From positions 1 to 46,323 of the IMG/VR virus record IMGVR_UViG_3300037467_000877: a stretch of DNA of 46,323 nucleotides, one strand, 5' to 3'. This stretch comes from a virus. Lineage: Duplodnaviria; Caudoviricetes. The translations under genes and the position numbers were made by a program. This document shows, one piece after another, positions 1 to 46,323 of this stretch (position 1 is its first letter; each line of letters starts with the position of its first letter). The notes below the pieces were generated by a model that had not been told where the DNA came from, made no database searches, and saw only the letters and a list, made by a program, of their open reading frames with translations.

Positions 1-175
1 GATGAAGTCACCAGGCTAAGTGTGCGATTGGTGGCTAGGTGTGCGTAATCGATCGTATAAAGTGCCTGGGGGCCGAGTCACCAGTTTGGGGAGTAAACTC
101 CCACCCACGTCGGATGTGTCAAAGTTGACACAATGAACGCGCGCGCGATGCCAGGGCTCCCTACGCCATCTGCCG
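1..175 (+). repeat. Terminal direct repeat, left copy
   Basis: Identical to 46149..46323 except A128 vs G46276. Confidence 0.95.
115..132. promoter_or_regulatory. Palindromic operator-like site TGTGTCAA-AG-TTGACACA
   Basis: Perfect 8-bp inverted repeat; a related site lies at 652..669. Confidence 0.5.
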
Positions 176-239
176 CCCCCGCCTACGGCTGAGTTGGCAC
201 GATTCGTGGCTGACGGCAGTGTGGTGCGATTGCCACGTT

Positions 240-641
240 CTTACCCCGCTAATGTGGCATTTAGACCATACCCTAGCTTCCCAGTCTAGTGGGGGCGTCT
301 AACCGCGCATAAGGACTGGACTAGATGGGTAATGCGGGTAAGTATCTGAAGCTGCAGCCGAAAGGGGTGGGGTGGCCTACCCCCTATCGACAGGTTTGTG
401 GGGGCGCGAACCCACAGCGGGGCCGCCCATGGTGCCGAAACTCCAAAACCTTTCGACTTGTGCAGTGCGTTAATCCCAACGCTCTTACGGAATGCCGCAA
501 GGACCCGTGCCAACTTGTACCGGCCGACAGCGCGTTACCCGATCGCGGCGCGGCGCGTCACAGTCAGGATGGACGCCCCTAGCACCCACCTACCAACAGC
601 CGGCTCGGGACCGTGTCTGGGATTGGGGTCCAGCGCGGTCC
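240..641 (+). ncRNA. Candidate structured non-coding RNA or structured DNA region
   Basis: No convincing ORF. Stems at 240-249/334-342, 283-290/315-322, 364-371/376-383, 397-402/411-416 and 608-620/630-641; G-U pairs mostly favour the + strand. Confidence 0.35.
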
Positions 642-651
642 TACACCGTTT

Positions 652-669
652 TGTGTCAAAATCGACACG
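652..669. promoter_or_regulatory. Second operator-like site TGTGTCAA-AA-TCGACACG
   Basis: GTGTC-N6-GACAC dyad like 115..132, just upstream of the -35 box at 677. Confidence 0.45.
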
Positions 670-676
670 AGACACC

Positions 677-705
677 TTGTCACACCGTGCCCCAATGCTT
701 ATAGT
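677..705 (+). promoter_or_regulatory. Sigma70-type promoter for the packaging/virion operon
   Basis: TTGTCA(677-682)-17 nt-TATAGT(700-705), followed by leader stem GTGGTCCC(711-718)/GGGACCAC(749-756). Confidence 0.65.
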
Positions 706-832
706 AAGAAGTGGTCCCGCCCGCGACCTGCCATGGTCCGGTTGAACAGGGACCACACATTTAGAGCGCCCGCTTAGACCTGCTAGTCACCCCCGTGGCG
801 CAGGTGGGCCGCTCGCAACGCGCGGAGCTGTC

Positions 833-1024
833 GTGCCCCTCGTCAAGTCCACTGGCCACCGGGCCTTTAGTACGAACATCAAGCGTGAGATGGCCGCCGG
901 CAAGCCCCAGAAGCAGGCCGTAGCCATCGCCTATTCGGTCAAGCGCGAGGCGCAGAGCCGTGGTGGCCACATGACGGCTGCCAAGAATCACGCCGCGCAG
1001 CACCGCAAGAAGCACGGGTACTAA
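833..1024 (+). CDS. Small basic phage protein
   Basis: MPL..S...NIKREMAAGKPQKQAVAIAY pattern, familiar from small proteins upstream of phage terminases; GGAG SD. Confidence 0.8.
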   Translation: MPLVKSTGHRAFSTNIKREMAAGKPQKQAVAIAYSVKREAQSRGGHMTAAKNHAAQHRKKHGY

Positions 1025-1479
1025 TGCTCGCGTGTAGGCTGTGTCGAGTCCCACTGGCTGCTGCTGATGGCTGTGCTGTCTGCAACCCCATCCGCCACAA
1101 TCTGGTGGTTGTTGGTGAGAGCGAAGACGAGCGCCCGTCCCTCAGTGGTGTATCCGCCGAGGTCGTGACGACGCTGCGGTCCCAGGTCACGCACTTGACC
1201 AAGGCCCTGAAGTCCGACCCCGACAACGATAGCGCTCACAAGAAGCTCGTGGCCACGGCGAACAGCATGGCCAAGGTACTCGGTGAGGCTCGGAAGCTCC
1301 AGGAAGACGGCAAGGACGCCGTCGACAACATGAACTTTGCGGAGAAGGCCAAGCTCTTCATCGAGTGGATTGCCACGCTCCCTCCGGCCTATCGCCAGGG
1401 TATTCGCGAGCAGATGGCCGACTTCGAGGCCCGAGTGTCAGCCCCGGTGAAGCCCAACGACGAGCCGGTGCTGTCGTGA
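1024..1479 (+). CDS. Hypothetical protein with N-terminal Cys cluster and helical body; possible terminase small subunit
   Basis: Coupled start (TAATG), CxxC...CxxC, position upstream of TerL. Confidence 0.65.
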   Translation: MLACRLCRVPLAAADGCAVCNPIRHNLVVVGESEDERPSLSGVSAEVVTTLRSQVTHLTKALKSDPDNDSAHKKLVATANSMAKVLGEARKLQEDGKDAVDNMNFAEKAKLFIEWIATLPPAYRQGIREQMADFEARVSAPVKPNDEPVLS

Positions 1480-1640
1480 CCATCGACGAATTCAAGGCTG
1501 ACCTGGCCAACCTCACGATCGAGCGGCCTACTCAACTTCGCGAGGACGGCCACTTCCCTGGCTGTGCCTACATCGGGTGTCAGGCTACTCGATGTGCTGA
1601 CGCACGCATCATGCGCGACTACGCACGGTCTCGTCGATGA
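1476..1640 (+). CDS. Small hypothetical protein (His/Cys motif)
   Basis: GTGA overlap with the upstream stop and ATGA overlap with the downstream start. Confidence 0.55.
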   Translation: MTIDEFKADLANLTIERPTQLREDGHFPGCAYIGCQATRCADARIMRDYARSRR

Positions 1641-2068
1641 ATGACCCCGTTCTGATTCGGCAGCTCGCCCCGGGTGACCTGTCGTTCGTATTCTCCACCT
1701 GGCTTCGCGACCTACGTGATGCTGATGGTGGACCACTCAGTGATGACGAGTGGTATCCGGCCCATAGAGCTCTAATCGAGCGCGTCCTGGGCTCCAAGCA
1801 GACAGTGGCCCTGGTGGCCGCAGCAGCCGACAAGCCCGAGGAAATCCTTGGCTACGTGGTGGCTGAACCCAACGAGGTACTCTGGTGGGTAACGGTACGG
1901 AAGCCGCTCCGAAAGCGCGGGCTCGCAAAGCGGTTGCTGATGGCAGCCAACGCCCCAGCGGGGACTCCGGCAGCGTGGTCGACGCCCGACAGCCGGGCCC
2001 GGCTACAGAATCCACCGCGGGGTCGTCGAATCCGCCAACGACAAAAGCCGTCCCACTCTTCCAAGTAG
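1637..2068 (+). CDS. GNAT-family acetyltransferase-like protein
   Basis: ILGYVV...WVTVRKPLRKRGLAKRLL resembles GNAT motif A (V...R..G.A..LL). Confidence 0.7.
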   Translation: MNDPVLIRQLAPGDLSFVFSTWLRDLRDADGGPLSDDEWYPAHRALIERVLGSKQTVALVAAAADKPEEILGYVVAEPNEVLWWVTVRKPLRKRGLAKRLLMAANAPAGTPAAWSTPDSRARLQNPPRGRRIRQRQKPSHSSK

Positions 2069-2337
2069 ACGGCGAGGCGGTATCTGAATTTCGAGCGCTG
2101 CTAGTCGGTGGACCGGGCTGCCTGATTACCCGCGAGGGTGGGACAGCCACAATTGACAAGGTCTACTTCGACGAGCGCGGATTTGACCTGGGTGAAGGTC
2201 CCGACCGAGCCATCAGTGGCCTCAAGGTCGAGCGGGCCCACTACCTGACCCCCGACGGGTTGCACCTCTGGCTGACGAAGTCCTGGCACGTGTTCATCCC
2301 CAGCAGCTCACTTAGAGCCTGCTACCGGATGGCTTAG
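1885..2337 (+). CDS. Hypothetical protein overlapping the GNAT gene
   Basis: GAGGT SD 6 nt before GTG1885; globular-looking C-terminal half fills 2068-2337. Confidence 0.55.
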   Translation: MGNGTEAAPKARARKAVADGSQRPSGDSGSVVDARQPGPATESTAGSSNPPTTKAVPLFQVDGEAVSEFRALLVGGPGCLITREGGTATIDKVYFDERGFDLGEGPDRAISGLKVERAHYLTPDGLHLWLTKSWHVFIPSSSLRACYRMA

Positions 2338-2436
2338 CCAGGAGTGGTCCTAACCACCTATCGCCTGGCACCCTTGACTCCCAATTTAACTACGGAGCAC
2401 CGCGTTAGCAAGGCCTAATCGCAGTGCCACTGGACG

Positions 2437-4083
2437 TTGCCTCGTAAGCCTAACAAAGACCTACTGGCCCATCTGTTCGCCAGCGTCGCTCAGTCCGCTC
2501 AGGCGCGTCGCAAGACGTCCCAGTGGTCTGATAAGGCTGGAGCGCTCCGCAGCGTGCTACGGCCCCACCAGGCGCGGCTAGAGGCCGACCCGGCCCTTCG
2601 TAAGGCCGTCCGGTCAGCGCGTCAGGTCGGCAAGTCCACCGCTGCTACGCTCATTGCCGCCATTCGGTGTCTGGACCACGCCCAGTCCGACTGGGTTGTC
2701 ATTGGTCTGACTCGGCCGTCCGTCAAGCGCATTTACTGGTCCGCTCTCCAGCGCCTCAACGAGGCGTTCGAGCTGGGCATCAAGTTCCAGCACCAGGAGC
2801 TGACGGCCACGTTTCCCAACGGGTCTCGCATCTACTTTGTTGGTGCCGAGAACTGGGCCGAAATCGAAAAGCTCCGTGGTGGTCGTTATCACGGGGCCAT
2901 TGTTGACGAGTGCAAGTCGTTCCCCATGGTCATCTTCGAGGCGCTCCTTCAGGACGTCTTGGAGCCGGCGCTCATGGGCCAGGCTGGCGAGCTGATCATC
3001 ATCGGTACCCCCGGTGAAGTCCTACTCGGAGAATTCTACCTCGCCACCTGCCGCCCAGCCGTGTTACGCGGCCTCGACAATGGGACTGAACGGTGGTCCA
3101 ACCGACAGTACCTGAATCCGGCTGAGGATGGCCGTGAGGCGCTGTGGTCCCTGCACGTCTGGACGTTGCAGGACAACGACATCAAGTTCAAGGACCCCCG
3201 GACGGGCGCGACCTTCACGCTGTGGGACAAGGCCCTCAAGATTAAGGCCGACCGTGGCTGGAGTGACAACCACCCGACCTGGCGGCGCGAGTACCTCGGT
3301 GATTGGGTGGCCATGGAAGGCCTGCTGGTCTACAGGTACCGCCCCCATGTTCACGACTACGTTCCACTACAGGACACGAAGTGGGGTCTGCCAGAAGTAG
3401 TCCTGAGCCAACGGCTGCACACCGTAATTGGGTTCGACTTCGGGTCTCGTGATGGCACGGCTCTGGTGGTGTGGGCATTCTCCGATACGACCCCCGACCT
3501 GTGGGAGGTCTACTCGGAGAAACGAGTGGTGGCTCCGGGTCAGAAGATGCCCGTCAAGGACATCGCTGCTTGGTACAAGGAAGTTGAGGCTGAGTATGGC
3601 CCATTTGAGGGCTGGCCGGCTGACTTCGCGGGTCTCGCCACGATGGTGATGGACACGCTTGCCGACGAGCACGGTGTCTTCCTTGAGCCCGCCGAGAAGA
3701 AGCAGAAGAACGACCACATTGAGCTGTTCAACAATGACCTCGACGCCGGCCGCATCCACATCCGCAAGGGGTCAGTGCTGTCGCACGAGCTGATGGGCCA
3801 CAAGTGGTCCGACAAGCACATGGTCAAGGTTGATGACCGCTCGGTGCTGGTGACGGATAAGCGCAAGGAGTCCGACGAGACTCCTAACGATGTGTGTGAC
3901 GCGGGCCTGTACGCCTTTCGTTGGTGTCGGCATCGGCAGGCCAAGCCCGAGGTCGCAGCTGCCCCCATGTTCACTCGTGAATGGTGGGCACGAATAGCAG
4001 CCGAAGAGCTGAAGCAGGCTGAGGACCGAGCGCGAGCCGCGCGATCCCCCGCAGAGCTGGACATGCCGTGGTGGGAGCGATGA
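2437..4083 (+). CDS. terL: Terminase large subunit
   Basis: Walker A ARQVGKST, Walker B IVDE, coupling motif IIGTP, RNase H-like GFDFGSRD and C-terminal DVCDAGLY. Confidence 0.92.
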   Translation: MPRKPNKDLLAHLFASVAQSAQARRKTSQWSDKAGALRSVLRPHQARLEADPALRKAVRSARQVGKSTAATLIAAIRCLDHAQSDWVVIGLTRPSVKRIYWSALQRLNEAFELGIKFQHQELTATFPNGSRIYFVGAENWAEIEKLRGGRYHGAIVDECKSFPMVIFEALLQDVLEPALMGQAGELIIIGTPGEVLLGEFYLATCRPAVLRGLDNGTERWSNRQYLNPAEDGREALWSLHVWTLQDNDIKFKDPRTGATFTLWDKALKIKADRGWSDNHPTWRREYLGDWVAMEGLLVYRYRPHVHDYVPLQDTKWGLPEVVLSQRLHTVIGFDFGSRDGTALVVWAFSDTTPDLWEVYSEKRVVAPGQKMPVKDIAAWYKEVEAEYGPFEGWPADFAGLATMVMDTLADEHGVFLEPAEKKQKNDHIELFNNDLDAGRIHIRKGSVLSHELMGHKWSDKHMVKVDDRSVLVTDKRKESDETPNDVCDAGLYAFRWCRHRQAKPEVAAAPMFTREWWARIAAEELKQAEDRARAARSPAELDMPWWER

Positions 4084-4331
4084 GCCCTGACGATTTGAAG
4101 CAGTACCTGAAGGTCCTCCGCGAGGGCAATGTGATGTCGGCCAACCTGAAGTTCCCGGATGGATTCGCGCTCGCCGTGGTGATGGGCCCTGACCCAATGC
4201 CCGAAGCTCAGAGCGAGAACCCGGCCCCGGGTGGCTGGAAGACCGATGTGCAGGACCCTGACCCGCTTGGGCTCGGTGCGCTTGATGCCGAATTCGCAAT
4301 GGACCCACTGCCGGTGCCTGAGGTTGAGTAA
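4080..4331 (+). CDS. Small hypothetical protein between terminase and portal
   Basis: ATGA overlap with the terL stop; TAATG coupling to the portal gene. Confidence 0.7.
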   Translation: MSPDDLKQYLKVLREGNVMSANLKFPDGFALAVVMGPDPMPEAQSENPAPGGWKTDVQDPDPLGLGALDAEFAMDPLPVPEVE

Positions 4332-6226
4332 TGGCGGACCAGAGTCCACTGTTCCTGTTTGGCCAGCTGCCGCTCCCGTGGTGGGAGCACGAGGCCACTG
4401 ACGACTCGAATCCTCAGCTAGCTCGCGCCGTCATTGACACGTGCCAGGACATCGAGAAGCGACAGTTCTCCATTTTCGAGGGCAACCGTCGGCACGCCAA
4501 GATTTACGCCGGCTACCTTCCACAGGGGCTGGCCTGGGGCTCGTCCCCGACGGCCAATGCTCGTGTGCCGTTCGAGGCCACCAAGGGCCTGATTCGGTCG
4601 GTGTGCGATACGGCGACGGCTCTCATTGTGCGTACCCGACCGCGCGCGGCGATCGTGACGGATGGCGCCGACTGGAACGTGGCCCAAGAGGCCGACCAGA
4701 TGGAGCAGTTCTGCACTGGTGCCTACGAGCTGTCCAATATCTACAAGGTGGCCCCGCGCTCCTTCCACGACTCCACCATCTTTGGTACGGGCGGCTGGAA
4801 GTACGTCGAGCGCGGCCAGGGCGACCAGTACAGGATCGAGACCGAGCGCGTTCTACCCGATGACCTGGTGGTCGACGAGGACGAGTGTCGCGAGCACCTT
4901 GAGCCCCAGAACGTTTACCACCGCGTCATTGTGCGGACTGAGGCGATTCTACGCCGGTACGCCTCCGGCGATAGCGCCCGTGACACTGAGCTGCGCCTGA
5001 AGCTGCTCGCGGCCGGAGGTCAGGGAACATGGCCTACTCGGTACGTTCCCAAGGACTACATGGTGGTCGTGATGGCCTATCACGTAGACCCCGACGACCC
5101 GTCCAAGAATCGTCGCGTGCTAGCCGCTGGCAACGTGGTCCTCAGCGATGAACAATGGCCATTCCCCTGGCACCCGTTCACGTTCCTCTGGTGGGCTCTT
5201 CCGATTACTGGCTTTTACGGTGACGGCATCGCCTATCGTCAGTTTGGCCGCCAGCAGCGCATCACGTATCTGTATCGCTGGATTCATCGCTGCCAGGAGC
5301 TGTTCGCCACGCCTACCGCCTGGGTGGACCCGGCCGGTGGACCGCCCGTCCAGCACATGAGCAACGAGATTGGTCGCGTGGTGATGACGCGCCGCCCGCC
5401 AGTCTTCCAGGTGCCCAATGCGGTGCCGCCCGAGATTTATCGGTGGCTCGACGAGCTGGAGCGCGGTGGCTACGAGGACGAGGGCATCTCCCAGGTGACG
5501 GCCGACAATCGGCTGCCGCCCGGCATCGAGAGTGCGCCCGCTCAACGTGAGTACTCCTACAAGGAGGGCCAGCGGTTCGCGCCGGTCAGCCAGCGTTGGG
5601 AGGACGCCGTGGGTATTGACCCCGCCTACAAGCTCATTGCGATGTACCGCCGGCATATGATGAAGACCGAGAGCAAACTCACAGTCAAGTGGGCCGACCG
5701 TCGGTTTGTGCATCAGGTTGACTGGCCCAACATCCCCGACGACAAGTTTGTGGTCCGCGCCGAGGCCGCGTCGCTCGACTCGCTGTCCCCGGCCGCTCGC
5801 ATCCAGAGCGCGCTCGAATTGGCCCAGACTGGCTGGGTGAGCCCGCAGGAAGGTCGCGAGCTGGTTGACCATCCCGACCTTCGTGAGTCCGACGAGATGG
5901 ACAACGCGCCGCGTGCCTACGCCCGCAAGGTCCTCCAGCGGCTCTACAAGGGTGAGTCCGTTCAGGTGGACGAGTACGCCGACCTGGGCACCCTTGAGGA
6001 CATTGTTCGCAAGGGCCGACTTCTGGCTATTGATAAAAACGCGCCCGACCGCATCGTGGACGGGTTGTCGCGCTTCCTAGACGACCTAGACGCTCAAAAG
6101 CAGAAGGTCGCACAAGCACAAGCCGCTCAGATGGCTATGCAAGGCTCGGCTGGAGCCCCTGCCCCGGGTATGAGTACCGCCGCGTCTCAGGGCATGCCGG
6201 TTCCATTCGGAGGCGGCCAAGGCTGA
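4331..6226 (+). CDS. Portal protein (podovirus-type)
   Basis: 631 aa, directly after the terminase, with a Q/A/M/P-rich C-terminal tail typical of P22/T7-like portals. Confidence 0.82.
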   Translation: MADQSPLFLFGQLPLPWWEHEATDDSNPQLARAVIDTCQDIEKRQFSIFEGNRRHAKIYAGYLPQGLAWGSSPTANARVPFEATKGLIRSVCDTATALIVRTRPRAAIVTDGADWNVAQEADQMEQFCTGAYELSNIYKVAPRSFHDSTIFGTGGWKYVERGQGDQYRIETERVLPDDLVVDEDECREHLEPQNVYHRVIVRTEAILRRYASGDSARDTELRLKLLAAGGQGTWPTRYVPKDYMVVVMAYHVDPDDPSKNRRVLAAGNVVLSDEQWPFPWHPFTFLWWALPITGFYGDGIAYRQFGRQQRITYLYRWIHRCQELFATPTAWVDPAGGPPVQHMSNEIGRVVMTRRPPVFQVPNAVPPEIYRWLDELERGGYEDEGISQVTADNRLPPGIESAPAQREYSYKEGQRFAPVSQRWEDAVGIDPAYKLIAMYRRHMMKTESKLTVKWADRRFVHQVDWPNIPDDKFVVRAEAASLDSLSPAARIQSALELAQTGWVSPQEGRELVDHPDLRESDEMDNAPRAYARKVLQRLYKGESVQVDEYADLGTLEDIVRKGRLLAIDKNAPDRIVDGLSRFLDDLDAQKQKVAQAQAAQMAMQGSAGAPAPGMSTAASQGMPVPFGGGQG

Positions 6227-6229
6227 GCA

Positions 6230-7210
6230 ATGAGTGACGAGATGACGGGCGCGGCGAGCGCCGCTGGTGGAGAGTCCATCGGCTTTCTGGGTGGTCTGCC
6301 GCCCGCCCCTATCGAGCAGGACCAGACCGAACAGCCGGAGCAGCCGAAGCAGGACGAGCCCAAGGCCGAGGAGGCTAAGCCAGCAGAAGGCAAGCCCGAC
6401 CCCGCCAAGGAGTCCCTGGCCGCCCTAATCCGCAAGCAGCGAGAGGACCGTCAGGCTCGTGAGGTTGAGGCCAAGCGCGCCAAGGACAACGAGTCCAAGC
6501 TCGCCGAGGCCCAGTCCGAGATTGACAAGCTGAAGCGGACGTCCGCCGAATTTGAGGCGGACCCCGTGGCTTACGCCAAGGCGCACGGATGGTCGAAGGA
6601 GAAGCAGGCCCTGATGGGGCAGATGCTGCTCTACGACCTGGTCCCGGAGAAGGCCACGCCGGAGATTCGGCAGCGGCTTTTCGAGTTGCGCCAGGAACAG
6701 AAGGAGCGCGAGCGGGTTGCCAAGGATGACCAGGCAGCCAAGGAGCGCGCCCAGGCGGCCGAGAAGGCCCAATATGAAGCATTCGTCGGCACGGTGGACC
6801 AAGCCGTGCGTGCCTTTCCGGCGGGGAGCCACCCCGAGTCGGAGGACTGGTTCGGTGATGACCACGACACCTACGTTAAGTCGCTGGTAGCTACGGCCTT
6901 GAACCTTATCAAGGCTGGCTCAGCGGCGGGTCAAGCAGCAGACCTTAGCCCGGCCAATCTGGCCAGGGTTCTTGAGACTGAAGTTGCGCGCAAGATGAAG
7001 GTGCGCGACGAGCGGCGCAGCAAGCGTGAGCCGGTGACACCGGAAGAGCAGAAGGCCGGGGCCATGAGTGGCTCGGTCGGCGGGGGGCTTCCCGTTGATA
7101 GCACCAAGGGCACCACGGTTCGTGGGGCTCCACTGCCGAAGGCCAAGACCGACCAGGAGCGTTTAGCTCGCGCGGTTGCGGTGGCCTTCAAGGCTCCCGG
7201 TACTCGCTAA
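6230..7210 (+). CDS. Capsid scaffolding protein
   Basis: Highly charged coiled-coil protein with an acidic Pro-rich N-terminus, between portal and capsid. Confidence 0.7.
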   Translation: MSDEMTGAASAAGGESIGFLGGLPPAPIEQDQTEQPEQPKQDEPKAEEAKPAEGKPDPAKESLAALIRKQREDRQAREVEAKRAKDNESKLAEAQSEIDKLKRTSAEFEADPVAYAKAHGWSKEKQALMGQMLLYDLVPEKATPEIRQRLFELRQEQKERERVAKDDQAAKERAQAAEKAQYEAFVGTVDQAVRAFPAGSHPESEDWFGDDHDTYVKSLVATALNLIKAGSAAGQAADLSPANLARVLETEVARKMKVRDERRSKREPVTPEEQKAGAMSGSVGGGLPVDSTKGTTVRGAPLPKAKTDQERLARAVAVAFKAPGTR

Positions 7211-7255
7211 GCGGACCACTAAGCCCGCTAGCTCACGAAATAGGAGGTCGCTCAA

Positions 7256-8551
7256 ATGGCGACCGTTCTTGGCGACGTTCAATGGAACGCGCTTCTCAAG
7301 GAATTGTATCCCGACGGGCTCCCCGCCGAGATCATGATGCGCAAGCACGTCCTTCTGTCCAAGTTGACGAAGGATGGTGATGCCTACGGCGACCACATGG
7401 TCATTCCTGTGGTCTTCGATAACCCGGCTGGTCGTAGCGCGGATATCGCGTCCCTGCTCGGCACCAATGGTCCGATTGCTCCTACGCAGTCGGTGAAGTT
7501 CCTGGTCTCGCTGTCCAGTGACTACGCCGCGACGTGGATTAACGAGCTGACCATCCGCAAGGCGGCCAATGACCGTGGTGCGTTCGTCAATGCCCGCAAG
7601 TTCGAGGTTGACGGCCTGCTCCGTCAGCTTGGTAACTCGCTGGCGCACGCACTCTATCGTGCTGGTGACGGCACGGTGGGCCAGGGCGATGGCGCATGGA
7701 CCATCACTGGCAAGGTTATCACTCTGAAGACTCGTGCTGACGCCAAGTTCTTTGGCATCGGCATGCAGTTGGACTTCATCGCGAACAGCTCAGGCAGCCC
7801 GAATGGCTCGCCTCGTGCTCTCGCGGCCACCTACCGCGTGGTTGTCACGGCGGTCGACGAGGATGGCGGCAAGATTACGTGTGCCAAGGACGCCAATGGC
7901 GCTGCGGTCACGAATATCTCGTCCTACTACACCTCGCTGGCCAACGATGACTTCATCGCGCCGGTTGGTGACTACAACAGCGCGTATGCGACGACGGGTG
8001 CTGTCAAGGTCCGTGGCCTCGCGGCCTGGATTCCGCTGACGGCGCCAGTCCTGGGTTCGGACAGCTTCTGGTCTGTGGACCGTGGCGTTCACCCGACCCG
8101 CCTGGCTGGCTCTCGCCTGAATGACTCCACGGCTCCGGCCGAGGACAGCATCATGGCGCTTGCCGAGGTGATGCACGAGCGTGGTGCGAACCCGGACATC
8201 GTCCTGATTTCGCCGCGCCAGTTCACCAAGATTAGCAAGCGGCTTAACGCCAAGGTCGAGTACGAAGGTGCGGGTGGTGAGGCCAAGTACGGCTTCATGA
8301 CCTTTGCCATTGCGACCTCGGCGGGCATGCTGCCGGTCTACGCGGACCCGGACTGCCCCGAGGACCGTGGCTACATCCTCACGATGGACACGTGGCGCAT
8401 CAAGCACCTCGGTCTGCCTGAGATTGTGACCACGGACGGCCTGAGCGCACTCCGTCGGCCTGGTCTCGACCAAATCGAGATTCGCTGCCGGTACTATGCG
8501 CAGCTGGTTTGCTACGCGCCGGGTGAAAACGGCGTCTTCGCTGTGTCGTAA
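7256..8551 (+). CDS. Major capsid protein
   Basis: 431 aa after the scaffold, strong AGGAGG SD, N-terminal LKELY motif, strongly biased codon use. Confidence 0.85.
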   Translation: MATVLGDVQWNALLKELYPDGLPAEIMMRKHVLLSKLTKDGDAYGDHMVIPVVFDNPAGRSADIASLLGTNGPIAPTQSVKFLVSLSSDYAATWINELTIRKAANDRGAFVNARKFEVDGLLRQLGNSLAHALYRAGDGTVGQGDGAWTITGKVITLKTRADAKFFGIGMQLDFIANSSGSPNGSPRALAATYRVVVTAVDEDGGKITCAKDANGAAVTNISSYYTSLANDDFIAPVGDYNSAYATTGAVKVRGLAAWIPLTAPVLGSDSFWSVDRGVHPTRLAGSRLNDSTAPAEDSIMALAEVMHERGANPDIVLISPRQFTKISKRLNAKVEYEGAGGEAKYGFMTFAIATSAGMLPVYADPDCPEDRGYILTMDTWRIKHLGLPEIVTTDGLSALRRPGLDQIEIRCRYYAQLVCYAPGENGVFAVS

Positions 8552-8552
8552 G

Positions 8553-8668
8553 GCATAGCCCCGACCTAACCCTCTAGTTGGGTTGGGTCCTGTTGAGCGA
8601 CCCTGACAGAGCTATGCACCCATCTTGGTACCAAAGGTGGTGAGTGCGTCGGGGTCGCCCAAGAGGGC
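8553..8668 (+). ncRNA. Candidate structured cis-regulatory RNA with pseudoknot or alternative pairing
   Basis: Pairings 8553-8559/8611-8617, 8563-8572/8580-8589, 8590-8595/8604-8609, 8620-8627/8634-8640 and 8597-8607/8648-8658. Confidence 0.55.
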
Positions 8669-8685
8669 CTAACCCGGAGAAGAAC

Positions 8686-9120
8686 ATGACTAACGAAACT
8701 GTATACCTTAACCCGGGTCGGTTCGTCATCGAGGGCACCTTTGATGTCGACACCACGGGCGCGGTCCTTAACCTGACGATGCCCAATGGCGGGACCAAGA
8801 CGGTTCGAGGCCAACACATGTCGGTCGTCAAGTCCGGCACTGGCCAGTACGACGTCACGGTCAAGCTGGCATCCGCCCTGGATGGCAAGCCGGTGTTTCA
8901 GCCGGTGGAGCTGCTCGACGGTACTGCCAAGCTGATTGCGGCCACGGTGGCTACGGCTCTGGGCGCCCGCGTTGCGTCCGTTACGACTGACTCGAACGGC
9001 AACATTGTCATTCGCGTCTTGACCACGGGCTCGACTGGTGCTGCGGCGGACACCACGGCGGCTGTGACGGTTGGCTTCATGGCGGTCGTTTGCACGGTTC
9101 GCCTGGACCCGGTGTTCTAA
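8686..9120 (+). CDS. Virion protein (possible capsid decoration or head protein)
   Basis: GGAGA SD before ATG8686; T/V/G-rich beta protein directly after the capsid gene. Confidence 0.7.
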   Translation: MTNETVYLNPGRFVIEGTFDVDTTGAVLNLTMPNGGTKTVRGQHMSVVKSGTGQYDVTVKLASALDGKPVFQPVELLDGTAKLIAATVATALGARVASVTTDSNGNIVIRVLTTGSTGAAADTTAAVTVGFMAVVCTVRLDPVF

Positions 9121-9290
9121 TGGCCGAGGCTATTAGTACGGCTGGACTGACTCTCACCGAGCAGGCCAAGCCCACCGACCCTCGTCGTGAGGTGGTCAAG
9201 GTCATCCGTACGGTTCTGCGCAATCAGGCCGCGACGGAGGACGAGGTGGATGACGCGCTCGAAGCTCTAATCGAGCTGGCCAAGGACTAA
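9120..9290 (+). CDS. Small hypothetical protein
   Basis: TAATG coupling; fills the gap before the adaptor gene. Confidence 0.65.
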   Translation: MAEAISTAGLTLTEQAKPTDPRREVVKVIRTVLRNQAATEDEVDDALEALIELAKD

Positions 9291-9292
9291 CT

Positions 9293-9991
9293 GTGGCAAC
9301 CCGGGCTGACCTTAGGACGCGCGCCCGCATTCGTGCGGACCAGACCAATTCTACGTTTGCGCAGGACACCGAGTACAACTACTGGCTCGACGAGGGCGCT
9401 AAGGAGACGTGGTACGACCTGATTCAGGCCGGGTGGCCCATCAATTTTACTGCGCTCGAAGGGACGGCCTCTGCCAACCCTACGGTGCTAGGCATCTCGG
9501 GCACGGTAGCCTTCATTCGTGGCGTGTACCGTCGGGATGGCAACGGCTATTACGAGCTTGAGCGCATCCAAGAGGGCCAACGGGCTGGGCTTATCAGTCC
9601 TAACGGTGGCACTATTCCGAGTTGCTACGACGTCCGCATCGACCCCACGAGCGGTCCGGTCCTCGAAATGCTGCCGGCTCCGTCGAGCGTCCAGTATCGC
9701 GTCGAGTACATCCTGGAGCATCCGGGCTTCGCGTCGGACTCTACGGTCTGGTACGGCCCGGCTCGTTCGGACGAGTTGATTGTGCTCTCGGCGGCGGCCA
9801 AGGCCATGCGCAAAGAGGGCAACGACCAGGGGGCAGCCCAGCTCGATCGTGAGCGCGCCCTCCTGCTTGAGAAGGTCACCGGGATGGCCTCGTGGTTTGA
9901 CATGCGCAATCCGCCCAAGATTCGTGACGTCGAGTCCATGAAGCGGTTCGCCGACCCGTTCCGTTATCAAGTCGACGGCATCGACCCGTAA
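9293..9991 (+). CDS. Head-tail adaptor (tail tubular A / P22 gp4-like)
   Basis: N-terminal T.ADLR.R.R.RAD...E...W.DEG...YD.I pattern typical of adaptors; position in the operon. Confidence 0.7.
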   Translation: MATRADLRTRARIRADQTNSTFAQDTEYNYWLDEGAKETWYDLIQAGWPINFTALEGTASANPTVLGISGTVAFIRGVYRRDGNGYYELERIQEGQRAGLISPNGGTIPSCYDVRIDPTSGPVLEMLPAPSSVQYRVEYILEHPGFASDSTVWYGPARSDELIVLSAAAKAMRKEGNDQGAAQLDRERALLLEKVTGMASWFDMRNPPKIRDVESMKRFADPFRYQVDGIDP

Positions 9992-9999
9992 GGTGCTTA

Positions 10000-11346
10000 G
10001 TGGCTAAGCTGTTCACAGGGCTGCTTCGTGCGGTGCCCAGGCTCTCCGTAGGCATCAAGGACCAACTCGTCTCGCGAGCGATTAGGTCACTTGAGGACAC
10101 GACCACTGAGATTCTTGAGCGGCTGGCCCTTGCTGACGTTCCATCGTCCAGCGGCGGCGGGGTTCCAGCAACCAGGCGTGTTGATACCACTGCGCCTTTG
10201 TCGGGCGGCGGAGACTTGTCTGCTGACCGTATTCTCGCAGTAGGCACGTTTGGAGTCAGCGATAGCGGTGTGGTCCCGGCCTCGGGCGGCGGTACCTCTA
10301 CGTTCCTGCGAGCGGACGCGACGTGGGCCGACCCACTAGCAGGCCTAGCGATGGCCGTGTTCGGGGCGGGCTCGGACGGTGATGCGATTCTCGATGGCAC
10401 CACAACCGTGCTGGGCATGACCCCGGTTGGTGGCAAGTATCAGGCAGCCCATGACCTGATGATGAACAACCTCACCGTGAACGCGGGTGTTGTTCTCGAC
10501 ATGCACGGCTTTCGACTGTTTGTCAAAGGCACGCTTTCCGGTGCCGGTCGAATTAGCGATGACGGTGCCGACGCCGTAATGGATAGCCCGGGTCTGGGGC
10601 GCTCCGGCGCGGTGCTCGCGGCCGTCAGCTCAGGCGGCAATCCACACTCTGGTACGAGTGGAGTAAACCTGCTTGGGGCGCCTCGTCAGATTCCTGGAAA
10701 TGTAGCCAGCAATGGTGGCACCTCTAGCGGTAGCTCGTCGGCTGGCCACAACGGAACTAATGGCACAATCGGACGCGGCGCTGGTGGCGGGTCCGGCGGA
10801 AGCTATTCTGGTGGTGGTGGCTCTCCTGCGGGGGCCTCAGGCGGGTCACAGACCAACTTGAGTGTAAACCTGGGAGATATTGGGGCCCTGCCCAGTCTCC
10901 TTAATGGCTATGTCGTTAGTGGTGGCAATACGGTTGCCAACATTACTTGCGGCACGGGCGGTGGAGCTGGGTCAGGCGGCGTCGGGACATCCGTAATCGC
11001 AGGTCCAGGCGCAGGTGGTGCTGGTGGTGGCTACGTCATCGTGGCGGCGCAGACGTGCACGTTTACTGGCACCATTAGTGCCAACGGCGGTCACGGCGGT
11101 AACGGATACGCTGGGTCTACCACGAGCGGATTCGGCAACACGGACTGCGGCGGTGGCGGCGGCGGTGGCGGCGGCGGCGGCGGTATTGCCACTGTGATTA
11201 TTGGTCGCGGCTCGCTTCCGAACGTTACGGCTTCCGGCGGTCTTGGGGGTACCGGTGGCGCCGGGGACCTTGGTACTGGCCTCGATGGTGGTGACGGGGG
11301 CATCGGCGGCGATGGACTCGTCATTACGATGATCCTTGGAGCTTGA
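10000..11346 (+). CDS. Glycine-rich tail fibre / receptor-binding protein
   Basis: LSGGGDLSADR and FLRADATW fibre-like motifs, FGAGSDG motif, extensive GGxGG repeats and a 12-Gly run. Confidence 0.7.
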   Translation: MAKLFTGLLRAVPRLSVGIKDQLVSRAIRSLEDTTTEILERLALADVPSSSGGGVPATRRVDTTAPLSGGGDLSADRILAVGTFGVSDSGVVPASGGGTSTFLRADATWADPLAGLAMAVFGAGSDGDAILDGTTTVLGMTPVGGKYQAAHDLMMNNLTVNAGVVLDMHGFRLFVKGTLSGAGRISDDGADAVMDSPGLGRSGAVLAAVSSGGNPHSGTSGVNLLGAPRQIPGNVASNGGTSSGSSSAGHNGTNGTIGRGAGGGSGGSYSGGGGSPAGASGGSQTNLSVNLGDIGALPSLLNGYVVSGGNTVANITCGTGGGAGSGGVGTSVIAGPGAGGAGGGYVIVAAQTCTFTGTISANGGHGGNGYAGSTTSGFGNTDCGGGGGGGGGGGGIATVIIGRGSLPNVTASGGLGGTGGAGDLGTGLDGGDGGIGGDGLVITMILGA

Positions 11347-14300
11347 GCATGTGGACTGATTTGTACTTGGCTTTCACGACCGGCCTTGACCTGTCCAAGT
11401 CTGCCGTCCTCTCGGGCCCCGAGTTGAAATTGGCCGAGAACGTTGACTGGGACCACGACGGTGTCATCAAGGGTCGTCCTTCGCGCACTGCTCCTGCTCA
11501 GTTTGTAGTTGGCGGCGGAGCCCCGCAGAGTTTCGCGGCGACTGGCTACTCTCCGCGTGGTCTTATTCGCGTCCGAAACCTGACCGGCGAGCAACCCGCG
11601 TTAGTGTGTGAAGGCCGGACCTTCAGCCTGGAGAATGGACACTGGGTGGACCGCGCGTTCGGGTCGTGCTTTCGGGTCGACCGCAAGGTCAACTTCTTGC
11701 CGGGCGCGGCCTCGGCGGCTCAGTGCTTGGCCTGCACCCAGGATTTTGGGCCCAGCAACGGCTACGCCTCGCTCTCGTCTCAGTCGTATTGGCTGCTGTC
11801 GCCTACCGGAGCCATTGAAGGTGGTGCGGTCGGGGCAACTGGCATTGGCGGCTCGGGCCTCTTCGGCACGGGCGCTCGCTGTGGGACGACCACGGCAATC
11901 GTTGGCTACGACGGATTTACGGGACACCTGGACTTCATCTACCGGACGGCCGGAGCGACGGCGCTTACCAAGGTGCAGCTCGCCACGGACGCGGCGGGAG
12001 GGACTCACAGTCTTCCCGTTATCTGCTCGTCCAATGGAGCCGGCTTCTTCTGGATTATCTACGCGACGAGCACCACCAACCAATTCAAGATTCTCCGGGT
12101 CGACGTCACGGGCAACATCCTGTCGACCTACACGGGCACTCACACGGGCCTCGTTGGCTTTTGGCTGGACAACACCGCTCCGGCGGCCGACCAACTGATT
12201 GTTGCTCTGACGAATGCCTCTGGCCTTACGCTGCGGCCATTCACGGCGACCACGATTGGTCCGGTCGCTCCCAGCGGGCTGCTGGACAGTACGTATTCAA
12301 TCAGTGGGCGGCCCGGGATTGAGTGCGTTGTGGGCATCAAGACCAACACTACTGCAACCTGGGCCTATCGGTCGGATGGCTCGCTGGACTTCGGCGATGG
12401 TGACATTGTCGTGGGCACGGTTGACCTGACGGTTGCGGCCTCAGCATCTCAACAGGCCACGTATTACGGCGGCGGTGTTTACCCGTCTGCCGGCGTCAAC
12501 TGGAGCATCTGCCACCAGCCCGTGCTGTGTAATGGTCGGCTCTATCTGACCCTCAGCGCTGCCCAGGTGACCGGCGCAAAGACCGGGACCTGGATTACCC
12601 AGGACGTGACGTCGGTGCCGTTTCAGGTGGTCGCGCGAGGCCCCTCGAATGCCACCATGCCCGTCACAATGGCTGGCAGTGCGGTCCCCTTGGCGGACAA
12701 CACCGGCTGGACGTTCCCAACGCTGGACTACTCGCGATTCAGCACTTCGCTCAACTCTCTCACTGGCCTGGATGCCCTGCTCGGGCTTAACGCAGTGGTC
12801 CTAGCTAAGCCTCGCGAGGCTTTGGTAGGTGAGTCGACTATCATCAGCGGCTCCATCCCTCACGTCATGCAGCGTGGTCAGGTCGCCGAGTTGGGGTTTC
12901 CGTTCCTTGCCGGTCAGCCCGGACTGGACGCCACTGCCACCGCAGGAGGAGGCCTCGCCATTGGTGACTACACTCTGGCAGCCTTGTGGCGCTGGACGGA
13001 CGAGACTGGAGTGATTCACCGGTCCTCCCCGAGTCCGCTGCGGACTGCCCACGTACCGGGTAGCGGCACCAATACTTTGCTCCTGACAGTCACCAATCCG
13101 ACGCTGACTGAAAAAGAGTGGGGGTCGCTCAAGATTGAACTTTACTGCTCCGGCCTAAACGCCGCATCCGACGCGGCGCACTACCTGGTCTACTCGGGCC
13201 CGCTGTCCGCCGGAAGCTCTTACACGCAGGTGTCGCTGACATCGCTGCCAACAGAGCTGATGTCAAACCCGGTGCTCAATCCTGGAACCGAGACGCTCTA
13301 CACCGATGGTGACGAATTCGCCAACTTTCACGTGCCAGCAGATGGCGGCGTTGCCGCGCTGGGTCGGCGAGTGTGGTTGGCCTCCGGTTCGACGGCTTAC
13401 GCATCCAAGCTCCTCGTTCCAGGCAAGGCCCCGAGCTTCAATGACGAGGGTCAGCTCCAGATCAACCTGCCGGCCGGCGCCGGGCGAATTCTGGCTCTGG
13501 AGTCTATGGACGACAAGCTCGTCATCTTCTGTGCGCGCGGCGTGTTCGTGGTGCGTGATGGCGGGCCTGACAATGCTGGTCAGGGCCTCGACTTCGGAGT
13601 GCCCGAGCGCGTGGCCGACCTGAGCATTGCTGGTGAGCGCGCGACGTGCCTGACGTCCAAGGGCATTGTTTTCCTGACACCAGTCAACGCTACAAATCCC
13701 CAGCTAGGCGGCCCGTGGCTGCTCTCGCGCGGCCTGGACCTTCAGTACCTAGGTCGGAACGTGCTAGACTATCTAGCCGGCGCTACCGAGGTGGCCTACT
13801 CGTTCGCTCGCGAGGCCGTATTCATGAACTACGACTCCGGTACCACTGGTGTCGTCATGATGGACCTGAGAACGATGCGGTGGGCAACCTGGGCCAACCA
13901 GGACACCCCCGATGGCGCACTTCGGTCGCTGGCCTGTGTTTCGGGTGACCTGTGGACCCTGGCCACCGAACCGTCGGCCTACAACGGGGCCCCAGGGACT
14001 GATGCGGCGGGCGATTATGCCATGCACATCAAGACCAGTCACCTTTACTCAAACGGCAAGTCCGGGGTCGGCTGGGCGCGTGTACGGGGCATGCGAGTCC
14101 TTGGAACGCCGCAGGCTGGCAACCACACCTTGACCATGTCAGCGGTCATGGACCAGGTCTACACGGCTACTAGCACTCCGTTCACGATGACCACACCCAC
14201 GGCTAGCACGTCGTGGCCAACTTCTAGACAGGCTCCCGAATGGCGCCTACCAACCCAAAAGTGCGCGTCCATTCAAGTGGACCTCGTCGCAACTCCGGCC

Positions 14301-14375
14301 ACGGCACAGTGGGCCGCGATTAGCTTGCAGGTGCTACCTCTTCCTCCCACTTCTCCGGCACTTCAGAGGGCCTAA
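11343..14375 (+). CDS. Tail nozzle / tubular protein B-like (beta-propeller-rich) virion protein
   Basis: 1010 aa, N-terminal GLD...L..AENV.....G.I..R pattern of P22 gp10/T7 gp12-like nozzles; position in the operon. Confidence 0.65.
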   Translation: MSMWTDLYLAFTTGLDLSKSAVLSGPELKLAENVDWDHDGVIKGRPSRTAPAQFVVGGGAPQSFAATGYSPRGLIRVRNLTGEQPALVCEGRTFSLENGHWVDRAFGSCFRVDRKVNFLPGAASAAQCLACTQDFGPSNGYASLSSQSYWLLSPTGAIEGGAVGATGIGGSGLFGTGARCGTTTAIVGYDGFTGHLDFIYRTAGATALTKVQLATDAAGGTHSLPVICSSNGAGFFWIIYATSTTNQFKILRVDVTGNILSTYTGTHTGLVGFWLDNTAPAADQLIVALTNASGLTLRPFTATTIGPVAPSGLLDSTYSISGRPGIECVVGIKTNTTATWAYRSDGSLDFGDGDIVVGTVDLTVAASASQQATYYGGGVYPSAGVNWSICHQPVLCNGRLYLTLSAAQVTGAKTGTWITQDVTSVPFQVVARGPSNATMPVTMAGSAVPLADNTGWTFPTLDYSRFSTSLNSLTGLDALLGLNAVVLAKPREALVGESTIISGSIPHVMQRGQVAELGFPFLAGQPGLDATATAGGGLAIGDYTLAALWRWTDETGVIHRSSPSPLRTAHVPGSGTNTLLLTVTNPTLTEKEWGSLKIELYCSGLNAASDAAHYLVYSGPLSAGSSYTQVSLTSLPTELMSNPVLNPGTETLYTDGDEFANFHVPADGGVAALGRRVWLASGSTAYASKLLVPGKAPSFNDEGQLQINLPAGAGRILALESMDDKLVIFCARGVFVVRDGGPDNAGQGLDFGVPERVADLSIAGERATCLTSKGIVFLTPVNATNPQLGGPWLLSRGLDLQYLGRNVLDYLAGATEVAYSFAREAVFMNYDSGTTGVVMMDLRTMRWATWANQDTPDGALRSLACVSGDLWTLATEPSAYNGAPGTDAAGDYAMHIKTSHLYSNGKSGVGWARVRGMRVLGTPQAGNHTLTMSAVMDQVYTATSTPFTMTTPTASTSWPTSRQAPEWRLPTQKCASIQVDLVATPATAQWAAISLQVLPLPPTSPALQRA

Positions 14376-14379
14376 CTTT

Positions 14380-14901
14380 ATGGCGTGGTACGACTATATT
14401 CCTAGTCCTGGTTTTCAGTTTCTAAACGCATTGGACGGGGGCACGCCGTTCGGCATTGACCCGAATGGTCGCGGCAACGTCCCGCAAATTCAGCAAAACC
14501 CGTTCATGGGTGACTGGAAGTCCCTGATTGGGCAATTGCAGACTACGGCGTCTGGTAATGGTCCCTCCCTGGCCGGCAATGCCTACAAGCAGGCGGCCAA
14601 CGACCAGATGCACGCGGCGCAGTCCATGGCAGCTGGCGGCTCGGCTGGTGGTGCTCGTCAGGCTCAGATGATGATGGGCCGGACAAATCAGGGCATTGCT
14701 AACGGCTACTCGAATGCTCGCCTGCAGGAGCAGCTGGCCGCTCAGCAAATGCTCTCTGGTGCTCTCCAGGGTGCTGGCAATGCATGGTTCCAGCCCCAGG
14801 CAGCCAACCTGTCGGCCACACTGGGCAGTCCGACCAATCTGCAGAAGTTCCTCAGCATCCTGTCAGCAGCGGGGCCTATCGCTGGGGCAATGGGGGCCTA
14901 A
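14380..14901 (+). CDS. Putative ejection (internal virion) protein, small
   Basis: Q/G/A/M-rich with a hydrophobic C-terminus; first of three genes after the nozzle. Confidence 0.55.
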   Translation: MAWYDYIPSPGFQFLNALDGGTPFGIDPNGRGNVPQIQQNPFMGDWKSLIGQLQTTASGNGPSLAGNAYKQAANDQMHAAQSMAAGGSAGGARQAQMMMGRTNQGIANGYSNARLQEQLAAQQMLSGALQGAGNAWFQPQAANLSATLGSPTNLQKFLSILSAAGPIAGAMGA

Positions 14902-14904
14902 GCA

Positions 14905-17085
14905 ATGGGCGACTTCACGAATCCGGTGGCGGCGGCCCTGGCGGCCCTCAGTGCCTACGGGGCTTCGCAGGGTGCGTCCGACGAGTCCAACGACCCGACG
15001 TCCGTCCTGCCGTTCCTAGAGCACCAGGACTACGACCCGACGCTGCCCAACTTCCAGGCTAAGCCCTACGAGTCGTCCACGGTTCCCCCGGCTGGCGAGA
15101 TTCAGATGCCGGAGGACCATGTCGACACCGTTCATCACCTAGCTCCGGCTACACCCCAGAGTGTGCCCGTAATGAGCGACCGTGAGCACGCTTACCGCGA
15201 GGGCGTTCAGCCAGCGCCCACGGATGTCCAAGGCGCCGACTATCAAGCAGACCAGGCCCTACAGGACGCGGCTGGTGCGACTCAGTCATCAAAGCGAGCC
15301 GACCTGGCCGCTCAGGGTGATACGTCCAACCGGTTGGCCGATGCCTACCAAAAGGCATATGACGAGACTGGGCGCATTAACCAGGACTATCAGACGGCGC
15401 GGTCGCTGGCTCGTCAGCAGGCGGATGCCGAGACTGCCCAGTGGATGCAGCAGTACCAGGATTTGGCGGCCAAGGAGCCCAACCCTCATCGTTGGTTCGA
15501 ATCCAAGTCGTCATTCGGGAAGGCCATGTGGGCCATCTCGCTTGTGGCTGGTGCGCTTCGGTCCGGTCTAAGCGGAGGCCAGCTCCCCAACGTCGCGCTA
15601 GAGGCGGCTCAGAAGGAAATCCAGGGCGACATTGACCTGCAGAAGCAGCGCCTGGACAAGCAACTCGGGGCGCTCCGCATGAAGGGCGAGGCCCTCCAGA
15701 AGCACCAGGCCCAGAACCTAACGGACCTGACCGACGACCACACGATGGCTCTCGGCCGGCTCAATGCGCTGCAGCAGGAGTACATGGCGCGGGCTCAGGT
15801 CCCCGGCAAGCCTCAGATGGATGCGGCTGACCAGCAGGTCATGGCGTGGTTCGCTCAGCAGAAGGCCACCATTGCTGACAAGAAAGCCACCGAGGCCCGC
15901 CAGGCCCGTGAAGCCCAGTTGTCGCGCGCCCAGGCCATGGCGATTGCGAACATGAACGACCGGCGTGAACGGGCCATTGCTAATGCCAATATCCAGAAGG
16001 ACTACGACCTGGCCAAGCTCCAGGCCGACAGCGCTGGTGACGTGGCTAAGGCCAAGGCCGAGGCCGACGCTCAAAAAGACCTTCGTGGCACCGACCCGTC
16101 ACTGGGCCTCTATCTCAAGGGTGGCACTTATGGCGACGGCATTGTCCGTACCCACAAGGATGACCAGAACTTTGAGAAGATGAACCAGGTGGCTCAGGCG
16201 GCCAACCAGCGCTACTCGGACTTGGGCCTAGTTGAGACTGCGCTCAAGGATGACAATTTCTACGACTTGATTACGAAGAAGGACCCGGCCCTGGTGCAGG
16301 CTGTGACTCGTCTTGGGTACTCAACCGCGAAGGCGGACGACCCGGGTGGGCGCGTCAATGACGAGGACTTCAAGAAGGGCGTGCAGCAGTCCCTGGGGTA
16401 CGACCCGGTAAATGGCGTGGTGGACCCTATGCAGGTGTCCCGAAACCGGGATGCCATGCTGAAGGCCATCGCGACTGAGAAGAAGAACCTGGTGCCGCGT
16501 ACTCAGAAGGCACTGGCTGTTTACAATGACGTTCTTGTTAACGGCAAGGGCTCCACGATTTACTGGTCGCCCAAGTCCGTGACGGCCCCCGAGGCGCCGA
16601 CGCCCAATGCGATGGAGTCCCTGGGCAAGACCCTGCCGCCGCCCAAGGACCTGAATGAGTTGCATGAGCGCGAAAAGCAGGCTGAAGCCCAGCCCGAGTA
16701 CGCTCGTCAGCTCCTGCCGGTCAACCAGGACAAAGTGACGGAGGCCAAGTCGGCCTTTCAGGGTCGCGGCCCGGACTTCATTGACAAGCGAGCCGCCCAA
16801 CTACTGGACCAGTGGGACCAGGGCTATGGACTGGACCCCACGACGCGGCTGATGATTGAGGACGAAGCCCATAAGGCGCGCGAGAAGGCCAGTCAGGCTT
16901 TGGAGGACTTCGAGACCAGCTTGCGTACTCGCAATTGGAGCATGCGTGGGTCTAGTCGAGCAGAAGCCAGCGACATCGCCAAGAAGGACTTCGGACTGTT
17001 CTTGGACCCCGAAGAGCTGACGGCCGCTATTAAGGCAGCTGAAGCAGGAACGCCAGTGGAAGCAGCGCGGCGGCTCGGCAAGTAG
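14905..17085 (+). CDS. Putative ejection (internal virion) protein, medium
   Basis: 726 aa, A/Q/D/K-rich helical protein with an internal hydrophobic segment (AMWAISLVAGAL). Confidence 0.6.
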   Translation: MGDFTNPVAAALAALSAYGASQGASDESNDPTSVLPFLEHQDYDPTLPNFQAKPYESSTVPPAGEIQMPEDHVDTVHHLAPATPQSVPVMSDREHAYREGVQPAPTDVQGADYQADQALQDAAGATQSSKRADLAAQGDTSNRLADAYQKAYDETGRINQDYQTARSLARQQADAETAQWMQQYQDLAAKEPNPHRWFESKSSFGKAMWAISLVAGALRSGLSGGQLPNVALEAAQKEIQGDIDLQKQRLDKQLGALRMKGEALQKHQAQNLTDLTDDHTMALGRLNALQQEYMARAQVPGKPQMDAADQQVMAWFAQQKATIADKKATEARQAREAQLSRAQAMAIANMNDRRERAIANANIQKDYDLAKLQADSAGDVAKAKAEADAQKDLRGTDPSLGLYLKGGTYGDGIVRTHKDDQNFEKMNQVAQAANQRYSDLGLVETALKDDNFYDLITKKDPALVQAVTRLGYSTAKADDPGGRVNDEDFKKGVQQSLGYDPVNGVVDPMQVSRNRDAMLKAIATEKKNLVPRTQKALAVYNDVLVNGKGSTIYWSPKSVTAPEAPTPNAMESLGKTLPPPKDLNELHEREKQAEAQPEYARQLLPVNQDKVTEAKSAFQGRGPDFIDKRAAQLLDQWDQGYGLDPTTRLMIEDEAHKAREKASQALEDFETSLRTRNWSMRGSSRAEASDIAKKDFGLFLDPEELTAAIKAAEAGTPVEAARRLGK

Positions 17086-17092
17086 GACAGCG

Positions 17093-20000
17093 ATGGGTGA
17101 CCCCAACAAGAATGGAAGCTCGGCCGCTCCGGCGGTGATTGAGCGCCCCGAGGCTGGCGGAGAGATTGTTCGTCCGGCGGAGGAGGCTGGTGCCGGCCAG
17201 GCCCTTGGCGAGACCGAGGTGTCCCCGGAGGAGCACGCGGCAGAGGCCAGGACGGCTGAGCGGCGGGCGATGTTCGATAACCGGTCGGACGCGCTTCTCA
17301 CGTTTGCCGAGGGCATGGTGGATGCTGTCTCGCTGGGCCTCATTCACGAGACCGGCGAGGCTGCGGACATTCGTCGTGATGTCAACTCGAGCGCGGCGTT
17401 TGCTGGCGAGATGGTGGGCACTGCCGTGGGGCTCAAAGTCCCGGGCCCGCTCAAGTTGGTGGCAGAGGGCGGTGAGGCCGCTGGTGCCAAGGCTGCCAAG
17501 CTAGTTCTGGGTGACGTGTCCGAAGGCTCTAGGGCGGGCATTGCGCTGAAGGCCGCGCAGGGTGCTGGCGAGATGAGCGCGATGATGGGCGCTGCATCCG
17601 TTGGCCACCAGATTACCGACACCGTCCTCGACGACAAGGAGTTTTCGGGTTACGCGGTGCTCGAAGAGGCCGGACTGGGGGCTGTCCTCGGTGGCGGCAT
17701 GAAGTTCCTTGAGGGGACCTTCGGTCGGGCGGCTTCGCGTTACGACATTGGTGCTCAGGGCGGGCTGCTTGACCCCACCAGTCCCGCAGCCCAGAACGTT
17801 GCCGAAAGCATCAAGGGTGCGAAGGGCGCATGGGACGCCGCCCTGGAAGTTCATGAGCGACGGCTGGGTGCGCTCCGGGCCCTGCAGAAGGACGGGGTGC
17901 TCGGCAACTACATCAACGATGCACCACAGTTCATGGCGGACCGCGAGGTGGCTCTAAAGGCGGCCAAGGCTGCTCAGGCCCGGCTGGAGGCCACGTCCTT
18001 CGAGGGCATGGTCGACGCCGACCCCAAGCGCTGGTCTAAGTGGCACAACGCGATGGAGGACTACCAGGACAGGCTCAACCAACTCGACGAGGCAATGCAG
18101 CCCCGGGCGTTTGAGCAAGCCCAGCGCGTGCAACCAGGCGTTCCGGGTGAGGCCCAGGCCGGGACCTCGGGCATGGTGGGCGGCATCTCGGAAGTAGTCC
18201 AGCTGCCCAACTCAGACATCGCCGAGATGAATGAGTTGATGAAGGACCCACACCTCCAGGCCCAGTACGAGGCCATTTACGGTCGGCCGTTCGAGCCGGT
18301 GGAGCGTCCTACGGGTATCGAGGGCGAGGAAAACCTGGGTGGCCGCGAGTCCCCAACGACCGGCAACAAGACCCCGGTCCAGTCCGGCAGGGCGCGCGCT
18401 CCAATCAGCGAAGAGCCCACGCCGCCGGCAGGAGCCCCACCCGAGACTCCACTGCACGACCGGTTTGACGTCACGGACGTTGACGCCGAGATGGCCAGCG
18501 AGGCAGCCCCCGAGCGACCGACACCGTCTGAGCCCAACCAGCCGTGGACGCCAAGTGCCCCCAAGGGACGGTTCAACCCGGCCGAGTTTACGCCCACGAC
18601 CCTTGCAGCCGAGGGAATGGGTGGCAAGTTCATCCCCCCGTCCGGCGAGGCCCAGGCCCTGGACAATGCCCTGTCGGGCTCGCACCCCGACCTGGCTCGG
18701 ACCCAGTTCAAGTTTTCTGACGGCTACTTTGCTCCGGCGGCCGATGTCGTGCAGAACGCCCGCGCGTTCTCGGACTTCATGGAGCGCATGCGGGTTGATA
18801 CGCCCATGGAGGGCCAACCGGGTCAGGCTCAGCCCACTCCGGTCGAGACGCGCACTCCGGTCATTCGGCGAGCGGCCCCGACGTTCGACGGTACGCAGCC
18901 CACACCCCTGACGCGCGCGCCCGAGCTGGGCAAGACGCCCGTGGTGATGGACGAGCGCCGCATTCCCCATGAGCCCGCCGCTGGACAGGGTCGCCTCAAG
19001 GCCAGCCTTCGTGAAGCTCAGCGCGCCGAGGCCCGGCAGGCTGTTCGTAACTACATTGACCAGTGGTACGCCGATTCCAAGGTGGCTCCTCGACTGAGCC
19101 CCGGCGACCGCGCAGCCGCTCAGCTTCGTCGAGTGCTCGATGACATTCGGGCGACTGACAAGGGGCGCGGCGTGAGTGCGTCGTCCACGGCGATTGGTGA
19201 CTTGCTTGGCCTCCCCATCCCGCGCTCTGCACTGGGCGCTCAGCTGAATGACCTGTACGCCATGCGGCGCGTGGCCGAGTTGGCTGCTGACGCTAGCAAG
19301 GGCACGGTCATGAAGGGCGTGACCAAGAACAAGACGCTCGACTGGATTGTGCGACGTGCGGGCGGCAAACTGGGCGCTAGCGTAGCAGGGGGTGTGGCCG
19401 GACACATGGTCGGTGGTCCGCTGGGCTATGCAGTCGGTGCGGCTCTGGCTACGCGCTACGCGGGCTTTGCGGGTCGGGCTGCTGGCATCGCTGGCAAGAC
19501 CTATCAACGCTGCCTGAAGGCGGCTGCGGGCCTTCTCAAGGGTAGTCGCAGCACGGTTATTGCTCGTGCCATCGCCGGCAATCGTCCGTATGTCTACAGC
19601 GACGCTGGCCCCATCAAGGACCCCATCCAGCGCATTCAGGAGATTCGTCGAGTGGCTTCAGGTGGTGACGTGCCTCGTGCAGTTGTTGCCTCGGCCGGCG
19701 ACCTTAACGTGGTCCACCCCGAGCTGGTTCAGAACCTGGTGGCGAGCGCCATGCAGCGTATCCAGTATCTGGCTCAGGCGGCCCCACAAATCCAGTACGA
19801 CTCGCTGGGCAGGCCGATGCCCCTCTCGGTTGGCGAACAGCGTCGGTTCTTCGAGACCGAGAATGCCGTCAACGACCTGGAGTCCATCTTGGCAGCCGTC
19901 CAGAACGGGTCGGTTACGCGCATCCAGGCCGAGGTTCTGCGGTCGGCCCACGCACCGGCATTCCACAAGATTGCTGCGTTCCTGGTCCAGGACCCCGAGG

Positions 20001-20269
20001 TCATGGCCACGCTCTCACGCGAGAAGCTCAAGGTTGCCGAGATGGTGCTAGGCGCCCCACTAACCCCCGGCGCGGACCCTCTCTTTGTCGCTCGGCAGCA
20101 GGTCGGGTGGACCTATCCCCAGCCAGGCGCCCCCGGTCAGCCAGCTCAGGCACTTTCCATCCCGGGCAAGGGTGGACCTCCATCGGCAGGACCACGCGCC
20201 CCTCGTAACGACCCCAAGGCAACGCCAACCCCGACCCAGTCCACAACGGGTCGCGCTCCAGGTAACTAG
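17093..20269 (+). CDS. Putative ejection (internal virion) protein, large
   Basis: 1058 aa with Gly/Ala-rich membrane-like segments (GGKLGASVAGGVAGHMVGGPLGYAVGAAL) and a Pro-rich middle. Confidence 0.6.
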   Translation: MGDPNKNGSSAAPAVIERPEAGGEIVRPAEEAGAGQALGETEVSPEEHAAEARTAERRAMFDNRSDALLTFAEGMVDAVSLGLIHETGEAADIRRDVNSSAAFAGEMVGTAVGLKVPGPLKLVAEGGEAAGAKAAKLVLGDVSEGSRAGIALKAAQGAGEMSAMMGAASVGHQITDTVLDDKEFSGYAVLEEAGLGAVLGGGMKFLEGTFGRAASRYDIGAQGGLLDPTSPAAQNVAESIKGAKGAWDAALEVHERRLGALRALQKDGVLGNYINDAPQFMADREVALKAAKAAQARLEATSFEGMVDADPKRWSKWHNAMEDYQDRLNQLDEAMQPRAFEQAQRVQPGVPGEAQAGTSGMVGGISEVVQLPNSDIAEMNELMKDPHLQAQYEAIYGRPFEPVERPTGIEGEENLGGRESPTTGNKTPVQSGRARAPISEEPTPPAGAPPETPLHDRFDVTDVDAEMASEAAPERPTPSEPNQPWTPSAPKGRFNPAEFTPTTLAAEGMGGKFIPPSGEAQALDNALSGSHPDLARTQFKFSDGYFAPAADVVQNARAFSDFMERMRVDTPMEGQPGQAQPTPVETRTPVIRRAAPTFDGTQPTPLTRAPELGKTPVVMDERRIPHEPAAGQGRLKASLREAQRAEARQAVRNYIDQWYADSKVAPRLSPGDRAAAQLRRVLDDIRATDKGRGVSASSTAIGDLLGLPIPRSALGAQLNDLYAMRRVAELAADASKGTVMKGVTKNKTLDWIVRRAGGKLGASVAGGVAGHMVGGPLGYAVGAALATRYAGFAGRAAGIAGKTYQRCLKAAAGLLKGSRSTVIARAIAGNRPYVYSDAGPIKDPIQRIQEIRRVASGGDVPRAVVASAGDLNVVHPELVQNLVASAMQRIQYLAQAAPQIQYDSLGRPMPLSVGEQRRFFETENAVNDLESILAAVQNGSVTRIQAEVLRSAHAPAFHKIAAFLVQDPEVMATLSREKLKVAEMVLGAPLTPGADPLFVARQQVGWTYPQPGAPGQPAQALSIPGKGGPPSAGPRAPRNDPKATPTPTQSTTGRAPGN

Positions 20270-20313
20270 CCTCCCAACCCCTTCGGAGCCAGCTGGGCCA
20301 TGACAGGCATTCT

Positions 20314-20751
20314 GTGTCGTACATTGGTAGCAACACGCGCCGCCTTTTTGGTGGCAAGCCGGACACTGCGAACGGCAGCGCCCCGGACATCCGCAATCTA
20401 AACACGGTTAACCAGCTCCAGGCCGAGAGCATTACCGCCACCTGCGCCCGTATGATGCGCGGGCCGCGCGCCAATGGCCACATGTCGGCTCACATCATTG
20501 TGGGCGCCGGCTCGTCACCAGTGGGCACTCTGACGGTTGGTTACTCGAACCTGCCGGACCCCGACCCGGCCAATGACGCACACTGGGTACCGGACGCGAA
20601 CGTCAGCTCGGTGGACTTGTCGGTCGTGGCCAACACGTTCCTGAACCTGGGTAACATTGACGCGGAGTACGCTCGCTTCAAGGTTACCTACACCTCGGGC
20701 ACTATCTCGCTGATTGTGTTCGTGCGGGCCGAGGGCCTGGAGCCTCGCTAA
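20314..20751 (+). CDS. Putative virion protein (beta-sandwich)
   Basis: Ends with YARFKVTYTSGTISL, a pattern common in small phage structural beta proteins. Confidence 0.6.
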   Translation: MSYIGSNTRRLFGGKPDTANGSAPDIRNLNTVNQLQAESITATCARMMRGPRANGHMSAHIIVGAGSSPVGTLTVGYSNLPDPDPANDAHWVPDANVSSVDLSVVANTFLNLGNIDAEYARFKVTYTSGTISLIVFVRAEGLEPR

Positions 20752-22334
20752 TGCGTGGGTCGCGCGCGGGCTCAAGAGGCAGCCGGCTAGTTGGGTCGGC
20801 GGTCGGGACCTCTAGCGATGATGAAGCTGCTGGCACAACCAAGAAGCTGGTCCTTTTGTGGGGCCAGTCTAACTGCACTGGCGAGGACGATTACGCCAAC
20901 AGCACCAATTCCAACGGCTACGTGAACAACTACACGCCGGTAACCATGACCCAGTGGATTACCGCTGGCGTGTCCGACCCGATTGCCTGGGTGAAGCAGG
21001 GTACCACGGCAGCGCTCGCACCCCGGGCTGCAGCCGGCACCCCTAACTTCGGTGCTGAACTATCACTTGGTCGACACCTTAACCGCGTGCTGCCCAATTC
21101 CTGGGTCATCTCCAAGTGGGGCATGACTAGCTCGGACCTAGCGGTCAACTGGCTGCCAACGGGCACGTACCCAACCAGTCCGGCGGGTAGCCCCAACCTG
21201 TTCACCCAGGCCATGCACGACGCAGCGGCGGTGGCTGCCGCTAACAACGCTACCGTCTCGGCTCTGGTGTGGATTCAGGGTGAGTCCGATGCACTCGATG
21301 CCACCAAGGCTGCCAATTACCAGACTAATCTCCTGGCGCTAATCGCCGCCGTTCGTGCTGTCTACCCAAACCTGCCGGTAGTCATTTCGCGCATCCCGGC
21401 GAGCAGCCCGGAAGCAAACAACACGGCGGTCTACAATGCGCAAACTACCGTGGCGGGCAGTACTCCGCATTGCGCTCTGGTAAACACGGACGACCTGACG
21501 CCACTGATTACGACGTATCACTTCAGCGCCAACAACCTGGTGACCCTGGGTAATCGGCTAGCGTCCTCGTTGCTCGGACTACTGGGCATCCCCGACGTCT
21601 TTCCGTCGCTCGCCTGGACAACCGATGGCGATGGCATCGGGTTTCCACAGAACGCCACCGAGTGGGCCGCAGTCATGGCGGCAGCCGGCATCACGTCCGG
21701 TGGACCATTCCGGGCATCGGACTGCACGGTCGTATCGGGCAACCTGCCTGACCTGATTGGCTCAGTGCCACTGGTGGCCAGCGGGACCGGAGTGACGTAC
21801 CGCGCGACCGTACCCGGCTTTACTCGGGTTGGGCTGTCCACCCCAGACTTAGCAGCGGCCAGCTTTGCCACGGCGGACGCTTCCCTGCCGAACATTGCTA
21901 CCACCAGCATGCTGACGTTGACCTACGTGCGCGTCAATTCCTCGCCAGGGTCGTGGCGCAATTTGACATCGCTGGGAGCGGCAGCCAGCCCACGAGTAAA
22001 GTCCAGTGTGAAGGCTGGAGGCGTTGTGGACTACTTTGATGGCAATACCAACCATACAGCCGGCGTCGCTGTATTAACGGGGGCAGTTCGGCCGATTGTC
22101 ACACAACGCAATGTGACAGCACAGGTATCACGGTTTGCCAGCGACCAGGAAACAGTTACGGCCACCTGGGACCCGACGGTGACTGGCAAGGGGCTATCGA
22201 TTGTCGGCGACACCAGCAAAGCTCCCAATGGAGTGACCATGTACGAAGCCTCATTTGCGGGGGCTGCTGCCGAGTTGTCCTTGACCCAAATCAAATCACT
22301 CCTCACTACCCTCGGGTGGGTGCTGCAGTACTAA
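20751..22334 (+). CDS. SGNH/sialate O-acetylesterase (SASA)-domain protein, probable tail spike or receptor-modifying enzyme
   Basis: WGQSN, FGAEL, WIQGESDA and a C-terminal His (TTYHF), followed by a beta-rich domain. Confidence 0.8.
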   Translation: MRGSRAGSRGSRLVGSAVGTSSDDEAAGTTKKLVLLWGQSNCTGEDDYANSTNSNGYVNNYTPVTMTQWITAGVSDPIAWVKQGTTAALAPRAAAGTPNFGAELSLGRHLNRVLPNSWVISKWGMTSSDLAVNWLPTGTYPTSPAGSPNLFTQAMHDAAAVAAANNATVSALVWIQGESDALDATKAANYQTNLLALIAAVRAVYPNLPVVISRIPASSPEANNTAVYNAQTTVAGSTPHCALVNTDDLTPLITTYHFSANNLVTLGNRLASSLLGLLGIPDVFPSLAWTTDGDGIGFPQNATEWAAVMAAAGITSGGPFRASDCTVVSGNLPDLIGSVPLVASGTGVTYRATVPGFTRVGLSTPDLAAASFATADASLPNIATTSMLTLTYVRVNSSPGSWRNLTSLGAAASPRVKSSVKAGGVVDYFDGNTNHTAGVAVLTGAVRPIVTQRNVTAQVSRFASDQETVTATWDPTVTGKGLSIVGDTSKAPNGVTMYEASFAGAAAELSLTQIKSLLTTLGWVLQY

Positions 22335-22347
22335 CCGGATTCTCATC

Positions 22348-22542
22348 ATGAATGCTGATACCCTTCATTTGCTGGACGGCTTTGCCGGCCTAGCCGCACT
22401 CGTCAACAGCGCCATCTTGTGGCCAATGTACCGCACCCTAAAGGCTATGGTGGTGGACTCCCACGAACCACGCATTACTGCCCTCGAACAAACGCGGGCA
22501 AGGCAACCCAAGCGAGCTGCACGCCCCAAGCGCTCTCGCTAG
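22348..22542 (+). CDS. Small membrane protein, holin candidate
   Basis: One hydrophobic helix, RITALE coiled segment and basic C-terminus, at the end of the late operon. Confidence 0.5.
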   Translation: MNADTLHLLDGFAGLAALVNSAILWPMYRTLKAMVVDSHEPRITALEQTRARQPKRAARPKRSR

Positions 22543-22552
22543 GCCAGTGGCA

Positions 22553-22581
22553 CTGACTTAGCTCCTGCTCGTGCTTATACT
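22553..22581 (+). promoter_or_regulatory. Sigma70-type promoter of the central accessory island
   Basis: CTGACT-17 nt-TATACT; shares TGCTTATA(G/C)T with the 677..705 promoter. Confidence 0.55.
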
Positions 22582-22644
22582 GTAGGTTGCGGTTGTCAGG
22601 CCATCCCGGTTCTGGCCCGGCCTACTCGGTCCCACGGAGGACCC

Positions 22645-23229
22645 ATGTTCCTGAAGTTGGCCCTTGCGGCCCTGATGGCGATGATGCCGAAAACTCCTTC
22701 GGCGTCCGCCGACCTTCACCGACGCCAGGTTGTGGCGATTGGCGAAACGCTCTCGCTTACAGATGCCGCACTTAGCGTCCGCGTTGAGTGGGATGATTGC
22801 GACGACGAAAACGCCGCCTACGACCCGCTTACGGACAGCGTGGTCCTCTGTAACGAGAACGAGCTGGACCCGGGATGGTCAGTCTTCGCGGCTGCCCACG
22901 AAGCCGGTCACGCAGTAGTGCAGCACTTGAATCTTCCGGTCGACGAGAGCACCTGGGGCAACGAGGTAGCAGCGGACGAGCTGGCGGCCATTGCGCTCAT
23001 TCATAACGGTGACCTGACCGATATCGTGGACGCGGCCGAGTTTCACGCCAAGGACCTGAGCGTCGTTGAGGATGACCCCCACCCGCCGGGGCCGGCACGG
23101 GCCTTCCACCTTATGTGCCTGGCTACCGGGTCCACGGCCGAGGGCTCACCGTACTGCAAGACGCTCTACCGTCAGGTCGACGCCAAGTGGACCATCGCCA
23201 TCGCCCAGGCGGACGGCACTCTGGACTAA
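22645..23229 (+). CDS. Secreted zinc metallopeptidase (DUF4344-like)
   Basis: Signal peptide, C...NAAYDP....V.LC.E, HEAGH zinc motif, E..AD.LA; GGAGG SD. Confidence 0.75.
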   Translation: MFLKLALAALMAMMPKTPSASADLHRRQVVAIGETLSLTDAALSVRVEWDDCDDENAAYDPLTDSVVLCNENELDPGWSVFAAAHEAGHAVVQHLNLPVDESTWGNEVAADELAAIALIHNGDLTDIVDAAEFHAKDLSVVEDDPHPPGPARAFHLMCLATGSTAEGSPYCKTLYRQVDAKWTIAIAQADGTLD

Positions 23230-23232
23230 CCC

Positions 23233-23601
23233 ATGGCCTCGCCAATGTTGCTTCGGTGGGCCCGGCTGTACGCCAACATGACCCCCGCCGAGAAGGCTCT
23301 GGAGCCGGCCATTGCCGCCAAGGGCCTCCCCTACCGAGTCCAGCACCCTATCTGGGCCCTCTCAGTATTCCCGGACTTCGTCATCCTGCCCTTGAAGCTC
23401 GTCATCGAGGTGGACGACCCGTCTCACTCGACGAAGGCCAAGAGGACAGCCGACGCTGAGCGGACGGCCAAGCTCCAAGCAAAGGGCTGGCGCGTGGTCC
23501 GCTGCACCAACGAGGAAGCCCTGTCCAACCCCACTGCAACCGTGGACCGCTTGCTTAGGTCTGCGGGTCTAGACCCTGAAACGTTGAAGAAGAAGGTGTG
23601 A
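23233..23601 (+). CDS. DUF559/Vsr-like endonuclease
   Basis: MTPAE, YRVQHPI, PDF....KLVIEVDD..H, D..RT..L...GW.V.R..NEE. Confidence 0.85.
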   Translation: MASPMLLRWARLYANMTPAEKALEPAIAAKGLPYRVQHPIWALSVFPDFVILPLKLVIEVDDPSHSTKAKRTADAERTAKLQAKGWRVVRCTNEEALSNPTATVDRLLRSAGLDPETLKKKV

Positions 23602-23837
23602 ACATGTTCGAGTTTATTACGTTTGGTATCGCGCTCGCGTCGCTGGTAATGCACTTCGTTAAGAAGCAGCTGCCCGGCAACAAGGTGGTCGCCGAGATTA
23701 CGGACGACGTCGACCAGGCACAGAAGGTTGTGCCGGTGGTTGCGCCCATCCTTGGTCTTGCGGACCCTAATGCTCCGAAGGCGGTTGGGTTTCAGCCTCT
23801 CGCGGAGCCCAAGGTCACCGACCACCGCACGAAGTAA
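23598..23837 (+). CDS. Small N-terminally anchored membrane protein
   Basis: GTGA overlap; hydrophobic FITFGIALASLVMHF. Confidence 0.6.
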   Translation: MNMFEFITFGIALASLVMHFVKKQLPGNKVVAEITDDVDQAQKVVPVVAPILGLADPNAPKAVGFQPLAEPKVTDHRTK

Positions 23838-23862
23838 AACAGTACCAGCTTAGACTGTAGTT

Positions 23863-23891
23863 GCCCGGCCCTGGAGAGGGGTCGGGCTTTT
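23863..23891 (+). terminator. Rho-independent terminator at the convergence of the two genome arms
   Basis: GCCCGGCCC/GGGTCGGGC stem followed by TTTT. Confidence 0.8.
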
Positions 23892-23896
23892 GTCGT

Positions 23897-24211
23897 TTAA
23901 TTGGGCTGGCAGTAGCAGTGGTTGCCGGTCGCGTCTACCCTGTGGGTTCCAGCGGGGCACGCCGAGTGGTCGCAGTTCAGCTGGCAGTGATATGTCCCGT
24001 CGGGGTACGGCGGGCTGTTATCGTCAACCACGCACCACGCTGTGGGGCTGCAGGCGGTAATGACGGTCGAGTAGTCCGGCGTACACGGGTCACCCACAGC
24101 TGGAGCGTCTGGGGCAGCGTCCGCGACGATCGGCACATCCGGGGGCGCATCCTGGGCCGGGGCTCGGTCGGACCCACACGCCGCCAGTACTACCACGAGA
24201 ACCGCCCGCAT
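23897..24211 (-). CDS. Cys-rich lipoprotein
   Basis: MRAVLVVVLAAC lipobox, DAPPD/DAAPDA linker, eight further Cys. Confidence 0.75.
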   Translation of the reverse strand: MRAVLVVVLAACGSDRAPAQDAPPDVPIVADAAPDAPAVGDPCTPDYSTVITACSPTAWCVVDDNSPPYPDGTYHCQLNCDHSACPAGTHRVDATGNHCYCQPN

Positions 24212-24621
24212 CAGCCCGCCTTCTTGGCTTTCGAGCGCTCCACGGGCGTCTTGGTGGTGGCTGTCGCAGCCGGCTCGGGCTTCATCGCCCACTTGCCCGG
24301 CACAATCGTGTTGGCAATCAAGCCGCGCTCCTTGTGCTTCTTCAGCGCGCTCGTGATGGCTGCCGCGTGGTCTTGGCCAAGCTCGGCAATCAACTCGCCA
24401 CGCGACGCGGGTGCGCTCTTGAGGTGCTCCAGAACCTGTTGCGCAATCGAGGGCGCCCCGGCGTCAACACCCGGAAGGCCTGGCCTGGTGCGCATACTCG
24501 AATGGCCGGCGGGCTTTCCAGCCAACCGGCTCAATTCGGCCATCTTCGTGTCGAGCTGGCGCTTCAGCTCGGCGATGTCAGTTGCAACCGCTAGTGCCTT
24601 GTCCCAGTTGTCAGTCTTCAT
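24211..24621 (-). CDS. Putative DNA-binding regulator (N-terminal coiled coil plus winged helix)
   Basis: IAELKRQLDTKMAEL coiled coil; SIAQQVLEHL..APASRGELIAEL...AITSAL....RGLI.....GKW winged-helix pattern. Confidence 0.65.
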   Translation of the reverse strand: MKTDNWDKALAVATDIAELKRQLDTKMAELSRLAGKPAGHSSMRTRPGLPGVDAGAPSIAQQVLEHLKSAPASRGELIAELGQDHAAAITSALKKHKERGLIANTIVPGKWAMKPEPAATATTKTPVERSKAKKAG

Positions 24622-24627
24622 GCCGCC

Positions 24628-24656
24628 AGTCTAAGGCGACAGGAGCGGACACGCAA
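24628..24656 (-). promoter_or_regulatory. Sigma70-type promoter giving a leaderless transcript
   Basis: TTGCGT-17 nt-TAGACT, with ATG24621 6 nt after the -10 box and no SD. Confidence 0.6.
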
Positions 24657-24671
24657 GGCCGGAGTACGAGC

Positions 24672-25487
24672 CTAGCCCAGGACCAGGCTACGGAGGTGTT
24701 GGAGCACCTGAGGACCGGGGTCGGTCTTGTTGATGGGGTCGAGCGTTACGTGGCCGACCAGCTCGCCCGGCATGCCAGCCCACGGCACTCCGTTCTTGGC
24801 GTAATCGTCGTCGGGAACCGCCACGAGCTTTCGCCGCTGCAACTGCATCCACAGGCCGTCCAGCAGGCTGTCCAAGACCGCCAACTGGTAGTCCGTCACG
24901 ACGTGCCAGCCGACCCCACGGGCGTCCACGTAGACGTTAGCATCCGGGACGACCTTCTTCGTATCGGGATGCACCCACGTCGAGCCCGCGCGCTTGAGTC
25001 GCCCCCCGGCTTCTAGCTCTATCCCCACCGACACGGTGTTGGGGTGAATCAGCCCAGTGCTAGCCGACTGAAAGTTGCCGTGGACGTGGCCGCCCGCGTG
25101 GTTGGCGTTTCGCGTGATGGGCGCAAACTGCACGACCCCCTCGCCTGACGTACGACCAATCATGAAGTGAGCGGCGTTACCGGCCCCTGGCGTCGTCGTC
25201 CAAGACTTCACGATGGCGTCGAATGCATTGAGGGTGTCAGTCGTATGAACCACAATGGCGCGCGGGACAATGGCTGGCCCAATGCGCTTGGCGTGTGCCG
25301 GCTTGCGGTCAGCGCCTGTCCACCAGCCATCCACGAACGTCGGACCGTGGTCGCTCCAGGCCTGCTCAGACGCCCGCACAATTGGGTGCTCGTCGTCGGA
25401 AGGCCCAGCCGTTTCCCAGTCGAACCCGCCGGGGACTGACCCGAAGATGGCGCGCAGCCGGGCGGCCAGATTATCCCACCATGCCAT
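24672..25487 (-). CDS. N-acetylmuramoyl-L-alanine amidase (Amidase_2), endolysin
   Basis: IVVHTT, AHF, NHAGG, SVGIEL, GH and KTDPG motifs. Confidence 0.88.
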   Translation of the reverse strand: MAWWDNLAARLRAIFGSVPGGFDWETAGPSDDEHPIVRASEQAWSDHGPTFVDGWWTGADRKPAHAKRIGPAIVPRAIVVHTTDTLNAFDAIVKSWTTTPGAGNAAHFMIGRTSGEGVVQFAPITRNANHAGGHVHGNFQSASTGLIHPNTVSVGIELEAGGRLKRAGSTWVHPDTKKVVPDANVYVDARGVGWHVVTDYQLAVLDSLLDGLWMQLQRRKLVAVPDDDYAKNGVPWAGMPGELVGHVTLDPINKTDPGPQVLQHLRSLVLG

Positions 25488-25674
25488 TGGGCAGCCCCTT
25501 CAGATACGCATCCTCGACCAGCTTGTAGACGCGAAAGTCGCGACCTTGTGTCTTGGCGTAGTTACGAGCAACCGCAATAGCGTCAGCCTCTCTGGTCGTA
25601 CACACCACGTCGCCACGCATCCAATCAGCCTCGGCATTCTCAGTCGGCAGCGCCGGCACCACTACGTACATCAC
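25471..25674 (-). CDS. Small hypothetical protein
   Basis: Coupled overlaps with both neighbours. Confidence 0.6.
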   Translation of the reverse strand: MMYVVVPALPTENAEADWMRGDVVCTTREADAIAVARNYAKTQGRDFRVYKLVEDAYLKGLPNGMVG

Positions 25675-26015
25675 GACGGCTCGTCCTTCTTGTCGTCGTC
25701 GCCACCGCCAAGGTCAAAAGGTGACCCGCCCAGGGCCCGCTTGATTTCCGCCATCTGGTCGTCCATTGCCGACAGCAGCACCGGCAGGAACCGGTCGTTG
25801 GTTGCGCCCTCCATCAGCTGCATGAACGCCTTGAGCTTGGCCACCAGAGCCCGGACCGCACCAACCTCGGAAGACGAGCGCTGCCGCACCACGAGCGCCT
25901 TGCTGCCAGCGTGGCCCAGGCTCAGGTAGGCCTCGTACAGGTCCTGGTTGGGAACCTTGGTGACGTCAGCGGACTCCGCGTACAGGTCGCCGTCGACTGC
26001 TTCGATGATATTCAT
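25671..26015 (-). CDS. Hypothetical protein
   Basis: ATG directly after the polymerase stop; helical composition. Confidence 0.6.
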   Translation of the reverse strand: MNIIEAVDGDLYAESADVTKVPNQDLYEAYLSLGHAGSKALVVRQRSSSEVGAVRALVAKLKAFMQLMEGATNDRFLPVLLSAMDDQMAEIKRALGGSPFDLGGGDDDKKDEPS

Positions 26016-26017
26016 AG

Positions 26018-27424
26018 CTATTTGCACTCTTTCCAGTTGGCACCGTGGTGTCCCTCAGCCCTAAGCGGGCACATGAGCTTCACCGTCTCGCACATCAGGT
26101 AGTGAACCCTCGCCAGGGCCTTGTCCGCATTTTGTTCTGGCACCCAACCCACAATCTCGTCGTGGACCACGAGGCTCACGACGTACCCCAGCTCTCGCAG
26201 CTCAGGGTCATTGGCGATAGCCACCAGGGCCAGGGCCATAATCTCCTGGCCGCCGCCCTGCATCGGGTAGTTGAGTGCCTGCCGCCACGCCCGGTTTCGC
26301 CACCCCTGCTTTGGGCTCTTTGCGTTCGGCAGTGGCTGCCACCGACCAAAGAGCGTCATGATGTAAGCTAGTCGCTCGATAAGGGTACGAACGAACGCTT
26401 GATACTTGGGCACCCCCGGATAAAACTGGTCCAGACCATTCGACAGAAGCGCCGCTCGCTCCAGCCCCAGCGGGGTCCCGTCAGGTAGGAACGTGGACCA
26501 CGCGAACCCCGGAATGGACTTCCCATAGTACTTGCCGTAGATACCAATCTTGCCCAGGTCACGAAGGTCGGGCCTAGCCTTCTTGAAGTCCTTGAGCGGG
26601 ATGCCAGCCACCGCCGGGTCCCCTGCCAGCTCCCCGAAGATGTAACGCGCTGCAGGACCGTGGATGTCCTCGCCCGACCGGACTCGCTGGACCAGCGGGT
26701 CGTCCTCCCCGAACAAAAGCGCAATGAGGTGAGCCAGGATGACCACCTCAAGCTGCGAGTAGTCCACCACCACCAGCCGGTTGCCAGGCGGGGCCACGAA
26801 CGCTCGCCGCATTCCTGCCGGGTCCTTGGCCGGATTCCTGGGGACCTGGTTCAGGGGCGGGTTCTTAACGCCAAACCGACCCGTAACCGCGCCCGGCCTC
26901 GTGTCGTAGTCGCTCGCCATCCCGAACGTCGGGTGGAGGCGCCATGTACCGTCAGGGTGAAGGATAGCGGATGCGAGCCAATCACGCGCGTACCGGCCCA
27001 TCCGCTCGCACTGGCGCAACTGCCTGAGGACGTTAATCGCGTCCCGGTGGTCCTTGTTGTGCCCCGCAATCCATTCGAGCGCACGGTCGTCCGTGCTGAC
27101 CTTGTCATCCGGGACCTCCCCCTTCTTACAATACGGACTCTGCTCCAGCCCCAGCCCCGGCGGGTCCTCGTCCGGTTTGTTGTGCAGCCACGCCGCCAGC
27201 TGCTGCCACGAATTCCAGTTGATGTCCCGTGGAGCCCACTGGCGTAGTTCGGCTCGCAGCGCCTCAGAGCGAGCGGCCATCCGTGCCTCGATATCCCGAA
27301 GGACCTCCAGGTCGACCGGACAACCGGCCCGCTCCATCCCAATGACGACTTCACCTACTGGGGCCAGGATTCGTTTCTGATACTCGGCGGCCGTCAGGGG
27401 CTCGGGTACAATCGCTGCCGCCAC
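26018..27424 (-). CDS. polA: DNA polymerase family A, polymerase domain
   Basis: TGRF....PPLNQVPR, motif A DYSQLE, motif B RDLGKIGIYGKYYG, NYPMQG, motif C VHDEI; AAGGGAG SD before GTG. Confidence 0.92.
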   Translation of the reverse strand: MAAAIVPEPLTAAEYQKRILAPVGEVVIGMERAGCPVDLEVLRDIEARMAARSEALRAELRQWAPRDINWNSWQQLAAWLHNKPDEDPPGLGLEQSPYCKKGEVPDDKVSTDDRALEWIAGHNKDHRDAINVLRQLRQCERMGRYARDWLASAILHPDGTWRLHPTFGMASDYDTRPGAVTGRFGVKNPPLNQVPRNPAKDPAGMRRAFVAPPGNRLVVVDYSQLEVVILAHLIALLFGEDDPLVQRVRSGEDIHGPAARYIFGELAGDPAVAGIPLKDFKKARPDLRDLGKIGIYGKYYGKSIPGFAWSTFLPDGTPLGLERAALLSNGLDQFYPGVPKYQAFVRTLIERLAYIMTLFGRWQPLPNAKSPKQGWRNRAWRQALNYPMQGGGQEIMALALVAIANDPELRELGYVVSLVVHDEIVGWVPEQNADKALARVHYLMCETVKLMCPLRAEGHHGANWKECK

Positions 27425-28224
27425 GGATACTCCCTTACTCGTTCCCGCTGATGGCGCATCCAGTCCACCAGCTCAATGCCTCTCACCGCATCAGCCAGTG
27501 AGTAGCCCCACCAGGCGTCCAGCCGGTCGAGCGCCTGCCCATTCCACACGAGCGGGGGCAAGACAGCATCGGGCACAAAGTCCGTCACCGCCAGCTCCCG
27601 GTCTTCGATATGCGGGATGGGCGTGAATACCTTCCACGTAACCCGAAGATGGGGCCGCCACACTCCATCATCGGCCAACCACTCCGACGTCCCCTTGGCG
27701 TGACAGGGCGTCCGACCACATATGCAGCCCTTGTGAACCTTCCGCCGCGCACGCTGGACCTCGACCTGGTAGCTCACCATGTCAGTGAACGACGGCCGGG
27801 GCCCGTACCCGAGCGCCCACTGCTCGGCACCCTTCAACCCGTAGTCCCTCATGCCCGGGACCAACACGCGCAAGTACTGGAGGCTGTCCTCTAGTCCCTG
27901 AATGTCGACCCCTTCATTGTTGAGGGCGTGTCGATCGTGCGGGGCGTTGTGGGCCCACTTGCGAATCGCCGGGTCGACCAGCACCCCGCGAATAGCAGGA
28001 TGAAACAGAGCGGCAACAGGAAGTACTCGGCCGACCGCACGCCTGAATCCGCGAGGGCTGCGCTCACTAGTAAGGACACCCACGCTCCAGCAATGGACCC
28101 GAGCGCGGTGCTGCGGGCTAGTCTTGTCCGGTTGCCCATAGGTCTCCGTGTCAATCCCAAACTCACCAGCCTTCACGAGAGCAGCGGCGAGCTTGTCCCA
28201 CTGCTCCGGCTTGTCCAGCCACAC
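27394..28224 (-). CDS. 3'-5' exonuclease domain of a split family A polymerase
   Basis: ExoI GIDTET, ExoII AHNAPHD, YGLK, ExoIII YSLADA. Confidence 0.85.
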   Translation of the reverse strand: MWLDKPEQWDKLAAALVKAGEFGIDTETYGQPDKTSPQHRARVHCWSVGVLTSERSPRGFRRAVGRVLPVAALFHPAIRGVLVDPAIRKWAHNAPHDRHALNNEGVDIQGLEDSLQYLRVLVPGMRDYGLKGAEQWALGYGPRPSFTDMVSYQVEVQRARRKVHKGCICGRTPCHAKGTSEWLADDGVWRPHLRVTWKVFTPIPHIEDRELAVTDFVPDAVLPPLVWNGQALDRLDAWWGYSLADAVRGIELVDWMRHQRERVREYPWRQRLYPSP

Positions 28225-28236
28225 GAGGGCGACCCC

Positions 28237-29247
28237 TCAGAGCGTGAGCAACTGCTGCCCCTCGACCACCTTGCGGTTATTCGAGGTGGACTGAATATAC
28301 AGGTCGTACTGGTCGAGCTTGGCAGGATGCAGGCGAATCTTGCCGGTCTCGGGCAGGCCCATCAGGGACCGCACGCTCCGGCTGCCCTGGCGGTATTCAC
28401 CCTTGGCCTTGATGTAGACCACCAGCTCCTTGCTGTCCTGCAGGTACTCCGGCTTCACCAGCTGGTAGTAGTGGTTGCCCTGCTCGAACGCGCGCCCGTA
28501 GAAGTCGGCAATCGTGCGTCCCGCCATGTGGCGCGTCACGGTGCGGACCTCGCGCGGGTTGACGGCCTTGGTATTAGCCTTGATGCCCGCCGGGGTAATA
28601 GCCCCGAGGTTGTCCGTCGAGTAGAAGCTGGTCGAGCGAGTGGCACCCACCCGACGCTGGTCGACGTAGGTCTGCAGCGCGTTGGTAGTAGCGGCAGCCG
28701 TCGCCTGCAGGCCCTGTTCGGACCCGTCCCAATCCCGGAAGTTGGCCGCCGGGATACCCACGTCAGCCAGGTGGTCACGCGCAATCGCCGGCCCAGCGAG
28801 CGTAACCGTCAGGTCACCCCGGGCTTCGAGCTTGGTCAGGAGCGCCGTCAGCCGCGCGATGCTGTACTGATACGAGTGATTCTCGCCGCCATCAGTGAAG
28901 ATGGACACCAGCTTGGCTTGTGCCGTGCTCTTCTCAGCCAACTCCAGGGCCCTACCGATGGCGTCCCGCAGCGCCGTCATGCCGCCCAGGTCGTTGTAGT
29001 GCGCAATCGACGACGGCCAGCCCGTGACGACTTCTAGTGGACGCTGAGCCTTGAGCTGCCCCACCAGACTGCCAAACGGGATGACCGTAATCCGAAACTG
29101 ACTTGGTTCGGTCTGACCGGCGTACTGCTTCTCCTCACGTGCCAGCAGGTCAGCCATCTCGTAGACCATCTTGCGCGCTGTCGCCGTCTTGTGCTGGTCC
29201 ATGGACGCCGACTGGTCCAGGACAATGTAAACGTCAGTGGTCCTCAC
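28237..29247 (-). CDS. von Willebrand factor A domain protein
   Basis: MIDAS motif VLDQSASM, GMTALRDAIG, IFTDGGEN; additional C-terminal domain. Confidence 0.85.
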   Translation of the reverse strand: MRTTDVYIVLDQSASMDQHKTATARKMVYEMADLLAREEKQYAGQTEPSQFRITVIPFGSLVGQLKAQRPLEVVTGWPSSIAHYNDLGGMTALRDAIGRALELAEKSTAQAKLVSIFTDGGENHSYQYSIARLTALLTKLEARGDLTVTLAGPAIARDHLADVGIPAANFRDWDGSEQGLQATAAATTNALQTYVDQRRVGATRSTSFYSTDNLGAITPAGIKANTKAVNPREVRTVTRHMAGRTIADFYGRAFEQGNHYYQLVKPEYLQDSKELVVYIKAKGEYRQGSRSVRSLMGLPETGKIRLHPAKLDQYDLYIQSTSNNRKVVEGQQLLTL

Positions 29248-29516
29248 GCCTTCCTCCATTCAAAGACACTAAGGTCGCCAGGGTCTGGAGTGTACTCAGA
29301 CCATCCCTGCCACTCGCCGTGGCCACGAGTAATCACCATCCCAAACTCCTCGGCAATCCGGCGAGCTTCGGCCCATGTTTCGTCGTCTATCTCCGGGTTG
29401 GTGCGATCGTAGAAATCGCCCCCGCCGGTCAGCACCAATTCATTCTCGTCAATTTCGTAGACATGATACGACTCGGCGTACTTCTCGAACCGCGTACCCT
29501 TGGCACTGTAGCTCAC
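29244..29516 (-). CDS. Acidic hypothetical protein
   Basis: Coupled ORF within the operon. Confidence 0.6.
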   Translation of the reverse strand: MSYSAKGTRFEKYAESYHVYEIDENELVLTGGGDFYDRTNPEIDDETWAEARRIAEEFGMVITRGHGEWQGWSEYTPDPGDLSVFEWRKA

Positions 29517-29734
29517 AGGGCCCTCCGTCGAATGAAGATAGGCTCCTCACGAAGGTTGAGGGTCACCTTGATGACCGAGTCCCCGTCCGTGCGAGCATGG
29601 TTCTGGGCTGCCCCAGCCGTCTTGTAGAGGGTGCCGGCGCTCTTGCCAGACCCCTTGAGGTTGCCGTCCTTCGTGATGATGGCGTACATCACCCGCTGGC
29701 CCGGAACCTCCATGTGCAGCTCAACCTCGGCCAT
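29513..29734 (-). CDS. Hypothetical protein
   Basis: TAATG coupling with the upstream ORF. Confidence 0.6.
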   Translation of the reverse strand: MAEVELHMEVPGQRVMYAIITKDGNLKGSGKSAGTLYKTAGAAQNHARTDGDSVIKVTLNLREEPIFIRRRAL

Positions 29735-29991
29735 TAGTGTGTCAATCCTGAGTACGGACACTTGCAGGTCGGGCACTCGTCGGGAACCGGGCGCCCCTTG
29801 GTCAGGGCCAGCAGCAAGTCGACACGAGCCGCCTCGGCTGCACCCAGCGAGCCCTGGCTGATGGCCACGGTTAGCTCCTCAAGCAAGCTGTCCCACGGCT
29901 CACCCACCGCGTCCCCAACGTAGTTCTCGATGGCCTGCCGGAGGTCGCCCATGAGTTGAAGCTCGTGGTGCGACAATGGGCGCGAAGTCAT
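29734..29991 (-). CDS. Hypothetical protein with C-terminal CxxCxC
   Basis: Coupled ORF. Confidence 0.55.
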   Translation of the reverse strand: MTSRPLSHHELQLMGDLRQAIENYVGDAVGEPWDSLLEELTVAISQGSLGAAEAARVDLLLALTKGRPVPDECPTCKCPYSGLTH

Positions 29992-30851
29992 GGGTTCAGC
30001 AGTGCTGTCAGTGCCTCGACAGCGCTGGTGGGCTTAACGGGTTCATCTGAGATTGCCGTCATGGCCTCGAAGCGCGACCGCACCTCGGGAATGGACGTTC
30101 CCAGCAGAACGTGTGCACAAAATGCCTCCTTCAGGTGGGCCAGCGTGAGTGGCAACCCATCAAGCCCCGCCACCAGCTCCTCGGCCGGCTGCGGGCCCTC
30201 GGGGTTCCGCGCCTGAAGCTCCCGCAGGAACGCCGTCTGGATGACAGGGCTAATACGGTCAATCAGCACCACCCGGTCAAACCGCCCTGGACGATTGGCC
30301 AGGCGGGGCGTCATCTTCTCCTTGTGGTTCGTCGTCACGACCACCACGAGCCCAGAGACAGCGCGCGTACCGTCCAGATAGGCCAGCACTTGGGAGTTGT
30401 CCAGGTGCTTCTCGTCGGGGTCCTCCATTAGGACCATGATGCCCCGGCCGGGCTCATGCACCTTCATCCACTCGATGCCCAGCGGCATGTAGAAGGGGTC
30501 ACGGCACACCAGCACCACGCCTCCGTCATCGGTGAACGCCTTGACGATTTGCTGGGCGATGCTGGACTTGCCGGTGCCCTGGGGGCCGTACAGCAGATAG
30601 CCGCGCTTGTGGGTAAAGCCGTATCGAGCGAACGCCTCACGCTTAGCCATGAAGCTGCGCATGTCGGCAATCACGTCATCCGCAGCCGTGCCAGGCAGAA
30701 TCAGCAACTTGTCCGACAGCAGCTTGGTGGCCACAATCTCGGTGTTGCCGTCACCGTCCTGGTCCACCACGTACGTCCCCGCCGGTAGGCCACTCGAAAA
30801 GTCCGACGCCGGACGATACGTCCCGTTCTTGGTCACCGCATACTTGGTCAC
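29988..30851 (-). CDS. AAA+ ATPase (classic clade, BCS1-like)
   Basis: RGYLLYGPQGTGKS, Walker B VLMED, LDG, TTNH, RPGRFD second region of homology. Confidence 0.88.
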   Translation of the reverse strand: MTKYAVTKNGTYRPASDFSSGLPAGTYVVDQDGDGNTEIVATKLLSDKLLILPGTAADDVIADMRSFMAKREAFARYGFTHKRGYLLYGPQGTGKSSIAQQIVKAFTDDGGVVLVCRDPFYMPLGIEWMKVHEPGRGIMVLMEDPDEKHLDNSQVLAYLDGTRAVSGLVVVVTTNHKEKMTPRLANRPGRFDRVVLIDRISPVIQTAFLRELQARNPEGPQPAEELVAGLDGLPLTLAHLKEAFCAHVLLGTSIPEVRSRFEAMTAISDEPVKPTSAVEALTALLNP

Positions 30852-31414
30852 AGTGCGCTCCCCTTCTCGTCGAGCACCTTGATGAACGGCTTCACGAACT
30901 TCAGCACCGCTGATAGCACCCGGATGTCGGCCTCGCAGTGCTTGACAATTAGGTTCATCGACCGCTTGTCACCACGAAGCGTGGCGGCAGCCCACACCGA
31001 CATATCGAGCGGGGTCTTCTTGTCCTTGATGCCAAGGAAGTCCGCGACAGCGCCAAGCCGGTTGGTGCGAAGCCGGAACTTGCGCCAGGCAATGCTACAG
31101 GGGTCCACAATCTTGACGTCCTTGAGGGGCGGCAAGTGCCAGCGGAGGGCCCGGGTACGCAACATGGGCAAGTCAAAGCGAGTGCCGTTATGGGCCACGA
31201 TGACGTCGTGCTCCCCTACCAGCTTCATGATGGCCTTGACCAGCGCCTTGTCATTGCCTCGGTCACCCTTGCGCCACTGCGGATTCAGGCGGTCCTGACG
31301 GAGCGTCCGCACCACGCCAGGCTCCTTGCTGGACTCATACGAGCAGCAGAGGATAACGCCGCGGTCAGCTTCCAGGTCGGTGGTCTCAAGGTCCAACACC
31401 AGTACATCAATCAC
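30848..31414 (-). CDS. DEDD 3'-5' exonuclease (RNase_H_2 / DnaQ-like)
   Basis: LDLETT, AHNGTRFDLP, HCEADI. Confidence 0.85.
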   Translation of the reverse strand: MIDVLVLDLETTDLEADRGVILCCSYESSKEPGVVRTLRQDRLNPQWRKGDRGNDKALVKAIMKLVGEHDVIVAHNGTRFDLPMLRTRALRWHLPPLKDVKIVDPCSIAWRKFRLRTNRLGAVADFLGIKDKKTPLDMSVWAAATLRGDKRSMNLIVKHCEADIRVLSAVLKFVKPFIKVLDEKGSAL

Positions 31415-31968
31415 TGTGCATTCTCGACTGCCGGGGTCTCCGGCTCTTCCACTTGGTCAGGCCCACCCTTATAGGGCAATGCCTCTGAGAGCGCGGGCTC
31501 TTCAACTGACCGCACGACCACGTCCCCGTCCTCGTCGACCTCTTCGGTGGTCTTGGCCGCTTCCTGCTCGGCCTCCTTCTTCAGGGCCTCCAGGTCAATA
31601 CCGGCCCACTTCGCAAACGCCTTGGCCAGCTCCTCCGGCCCCATTGCCAGGTTGAACCGCAGGAGCCCGCCCAGCGCTAGCAGCCCGAGCTGCGTAACGA
31701 CTTCGCCAAGCTCCTGGTTATCCTCCACGCCGCCCACAATCTTCTCGTGCGGAACGCGAAGCACCGTAGTAGTAGGGTGCCCCAGGAGACCAGTCCGAAT
31801 ACCAAAGACCACCTCGCTCGGATGCTTGAGCGCAACCACGTGAACATCGGCCTTGAGCGCCTTGAGTGCCTGCCGCACCTGAGCCTTCAGCTTGGCTGTT
31901 TCTAGCCGCTTGGCCTTTGCCCGGTTCTTGCGACGCTTGAGGCTTGCGGCCTTCCTCTTGGTCAGCAT
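31411..31968 (-). CDS. Hypothetical protein (basic N-terminus, acidic C-terminus)
   Basis: TAATG coupling; ORF fills the operon. Confidence 0.6.
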   Translation of the reverse strand: MLTKRKAASLKRRKNRAKAKRLETAKLKAQVRQALKALKADVHVVALKHPSEVVFGIRTGLLGHPTTTVLRVPHEKIVGGVEDNQELGEVVTQLGLLALGGLLRFNLAMGPEELAKAFAKWAGIDLEALKKEAEQEAAKTTEEVDEDGDVVVRSVEEPALSEALPYKGGPDQVEEPETPAVENAQ

Positions 31969-32405
31969 TAGAATGCCAGCGGGTCCGTGTTGCCCTGGAG
32001 CTGCAGCATGTCTGGCTTCAGCTGTTGCGCGAACGGATTGATAGCCTGTTCGCCCTCGTCGTCCGGGTTTAGCCACTCAGTTACCCGAGCCTCGACTACC
32101 ACGTCCTTAGCGCCTTGAGGCGTATGACGAGTAACCACCTTGCGCTGGGTCTCGGTTCGCTTCTCAAGGATTGCAATGGATTCGTCGCGTACGGCCGTTA
32201 CGTCCGTAAACACGGCCCGCAGATTCTTTTCGCTACCTTCGTAGAACCGCAGGGCCAGTCCGTGATTGTAGCCAGCTCCTTTAGCGGCATACGGCGCTGT
32301 CAGGCCAAACGTCATCTTCCAGGCGGTCGGCACCGTGACCTTCCGAAGGTCACCATTCTGAAGTGTCAGCAAATACGTCTTCGTACCATCAGTCTTCTTG
32401 CTCAT
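31968..32405 (-). CDS. Hypothetical protein
   Basis: AAGGAG SD; globular beta-rich sequence. Confidence 0.65.
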   Translation of the reverse strand: MSKKTDGTKTYLLTLQNGDLRKVTVPTAWKMTFGLTAPYAAKGAGYNHGLALRFYEGSEKNLRAVFTDVTAVRDESIAILEKRTETQRKVVTRHTPQGAKDVVVEARVTEWLNPDDEGEQAINPFAQQLKPDMLQLQGNTDPLAF

Positions 32406-32743
32406 GACCATTTCTCCTTGGCGGCTTGGTAGGCCACCCAATCATCATGCCGTCGCTGAGCTGGGGTGCGCGTGTCGGGCGTACCGGCCAGAGCTGCCAG
32501 GACCCCTCGATGCAGTTGGTCCAGGTTGAACAGTGGCCGACACTTGTTACGAGCCGCATCCACAAACGAAACCGGGAGCGCTCCCTGGTCGATGCGTACT
32601 GGCGTCCCGTCTGGCAACCACGGATACGCCGGCAACCCTGGGTCCGACGGATAGTAGTTGCAGTACGGACTAATGCCGTGGACTGCTAACCACTGCGCAG
32701 ACCGAGCGCGCTCGCCATCCCAGTACTCACTTATCGCGCCCAT
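32402..32743 (-). CDS. Hypothetical protein
   Basis: Coupled ORF. Confidence 0.55.
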   Translation of the reverse strand: MGAISEYWDGERARSAQWLAVHGISPYCNYYPSDPGLPAYPWLPDGTPVRIDQGALPVSFVDAARNKCRPLFNLDQLHRGVLAALAGTPDTRTPAQRRHDDWVAYQAAKEKWS

Positions 32744-32843
32744 TCGACATGTCCCGGAACACCAAGTAGAGCCAAATCACCGTCAGGAAAATTAGGATGG
32801 CCCACTCGGTTACACCGGCCTCAATGCTGTGTACCCTTGTCAT
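32727..32843 (-). CDS. Small membrane peptide
   Basis: GGAGG SD; WAILIFLTVIWLYLVF transmembrane segment. Confidence 0.5.
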   Translation of the reverse strand: MTRVHSIEAGVTEWAILIFLTVIWLYLVFRDMSNGRDK

Positions 32844-33210
32844 TGACCGCCTCCAGCTCTTCCTGCAGGAGCGCCAGCGCCCTCCACGCGACCTTGGCCG
32901 TATGCCGCAGCCCGTCGGTATCCAGCGTCCCGCGCTCAATCAGGTGACGCAGAATGCAGTCAGCGTGGTCCGCGCTCTTCCCACGCGCCCAGTGCATAGG
33001 TTCACCGGGGTTGTGCTGCTCGTTGGCCACGTAGCTCACATTGGCCACCGCCGCCAGGGCCAGCGGGAAGTAGTCCAGTACACCGCGCGCAATGGGCTCC
33101 TCCTTTCGGGCCTTCGGGTCCGTAGGCAGGAGCGGCGCCGGCCGAACATCAGACAGGTCAAACCGACCGGGCAGTGGTCCACCATCCTGACCGTGGGTTG
33201 CTTCGTACAC
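32821..33210 (-). CDS. dATP/dGTP diphosphohydrolase-domain protein (DUF5664-like); start uncertain
   Basis: FPLAL..VA.VS..AN..H......W..G....HAD..LRHL.......D..RH.AKVAWRAL pattern; GGAGGT SD before GTG33210. Confidence 0.75.
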   Translation of the reverse strand: MYEATHGQDGGPLPGRFDLSDVRPAPLLPTDPKARKEEPIARGVLDYFPLALAAVANVSYVANEQHNPGEPMHWARGKSADHADCILRHLIERGTLDTDGLRHTAKVAWRALALLQEELEAVNDKGTQH

Positions 33211-33268
33211 GTTCACACCTCCAGGCGGGCCAAGCTCATCAAAGAAGCCGTAAGCTTGGTAAACCTCG

Positions 33269-33517
33269 TCATACCCGGACACGCGGCACCCGAATGAACC
33301 AGCGGTGAGGTACTTCGTTGACCTCAAGAATTCGTCCCACGAGCGCGGCTTGAGCACGGGCGTCATCCAGGTCGGCCGCCAGCCGGTCCTTGGGGTACAG
33401 CTCGGCGTCGTCCGTGAAGACCAGCACCCTAGTCGTCTCGGACGTCCAGTCTTGATAGTCGACGCTGGGCGCAGCATCCTTGACTACGTCGTCAATAGTC
33501 GGGGTTACTGCGGCCAC
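33269..33517 (-). CDS. Hypothetical protein
   Basis: AAGGAG SD before GTG33517. Confidence 0.55.
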   Translation of the reverse strand: MAAVTPTIDDVVKDAAPSVDYQDWTSETTRVLVFTDDAELYPKDRLAADLDDARAQAALVGRILEVNEVPHRWFIRVPRVRV

Positions 33518-33897
33518 GGGGTCGCTCCTTCCGGTAGGTCGGTCGGCGTCCGATAGGCCGTCCAGTCGCACTCACGATGGCCATGGGCCTTGTTAACCGT
33601 GCGCTCACGAGCCATGCCCGACGTCACGCCAAAGCCACCCACCATGATGATGCCATCACAATGGGCCACCACAGCTTCGTCGTCCCCCAGTGCCTTCTCG
33701 ACGATCGCCGGGTCCTCGGCTTGCCCCGCCTCAATCCAGCCCTCGACCTCGGCCACCCACGGCGCGATGTAGGCCCGGTCCGGGTCGTGAGCGAACAACC
33801 ACCGAAGCCACGCCTTGACGTTGCTAAGGTTGTCCTCCAGTGATGGCCGACCCGGGGCCGGGCGCACCGGATGGGCCACGTAGATTACTTGTCGCAT
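33505..33897 (-). CDS. Nucleoside 2-deoxyribosyltransferase-like protein (DUF4406/DUF1937-type)
   Basis: IYVAHP...YIAP...CDGIIMVGG...SGM..E pattern. Confidence 0.65.
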   Translation of the reverse strand: MRQVIYVAHPVRPAPGRPSLEDNLSNVKAWLRWLFAHDPDRAYIAPWVAEVEGWIEAGQAEDPAIVEKALGDDEAVVAHCDGIIMVGGFGVTSGMARERTVNKAHGHRECDWTAYRTPTDLPEGATPWPQ

Positions 33898-34799
33898 TAT
33901 GCTGCCTTGTTGTAAAACCGCGTCAGCGGTCCATCCCAGCCAAGCTCCTCCCACCCAGTTGGGCCGAAGTTGGCTTTACGTACGTGAAGTTCGGCCACGT
34001 CATCCGGGGCGTCCTCGCCCATCTCGCGCCTCCACCGGCCAGGACGATAGAGTGCCCATACCGCCTTCGTGCTCTTCTCAGCGCGTCGACACCACTCAGT
34101 ATCACCTAGCGCCGGACAGAAGCCCAACACCTCTCGATGGTCCCGATAGTGCTCCCTCCCCCGACGAAGCACATCAGTAGTCACCTGGCTGAGCAGCAGC
34201 ACCGCCACCCGCATGTTGCCAGCACGCGCATTCAGTCCTGTGGCAAGCCTGGCAATGTCGTCCTCTAGGTTCCTGGCCTCAGCCATGATTTGGAGATAGT
34301 CGACGATGACCAGCTTGACGGCGGCCCCCTCCACCTCAAGGGTCCCGTCCACTGTCGACAAAATGTCATCCACCGTTACCGGACCGAACCTGACATCGAT
34401 GCACTTTGCCCACTCAGCCTGTCCCGCCGCCTGCTCGATGCGGTCCAGCTCCCCACCGGTAAGGTCCAGCCGACCCATGTCCGTGGACGGAATCCCCGTG
34501 TCCTCAGCGAAGAACCGCTCAGCAGTAGAGTCCTCCGGGTCCTCCCCACAAAACCAGATGACCCCTGCTCCGGCCTTTGCTGCTGCCTCTGCTACCTGTC
34601 GCGCGAATGCACTCTTGCCGTCCCCAGTGTGAGCCATCAGCTCGGTGGCCACGCCCAGCTGGATGCCACCAAACGCATCATCAATAACTGCGAACCCCGT
34701 GGGGACATGACGGAGCAACTTCTCACCGGAAGCCGCGCGATTGACGTCCTCCCGCAGGCGATGCGCCTGATGCTTCAGTCGCTCCCACAGGTTTGCCAT
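33897..34799 (-). CDS. dnaB: DnaB-like replicative helicase (C-terminal ATPase domain only)
   Basis: PTGF..ID...GG, AHTGDGKS, IVDYLQ, LLSQ, K.NFGPTG. Confidence 0.85.
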   Translation of the reverse strand: MANLWERLKHQAHRLREDVNRAASGEKLLRHVPTGFAVIDDAFGGIQLGVATELMAHTGDGKSAFARQVAEAAAKAGAGVIWFCGEDPEDSTAERFFAEDTGIPSTDMGRLDLTGGELDRIEQAAGQAEWAKCIDVRFGPVTVDDILSTVDGTLEVEGAAVKLVIVDYLQIMAEARNLEDDIARLATGLNARAGNMRVAVLLLSQVTTDVLRRGREHYRDHREVLGFCPALGDTEWCRRAEKSTKAVWALYRPGRWRREMGEDAPDDVAELHVRKANFGPTGWEELGWDGPLTRFYNKAA

Positions 34800-35226
34800 C
34801 CGTCTTCTCCCCGAAGCCAGGACTCAATGCTGGTGGTGGCTCAGTTGCTTTGGCCTTGGCGAGCCACTGAGGCCACTTGTTCAGGACGTCCAGCAGTGTC
34901 TGGGGTCCGTGCAGCCAACCCTGGCGCATCATCCACGCCCCCACGAGCCCGGCGTCCTCTATGGTGGCACCTTGATACGCTGCCATCTTCGCCACCCGAG
35001 GCCAGCCAGTACTAAGGGGCACCACCTTGCCCGGAGCGGCCTTAATGAGGGCCTGTTCGAGCACCACCGGGTTCACGCCCTTAGGCGCCTCTTCGGCCGC
35101 CGTCAGCTTGGCCAGAATCATCTTGGCCCGGGTCGCCATTGTCCCGACCAATTGACCGGTCGTCAAAGGCTCAAGCCGCTCACGCAGAAATTCGGCCTCG
35201 CCTTTCGTGAACCGAACGGCCCGCAT
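34723..35226 (-). CDS. Hypothetical protein, possible replication initiator or helicase loader
   Basis: Immediately upstream of and overlapping the helicase gene. Confidence 0.55.
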   Translation of the reverse strand: MRAVRFTKGEAEFLRERLEPLTTGQLVGTMATRAKMILAKLTAAEEAPKGVNPVVLEQALIKAAPGKVVPLSTGWPRVAKMAAYQGATIEDAGLVGAWMMRQGWLHGPQTLLDVLNKWPQWLAKAKATEPPPALSPGFGEKTDGKPVGATEASGASPAGGRQSRGFR

Positions 35227-35765
35227 TACGTCATCGCATGACGGAAGGCCCGCCCGAGCGTCATTCCCGGGCTATCGTCCTCGTCGTCGTCTCGGTCGTT
35301 GCCACGATACACAACATAACACTTAACGTCAGGCAGGCCGGCCGCTTCAAGAGTCCGCTTAGCCACCTGGTAAGCATCCTGGCCCACCTTGCCATCCCGC
35401 AACGCGATAGCACCAATGGCGCAGCACTCGCGAGGATTCTCTGGAATCTTGGTGCCGGTATCGAATGGCGTGCCGCTGGTCCACTTCAGGCCACGAGCGT
35501 GTGCCTCAGCAAGCGCCTCAGCCAGCACCATCTCGTCGGCCGGAATGTTGTCGTTGGCCTTGGGAACGCGAATCTTGCGAATGTGGCCAGCACCAAAGGC
35601 GTTGGCCAGACACGGGCCAAGGCCACCACTGTGCTGAACGTGTAGCCCCAGAGGGTCATATGGGGTGGGTACAATCTTGGTCACCACCCCAGTAAGGCCC
35701 TCCCATTCAGGGTTGTCCACGTGATGCAGCTTGACCCAGTCACCAACCTTGAAAGTACGAGACAT
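35226..35765 (-). CDS. Hypothetical protein (SH3/KOW-like N-terminus; C-terminal domain paralogous to 42291..42653)
   Basis: FKVGDWV...GLTGVV; NDNIPADEMVLA...CCAIGAI. Confidence 0.65.
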   Translation of the reverse strand: MSRTFKVGDWVKLHHVDNPEWEGLTGVVTKIVPTPYDPLGLHVQHSGGLGPCLANAFGAGHIRKIRVPKANDNIPADEMVLAEALAEAHARGLKWTSGTPFDTGTKIPENPRECCAIGAIALRDGKVGQDAYQVAKRTLEAAGLPDVKCYVVYRGNDRDDDEDDSPGMTLGRAFRHAMT

Positions 35766-35768
35766 GGT

Positions 35769-36194
35769 TCACTCCAGTCCGGCCAGGGGGTCGGCCGTAC
35801 TACCATCGAGTGCAGGGGCCTCAGTGGCGCTCACGCCGGGCTGCTCGGGCTCGGCTTCAGCCTCGGCCTCACCAAAGAATGTCGGGCTCTTGATGACGTG
35901 GAAAATCTTGGCGAAGGGCATGGTGTCCACCGTCCGCTCCTCGCCCTTGTACTTGGGCTGCTTGGGCTTATAGGACTCCAGCACCAGCTCGCCTTCCACA
36001 ATCAGGCTGTCGCCCTTGCGGAGCTTGTCGGCCGTGTCGACGTCGTAGCCCGTCACGATGGCGTTGAACCAGCGGGTGGTCGACTTCTTGCCGCGCGCCT
36101 TCTCGGCACAACGCAGCTTGCGACCCTCCTTCTCGCCCAGCATGATGTTCTCCGGGTCCGCGCCCAGCGACACAACGTACATTCCCTTGTTCAT
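35769..36194 (-). CDS. ssb: Single-stranded DNA-binding protein
   Basis: LGADPE, WFNAIV.G..A..LRKGDSLIVEGEL OB-fold pattern, acidic tail; GAGGA SD. Confidence 0.85.
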   Translation of the reverse strand: MNKGMYVVSLGADPENIMLGEKEGRKLRCAEKARGKKSTTRWFNAIVTGYDVDTADKLRKGDSLIVEGELVLESYKPKQPKYKGEERTVDTMPFAKIFHVIKSPTFFGEAEAEAEPEQPGVSATEAPALDGSTADPLAGLE

Positions 36195-36201
36195 ACAGTC
36201 C

Positions 36202-36975
36202 TCACTCAAACGCTTTGGGGCAGACACTGCTCGATGGGCAGTACCGGCACCACGGTCCTGGCTTGGCCTCAGCTTCACCGCCCAGCATCACCGGGCCCGT
36301 CGCTGCCAACCAGGCTCGCTGCAAATCGTCCTCAAACCCATCCAATGCAATCGCCGTCACCTGACGCCACAATCCATCGCGGGTTGGCTCGTCGGCGGCT
36401 CTCGGCCAATGCGTAATACTGACGCGCCCAACGTTCGCCCCATCCACCTTGCACTTGCACATCAGGTAGAACAGCGTCTGTGGCGTCACCACCTCTGGCA
36501 AGGCCCACCCGGTCTTCAGATCGTCCACCCACGGCTCCCCCAGCGGTAGATGTCCCCACCAATCGCACTGACCCGTCACGCAATCGGGACCCCGAGACTC
36601 CTTCCACGCAGTCGACACGTCCTCCGGCGCGTTCGTGGGCCCCAGCTCGACGCTCCTCGTTCGACAGTCGTACGAAACACATTGTTCGTGGACCCCAAGG
36701 CCCGGCGGCCACAACTTGTCACGGCAACTGTCCATCATTCCCAACTGAGGGTCAGCAGCAATGCCCGGGCTTGACTTGGCCAGGTGCATCGCAGTCCCCC
36801 AATCGGCCGCTTCCCGCCTCGCATCCGATTCAACCTCAATCGGTCCTGGAGGGGCGACTAGCGTCCCTTCTTGGAGGTATCCAGGCCGCCACACACCGTG
36901 CTCCAACCGAGGGAGCCAACTAGCAGCAGGGCACTCCAAGTGGCGGTCCAGGGATGAGGCCCTGGCCCACGGCAC
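36202..36975 (-). CDS. PD-(D/E)XK exonuclease (Cas4/RecB-like)
   Basis: S.L....CP, WGTAMH, G.CD, DDLKTG, C-terminal CRYCP....CP. Confidence 0.8.
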   Translation of the reverse strand: MPWARASSLDRHLECPAASWLPRLEHGVWRPGYLQEGTLVAPPGPIEVESDARREAADWGTAMHLAKSSPGIAADPQLGMMDSCRDKLWPPGLGVHEQCVSYDCRTRSVELGPTNAPEDVSTAWKESRGPDCVTGQCDWWGHLPLGEPWVDDLKTGWALPEVVTPQTLFYLMCKCKVDGANVGRVSITHWPRAADEPTRDGLWRQVTAIALDGFEDDLQRAWLAATGPVMLGGEAEAKPGPWCRYCPSSSVCPKAFE

Positions 36976-37548
36976 TTAGTACGCGTTGGCAATCGCGCGG
37001 TCCAGGATAGCCACAGCCTCTGAGGAGAGGGTCAACGGGACCGTTGACAGTGCATACGTCATGGCACTAGACAAATAATCCGGGTCATAGTCAAGCGCCC
37101 TCGCTATCGCCGGGTAGTCGTTCAACATCTCCGCCTTGCCCAGATGGCGTTGTGCGACGCAGAGCATATAGGTCATATAGGGTAGGTTAGGACTCACAAG
37201 CTTTGCCACACCATCCAGGAAGATGCGCGCAATGCTAATCATTCGATACTGAGACCAGCCACTGGACCCGATAACGCGCTCAATGAGGGGAATGAGCTTT
37301 TGCCGCTCGGCGTCTTCCAGCCGGTCATTAAGGTTGCGCATGACTCCGGCCAAGGCCGGCGCTACACACTTGGGGTGGTCCGAGTGCGGCTCACCAGCAA
37401 CCCAGGCTGCTGCCTCCATCGCACAGACACCAACCTCGCGAGTAACGTGACCGCCTCTATTCAGCGTAATTCCGCTCAGCCCCTTGAGCGGGAGCTTGTC
37501 CGCAATGCCCGTCACTTCGGTCTGCCCAACAATCGTCTCAGTGCTCAT
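36976..37548 (-). CDS. Hypothetical phage protein
   Basis: CAMEAAAWVAGEPHSDHPKCV......NLND motif; coupled ORF. Confidence 0.7.
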   Translation of the reverse strand: MSTETIVGQTEVTGIADKLPLKGLSGITLNRGGHVTREVGVCAMEAAAWVAGEPHSDHPKCVAPALAGVMRNLNDRLEDAERQKLIPLIERVIGSSGWSQYRMISIARIFLDGVAKLVSPNLPYMTYMLCVAQRHLGKAEMLNDYPAIARALDYDPDYLSSAMTYALSTVPLTLSSEAVAILDRAIANAY

Positions 37549-37549
37549 G

Positions 37550-38167
37550 TCACTTCCCCATGCGTTCGCGCGCAGCCTTGAAGTCGTCCATCACCTGCTG
37601 TTGCTGTTCGATGGTCAGCTGCTTCCCCATCGCCAGTGCCGCCTTGTACGCCGGCTCGTCGGTCGCGGCCTGCACCAGGGCAATGGCCGCCTTCACGCTC
37701 TCCACCGTAGGCTTGCCCGCCCCGCGCTTCTTGACACCACCAGGAATGGGGGTATCAGTGTCATCCGTGTCGTCCGCTCCACCTGCCAGAAGCGCTTGCA
37801 CCAGGGCGGCCTTCCAGGCATAGGTCCCGGCCTTGCCCCCCGCCTTGTCCTGGGTATCAGCACCGAGACCAAAGCCCGCAATGTCGATGTAGGACTGGTC
37901 ACTGACCGCCTGCACGCGCAGCTTCAGATTGACCGCCGCCAGTGTCCCATCCTCAACCGCAAACCCTTGCCCGTCGGCCTCAATGGGGTAGACCAGAATT
38001 CCCAGTTGGTCACACAGCGGACGAATCTTGTCATTCAGGTCCTCGGCGCTACGGACCTTGAACTTGACCCCGGCCTTGTCCTTGCGCTTCAGATTGCCGG
38101 CCTTACGGCGCAACTCAGCCACCAGAGCGTAAATCGCCGGCCCCCCGGCCGACTGTTCCTCGCTCAT
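37550..38167 (-). CDS. erf: ERF-family single-strand annealing protein
   Basis: FKVRSAEDL and G.G.DTQDKA.GKA.TYA.K.AL...L.....DD.D motifs; GAGGTG SD. Confidence 0.78.
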   Translation of the reverse strand: MSEEQSAGGPAIYALVAELRRKAGNLKRKDKAGVKFKVRSAEDLNDKIRPLCDQLGILVYPIEADGQGFAVEDGTLAAVNLKLRVQAVSDQSYIDIAGFGLGADTQDKAGGKAGTYAWKAALVQALLAGGADDTDDTDTPIPGGVKKRGAGKPTVESVKAAIALVQAATDEPAYKAALAMGKQLTIEQQQQVMDDFKAARERMGK

Positions 38168-38234
38168 ACTCACCTCTAACAACGTTGTTGCGAACGGTGG
38201 GCGGCGAACCGCCCGGTTGCACGCGAGCCATTTC

Positions 38235-38262
38235 ATAATGCGCACGCTTTGCTGATTGTCAA
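38235..38262 (-). promoter_or_regulatory. Putative promoter of the recombination/replication operon
   Basis: TTGACA-16 nt-CATTAT on the - strand; palindrome AACAACGTTGTT (38178-38189) next to the erf SD. Confidence 0.4.
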
Positions 38263-38449
38263 GCGACCGCACATTCAAGTGGCTATGCGAGTTGCCGCAC
38301 CGTGCGGCATTGACACATCATCGTGCATTGAGACGCGCACGTCTAGCGCTGGTTTCACGCAGTTACCCCACCCGTACCCGTTGACCAGGCGGTATCCAAT
38401 GTGCAATAGGATCGTTTCGTACGTTTTCACCACGGACTGAGAGGGCCTC

Positions 38450-38785
38450 ATGGCAAAAACAGCGCGTCGCTGCCCCAGCTGTAGCAGTACCAACACCTTC
38501 GGCTTCGGCCGTCGCGGGCTGCAACTCTGTGATGCCTGCGGCTACCGGTGGGTCCCGTGTCAGGACATGTACTGTCGCGGCTACCGTGTCGTCCTGGACC
38601 CCTCACCGCACGTCATTGGGTGTCCTGACTGCGACAAGGAGCACGGCGGGGTCGCCACCATCAAGGTACTGCTGTGGCCCGAGGCCCATCGAGCAATCGC
38701 GCGCAAACTGGACGAGCGCGAAGCCAAGAATGATGGGGCCGACGACGAGCCCGACGAGCCCGAACCGCACCACCTGCCGGTCTGA
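38450..38785 (+). CDS. Cys-rich zinc-finger protein
   Basis: CPSC..CDAC..CQDMYC..CPDC; GAGAGGG SD; the only convincing + strand gene in the right arm. Confidence 0.7.
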   Translation: MAKTARRCPSCSSTNTFGFGRRGLQLCDACGYRWVPCQDMYCRGYRVVLDPSPHVIGCPDCDKEHGGVATIKVLLWPEAHRAIARKLDEREAKNDGADDEPDEPEPHHLPV

Positions 38786-38880
38786 ACATTACCCGCCAAC
38801 ATCGCGTCCTGCCACGGGGAACCGGCAACCGGGTAAGGGTTGGTGTGGCTAAGGCGCGATGCTGACGGGCTTGTGCTGTT

Positions 38881-38931
38881 TTGAGGTGCTAGTACTTAAC
38901 CGTGTGGGGGTTCGAGTCCCCCCTCGCGCAC
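38881..38931 (+). other. attP: attP core: 3' part of a tRNA-Leu(GAG) gene
   Basis: TTGAGG anticodon loop, variable arm, GGGGG-TTCGAGT-CCCCC T arm and TCGCGCA acceptor 3' strand; no 5' half; adjacent to the integrase stop. Confidence 0.85.
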
Positions 38932-38943
38932 GAACAGTTTCAG

Positions 38944-40002
38944 TCAGTTAAGGGTGTCGTCCGAGTCCGATGCGGGCTTGGGTAACGGAATGACGGTCGC
39001 CATTACCCGCTGGCCAAGCGCCGATTGCTCCGCTCCGGGCGCGATGTAAGCCGTCCTGCTGACCTCGGGCAGGTTGCGCAATGTCGCGGCTACGGCCTCG
39101 GTGGGCATGGCGGCCACAGCCAAGGTCGCCCACGTCCCGCGAAGCCCGTGAGGGGACACCTTCGGCACCCCACTGACCTTGCAAAGACGAGGGACGTTGC
39201 GTCCAAGCCAGTGGCGATCGACGTTGCCCCACAATCGGTCCTCGGGCCCCTTGCCTTCGCACTGGCGCACCAACAAGTCCACCAACACGCCCGGCACCTC
39301 CAGCCGCTTGCGAGACCGCGCGGTCTTGAGCCGACGCACGGCATTGTCCTCAATCCAGATGATGCGCCCGCCGTCGTCGATATCGCGCACTACCAGTCCA
39401 GTGACCTCGCTGGCCCGCATGCCCGTCAACAAAGCCAAGGCGCACGCCAGCCCCTCGGGCGACCCCTCACGGAGGGCCGCATCCAGGAACCGACGCGCCT
39501 CGTCCACACGCAACTGTGGCTTACCTGCCGACCGGTCACCGAGCACCACGCAGCCTTCGAACGGGTCAGACGGCAACCGACCCTTCGCCACCCACCACCG
39601 ACAAGCCCGACCCACTGTGGCCAGCTCGCCCACCAACGTGTCCGGCTTGACCTCGGCCGCACGCAAGTCAAATAGGTGCTTCGCCACAGCCCTGGTTAGA
39701 CCACTCAGCGGCCGGTCACTCTCGGTCAGGCGCAGAATTGCCACCAGCCGCCAGCGCTCCAGCTTGAGCGTACTACCCCGCAATGCGCGCCCGGCACTTG
39801 ACGGCGCGGCCCTGGCTGTCAGGTACTCGGTCACCGCGTCCCCGAGCGTGAGCCCGTCGATGACTTTGCGCGCCTGGTCAACGTACTTGCTGGCCTCTCG
39901 TTCTGTCTCAAACGAGACCACCGATTGCGTGCCATCTCCAGCAACCTCAATGACTCTCCATCGCTTTCTGTGCTTGTAAGGTCCATGGATTCGTTCGGCC
40001 AC
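38944..40002 (-). CDS. int: Tyrosine integrase
   Basis: TGMRASE (R), LKT (K), HGLR (HxxR), catalytic Tyr in SRTAY; next to attP. Confidence 0.9.
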   Translation of the reverse strand: MAERIHGPYKHRKRWRVIEVAGDGTQSVVSFETEREASKYVDQARKVIDGLTLGDAVTEYLTARAAPSSAGRALRGSTLKLERWRLVAILRLTESDRPLSGLTRAVAKHLFDLRAAEVKPDTLVGELATVGRACRWWVAKGRLPSDPFEGCVVLGDRSAGKPQLRVDEARRFLDAALREGSPEGLACALALLTGMRASEVTGLVVRDIDDGGRIIWIEDNAVRRLKTARSRKRLEVPGVLVDLLVRQCEGKGPEDRLWGNVDRHWLGRNVPRLCKVSGVPKVSPHGLRGTWATLAVAAMPTEAVAATLRNLPEVSRTAYIAPGAEQSALGQRVMATVIPLPKPASDSDDTLN

Positions 40003-40136
40003 GGGGATTCCTTCCTCGGCGCATTCGCCGAAATACCGCCCGGAGCCGGCTCCTTACGCAGGATGTAGCCCCGAGCTAGCAACTCGTCAAGCAATGCAGC
40101 GGCGAGCGTCCGAGCGTCAGCCTTCGACAGCGCCAC
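39831..40136 (-). CDS. Hypothetical protein overlapping the integrase 5' end
   Basis: Starts just after the upstream stop; 172-nt overlap with int. Confidence 0.5.
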   Translation of the reverse strand: MALSKADARTLAAALLDELLARGYILRKEPAPGGISANAPRKESPWPNESMDLTSTESDGESLRLLEMARNRWSRLRQNERPASTLTRRAKSSTGSRSGTR

Positions 40137-40139
40137 AAC

Positions 40140-40580
40140 TTACTGCCAGTAGGCTTCAAACAGCCCGGTCGTCCGCAGCGTCACCGCATAGTCCACATCG
40201 TAGACAGCCTGGTGCTCGTACCGCACGTGATGCTCCCACGGCACCTTCACCACCTTGAGCATGAACCCGTTGTCCTGGGCAGCCTTTAACCAACAGGGAC
40301 CCACCAATGCCAACATGTTAGCCGTCGACAGAAAGGCGCACCGACTAGCCGAACCGTACGCACATCGTGTCCACCCAGGCCCAGTCCCACGAATCTTCAT
40401 CTCCTGATGGGGTCCAGGCATTAGGTACGGATGGCGACACCGCCCACACCGACAATGGTTCTCCCACTCCTGCCACACAACTGGAGTATTGTCCTCACCA
40501 CAGAACGGGCCCTTGCCCGTAAAGACGTGCTCCACTCGCCAAAGGCGCACCCAGGGCTTTAGGTTACCTGGCTGACTCAT
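40140..40580 (-). CDS. Hypothetical early protein
   Basis: GGAGGAGG SD; WRVEH..G.GPF...P.P...C.F.S pattern. Confidence 0.65.
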   Translation of the reverse strand: MSQPGNLKPWVRLWRVEHVFTGKGPFCGEDNTPVVWQEWENHCRCGRCRHPYLMPGPHQEMKIRGTGPGWTRCAYGSASRCAFLSTANMLALVGPCWLKAAQDNGFMLKVVKVPWEHHVRYEHQAVYDVDYAVTLRTTGLFEAYWQ

Positions 40581-40824
40581 GGCGACCCTCCTCCGGCATG
40601 TTGTCGTGGCCACACTCGGTGCAGATGGTGTCGTCCGCCGGCACATGGCCCTGACACTTATTGCAGGGGTAGCAGAGGGGCAGGCCCATCAGTGAAAACT
40701 CCGGGTCCCGGCAGATGTAGCAGTCAGGGTCGTAGACCGTCGTCACCGACCACTTGCTTGGGTCCTTTAGGCCCTGCTCCAGCATCCAATAGGCCGGGTC
40801 GGACTTCTTCATAGGAGCACTCAC
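40564..40824 (-). CDS. Zinc-ribbon protein
   Basis: CYIC, CNKC, CTECG. Confidence 0.65.
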   Translation of the reverse strand: MSAPMKKSDPAYWMLEQGLKDPSKWSVTTVYDPDCYICRDPEFSLMGLPLCYPCNKCQGHVPADDTICTECGHDNMPEEGRHESAR

Positions 40825-41216
40825 AGCCCACCGCCCTTGAAGCACCCAAACCGGCAGTCATATGACGTGAAGAGCAGCACCGCGGCGTTTTGACGACGGC
40901 ACTTCGGACACTGAAGCGGCCAGTCCGCTATAGCCTTCGAATTTGAAGCAGCCGACCCGACCCCTGGACGGTCACAACGGACTAGCACCCTAACGTCCGT
41001 CCGGTCACATGGACTCGTGGGGCCTCGATTCGCAATCACCCTCCACTCGTGTGGCAGAAAGGAAGTGTCATGCTCCTCGCGGGTCGCGGAGACGCCCAGC
41101 TTTATCCACGGCTTCGTCGGACACCCGTCCTCGTCCTTTTCGACGTCACCGGACATGCCACAAAACCACGTAACCCCTTGGTCGTCCACCAGCCACGTTC
41201 CGTACACCCACTTCAT
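40821..41216 (-). CDS. Hypothetical protein with C-terminal CPKC...C...C
   Basis: ATGA-coupled ORF. Confidence 0.6.
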   Translation of the reverse strand: MKWVYGTWLVDDQGVTWFCGMSGDVEKDEDGCPTKPWIKLGVSATREEHDTSFLPHEWRVIANRGPTSPCDRTDVRVLVRCDRPGVGSAASNSKAIADWPLQCPKCRRQNAAVLLFTSYDCRFGCFKGGGL

Positions 41217-41539
41217 GGCACACCCACCCTTGCCTTTGCTCCCTGAACCTTCACGTGCGCCACCCACTGCTCGCGCATCTCAATGTGTGGCTGCTGCGGC
41301 ACAATGGCCTTGTAGTGCAGCTCGCTCACGCGAATGCACACCCACATCCACTCATTGGGTCCTTCGCCGCGCACCCACTGGTACTCACGACGAATGGGGT
41401 GGACTCGTCCGTCCTTCCCATCCTCGTAGACCACCAGCACCACATAGCGAGGACGGTCCTCCCGGTTACGAACCAGGACGCACGAATACACTTTGACGCT
41501 CGGCTCCCCAGCCGGCGCCCCACCAATTGACTGCAACAT
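41213..41539 (-). CDS. Hypothetical protein
   Basis: GGAGG SD before ATG. Confidence 0.6.
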   Translation of the reverse strand: MLQSIGGAPAGEPSVKVYSCVLVRNREDRPRYVVLVVYEDGKDGRVHPIRREYQWVRGEGPNEWMWVCIRVSELHYKAIVPQQPHIEMREQWVAHVKVQGAKARVGVP

Positions 41540-41573
41540 CGAATTTCCTCCGGTAGTCCCCCGACTACCTTCG

Positions 41574-41639
41574 TGGGAATGGATGGACTCGAACCACCAA
41601 TTGCCTGCTAATCAGGCGCCCTTCTCCAGAGGCATCCCC
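41574..41639 (-). ncRNA. tRNA-like RNA (non-canonical, 66 nt)
   Basis: Acceptor GGGGATG/CATTCCC plus A, T arm GGTGG-TTCGAGT-CCATC, stem GCCTG/CAGGC with a 5-nt ATTAG loop, reduced D arm. Confidence 0.7.
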
Positions 41640-41696
41640 GCCAGCGTTACTCGCTACAGGACCGGCCACTACCGAGGAGGTAGCGGCAGCAGTCGG

Positions 41697-41804
41697 TCAG
41701 CCTCGCTTGCGTTTTTGCTGCAAGCACCACATGCACCACCCCATGCACCAGTGGTGGTAGCCCACCAGGCACCCCAGACCCCTCAACCGCTCTGACCACT
41801 TCAC
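41697..41804 (-). CDS. Small Cys/His/Trp-rich peptide (35 aa)
   Basis: GTGA-coupled; MKWSERLRGLGCLVGYHHWCMGWCMWCLQQKRKRG. Confidence 0.45.
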   Translation of the reverse strand: MKWSERLRGLGCLVGYHHWCMGWCMWCLQQKRKRG

Positions 41805-42001
41805 GTCCTGTCAGGAACCGGCCACAACACCTGCGTCCCCTCCACAATCGACCGAACATCAAGCGAACCCATTGGTGCGCCCGGCCAGGCCTCATCGAGC
41901 GCCTGCTGGAGCCGATGGGCGAATCGCGTATGATCTCGCGCAATGCCTTCATTAATCACGCCGTCGCTAACGCGCACCTGGATGGTATAAGTCTTGGTCA
42001 T
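41801..42001 (-). CDS. Small hypothetical protein
   Basis: GAGGA SD before ATG42001. Confidence 0.5.
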   Translation of the reverse strand: MTKTYTIQVRVSDGVINEGIARDHTRFAHRLQQALDEAWPGAPMGSLDVRSIVEGTQVLWPVPDRT

Positions 42002-42008
42002 CGAATCC

Positions 42009-42131
42009 TCACTTTCTGAGGCCATCGTACAGCGCCCGGATGAACATCATCAACCCGATGACGACCACCAGAATCACGCTATCGACGCCGATATTGTGGG
42101 CCGCGTTGAAATGCCCGAATTCCTCTCCCAT
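42009..42131 (-). CDS. Small membrane peptide (40 aa)
   Basis: TGATG coupling; VILVVVIGLMMFI transmembrane segment. Confidence 0.5.
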   Translation of the reverse strand: MGEEFGHFNAAHNIGVDSVILVVVIGLMMFIRALYDGLRK

Positions 42132-42298
42132 CACGCCACCCTTGTCATCAGCTCGCGCTCGGCCTTCTCGATGATGGCTCGGTACGCGAATGCCAGCGTG
42201 GGTTGCCTGGATGACTTCGCTAGCACCTCCATCTCGTGGAAGTGCAGCACCGCCGACGTATGAGGCCAGCGAATGGGGTCCACCTCGGCACTAAACAC
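42131..42298 (-). CDS. Small hypothetical protein
   Basis: GTG overlapping the end of the upstream gene. Confidence 0.5.
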   Translation of the reverse strand: MFSAEVDPIRWPHTSAVLHFHEMEVLAKSSRQPTLAFAYRAIIEKAERELMTRVA

Positions 42299-42653
42299 GG
42301 TGCCCAAGCTCGCGCAAACTGTCCGGGTGCTCCTGGTCGATGGCATCGTCGTACGCCATCCCGGCGTCGTATCCGCACCGGCCGTCCTCCATAGAGCCCA
42401 GGTCACTCCAATTCTCAAATCCGCGTGCCAGGTCAGCAAACCAAGGATAATCGCCCATCCCGCGAGTACGCCTGTCCACGTCTACCGCGCCCAGTGCGCA
42501 CGCAGCCACCTTGCGCCGCCCCTCGGTCTTGTAAGTCGGCCCGTGAATCTTCACCATGCCGCGCCCAAGAACGTTCTGAACCATCTTGGCGAGCAGCATT
42601 TCATCTTCGGGAATCTCGTCATTGCTGGGCCCGAGGCCCGTCGTCTTACGCAT
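42291..42653 (-). CDS. Hypothetical protein, paralogue of the C-terminal domain of 35226..35765
   Basis: AAGGAGGA SD; NDEIPEDEMLLA...ACALGAV. Confidence 0.7.
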   Translation of the reverse strand: MRKTTGLGPSNDEIPEDEMLLAKMVQNVLGRGMVKIHGPTYKTEGRRKVAACALGAVDVDRRTRGMGDYPWFADLARGFENWSDLGSMEDGRCGYDAGMAYDDAIDQEHPDSLRELGHRV

Positions 42654-42808
42654 ACAATCCTCCTTCTAGGGCGACAAAGCCCGGCAAAGGCCCGCCTACA
42701 GTGCCTTCGCTATCTGGCAATGTGATAATGCCAAGCGAGACGTAGACAGGCCCTTGACGCGCCCGGTCGCAGTGATTAAATTGGCCCCAAGGGTGCCGCT
42801 CGTGGGGA

Positions 42809-43114
42809 TCAGGTAGACCTCTGCTCTGAGTGCCCCTGTAGGGCCTTTAGATGCCTACGGTGCCTTCGATTCATGAAGCCCGGGTCAGCGTCGGACGCTC
42901 GCTTCCACGCGACGTATTCAGGCGCAGTCGCACTGGGCCCTTCAACGCGCTGAGCCACATCACCGCGTGAGGCTCTGTAGCGCCCAAATGCGGCTCGTGT
43001 CGCCGGATGCGCATAGCCCAGTCGTGCCCATGCCAGCTGATAGCGCCACCACCACACAGCGTGGCCAGCTCGTGCCTTCGGACTGGGCCTTGGATAAGCT
43101 CTAACGGCCACCAT
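42809..43114 (-). CDS. Basic, Trp-rich hypothetical protein
   Basis: TAATG coupling; GGAGG upstream. Confidence 0.5.
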   Translation of the reverse strand: MVAVRAYPRPSPKARAGHAVWWWRYQLAWARLGYAHPATRAAFGRYRASRGDVAQRVEGPSATAPEYVAWKRASDADPGFMNRRHRRHLKALQGHSEQRST

Positions 43115-43308
43115 TAGCTCAGCGCCTCCACCAGTGCCGTAATCAGCGCCTCTCGGTCGGCCTTCGAGTCTAGGCACGCATGCTCGAAGCGCTCGACAAC
43201 GGCCCGCACAGCCTTCGGGATGGCCTGACGCACCACATTGATGGTGGCAGCGCGGCCAAGCACTCCTTCGCTTGCCCGTTGAGTATCAGTCAACATTCCC
43301 ATGGTCAT
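43114..43308 (-). CDS. Small hypothetical protein
   Basis: GGAGGT SD; exact Met start uncertain. Confidence 0.55.
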   Translation of the reverse strand: MTMGMLTDTQRASEGVLGRAATINVVRQAIPKAVRAVVERFEHACLDSKADREALITALVEALS

Positions 43309-43429
43309 TACCTCCGATGGACCCATCACCACCTGACAACCGAATAGCCCGACGCACAGAAGGAGATCGTGAGGGGCAATTTGGAATGATGATAGGTCCG
43401 TCGCAAGCAACCACCAACTAGTACGACCA

Positions 43430-43531
43430 TCAGCAATAACACCAGACATCGGCACCACACAGCCTGCAGCGCGGACGACTGGCCCGCACGACCTGTTGGC
43501 CTAACCAGCGCCACAGTTGGCACCACGACAT
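43430..43531 (-). CDS. Small Cys/Trp-rich peptide
   Basis: MSWCQLWRWLG...CRLCG...CYC; start uncertain. Confidence 0.35.
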   Translation of the reverse strand: MSWCQLWRWLGQQVVRASRPRCRLCGADVWCYC

Positions 43532-43631
43532 TTGCTCTACCCAGCCTTCATGGTCTATCCACGGCATAGGTGAGCCTTCGGCAACTCGCAAACAATGACC
43601 CACTGCCAACGCCACCAGTCCCACATCCACC

Positions 43632-44027
43632 TCACGGCATTACCCCGCGTTCGGAAAATGACAGGTAGGAAGGCCGGCGCTTGCTTCCTACAATTAGATG
43701 GTCCACAACCGGAATGCCAAGCACCTTGCCAGCCTCGACGAGCCGGGCGGTTAGCAAGTGGTCTTCAGGACTAGGCTCTACATTGCCGGTAGGATGGTTG
43801 TGAGCCACCACAATTCCGGCGGCATTCCGTCTGACAGCCTCGCGAAACACATCACGAGGGTGTACTTCGACCGATGACACCGTGCCAATGGCCACTACAT
43901 GGGCTCCGATTAGCCCATTGCGTGCATTGAGCATGATGACCACAAATGTTTCCTGTTGGGCCTTCACTAGCTTGGCCGCTACTTGCCAGGCTTCATGAGG
44001 ACCATTGAGCGTATCCCCGGCTCTCAT
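43632..44027 (-). CDS. radC: RadC-like JAB/MPN domain protein
   Basis: E.F.V..LN..N, VHPRDVF..A, AHNHPTG...PS.ED, DHLIVG. Confidence 0.9.
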   Translation of the reverse strand: MRAGDTLNGPHEAWQVAAKLVKAQQETFVVIMLNARNGLIGAHVVAIGTVSSVEVHPRDVFREAVRRNAAGIVVAHNHPTGNVEPSPEDHLLTARLVEAGKVLGIPVVDHLIVGSKRRPSYLSFSERGVMP

Positions 44028-44557
44028 GCCTTCCCCCTCACCACAACCCACGCTACGGCCTGCAGCCGCGCCACGGTGGTCCGAGCGTAAGCAGCTGCAA
44101 TGGTGAGCGCGTTTGCGATGGTCTGGTAGGCCTTCTCGGTCACACTACGAGTCCAACCGATAGCCCGTAGCACCCACACATCCACAACTGCCGCGCGCTC
44201 GTCGCCCATGATGGCTCGATAGAACGCCCGGGTCTTAGGACCACTCAAAACGTCAAGAGGCCTGGCCCCTGCCGCGATAGCACGAGCCTTCGCCAGTGAT
44301 GTGCTAAACACGCCGGGCACGGATTCTGCCCCTGCCATGACGGCCTCAGCCGCGCGGATGTTAGTGGTCCAATGCAACCGAGGGGACAATGCCGCCACCA
44401 CACCGGCAACAGTGGTCACTTTTGCATTGTGGTCCTTAGCAATGCGACGGCACTCACCCTTTGCAGTCTCGTACCACGAGTTACCTGCAGCCTTCGTAGC
44501 TCGGTCAGCGCTCGCCCAATGGGCCAGCAACCGACGCACCATTGTCTGAACGCGCAT
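44024..44557 (-). CDS. Phage early protein with helix-hairpin-helix-like motifs
   Basis: WY..A, AALSP...W..N, LSGPKTRAFY, VVDVW..RA, LQAVAW; GGAGG SD. Confidence 0.7.
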   Translation of the reverse strand: MRVQTMVRRLLAHWASADRATKAAGNSWYETAKGECRRIAKDHNAKVTTVAGVVAALSPRLHWTTNIRAAEAVMAGAESVPGVFSTSLAKARAIAAGARPLDVLSGPKTRAFYRAIMGDERAAVVDVWVLRAIGWTRSVTEKAYQTIANALTIAAAYARTTVARLQAVAWVVVRGKA

Positions 44558-44623
44558 GATTGCCTCCAATTGACCCACCATTAGATGGGCCCATTGCAAG
44601 CGGCCATACGACCGCGTTGCCCC

Positions 44624-45166
44624 TCAAGCCACGCAATAGACGGGCTGGACCGTGGCCAGCACATCATCCAAAGCCCAAAACATCCACTGAGGTAGGCACG
44701 CCACCTTTTGGGCCCCGAAGGCACCATTGACGAGTGCGCTCGCCACTTGCCCAACGGCCTCCGTGAATAGGGCATGACGAGCCTGAATGCCACCAGTGAT
44801 ACGGTCATGGGCCCGATAGGCGCGTAGCTCACCCTCCCACGAGAAATCCGAGCCTGTTTGCCAGTGACCACACACGTCATGGACCACGCGAAACGCCCGG
44901 TTCACCTCTGGCGTCCACACCGGATGCTCGTGGTTCACATCGGACACGAGTAGCCGATTGCGCCCGATGTCACCGAACATGCCCTCCACCGTTGCGTACG
45001 GCTCGGGGTCATTGACCGGGACCACCGTCAACCACCGAGTAAGCTCTCGGTAGTGGGCCAGAGTCTCGCTCGCAAGCAACTCCCACGCAAACACATCGCG
45101 CATGACGAGCGTGGGAGCCACGTCATACGCTGCAGCCACTACCCGACGGTAGGCGTCAGCGTTCAT
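44624..45166 (-). CDS. Hypothetical phage protein with HDxxGH putative metal-binding motif
   Basis: N..FR.VHD..GH....F...GE..AY..H...ALFTE..GQ; GGAGGT SD. Confidence 0.7.
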   Translation of the reverse strand: MNADAYRRVVAAAYDVAPTLVMRDVFAWELLASETLAHYRELTRWLTVVPVNDPEPYATVEGMFGDIGRNRLLVSDVNHEHPVWTPEVNRAFRVVHDVCGHWQTGSDFSWEGELRAYRAHDRITGGIQARHALFTEAVGQVASALVNGAFGAQKVACLPQWMFWALDDVLATVQPVYCVA

Positions 45167-45241
45167 TGGTCAATACCTCCCTACCGACGTGCTAAGCACA
45201 TCGCTAGGCAAGCATCGGCCGTTAGGCCAGTGCAGCCCGGA

Positions 45242-45436
45242 CTAGCGCGAGAGTTGCGGCTCGTGGCCGAACATGCGGACTGAGGCCTCCATGGTCCCGT
45301 AGGGGCACGTGGCGAGGACCGAGGGGCCATCTTCAGAGGGCAGGTACGTTGCCCAATGACCCTCCGAGTTGATGACCTCGGCGATTGCCAGCGCCTCGCC
45401 CGGACTGGTGGCGTGGATACGGAAGGTGCGCGCCAT
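45242..45436 (-). CDS. Small hypothetical early protein
   Basis: ATG directly after the upstream stop. Confidence 0.55.
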   Translation of the reverse strand: MARTFRIHATSPGEALAIAEVINSEGHWATYLPSEDGPSVLATCPYGTMEASVRMFGHEPQLSR

Positions 45437-45437
45437 G

Positions 45438-45737
45438 TTACTTGGCCCCCTTTCCCGGTCCGCCAGCTGACAGACCGGGGTGCGTGCCATTCAGGATGGC
45501 GATGGACTCGCTCACCATCTGACCGAGGCCCGCCTCGATTGCGTCCGCCTCGATGCGGAGGGTTTTCGCGCGCTGCAGAGCAGTGGTCAGCTCGCGACCC
45601 TTGGCAGCAACCATGACGCTCTTACGGTCGGTGGCGAACGGGTTGCCGCTGATGTGGTCCGCGAGGCGCTTCAGGACGGCATCCGGGGTGGTGTCAGGGC
45701 TGATATCGGTGACGGTAGCGGTCGTGAGCTTGGACAT
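45438..45737 (-). CDS. Hypothetical early protein
   Basis: GGAGGT SD before ATG45737. Confidence 0.65.
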   Translation of the reverse strand: MSKLTTATVTDISPDTTPDAVLKRLADHISGNPFATDRKSVMVAAKGRELTTALQRAKTLRIEADAIEAGLGQMVSESIAILNGTHPGLSAGGPGKGAK

Positions 45738-45831
45738 TGGTGTAACCTCCATGGGCGACCCATGCGTGATGCGTGGTAGTGCCCCACCTAGACTCGTGAC
45801 ATGCACGAATCCACATGGGGGACGACCCCGC

Positions 45832-46059
45832 TCAGTACGAGTGATAGTGGTCGACCGCTAGACGACCACACCCGCGACCAGCCTCGTTGGCAGCCGCAAG
45901 CGCCATCGCGCCGAGGATACGCTGAGCCTTGGCGCTCTTGGCCCGGTCCGCTTTGTCTGACAGCTTGTCTGACAGGTTCAGAGCCCCGCTGGCGCGGTAG
46001 ACGGCACCAACCGGGGGCAAGAGGCGGCGAACGAGTGCTTGAGCAAGAGTTGTCGGCAT
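45832..46059 (-). CDS. Hypothetical early protein; start uncertain
   Basis: First ORF of the - strand arm; weak SD. Confidence 0.35.
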   Translation of the reverse strand: MPTTLAQALVRRLLPPVGAVYRASGALNLSDKLSDKADRAKSAKAQRILGAMALAAANEAGRGCGRLAVDHYHSY

Positions 46060-46148
46060 TGTGACAGACCCAATGAGCAAAGCTGAGGCCAATGCTCATT
46101 GCCTGCCAAGTGGGCGGACCGAAAGACCCAATGCACATTGCCACTGGG

Positions 46149-46323
46149 GATGAAGTCACCAGGCTAAGTGTGCGATTGGTGGCTAGGTGTGCGTAATCGA
46201 TCGTATAAAGTGCCTGGGGGCCGAGTCACCAGTTTGGGGAGTAAACTCCCACCCACGTCGGATGTGTCAAAGTTGGCACAATGAACGCGCGCGCGATGCC
46301 AGGGCTCCCTACGCCATCTGCCG
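46149..46323 (+). repeat. Terminal direct repeat, right copy
   Basis: Matches 1..175 with one mismatch. Confidence 0.95.

Follow-up and report, generated by a model that had tools for sequence, protein, structure and literature searches.

A covarying two-state RNA element between the major capsid gene and the next gene of an uncultured tailed phage

Genome setting of the post-capsid gap

An excess of capsid protein, of which hundreds of subunits are made, over the downstream virion proteins of the same operon is usually ascribed, in phages without their own polymerase, to a leaky terminator. The gap that follows the major capsid gene of the uncultured phage described here, extending from the capsid stop codon (ending at 8551) to the next ATG (8686-8688), raises the question of what RNA structure it harbors and how this might bear on the expression of the genes on either side. 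The window, namely the complete 46,323-nt stretch of IMG/VR record IMGVR_UViG_3300037467_000877, is a complete-looking phage record in which profile searches identified a terminase, a portal protein, a family A polymerase and an integrase, while no RNA polymerase family was matched among the 59 window proteins scanned. A tyrosine integrase is encoded at 38944-40002, making it likely that the phage is temperate. The family A DNA polymerase (26018-28224, - strand) is split into two adjacent ORFs, comprising the exonuclease part and the polymerase part, VWA-domain and AAA ATPase genes neighbor each other at 28237-30851 (- strand), a RadC-like JAB protein is encoded at 43632-44051 and a tail protein (20751-22334) carries a sialate O-acetylesterase domain. 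The gap is flanked by two genes:

7256..8551, + strand: major capsid protein gene, SU10-type, 431 aa, with the stop codon TAA at 8549-8551
8686..9120, + strand: next gene, encoding a 144-aa all-beta stand-alone protein without a Pfam or PHROG family

The capsid protein was assigned on the basis of matches to Pfam SU10_MCP (e-value: 2.6e-9) and the PHROG 14242 major head protein (e-value: 6.6e-5), and has 255 relatives in the protein collection. No relatives were found among 50,697 (cultured) phage records, and a search of GTDB genomes with the capsid protein returned a single marginal match of 32 residues. Matches sought with the amidase and polymerase for a host signal were absent or distant, and no sequence variants were observed across four DNA sequencing runs, no RNA run being listed for this stretch. 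The 144-aa protein is a small beta-sandwich, the fold of which shows middling similarity (Z: 4.5-6.7; rmsd: ~3.5) to H-type lectins and to the C-terminal domains of tailspikes and tail fibres, while a Foldseek search with this protein gave nothing at an e-value of 0.001. It is likely, or at least plausibly, a virion surface protein required in fewer copies than the capsid. Stop codon read-through or frameshifting into the gap was rejected, as all three frames stop or close soon after the capsid stop codon, bar a short lead-in to the next gene.

Folding of the gap

The gap folds with a z-score of -4.66, none of 200 shuffles being as stable, and has the lowest GC-corrected energy among 1155 segments of 130 nt on the + strand. 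The second rank in this + strand scan is held by positions 29921-30090. A preliminary description, drawn from the sequence alone, had proposed that the gap forms a three-way junction with a pseudoknot, serving as a nuclease block, a switch or a ribozyme. A sequence check located all the strings on which this model was built:

8553-8559/8611-8617, + strand: stem P1, paired solely in partial transcripts and not conserved
8563-8572/8580-8589, + strand: 10-bp stem, corresponding to the helix A:B below
8590-8595/8604-8609, + strand: CTGTTG/TGACAG stem (P3)
8620-8626/8634-8640, + strand: CCATCTT/AAGGTGG stem
8652-8658, + strand: GGGTCGC, the claimed pseudoknot strand
8657-8668, + strand: GCCC-AAGA-GGGC hairpin

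Although every stem is present in the sequence, the nested part of the junction as drawn reaches -45.8 kcal/mol and the best fold with P1 forced -55.1 kcal/mol, against a minimum free energy (MFE) of -66.9 kcal/mol, so that the junction is 12-21 kcal/mol less stable than the best fold. Folding of the full gap assigns a pair probability of 0.000 to P1, to P3 and to the GCCC hairpin. The helix taken for a pseudoknot has a pair probability of 1.0 as an ordinary stem segment within one long hairpin (8580-8675), and overlaps the GCCC hairpin, while 8580-8589 pairs with 8666-8675 (probability: 0.997), a pairing absent from the preliminary description. The junction is the MFE fold for transcript prefixes ending at 8618, 8623 and 8643, and as such may form briefly during transcription; furthermore, P1 is a 7-bp match that was equalled in 8 of 300 leader shuffles. 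However, an analogue of P1 with at least six Watson-Crick pairs occurs in none of eleven homologues, and the P3-like hairpins seen in five of the eleven are each weak and lie at differing offsets. Comparison of the window against Rfam 15 yielded no match at gathering score, giving no support to a ribozyme-like or xrRNA-like fold, and up to an e-value of 10 returned two chance miRNA hairpins alone (e-values: 2 and 6.9), far below threshold. The junction and its pseudoknot are thus extremely improbable as the functional fold. What stands of the description is that the RNA is structured and unrecognised, given its folding z-score, the covarying helices presented below and the lack of an Rfam family.

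Two alternative helices conserved with covariation

Viral, metagenome and genome collections were scanned for related loci, giving 21 distinct loci including the window, with 35-100% capsid identity and readable sequence after the stop codon. Five further loci with ~25-32% capsid identity have a gap too short for any element. Contigs ending at or before the stop codon (L012/L037, L026, L039), an N-terminal piece (L006), a marginal match (L048) and duplicates were dropped. The full element is found in 12 of the 21 loci, which were chosen by eye and anchored on segment B, eleven by pattern and L003 by hand, and share the order A-loop-B-(variable hairpin)-A'-SD-AUG. Its parts in the window are as follows:

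8563..8572, + strand: segment A, forming the 5' side of helix A:B and beginning 11 nt downstream of the capsid stop codon
8580..8589, + strand: segment B, shared strand with the consensus GGKTYGGG, which partners A or A'
8588..8595, + strand: pyrimidine-rich tail that follows the G run in B, a putative weakened U-tract and/or RNase III proximal-box region
8590..8665, + strand: inner hairpin, differing between relatives in both sequence and length and including the 'pseudoknot' helix and the CCATCTT/AAGGTGG stem
8666..8675, + strand: segment A', a look-alike of A that pairs with B at the base of the long hairpin and directly adjoins the Shine-Dalgarno (SD) sequence
8676..8679, + strand: Shine-Dalgarno-like GGAG of the next gene

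The loop between A and B measures 4-11 nt, except in L002 where an inserted hairpin brings it to 24 nt, and the inner hairpin ranges from 32 to 89 nt. The A:B hairpin, with 8-11 bp, is GC-rich and follows soon after the stop codon, as fits a terminator hairpin. Across the twelve anchored loci 95 of the 96 core cells are paired in A:B and 130 of 132 in B:A', while A and A' differ at 44 positions, at 29 of which both still pair with B. As the registers were chosen for best pairing, shuffle controls were run: in none of the twelve loci did more than 8 of 500 shuffles match the pairing of B:A', and that of A:B was matched by no more than 8 of 300 in eight loci, the counts for the other four being 13, 23, 29 and 38 of 300.

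Covariation was assessed in a sequence-only MAFFT alignment of nine loci, from which the misaligned L003, L004 and L022 were left out and in which L002 and L005 are one column off in one arm each. Against shuffles that take no account of relatedness, B:A' (89.6% paired; two-sided changes in 9/16 pairs) was reached by 0/500 on all five measures. A:B (90% paired) was reached by 0/500 shuffles for the covariation score and 2/500 for cells with a two-sided change, but is the weaker helix in that four pairs show a two-sided change, which 35/500 shuffles attained. Both helices also outperform slid registers in this alignment. Covariation in homologues, which the preliminary description had asked for, is present in A:B and B:A'; its notion of a switch was sound insofar as two alternative pairings are real, but the pair that covaries is A:B versus B:A', another than that proposed. 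G-U pairs outnumber A-C combinations by 19 to 1 in A:B and 23 to 1 in B:A', which points to the + strand RNA as the acting molecule. A reading of A and B as a DNA operator was discarded on the basis of the same 19 to 1 ratio and of loops of 4-24 nt, one carrying an inserted hairpin.

Nearest-neighbor predictions at 37 °C place the two states within -0.6 to 5.6 kcal/mol of each other across the twelve loci, with B:A' favored by more than 1 kcal/mol in nine and A:B equal or better in L005, L017 and L023. In folds of transcript prefixes A:B is kept until A' is nearly complete, whereafter B:A' dominates in 10/12 loci. The sequence of the apex appears to be free: L017 (298-429) and L030 (970-1078) have capsid genes that are 96% identical over 285 nt and are identical for 46 nt from the stop codon, including A:B, yet their inner hairpins are unrelated. 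We conclude that the gap holds a real, covarying and uncatalogued two-state RNA element, and not the proposed junction.

Distribution and likeness to terminators

Aside from the twelve loci with the full element, L030 has A:B on a contig that ends before A', six of the 21 loci (L015, L019, L025, L038, L040 and L041) carry a plain hairpin followed by 5 T in 8 at the same site, and two (L009 and L013) contain neither. In a capsid tree of 20 rows, from which L025 was left out as it comprises 28 residues only, the element is restricted to one 16-row clade (support: 96/99). Nested within this clade are L013, L015 and L019 (GC content: 45-47%), where the capsid stop codon is followed by a plain terminator in L015 and L019 and a degenerate weak hairpin in L013. 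This low-GC subclade may mark a change of host. That six relatives carry such plain hairpins where the others have the element, two of them inside the element-bearing clade, argues for an origin of the element from a terminator. An endonuclease VII gene (PF02945) is inserted between the capsid stop codon and the element in two loci (L001:4276-4605; e-value: 9.5e-19, and L005:3952-4284; e-value: 6.9e-16); it is free-standing and its stop codon falls inside segment A.

A covariance model built on nine loci recovers the held-out L030 (e-value: 2e-4), and, with filters off only, weakly recovers L022 (e-value: 0.027) and L004 (e-value: 0.4), while L003 is missed; as such the family is loosely defined in sequence. 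A motif scan of viral contigs with one strict pattern gave 33 matches, of which one was a known locus and the others were mostly coding or unrelated; when rescored with model R1 none was better than an e-value of 0.086, giving no evidence of the element outside the family. Second copies sought in five records returned weak matches only (e-values: 0.09 and 0.2), located before the terminase gene and lacking a partner for B, so that one copy per genome was found. These weak matches, at window positions 2238-2354 (e-value: 0.2) and G002:C1:2566-2629 (e-value: 0.09), contain A-like words in the pre-terminase gap.

The tail after B has 4 T in 8 in the window, below the threshold of at least 5 U in 8 for a U-tract, and the terminator scan made no call here. 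At least 5 T in 8 follow B in three of the twelve loci (L024 with 7; L005 and L028 with 5) and at most 4 in the other nine. Taken together, the 96 positions after the G run of B in the twelve loci nevertheless comprise 47 T, 80 pyrimidines and no A. The 96 paired positions that follow contain 17 T, while a set of 554 background hairpins is trailed by 1.5 T per 8 and the plain terminators by 5 per 8. No T occurs in the 8 positions after the long B:A' stem. The statement in the preliminary description that there is no U-tract therefore applies to the window copy, with its 4 T in 8 after the G run, but not to the homologues, across which the tail is T-enriched. The base composition suggests that the tail is a weakened U-tract, that it provides the C-U-U side of a proximal box for RNase III, or that it does both. 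A canonical terminator-like site was identified elsewhere in the window, the only one in the + strand scan:

23863..23898, + strand: plain hairpin with a T-tract, resembling an intrinsic terminator, where the + strand gene block ends

The G-rich word of B recurs in the 3' arm of this site, whose T-tract starts like those of L015 and L019.

The long helix and its relation to RNase III sites

In all twelve predicted folds B:A' extends into a helix that continues for 20-29 bp until first interrupted by more than 3 nt (26 bp in the window; 20-21 bp in three loci). An idealised RNase III substrate has 22 bp (PMC3867540), and a near-continuous helix of about two turns (~22 bp), the length of an RNase III site, is thus present throughout the twelve. 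It is this constant helix, combined with a free apex sequence, that suggests RNase III as the enzyme involved. Proximal and distal box preferences have been formulated for E. coli (PMC1540722), and B. subtilis sites show similar ones (bioRxiv 2023.03.12.532304), although natural E. coli sites match the box rules poorly (PMC5371410). The summed E. coli box scores, under rules that may not be those of the host and in a scan whose skipping of mismatches flatters the result, reach 47 of 72 against 43.3 ± 2.0 for pair-order shuffles (56/1000), and the distal-box A is not conserved. The predicted cost of releasing the downstream product after a modelled cut is lower with A (2.6-8.8 kcal/mol) than with A blocked (7.6-21.3 kcal/mol) in 12/12 loci.

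The element belongs to no Rfam family, its tail falls short of a plain terminator's U-tract, and of the features of an RNase III site the length is the one clearly present. An ordinary terminator or RNase III site had been named as the finding that would speak against the preliminary description; the evidence leans towards a hairpin derived from a terminator and of RNase III size, while the plain-terminator test for a U-tract failed. The supposition that the structure sets the ratio of capsid to downstream expression agrees with its placement between the capsid stop codon and the next SD sequence, and the effect on the ratio would follow from the mechanism suggested below.

Proposed mechanism and its alternatives

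The reading that we favor, with slightly less than even confidence, is that a weakened post-capsid terminator gives rise to read-through RNA that refolds into an RNase III substrate, and that A retakes B after the cut, capping the capsid mRNA and freeing the SD sequence of the next gene. In computed folds A:B is the best structure for almost every partial transcript up to the synthesis of A', and with its pyrimidine tail it would pause or weakly terminate the host RNA polymerase. Once A' has been transcribed, B:A' is predicted, with the backing of covariation, to be favored by a few kcal/mol and to extend the inner hairpin to at least 20 bp. Host RNase III would then cut ~13-18 bp above the base, at a rough guess near 8595 in the 5' arm and 8661 in the 3' arm. 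Separation of the products is computed to be cheapened by A, such that the capsid mRNA would end in the protective A:B hairpin while the downstream piece would start ~25 nt before the AUG with A' and the SD sequence open. The net effect would be the production of capsid in excess of the downstream virion proteins from one operon. The two folds and their energies come from computation, with covariation in support, whereas we infer the termination, the cleavage and the effect on protein ratios. Several observations speak against this reading: A:B is near its shuffles in four of the twelve loci and equal to or better than B:A' in three, the box score only slightly exceeds shuffles, the tail in the window is a poor U-tract and the genome has one copy of the element, whereas some phages punctuate many genes with RNase III sites.

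The element might instead act uncut as a translational gate, in which B:A' would block ribosome entry at the next gene until strand exchange with A reopens it; A would be covered by ribosomes that reach the capsid stop codon, shutting the gate and making downstream translation inverse to that of the capsid. In keeping with this, A' ends 10-17 nt before the AUG, the A:B state leaves more of the -20..-1 zone unpaired and opening of -22..+3 in uncut RNA is cheaper with A than with A blocked, each in 12/12 loci; the states are nearly isoenergetic, and A starts 7-14 nt after the stop codon in eight of the ten loci without an inserted gene and overlaps the stop codon of the inserted gene in the other two loci. 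The A-dependent drop in release and opening costs supports the favored reading and the gate alike. A lies, however, 29 and 72 nt past the stop codon in L023 and L028, respectively, covering the stop codon and 13 nt raises the opening cost in just 8/12 loci and lowers it in three, and a gate leaves the constant helix of at least 20 bp and the T-rich tail unexplained, which together make it unlikely. Doubtful, too, is a leaky intrinsic terminator acting with an exonuclease barrier only, where B:A' insulates or stabilises the read-through RNA uncut. The site is that of the plain terminators in six relatives and parallels the T7 terminator directly after the capsid gene (gene 10), with read-through to the later genes (bioRxiv 10.1101/106799), A:B resembles the window terminator at 23863-23898, and L024, L005 and L028 have 5-7 T in 8. 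Yet nine of the twelve tails have at most 4 T in 8, and A' would dismantle a protective hairpin without evident use, although B:A' covaries more strongly than A:B.

A combination of cleavage and gating, in which ribosomes ending capsid synthesis cover A and so favor the RNase III-sensitive fold, while strand displacement by A expels the downstream fragment once the RNA is cut, seems to us rather improbable. If true, the capsid message would count its own translation and license the downstream virion genes, and the clade would possess, in place of a former terminator, a natural and conserved device based on strand displacement. A very improbable alternative is that a double cut frees the hypervariable apex as a trans-acting small RNA. 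The apex is wholly different between near-identical phages and the inner length varies from 32 to 89 nt, but it shares no sequence or target among the loci, and a free apex is also expected where structure alone is constrained. Its one candidate target is discounted below.

Antisense control of the capsid start was rejected. Positions 8593-8602 are perfectly complementary to 7246-7255, a 10-nt segment that directly precedes the capsid AUG. Among 416 background segments 1% attain such a match, but the analogue is lacking in 5/5 homologues, where the longest match is 5-7 nt, and the complementarity was treated as chance. The capsid AUG itself lies in a small hairpin (7246-7264).

Comparison with known systems

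Covarying intergenic RNAs beside head genes also include the catalogued phage motifs GP20 and Mu-gpT-DE, the latter of which we take to be a post-capsid RNA motif; unlike these, the present element is matched by no Rfam 15 model, whether at gathering score or up to an e-value of 10. GP20 motifs and candidate RNAs near head genes have been described (PMC10690425). Five contig identifiers were not found in the searchable part of the supplements to that study, and no description of the element was found in the open-access literature, although it may be listed in those supplements. The main text of PMC5737381 contains neither 'gpT' nor 'capsid'.

The element adds an uncatalogued covarying RNA family, and the swapping of a terminator and a two-state hairpin at the same site within one clade offers a clean natural comparison. 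If the favored mechanism holds, the duplicated arm makes an RNase III cut stabilising, with built-in release of the product, and a compact part of ~60-130 nt with a free apex could serve as a stoichiometry module.

In phage lambda, the tI/sib region forms a terminator hairpin in terminated RNA and a longer RNase III substrate in read-through RNA, and the cut at sib removes the protective hairpin and destabilises the int mRNA. Here, both A:B arms would stay on the upstream product, so that the geometry predicts the opposite outcome, with the hairpin restored. T7, which uses a phage polymerase, keeps its terminator apart from its RNase III sites, whereas a single element here appears to merge the terminator and processing roles in two folds. 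T7 likewise has RNase III hairpins between its genes, cleavage being a prediction in the present case. A leaky stop right after the capsid gene, putative in the present element, with the downstream genes expressed by read-through, is a further likeness to T7 (bioRxiv 10.1101/106799). The RNase III sites of the E. coli pflB-pflA and ahpC-ahpF intergenic regions have a stabilising effect on the upstream message. They share with the mechanism proposed here read-through past a terminator or gene boundary, a long hairpin, and a cut that is proposed both to leave behind a 3' hairpin with a protective role and to set subunit ratios (PMC5371410). The difference lies in the protective hairpin, which here would be restored through exchange of the duplicated arm (A/A') after a predicted cleavage, and in the arrangement, which here is conserved with covariation across a phage clade. 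By analogy, the element may be likened to the post-capsid terminator and a processing hairpin of T7 fused into one, and to the mirror case of lambda sib.
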